A DNA stretch of 6,783 nucleotides from Promethearchaeota archaeon. GTDB taxonomy: Archaea; Asgardarchaeota; Odinarchaeia; Odinarchaeales; JBHLKK01. Both the position numbers and the translations under genes were made by a program. The notes beneath the pieces were generated by a model. It worked only from the letters and a program-made list of their open reading frames with translations. It had not been told where the DNA came from and did no database searches. Numbering within the stretch: position 1 is the first letter of the stretch; each line of letters begins with the position of its first letter. The DNA lies in contig JBHLPL010000004.1 of the NCBI GenBank assembly GCA_048939465.1, positions 42,457 through 49,239 of the forward strand. Reading direction: 5' to 3'. Positions 1-6,783 of this stretch are shown one piece after another.

Positions 1-1
1 C

Positions 2-751
2 AAAGCGAAGGCTGAAGAACTTATCAATATGCAGGATGAGTTTTCAGATAAAACAGGCAATCCCTGTATGATAGACCTAGTAGCTTCGGGTCCAGATGCA
101 GTTAGCAAGGAATTGGAGTTTGTTATGAACGTAACGGATGCTCCTATTCTGATAGATCCCGTCGGCGCGGAGACAAAAAAAGCCGCCATGAACTACATAG
201 AAGAGAAGAATCTAACAGCCAATGTTGTTTACAATTCCATAATCGTGGATACAAAGCAAGAGGAGCTTGATTTAATCAAGAAAGCGGGAATAACCAGCGC
301 AATTCTTCTGGCCTATAGCTCCAGAGTGTTCACCACCCAAGGACGGATTGATGCAGTTAATTCTCTTCTCTCATCTGTAGAGAAGATCGGGATTAAGAAA
401 CCACTGATTGATACGTGTATTATGGACATTCCCAGTCTAGGAATGGGGTGCTACGCTCTTTTTGAACTAAAAGACGAATTTGGAATTCCTATTGGAGGCG
501 GTACGGATAATGCCGTCTCTACATGGAGAGGATTAAAGACTAAGATGGGAAAACAGGCTCGTGAGTCAAGCATTGCAACTGCCGCCGCGGCAGCCGTCAT
601 GGTAGGAGCGGATTTCATACTATATGGACCCATAAAGGTGGCGCCGTACGTTTTTCCGTCAGTAGCCATGATTGATGCAGCTTTCGGTCAGCTGGTTATG
701 GAAAAGGGGAAGATGATTAATAAGGGTCATCCACTGTTCAAGATTCCTTAA
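2..751 (+). CDS. mtrH: MtrH/MtgA-family pterin-binding methyltransferase (tetrahydromethanopterin S-methyltransferase subunit H-like), 5'-partial
   Basis: The frame is open from base 2 (KAKAEELINMQDEFSDKTGNPCMIDLV), so the ATG at 29 is probably internal. MtrH-like segments: 'AEELIN..Q..SDKTGNP', 'NSI', 'LIDT', 'G.G..NA.S.W', 'GADFILYGPI..A..VFP.VAMIDA' and C-terminal 'HPLFKI'. Stop TAA at 749-751. Confidence 0.88.
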   Translation, partial: KAKAEELINMQDEFSDKTGNPCMIDLVASGPDAVSKELEFVMNVTDAPILIDPVGAETKKAAMNYIEEKNLTANVVYNSIIVDTKQEELDLIKKAGITSAILLAYSSRVFTTQGRIDAVNSLLSSVEKIGIKKPLIDTCIMDIPSLGMGCYALFELKDEFGIPIGGGTDNAVSTWRGLKTKMGKQARESSIATAAAAAVMVGADFILYGPIKVAPYVFPSVAMIDAAFGQLVMEKGKMINKGHPLFKIP

Positions 752-817
752 TCAAAATTGAAACTGCAGATGAGTGACTCCTCAATCATTAGAAATCGAA
801 CAATAAGAAGATTCAAC

Positions 818-830
818 GGTTATATTATAA
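818..830 (+). promoter_or_regulatory. Putative archaeal TATA box for the ferredoxin-aor unit
   Basis: GGTTATATTATAA in the 149-bp intergenic gap, about 75-80 nt upstream of ATG 901. The core TTATATTAT is shared with the candidate adh promoter. The BRE match is poor. Confidence 0.45.
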
Positions 831-887
831 GTTGTCTACTCTAAGCTGACGAAAGCGTTAAATTCCGAATATTACATTCCTTCCCGT

Positions 888-894
888 GGGAGAG
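888..894 (+). promoter_or_regulatory. Shine-Dalgarno-like site for the ferredoxin gene
   Basis: GGGAGAG ends 6 nt before ATG 901, which favours ATG 901 over GTG 886 as the start. Confidence 0.55.
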
Positions 895-900
895 TCTGAA

Positions 901-1383
901 ATGACAAAACAAAGGGTTTTAGTGGTTATTCCTAATCGTTGCACTGGTTGCGCTAGATGCGAGATGCACTGTTCATTCTTCCACACAAAAAGTATAGATC
1001 CTACTCAGCGCAGACTCTTTGTGATTCGCGCTGAACCAGATATTGACACTCCGATAGTTTGCACGCAATGTGGTTTATGCATGGCTGTATGTCCTGTTCC
1101 TGGAGCCATGGCAAGGAATAGGAAAACAGGAGCAATAGAGGTAACTGAAAAATGTACGGGTTGTGGACAGTGTGTTCCTGTATGTCCCTACGGAGTAATC
1201 AGCGTACATAAAATTAACAATAAAGCGATAAAATGTGATCTTTGTGGGGGGGATCCTGCGTGTGTAAAAGGTTGCCCCTTCAATGTCATTGAGTATGCCG
1301 ATCAAGAAAGAGCGAATTACATTAAGCGTCTCATCACGGCTAGTGCTGTTAAGGGGGGAATCTACAGAGGTTCAGAATCTTAA
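901..1383 (+). CDS. 4Fe-4S polyferredoxin (DmsB/HybA-like, 16 Cys), probable electron-transfer small subunit of the adjacent tungsten oxidoreductase
   Basis: Four Cys motifs: CTGCARCEMHC, CTQCGLCMAVCP, CTGCGQCVPVCPYG, KCDLCGGDPACVKGCP. It lies 23 bp upstream of aor on the same strand. The ORF track starts at GTG 886, but ATG 901 has the better RBS (160 aa). Confidence 0.9.
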   Translation: MTKQRVLVVIPNRCTGCARCEMHCSFFHTKSIDPTQRRLFVIRAEPDIDTPIVCTQCGLCMAVCPVPGAMARNRKTGAIEVTEKCTGCGQCVPVCPYGVISVHKINNKAIKCDLCGGDPACVKGCPFNVIEYADQERANYIKRLITASAVKGGIYRGSES

Positions 1384-1393
1384 GGGTTCCCGT

Positions 1394-1402
1394 GAGGGGT
1401 TG
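1394..1402 (+). promoter_or_regulatory. Shine-Dalgarno-like site for aor
   Basis: GAGGGGTTG lies 4 nt before ATG 1407. Confidence 0.55.
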
Positions 1403-1406
1403 ACAG

Positions 1407-3302
1407 ATGAAAGAGAAGTGGTATGGGTATGTTGGGAAGATTTTGCGAGTGAACTTGACTGATGGCAAGGTTGTTGAAGAATCCCTCAGCAAGAATGTAG
1501 CCAAAAAGTTCCTGGGATGTGTTGGTTACGCTGCGAAAATACTATGGGATGAGCTTGAACGGGGGGACCCGCTGAGTCCTGAGAACAAACTGATAATTGC
1601 AACAGGACCACTAACTGGAACATTAGAGCCTGGATCGGGAAGCTGGGAGGCTTGTTTCAAATCGCCCTTAACCAACGGTTGGGGAGAGGCCAGATGCGGT
1701 GGCTTTCTGGGTCCGGAGCTCAAGTTTGCGGGCTTTGACATGATCATTATCGAGGGAAGAGCAAAAAACCCGTCATACATATGGATTAATGATGGGGAAG
1801 TCAAGATAAGATCCGCAGAGCACCTGTGGGGTAAAACCACAGTAGATACAGAAAAAGAACTAAAAGAGGAGTTGGGTGATTCTGAGGTTAAGGTTGCTAC
1901 CATAGGTCCGGCAGGCGAGAGTCTCGTTCGCTTTGCATGCATAGTTGCAGATACTGATAGAGTAGCAGGCCGAGGCGGGCCTGGTGCGGTAATGGGATCA
2001 AAGAATCTGAAAGCCGTAGCCGTAAGAGGATCCGGTAAGATTCTGATTTCAGATCCTGAATCCTATTTAGATGTTATCAGAGAATGTGAAACAGCGGTTT
2101 CGAAATCAGATTGGCTCCCTGCTTATCTTCACGGAACCATAAGCTTCATTTCAGGAGCTGATATGGCAGGAGATCTCCCGACCAAATATGGTGCTTCAAA
2201 CAACTGGGGGAAGGGAGACGATATCTACGTTTCATTTGAGAATAACTACTTGATAAAGTCTAGAGCATGTTATGGCTGCGCTGTTGCCTGTGCCAGACTA
2301 TCAGGCGTCAAGACCGCCAAATGGTTTACACCACCTCATGGAGGTCCCGAGTACGAAACCGTTGCAACCTTCACGGCATTCATGTTGCATGAAAACTTAG
2401 AAGCAGTAATTCATGCAAATTATCTGTGTAATCTGCTTGGTATGGACACAATATCTTGCGGAAATGCTATCGCTTTTGCTATGGAATGTTACGATAAAGG
2501 GCTGATTACCAAGAATGACACGGACGATACAGAGCTGAACTGGGGTAACAGTGATTCTATCGTAACCATGGTTAAGAAGATAGGACGGCGAGATGGTTTT
2601 GGAGATTTGCTGGCCGAAGGCGTAAGAAGGGCTGCCAAGAAAATTGGGAAAGGAGCACCTGAACTCGCACTTCATGTTAAGGGACTCGAATTACCTATGC
2701 ACGATCCAAGGGCCGGAAAGAGCTTAGCGCTACAGTATGGAACAGCAAATAGGGGAATGTGTCACATCCATCCGTGCGAAAGCGTGGATGTAGAAGCCTA
2801 TGGTGCAGATTTTGGGCTGATACCTTACGGACTACCGAAGCCACCAGTTGAAAAGTACGGTGAAAAGGGAAAAGCGGTGATAGTTAAGCTCCTGCAGGAT
2901 TACGGTGTGCTTTATGACATCATGGGGGTATGTAAGTTTTTGGCATATACCGGCATGACACTGGACAAATACGCCAAGTTATTAGCAGTCACTACGGGAT
3001 ACGAACTAAGTGAAGTCGAGTTGCTTAATGTTGGCGAGCGTGTGATCAATCTGCAAAGGTGTTTCAACGTCCGAGAGGGCTTAAGGCGAAAGGATGACAT
3101 GATTCCAAAAAGAATCCAAGAAGTCCCCCATTTTGGGGCCTATGCCAATGTAAAGGAAACAGCAATAAGAAACTATAATGCCATGCTTGACGAGTATTAT
3201 AAATTACGCGGATGGAACAGGGAAAACGGCGTTCCCACCCAGGAGAAATTGAAGGAGCTTGGATTAGAAGATGTGTACAGCCAAATCAGTAGACTTGATT
3301 AA
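1407..3302 (+). CDS. aor: Tungsten-containing aldehyde:ferredoxin oxidoreductase family protein (AOR/WOR), 631 aa
   Basis: N-terminal 'YGY.GKILRVNLT', 'DPLSPENKLIIATGPLTG', 'KSPLT', 'GPELKFAGFD', 'IGPAGE', 'GRGG.GAVMGSKNLKA'. [4Fe-4S] ligands CYGCAVAC (2268-2291) plus the distal Cys in 'MGVCKF'. Catalytic-site motifs GPEYET and RGMCH, 'LGMDTIS', and C-terminal 'YY.LRGW..ENGVPT.EKLKELGL'. The substrate is not determinable from sequence. Confidence 0.95.
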   Translation: MKEKWYGYVGKILRVNLTDGKVVEESLSKNVAKKFLGCVGYAAKILWDELERGDPLSPENKLIIATGPLTGTLEPGSGSWEACFKSPLTNGWGEARCGGFLGPELKFAGFDMIIIEGRAKNPSYIWINDGEVKIRSAEHLWGKTTVDTEKELKEELGDSEVKVATIGPAGESLVRFACIVADTDRVAGRGGPGAVMGSKNLKAVAVRGSGKILISDPESYLDVIRECETAVSKSDWLPAYLHGTISFISGADMAGDLPTKYGASNNWGKGDDIYVSFENNYLIKSRACYGCAVACARLSGVKTAKWFTPPHGGPEYETVATFTAFMLHENLEAVIHANYLCNLLGMDTISCGNAIAFAMECYDKGLITKNDTDDTELNWGNSDSIVTMVKKIGRRDGFGDLLAEGVRRAAKKIGKGAPELALHVKGLELPMHDPRAGKSLALQYGTANRGMCHIHPCESVDVEAYGADFGLIPYGLPKPPVEKYGEKGKAVIVKLLQDYGVLYDIMGVCKFLAYTGMTLDKYAKLLAVTTGYELSEVELLNVGERVINLQRCFNVREGLRRKDDMIPKRIQEVPHFGAYANVKETAIRNYNAMLDEYYKLRGWNRENGVPTQEKLKELGLEDVYSQISRLD

Positions 3303-3359
3303 CGTTCATTTACTAATATGGATTCATCGGGTTATTGATTCACGTAAATCGCTTCCCAG

Positions 3360-4535
3360 TTAGTAAGCTCTTTTGAGTATATCCAAGAGACTGTTTTCAG
3401 CCACCATTCTGGGATTTCCAGGTATTTCTGCAGTATCCATAGCCATCTTTGCTATCTTTGGAAGATCGTCCTTCTTAATGCCTATATCTCTCAGAGAAGT
3501 TGGGAGATCTAGATCTTCTATAAACTTCCTCGATGCGTCAATAACTCGCCTTGCAGCTTCTCTTACTGATAGTCCCTCCACTTTTTCTCCCATAGCAGAG
3601 GCTATTTTGGCATACATTTTCGGATTTGCTATGTAATTAAACTCCAGAACAGGTGGCGTAAATACCGCAATGGCTATGCCGTGTGGAACTTCTCCGTACA
3701 AGCCACCGACCGTTTCAGCCAGCGAGTGTATTATGCCACAGTTGGCAAAGTTTTCACATATTCCACCCAGGTGTGCCGCTAACATTACAGCTTCTCTAGC
3801 ATCCATATTGCTTCCATTAGCATAGGCTATAGGGAGGTTCTCAACAAGCAATTCGATCCCATACAGTGCCAGCGATGGGACAAATGGCTTTGCATCAAGC
3901 GCAACACAGGTTTCAAGAGCGTGAGAAAAAGCATCAAATCCTGTTGCTGCGGTCTGTTTTGGGGGTAAAGTCATTGTTAGCAGTGGATCTACAAGAGTTG
4001 CGCTGGCTCCCAGATAGGGGCCACCCGGATATGGTGGAGCCTGCCCCAACGCCATCTTGAAATTCCGATCAGTGTCGGTAATAACTGCCCAATAGTCTAC
4101 TTCACTACCGGTACCTGCAGTTGTGGGAATCGTAATAAGAGGCGTAAGGTGATTCTTTATTGCTTCAGTCTCATAGTCTCGTATTCTGCCGGGATTTGTT
4201 GCTAAAAGCGCCGCCCCCTTACCCGTATCCATAGAACTCCCGCCGCCAATCGCCACGATCAGATCGTATTCTCCCTTCTCAACTTGCTGTGCTGCCCTCT
4301 CTACGACAACATCTGTAGGGTTAGGAATTACCTCGTCAAAGATGTCATATTCAAGGTTCTTAGCATCCAAAGATTCTATTGTGCCTTTGGTAAGACCAGC
4401 CTTAATTACGCCCTTATCTGTTACCATAAGGACTCTCTTAGCCTTCATACTCTCAGCTAGTTCCCCAACCTTTCTGCTTACTCCTCGACCGAATTCTATA
4501 TGTATAGGTAATGTGAAGTTAAAGGGTTCAAACAC
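3360..4535 (-). CDS. Iron-containing (group III) alcohol dehydrogenase, GbsB/choline-dehydrogenase-like, 391 aa
   Basis: Motifs VTDKG, PNP, GGGSSMDTGK, IPTTAGTGSEV, DP..T..LP, TG.DAFSHALE, IIH, PHG and GNPR. The Asp/His/His/His metal ligands are present. GTG start with a strong G-rich RBS. The family call is secure; the subfamily call is tentative. Confidence 0.93.
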   Translation of the reverse strand: MFEPFNFTLPIHIEFGRGVSRKVGELAESMKAKRVLMVTDKGVIKAGLTKGTIESLDAKNLEYDIFDEVIPNPTDVVVERAAQQVEKGEYDLIVAIGGGSSMDTGKGAALLATNPGRIRDYETEAIKNHLTPLITIPTTAGTGSEVDYWAVITDTDRNFKMALGQAPPYPGGPYLGASATLVDPLLTMTLPPKQTAATGFDAFSHALETCVALDAKPFVPSLALYGIELLVENLPIAYANGSNMDAREAVMLAAHLGGICENFANCGIIHSLAETVGGLYGEVPHGIAIAVFTPPVLEFNYIANPKMYAKIASAMGEKVEGLSVREAARRVIDASRKFIEDLDLPTSLRDIGIKKDDLPKIAKMAMDTAEIPGNPRMVAENSLLDILKRAY

Positions 4536-4540
4536 TCTTG

Positions 4541-4553
4541 CCTACCCCCCCTG
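4541..4553 (-). promoter_or_regulatory. Shine-Dalgarno-like site for the ADH gene
   Basis: Minus strand reads CAGGGGGGGTAGG, ending 5 nt before GTG 4535. Confidence 0.55.
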
Positions 4554-4572
4554 AATCAGTTTTATGATTCGG
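4550..4572. repeat. Inverted repeat CCTGAATCA-N5-TGATTCGGG (operator-like)
   Basis: Perfect GAATCA/TGATTC arms (4553-4558, 4564-4569) extended by CC.../...GG with one mismatch. Confidence 0.55.
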
Positions 4573-4574
4573 GA

Positions 4575-4592
4575 GATAATATAAAGCTTACT
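4575..4592 (-). promoter_or_regulatory. Archaeal BRE + TATA promoter of the ADH gene
   Basis: Minus strand GAGTAAGC-TTTATATTAT: a purine-rich BRE-like element directly followed by TTTATA. The predicted start site near 4555 gives a roughly 20-nt leader containing the RBS. Confidence 0.6.
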
Positions 4593-4626
4593 CATACATA
4601 TTCTTTGAGACCAGCTGAATGAACGC

Positions 4627-4661
4627 CACAACTTATAGTCAGTTTTTTAGACCAAGTTGTG
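4627..4661. repeat. Inverted repeat CACAACTT-N19-AAGTTGTG
   Basis: Perfect 8-bp arms at 4627-4634 and 4654-4661 in the divergent intergenic region. Confidence 0.55.
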
Positions 4662-4691
4662 CGGCTGACCTGTGAAAACCTCAATTGAAAG

Positions 4692-4710
4692 CAAATAGCT
4701 TTAATATTAT
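4692..4710 (+). promoter_or_regulatory. Putative BRE + TATA promoter of the nucleotidyltransferase-fold gene
   Basis: CAAATAGC-TTTAATATTAT is almost identical to the divergent adh promoter (AGCTTTAATATTAT vs AGCTTTA-TATTAT). Confidence 0.4.
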
Positions 4711-4820
4711 TGCTTCCTATATGACGAAAAGAAACATCTTCGAAACCTGCAAATGTAAAAAGAATTATCTATCCTGAATGATTTCCTCTCCAACAACATC
4801 AGAAGCAGCGGGCGATTCTA

Positions 4821-5933
4821 TTGACAAGAACAATTACTCTTTGGGAACACGATGTCTTTCCAGACCAAACTGTAAAAGTCAACTTGCCTTTGACAAGCAA
4901 AGTGAATCCGGAAGAATTGAAATCAGAACTCTGTGTTCCAGAGTATGTGGACCTCAGTTATTTTCCTATGCAAAAGGCGATAGTTATTCTGTGGGCCTGC
5001 AAAAATGCTCATGAACTTCATAACATGTATCCTGATGCCATAGATAAAAAGATATCAAAGAAACCCGTTAAGACGCTCCTTTTCGGCGGGGGGGCAATCA
5101 AAATGCTATGTCCGTCTGCCAACGTCAGGGGGTCACCATTCAATAGATCAATGAACGATGTCGACTTCTTGGTATCTCGTAAGCATCATAAGGAATTGAA
5201 AACTGTACTCCTAACCCTGCACGATATCGCCGGGACAAGGTATTTTCACTTCGTGACACCATACGAGGAAAGATATAACACAATGAGACCCGGAAGAGTC
5301 TTGATTAGAACCTTCAACGGATTTTCTGAGGATGGAAAGCCTAAGGTAGGTTTGATGGATATATTATCCGATCGTGTTGAAATGAGACACACTATTGACG
5401 TCAGAGAAGACCTAAAGATTCCTTCTGAGGACTGCGTCTACTCGATCAGCCCCCACAATTTACTCCTAACTAAAGCTCAATTTATCGTGGATTATCCGAA
5501 GAGGGAGAATCTGCCGAAACTTGAGAAAAGCGATCAAACGTACAGAATACTTCCTTATGAGTATTTTAACAAAGACAGAATTATAATAGGCATGGAGGAT
5601 AAAGACTTTCTAGATACAGCTGTTCTTCTTCTAGATCATGACTTCGGGGAGGATATGAATCAAATCAATCTGATCAAGCTTAGGTCGATACTTAAGGATG
5701 GTAAACTAAGATTAACATTTAGATTGAATCTTCAAAATATGCTGAATAATCTAGATAGACTGAGAAAACGTGGAGCTACCGATTCTCAGATAAGCACAAT
5801 AGAGGGTAAGATTGAGTCTATCTTCAAAGAGATACCTGAGGCAGATTTCAAATGGAACAAGCCGTGGTGGAATACCCATATCGAAGTACCAGATACTAGC
5901 GGAGGATGGGCGGGGGTAACAACGGGTAGGTGA
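4821..5933 (+). CDS. Uncharacterised protein with a DNA polymerase beta-superfamily nucleotidyltransferase-like signature, 370 aa
   Basis: Long ORF with a TTG start (first start after in-frame TGA 4779). hGG motif 'LLFGGGAI' (5085-5093), 'NDVDFLV' (DxD at 5157-5165), third acidic strand 'MDILSD', then 'EMRHTID', 'LLLTKAQF', 'MEDKDFLD' and C-terminal 'KPWW'. The CDS is solid; the function is inferred. Confidence 0.7.
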   Translation: MTRTITLWEHDVFPDQTVKVNLPLTSKVNPEELKSELCVPEYVDLSYFPMQKAIVILWACKNAHELHNMYPDAIDKKISKKPVKTLLFGGGAIKMLCPSANVRGSPFNRSMNDVDFLVSRKHHKELKTVLLTLHDIAGTRYFHFVTPYEERYNTMRPGRVLIRTFNGFSEDGKPKVGLMDILSDRVEMRHTIDVREDLKIPSEDCVYSISPHNLLLTKAQFIVDYPKRENLPKLEKSDQTYRILPYEYFNKDRIIIGMEDKDFLDTAVLLLDHDFGEDMNQINLIKLRSILKDGKLRLTFRLNLQNMLNNLDRLRKRGATDSQISTIEGKIESIFKEIPEADFKWNKPWWNTHIEVPDTSGGWAGVTTGR

Positions 5934-6107
5934 CCGTGACTACTATTCTGAGTTGAAAGGGCTCCTTCCCCAATCCAAGACCTCGGAAGATTCATTTTCA
6001 GAATATTGGACTTCCGGAAAAGACCAAAAGTCACTTACATCCTACCTTAGGATCAGCAGGTATTTTAGAAATGATGTAGTTCTCTGTGTCACTGGTTATC
6101 GGTTAAA

Positions 6108-6782
6108 CTAACCCACAGTAAGATAATAGTTTTTGATCTTTGCTTCGCTTAGATTGACTACGGCACCCAGAAGAGATCCTTGTTCATAAGAGCTGCCAGG
6201 ATTTATACACAGAGTACGACCAAACTGAGACTCCCCTTTGCCTTCGTGAATATGGCCGAATAATCCAAGGAGTGGCTGATACTTTTTTAGAGCATCTCTG
6301 ACTGCAACACTTCCGACAGGAATTGTGACGCGTCCACCATACTTCGGTCTTAGGTTTTCATCAAGCTCAGGAGCTTCATCAAGCAGTGACTTATACGGTG
6401 GTGCATGAATGTTGAAAATGGCATTCGGCATATCTTGGACTTGAGATGTCATTGCCTCTATTCTTTCTGCAATCTCTTCTTCACCACATTCCCTGTATGT
6501 ATGCCAAGGTGTGGGGTTTGTCCAACCAGTGCTTATCATCTCATGGTATTCGTCAATTTTGAATACACGACCTTCTGCCAGATTAACTTTCTTTGCTTTC
6601 TCAATCATTGCATCTATTTCGAATTCATCATCATTACCAGGACATACATAGCACTGGATTTTTGTGTCTTTTAGTTTTTCATCAGCAATCTGCATCCATT
6701 TTTTTACTCTTTCGAGCATAAAATTCAAAAAAAGCTCATCGATCTTCTTTGGTTCAGCCTTCAATTCTTCAATCTCTTTGTA
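6108..6782 (-). CDS. Calcineurin-like metallophosphoesterase (Icc-related, COG2129-like), 5'-partial
   Basis: The frame is open to the window edge (YKEIEELKAEPKK...), so the TTG at 6764 is probably internal. Motifs 'CPGNDD' (6627-6638), 'GWTNPTPW.T.RE', 'HAPP', 'GS.AVR', 'LFGHIHE' (6246-6257) and 'INPGS.Y'. Stop TAG. Confidence 0.88.
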   Translation of the reverse strand, partial: YKEIEELKAEPKKIDELFLNFMLERVKKWMQIADEKLKDTKIQCYVCPGNDDEFEIDAMIEKAKKVNLAEGRVFKIDEYHEMISTGWTNPTPWHTYRECGEEEIAERIEAMTSQVQDMPNAIFNIHAPPYKSLLDEAPELDENLRPKYGGRVTIPVGSVAVRDALKKYQPLLGLFGHIHEGKGESQFGRTLCINPGSSYEQGSLLGAVVNLSEAKIKNYYLTVG

Positions 6783-6783
6783 A

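Follow-up and report, generated by a model that had tools for sequence, protein, structure and literature searches.

A candidate gene cluster for anaerobic choline-type breakdown in archaea

A probable oxygen-independent gene set around a choline-dehydrogenase-like enzyme

We found that an Asgard archaeon (Promethearchaeota archaeon, Odinarchaeales) carries a gene cluster that pairs a choline-dehydrogenase-like enzyme with a tungsten-type aldehyde oxidoreductase (AOR) and a vitamin-B12 methyl-transfer system. The gene set recurs in shuffled order in other sediment archaea and points to an undescribed oxygen-free way of consuming choline-like compounds. The analysed stretch of DNA, here called the window, spans 6,783 nucleotides (assembly GCA_048939465.1, contig JBHLPL010000004.1, positions 42,457–49,239). 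The initial annotation had described four adjacent genes, encoding an alcohol dehydrogenase (ADH), an AOR with its Fe-S partner and a pterin methyltransferase, and our analysis confirmed that all four are present. Its interpretation, in which choline is oxidised to betaine with an AOR in place of betaine aldehyde dehydrogenase and the betaine methyl groups are passed to a pterin, was partly supported: the core idea is well supported by comparative genomics, whereas betaine as the methyl donor is not.

Gene content of the window

The first feature (1–751, plus strand; reading frame 2–751) is the 3′ part, 249 codons, of an MtrH-like methyl-corrinoid:pterin methyltransferase gene (PF02007, E 4e-61). 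The window begins right after a 10-N scaffold gap that cuts this gene. The two flanks of the gap overlap by 5 nt on a contiguous relative, and contigs from three sequencing runs, one of them from an independent study, leave out exactly these 15 letters. The gap is therefore an assembly artefact, and the gene is an intact ORF of 299 codons starting 163 nt before the window, at position 42293 of contig C84. The PF02007 score rose from 207 bits for the fragment to 259.6 bits when the gene was read through the gap. The best PDB match is 8Z9U_B (211 bits), ahead of MtgA 6SJ8 (129 bits) and MtrH of the Mtr complex, 9QTP (120 bits); against the curated MtgA model the protein is far below the cut-off (154 against 550). 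The gene is not part of an mtr operon, since neither MtrA nor McrA was found in this 91%-complete genome and the gene lies divergent from a corrinoid protein and a non-pyrrolysine MttB.

A spacer of 134 bp (752–885) with a TATA-like TTATATTATAA at 820–830 separates the MtrH-like gene from the next gene, and a separate promoter for the ferredoxin and AOR genes is an inference from sequence alone. The gene at 886–1383 (plus strand) encodes an AorA-like polyferredoxin with four CxxCxxCxxxC motifs and 16 Cys, the putative Fe-S electron-transfer subunit of the AOR; relatives call the ATG at 901 as its start (160 aa). Its best PDB matches are Fe-S subunits of AOR complexes, namely 8C0Z_C (103 bits), 9MQX_E (98 bits) and the WOR5 partner 6X6U_B (80 bits). 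It lies 23 bp upstream of the AOR gene (1407–3302, plus strand), which encodes a 631-aa tungsten-type aldehyde:ferredoxin oxidoreductase resembling AOR sensu stricto, with AFOR_N and AFOR_C domains (E 4e-81 and 4e-121) and a CxxCxxxC motif at 288–295. It scores 447 bits against 9MQX_D, 445 against 1AOR, 331 against FOR and 251 against WOR5.

The ADH gene (3360–4535) encodes a 391-aa group III Fe-ADH (PF00465 and PF25137) of an archaeal clade nearest to the GbsB model, a candidate choline or amino-alcohol dehydrogenase. The initial annotation needs correction here, as the ADH gene lies on the minus strand, convergent with the AOR gene and 57 bp from it, so the four genes are not one operon. Together with the spacer between MtrH and ferredoxin, this means that co-transcription is not shown. 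The six GbsB-type motifs named in the initial annotation are all present: GGGSSMDT at 97, GSEVDYWAVITD at 143, RNFK at 157, GGP at 171, HSLAETVGG at 270 and GNPR at 373.

The remainder of the window holds two further genes. A 370-aa ORF of unknown function (4821–5933, plus strand) belongs to no Pfam family and gave only a faint NTP_transf_5 match (E 0.003). It is a distant paralogue of the nucleotidyltransferase (NTase)-fold family that accompanies the ADH in other clusters, with a BLASTP match (E 3e-4) and shared motifs to the unknown protein unk264 of one such cluster (L171, below). The last gene (6108–6783, minus strand) is the 3′ part, 224 codons, of a metallophosphoesterase gene whose 5′ end lies beyond the contig end (317 aa in relatives). 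Its Metallophos_3 and Metallophos matches are weak, but it is 57% identical to the phosphoesterase of L171 and 49% identical to that of a Halobellus limi cluster.

The locus in relatives and in independent clusters

The initial annotation had named in advance genes that should accompany such a pathway, and these predictions held. A 494-aa non-pyrrolysine MttB and a corrinoid protein lie directly upstream, a RamA/RACo activase is encoded elsewhere in the genome, and a transporter, an APC permease, belongs to the locus. The gene order is MttB–corrinoid protein, then divergently MtrH–ferredoxin–AOR, followed by the convergent ADH, the 370-aa unknown and the phosphoesterase. The genes are co-conserved in congeneric metagenome-assembled genomes. 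In contiguous relatives (loci L162–L165), in which the ADH is 90% and the AOR 91% identical (the AOR figure to L162), the 370-aa ORF is conserved at the same position, and the locus continues through the metallophosphoesterase, an APC permease, an NTase-fold unknown and a second MttB. Contigs C84 and C41 of the genome studied here are collinear with that relative. The genome also has Mch, an MTHFR-like gene and GcvTHP, although the glycine cleavage genes are not at this locus.

Using the ADH as bait, we identified independent clusters with ADH homologues of about 60% identity that hold the same gene set in other orders, often with glycine cleavage genes. Locus L169 reads MttB–MttB–corrinoid protein, divergently MtrH, then convergently AOR and ferredoxin, with ThiS, the unknown, ADH and an ABC transporter. 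Locus L171 contains GcvP1P2, MttB–MttB–corrinoid protein, unknown–ADH–GcvT–GcvH, AOR–ferredoxin, phosphoesterase and permease. Locus L168 (Bathyarchaeota) contains ADH–GcvTH, GcvP and corrinoid protein–MttB–MttB, while loci L179 and L184 contain permease, phosphoesterase, AOR–ferredoxin, ThiS, unknown and ADH. The MttB proteins form two conserved orthogroups (MttB1/x, 47–53% identity; MttB2/y, 40–54%); identities were 56–66% for the corrinoid protein, 57% for the phosphoesterase, and 41% each for the permease and the unknown. The cluster AORs belong to different AOR subclades, so recruitment of AOR was repeated.

These data bear on whether two unrelated modules simply lie side by side, a quaternary-amine methyltransferase system (MttB, corrinoid protein, MtrH) and a general ADH–AOR pair for fermentation balance or aldehyde detoxification. 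In favour of this reading, the genome has five AOR paralogues and a second ADH–AOR pair on contig C3, the ADH is on the opposite strand, and AORs have broad aldehyde specificity (PMC12096430). The AOR–MtrH link is also not general: across 60 other Asgard MtrH-like loci an AOR lies within 2 kb in only 3, and of 80 AOR loci from metagenomes only 3 carry methyltransferase genes. However, the same ADH clade co-occurs with ferredoxin–AOR in four independent gene orders, with the MttB pair and corrinoid protein in three, and with an MtrH-like gene in two, and the ADH on C3 is of a different subfamily (AdhE-like, 380 bits). The ADH clade is flanked by an aldehyde-oxidising enzyme in 9 of 10 distinct contexts, ALDH or AOR according to lineage. 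We therefore consider a meaningless adjacency unlikely.

Haloarchaeal counterparts of the ADH

Haloarchaeal orthologues of the ADH (50–54% identity) sit with betaine-aldehyde-dehydrogenase (BADH)-like ALDH genes. One context is IclR–ADH–ALDH–BCCT, where the best model for the ALDH is BADH (508 bits) and the ADH scores 325 bits against GbsB. In Halobellus limi, an APC permease, unknown, phosphoesterase and ALDH lie divergent from the ADH, and homology of the permease, unknown and phosphoesterase to those of the anaerobic clusters was confirmed. Elsewhere, divergent ALDH and ADH genes occur with Ugp-like ABC transporters and, in a single case, with a sulfatase-family gene. A further, aerobic-type cluster contains a sarcosine-oxidase-like protein, GcvT and MTHFR. 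A tree of the ADH separates the ALDH-partnered and AOR-partnered clades within one archaeal family. This alternation beside orthologous ADH genes is the pattern expected if AOR replaces the betaine aldehyde dehydrogenase in anaerobes.

GbsB (NF053866) is the top curated model for the window ADH (328 bits) and for six of seven homologues scored. The score is nevertheless 220 bits below the equivalog cut-off of 550, and the margin over the lactaldehyde reductase and ErcA models is only 30–50 bits. A different functionalised alcohol, such as isethionate/sulfoacetaldehyde (the alternative offered in the initial annotation by analogy with WOR5) or 1,3-propanediol/lactaldehyde-type compounds, rather than an amino alcohol, might be considered. 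The SarD, lactaldehyde reductase and ErcA models score only 48–52 bits below GbsB, and the best solved relatives of the ADH are a methanol dehydrogenase and DhaT. However, SarD scores 276 against a cut-off of 700, the AOR is far closer to AOR sensu stricto than to WOR5, and no sulfite-handling or sulfonate genes were seen in any cluster. The neighbours are betaine-, choline-, glycine- and methylamine-related throughout (BCCT, BADH-like ALDH, sulfatase, GcvTHP, MttB and the sarcosine-oxidase-like protein). This alternative is not favoured and appears very unlikely.

A proposed pathway and the order of its steps

With moderate confidence, we propose that the window is the centre of a locus of about 18 kb for oxygen-independent catabolism of choline or a closely related methylated amino alcohol. 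In this model, an APC permease takes up the compound, and a metallophosphoesterase and an NTase-fold protein probably free the amino alcohol from a phosphorylated head group, although the NTase-fold family also occurs in unrelated contexts. The GbsB-like ADH would oxidise the alcohol to the amino-aldehyde (betaine aldehyde if the substrate is choline), and the AOR with its polyferredoxin would oxidise the aldehyde to the acid (glycine betaine), yielding low-potential electrons and replacing the NAD-dependent betaine aldehyde dehydrogenase of aerobic haloarchaea. The two MttB paralogues, one corrinoid protein and the free-standing MtrH-like enzyme would move N-methyl groups onto a pterin, H4MPT or THF, with the RamA-type activase encoded elsewhere. 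The demethylated product, glycine, would enter the glycine cleavage system. Gene identities, locus structure, co-conservation and the alternation of ALDH and AOR are direct results of our analysis, while every enzymatic activity, every substrate and the order of oxidation and demethylation are inferred from sequence.

The MttB sequences do not support one detail of the initial annotation. Both orthogroups have Thr, Phe and Gly/Ala at MtgB positions Y97, R312 and F356, and thus lack three of the four glycine-betaine-binding residues of MtgB; only H348 is kept. R312, which binds the acidic group, is reported as conserved in all characterised acidic-substrate members (PMC13080624), so betaine bound as in MtgB is unlikely. 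Betaine as the methyl donor and the order of steps are therefore unproven.

It is possible, though we hold this only tentatively, that the overall chemistry is the same but demethylation comes first. The MttB paralogues would then take methyl groups from choline or N-methylethanolamines, which are non-acidic amines, and the ADH and AOR would oxidise the resulting (methyl)ethanolamine through aminoacetaldehyde to glycine or sarcosine, which enters glycine cleavage. In line with this, both orthogroups lack the acid-binding Arg, true TMA MttB has Tyr at the position of R312 (PMC13080624), MttB2 is closer to true MttB (309 bits) than to MtgB (275 bits), MttB1 scores 456 bits on the TMA model TIGR02369, and glycine cleavage genes sit inside the clusters. 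WOR5, an AOR-family enzyme, is described as oxidising the amino-aldehyde formed from taurine to the acid (PMC12096430). On the other hand, the haloarchaeal ADH orthologues occur without any MttB in choline-to-betaine-type contexts with BADH-like ALDH, BCCT or sulfatase genes, and one homologue sits with sarcosine-oxidase-type enzymes, which act after oxidation to the acid. H348, a carboxylate ligand in MtgB, is invariant in both orthogroups, whereas true MttB has Tyr there, and demethylation of tertiary or secondary amines without pyrrolysine has no characterised precedent in this family.

Comparison with known systems

The proposed oxidation resembles the GbsB/GbsA pathway of Bacillus subtilis from choline through betaine aldehyde to glycine betaine, and the betCBA logic of proteobacteria. 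It differs in that the NAD-dependent aldehyde dehydrogenase is replaced in the anaerobic archaeal clusters by a tungsten-type AOR with an AorA-like Fe-S subunit, and the product is apparently catabolised rather than stored as an osmolyte. ‘Candidatus Formimonas warabiya’ DCMF is proposed, from growth data and its genome, to use choline anaerobically without the CutC/trimethylamine route, by oxidation to betaine followed by stepwise MttB-family demethylation to dimethylglycine and sarcosine (PMC8163858). That route is bacterial and uses a choline dehydrogenase and an NAD-type betaine aldehyde dehydrogenase, ending in sarcosine reductase, whereas the archaeal system described here has an AOR and glycine cleavage.

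With the MtgB/MtgC/MtgA glycine betaine:THF methyltransferase system of Desulfitobacterium hafniense, and the relatives MtcB, MtpB, MtyB and MthB of Eubacterium limosum, the locus shares a non-pyrrolysine MttB-family methyltransferase, a cognate corrinoid protein and an MtrH-fold methyltransferase, with a RamA-type activase in the genome. Apart from the replaced betaine-binding residues, it differs in that two conserved MttB orthogroups share one corrinoid protein and the MtrH-like enzyme is nearer to 8Z9U_B than to MtgA. The methyltransferase half of the locus is the published, predicted non-methanogenic methylotrophy module of MttB-like, MtbC-like and MtrH genes in Asgard, Brockarchaeia and Culexarchaeia (Valentin-Alvarado et al. 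2024, PMC11291895; De Anda et al. 2021). The 2024 paper names Odinarchaeia among the holders and notes a gcvH neighbour, but treats AORs separately, as general aldehyde-oxidising enzymes, and does not describe a link to a GbsB-like ADH, an AOR, a phosphoesterase, an NTase-fold protein or a permease. A full-text literature search combining choline, MttB and aldehyde ferredoxin oxidoreductase found no paper.

Finally, the AOR part can be compared with AOR complexes that have a dedicated Fe-S subunit, such as Aromatoleum aromaticum AorABC (PDB 8C0Z) and Pyrococcus furiosus WOR5 with its polyferredoxin (PDB 6X6U). No FAD subunit (AorC) is encoded at the locus, and the proposed substrate, an amino-aldehyde, would be new for the AOR sensu stricto clade. 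As in these complexes, the catalytic subunit is encoded directly after a polyferredoxin with four predicted [4Fe-4S] clusters, and several of the related clusters also carry a MoaD/ThiS-like gene.

Gene content and the assembly gap

The window holds the four genes described in the initial annotation: an MtrH-family ORF open at its 5′ end (2-751, plus strand), a 165-aa polyferredoxin (Fd; 886-1383, plus strand), a 631-aa AOR (1407-3302, plus strand) and a 391-aa Fe-ADH (3360-4535). That observation is confirmed, except that the ADH lies on the minus strand, convergent with the AOR. All six ADH motifs named in that annotation are present. Two further ORFs belong to the locus: a 370-aa ORF with no family (4821-5933, plus strand) and the 3′ part of a metallophosphoesterase (6108-6783, minus strand). 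A sigma-70-type promoter and terminator scan gave no more sites than shuffled sequence and does not apply to archaea.

The window is the last 6.8 kb of contig C84 of this genome and starts right after a 10-N scaffold gap (C84:42447-42456), with the 5′ end of the MtrH-like gene lying just before it. On a contiguous relative, the two flanks overlap by 5 nt, and contigs of three public sequencing runs, one from an independent study, skip exactly these 15 letters. The gap is therefore an artefact and the gene is intact at 299 codons, although gene callers will split or truncate it here.

The wider locus and its genome

Divergent from the MtrH-like gene lie a corrinoid protein (Corr) and a 494-aa MttB-family gene with no internal stop, followed by unrelated pyrD and pyrK genes. 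A 125-aa ORF with no family lies between this MttB (MttB1, C84:39959-41440) and pyrD (C84:39551-39928, minus strand; 17052-17429 in the extracted locus L002). It has no counterpart in the gene calls of the relatives; in one of them, L008, the pyrD frame is simply longer.

Three Asgard MAGs and one SRA assembly carry a 90%-identical ADH and show the complete contiguous locus. MttB and Corr are divergent from MtrH-Fd-AOR, which converges with the ADH; there follow the 370-aa ORF, a phosphoesterase, an APC permease, an unknown of about 305 aa, a second MttB and a 436-aa ORF. In the genome studied here the second half, including the second MttB (MttB2, C41:17750-19195), is carried by contig C41. 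C84 and C41 are collinear with the relative at 86% nucleotide identity, with about 0.45 kb unassembled between them. Two genomes of the same genus (G001 and G002) were uninformative for the ADH, because their contigs break inside the locus. The closest MAGs are deposited as Hodarchaeota or Promethearchaeota, both Asgard. The locus DNA occurs in mangrove and other sediment metagenomes, whereas no RNA data set holding it was listed among public runs.

The genome is 91% complete. Searches for McrA and MtrA returned no match, while two MtrH paralogues, three non-pyrrolysine MttB genes, one corrinoid protein, a RACo/RamA activase, Mch, an MTHFR-like gene and GcvT/H/P1/P2 are present. The genome also encodes five AOR paralogues and a second ADH-AOR pair on contig C3 (C3:768-4754), in tandem on one strand and flanked by an SCP2-like gene and a flavodoxin (SCP2-ADH-AOR-flavodoxin). 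The ADH of this pair is AdhE-like, a different subfamily. A similar ADH-AOR tandem occurs in the metagenome locus L109, and the C3 pair is probably an ethanol/acetaldehyde-type module.

Family assignments

The ADH is an iron-containing (group III) alcohol dehydrogenase, with the Fe-ADH N- and C-terminal domains (PF00465 and PF25137, each at 160 bits) and the nucleotide-binding motif GGGS at residue 97. Of 17 Fe-ADH models, the GbsB choline dehydrogenase equivalog (NCBIfam NF053866) scored best at 328 bits, ahead of ErcA (280), lactaldehyde reductase (278) and SarD (276), but below its curated cut-off of 550 bits. This cut-off is tuned on Bacilli, and archaeal orthologues with a BADH/BCCT context score the same (322-325). 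The best solved relatives of the ADH are a methanol dehydrogenase and DhaT.

The AOR carries AFOR_N and AFOR_C domains (272 and 405 bits) and the CxxCxxxC [4Fe-4S] ligands, as CYGCAVAC at residues 288-295. It is closest to AOR sensu stricto (1AOR at 445 bits, 9MQX at 447), ahead of FOR (331), while WOR5 scored 251 bits with only a partial alignment (6-437). The isethionate alternative raised in the initial annotation by analogy with WOR5 was rejected on these scores and on that of SarD. The best solved relatives of the polyferredoxin are the Fe-S subunits of AOR complexes, namely AorA 8C0Z_C, 9MQX_E and the WOR5 partner, which identifies it by similarity as the electron-transfer subunit of the AOR.

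The MtrH-like protein is nearer to 8Z9U_B (211 bits) than to MtgA 6SJ8 (129) or the MtrH of the Mtr complex (120); no paper was found for PDB 8Z9U. Scored on the 249-aa fragment, it reached 154 bits on the MtgA equivalog NF047990 (cut-off 550) and 174 bits on the mtrH equivalog TIGR01114 (cut-off 271). With neither MtrA nor McrA found in the 91%-complete genome and the gene divergent from Corr-MttB, a complete mtr operon, a condition set beforehand as refuting the proposed module, was rejected. The clade of this MtrH-like protein extends beyond Asgard archaea. In a Brockarchaeota MAG (JAFNJA010000052.1) a 51%-identical gene sits directly after a RACo/RamA activase and near a corrinoid protein and a GcvT gene, another link between this clade and glycine cleavage. 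Bacterial genes 45-50% identical to that of the window occur in Planctomycetales and Phycisphaera MAGs, the Phycisphaera one next to a URO-D (MtaA/MtbA-like) gene, so that the clade is shared between archaea and Planctomycetota.

The corrinoid protein scored 231.4 bits on the methyltransferase cognate corrinoid protein model TIGR02370, over the cut-off of 215.3, and carries B12-binding and B12-binding_2 domains (PF02310 at 104 and PF02607 at 70 bits).

Conservation of the gene set

Asking whether the adjacency of these genes is meaningful, we first used the AOR and the MtrH-like gene as baits, with negative results. The AOR has no orthologue above 51% identity in 400 genomes of the phylum. In all six genomes of one Asgard genus (G123-G128; e.g. 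G123:C1:2064201-2066036) the best AOR match is read through one in-frame TAA, which could be the end of the gene, an intron or recoding; tRNA-type introns have been reported for Asgard protein genes. Among 60 other Asgard MtrH-like loci, only 3 have an AOR within 2 kb and 5 within about 7 kb, which is near chance for genomes with 5-15 AOR copies. Of 80 AOR loci from metagenomes, only 3 carry MtrH, Corr or MttB genes. A general AOR-MtrH link across the phylum was therefore rejected. One case did stand out: the closest Fd-AOR subclade is convergent with an MtrH-like gene in three loci (L035, L086 and L127).

The decisive evidence came from using the ADH as bait. Homologues at about 60% identity lie in clusters with the same parts in other orders. 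In locus L169, MttB-MttB-Corr is divergent from MtrH, which converges with AOR and Fd on the other strand, followed by ThiS, the unknown, ADH and an ABC transporter. L171 contains GcvP1P2, MttB-MttB-Corr, unknown-ADH-GcvT-GcvH, AOR-Fd, phosphoesterase and permease. L168, from a Bathyarchaeota, contains ADH-GcvTH, GcvP and Corr-MttB-MttB, while L179 and L184 contain permease, phosphoesterase, AOR-Fd, ThiS, unknown and ADH; the taxonomic origin is established for none of L169, L171, L179 and L184. The ThiS/MoaD-like gene of 96-97 aa stands beside Fd-AOR in three of these independent clusters (L169:6565-6855, L179:6556-6849, L184:6522-6812), as in bacterial aor operons, whereas none was seen next to Fd-AOR in the window. 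The two MttB genes form two orthogroups conserved as a pair, and the corrinoid protein, phosphoesterase, permease and unknown are orthologous as well. The AORs fall in different AOR subclades, and were therefore recruited more than once into an otherwise orthologous set.

Alternation of ALDH and AOR

In haloarchaea the orthologous ADH (50-54% identity) is always beside an aldehyde dehydrogenase. In Haloterrigena the order is IclR-ADH-ALDH-BCCT, where the best models of the ALDH are betaine aldehyde dehydrogenases (508 and 496 bits) and that of the carrier is a betaine-uptake BCCT. Natrinema has IclR-ADH-ALDH. In Halobellus limi, APC permease-unknown-phosphoesterase-ALDH is divergent from ADH-IclR, with all four neighbours confirmed as homologues of the Asgard genes. 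ALDH and ADH are divergent in Haloarcula and a brine MAG, with Ugp-like ABC transporters, and in Halalkaliarchaeum, with a sulfatase-family gene, which recalls betC. One further homologue sits with a sarcosine-oxidase-like fusion protein, GcvT and MTHFR. In the genome studied here, the partner of the ADH is an AOR and the carrier an APC permease.

In a tree restricted to archaeal homologues and Bacillaceae plasmid homologues, without B. subtilis GbsB, the ALDH-partnered ADH sequences form one clade. The AOR/MttB-partnered ones form its sister clade, and the lineage of the window branches just outside. All are apart from the Bacillaceae plasmid homologues and the C3 paralogue. The occurrence of AOR or ALDH beside this ADH clade was counted on ten contexts rather than genome-wide. 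The alternation of ALDH and AOR is the pattern of non-orthologous displacement, with the same alcohol-oxidising module joined to an NAD-type ALDH in aerobic halophiles and to a ferredoxin-reducing AOR in anaerobes. It supports the central inference of the initial annotation, that an AOR takes the place of a betaine aldehyde dehydrogenase, but the interpretation as a whole is only partly supported.

The MttB active site

MtgB binds betaine through Y97, F356, H348 and R312, and R312 is conserved in all characterised members that act on acidic quaternary amines (PMC13080624). At these positions MttB1 has Thr, Gly, His and Phe, and MttB2 has Thr, Ala, His and Phe. The same pattern (Thr, Gly/Ala, His, Phe) holds in the 10 of 11 aligned sequences from L162 (a contiguous relative), L168, L169 and L171 that cover these columns. 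They are not MtgB-type. Nor are they pyrrolysine-containing trimethylamine methyltransferases: the frames are uninterrupted, Ala or Val stands at the pyrrolysine position, and MttB1 scores 456.5 bits on TIGR02369 against a cut-off of 525.

The methyl donor may instead be a non-acidic amine such as choline itself, which would put demethylation before oxidation. Alternatively, betaine may be bound in another way, since H348 is kept while true MttB has Tyr there. E. limosum MthB uses phosphocholine, but it too keeps the Arg. On present evidence the order of steps is unresolved.

A possible oxygen-free route from choline to glycine

The most far-reaching reading, which we consider unlikely though not excluded, is that abundant sediment archaea (Bathyarchaeia-type lineages and this Asgard genus) run a complete oxygen-free route from lipid-derived choline to glycine. 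In this view, a new protein with a predicted nucleotidyltransferase fold and a metallophosphoesterase would release the head group, and a GbsB-like ADH and a tungsten AOR would make glycine betaine while reducing ferredoxin. Two new MttB orthogroups that lack the acid-binding Arg would then remove the methyl groups through one corrinoid protein and a free-standing MtrH onto H4MPT, and glycine cleavage would complete the route. The gene identities, the locus structure and its recurrence rest on sequence similarity and gene neighbourhood, whereas the enzyme activities (including choline oxidation by the ADH), substrates and the order of steps are inferred.

Choline and glycine betaine are major nitrogen-rich osmolytes and lipid head groups in sediments. 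Their known anaerobic fates are CutC cleavage to trimethylamine, direct demethylation and betaine reduction, and these control how much substrate reaches methylotrophic methanogens. A conserved archaeal cluster that oxidises the alcohol with an ADH and a ferredoxin-reducing tungsten AOR, and sends the methyl groups into the pterin pool, would be a new trimethylamine-free sink for choline that competes with methylotrophic methanogenesis, held by Bathyarchaeia-type archaea and an Asgard lineage. It would also give the first physiological substrate context for an AOR subclade, define two uncharacterised MttB orthogroups with an unusual active site, and assign a pathway to a large family of hypothetical proteins. 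The genes are few and clonable, which makes the proposal directly testable. The MttB-like/MtbC-like/MtrH module of Asgard archaea is already published as a prediction (PMC11291895), and an anaerobic choline-to-betaine-to-demethylation route has been proposed for a bacterium that uses an NAD-type aldehyde dehydrogenase (PMC8163858). Literature searches found no paper that joins choline, MttB and AOR.

Predicted nucleotidyltransferase-fold proteins and the phosphoesterase

The unknown protein of about 260-312 aa that accompanies the ADH has no Pfam family. Structure prediction folds it confidently (pLDDT 82) into a Pol-beta-type nucleotidyltransferase fold, the matches being MenT, ANT(2″)-Ia and LnuA with modest TM-scores. 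The 370-aa ORF of the window is a distant paralogue. Together with the phosphoesterase it may release or activate a phosphorylated head group, although this is speculation. With the unknown as bait, two long Bathyarchaeia contigs showed unrelated contexts, so the family is broader than the cluster. In the genome studied here, the metallophosphoesterase and the predicted nucleotidyltransferase-fold unknown each have four paralogues, which recur as neighbouring pairs (C77:32431-34196 and C98:7811-9774). On contig C98 a permease-like gene lies beside them, and on C77 the pair is about 5 kb from another AOR. They may form a two-protein unit of unknown function.
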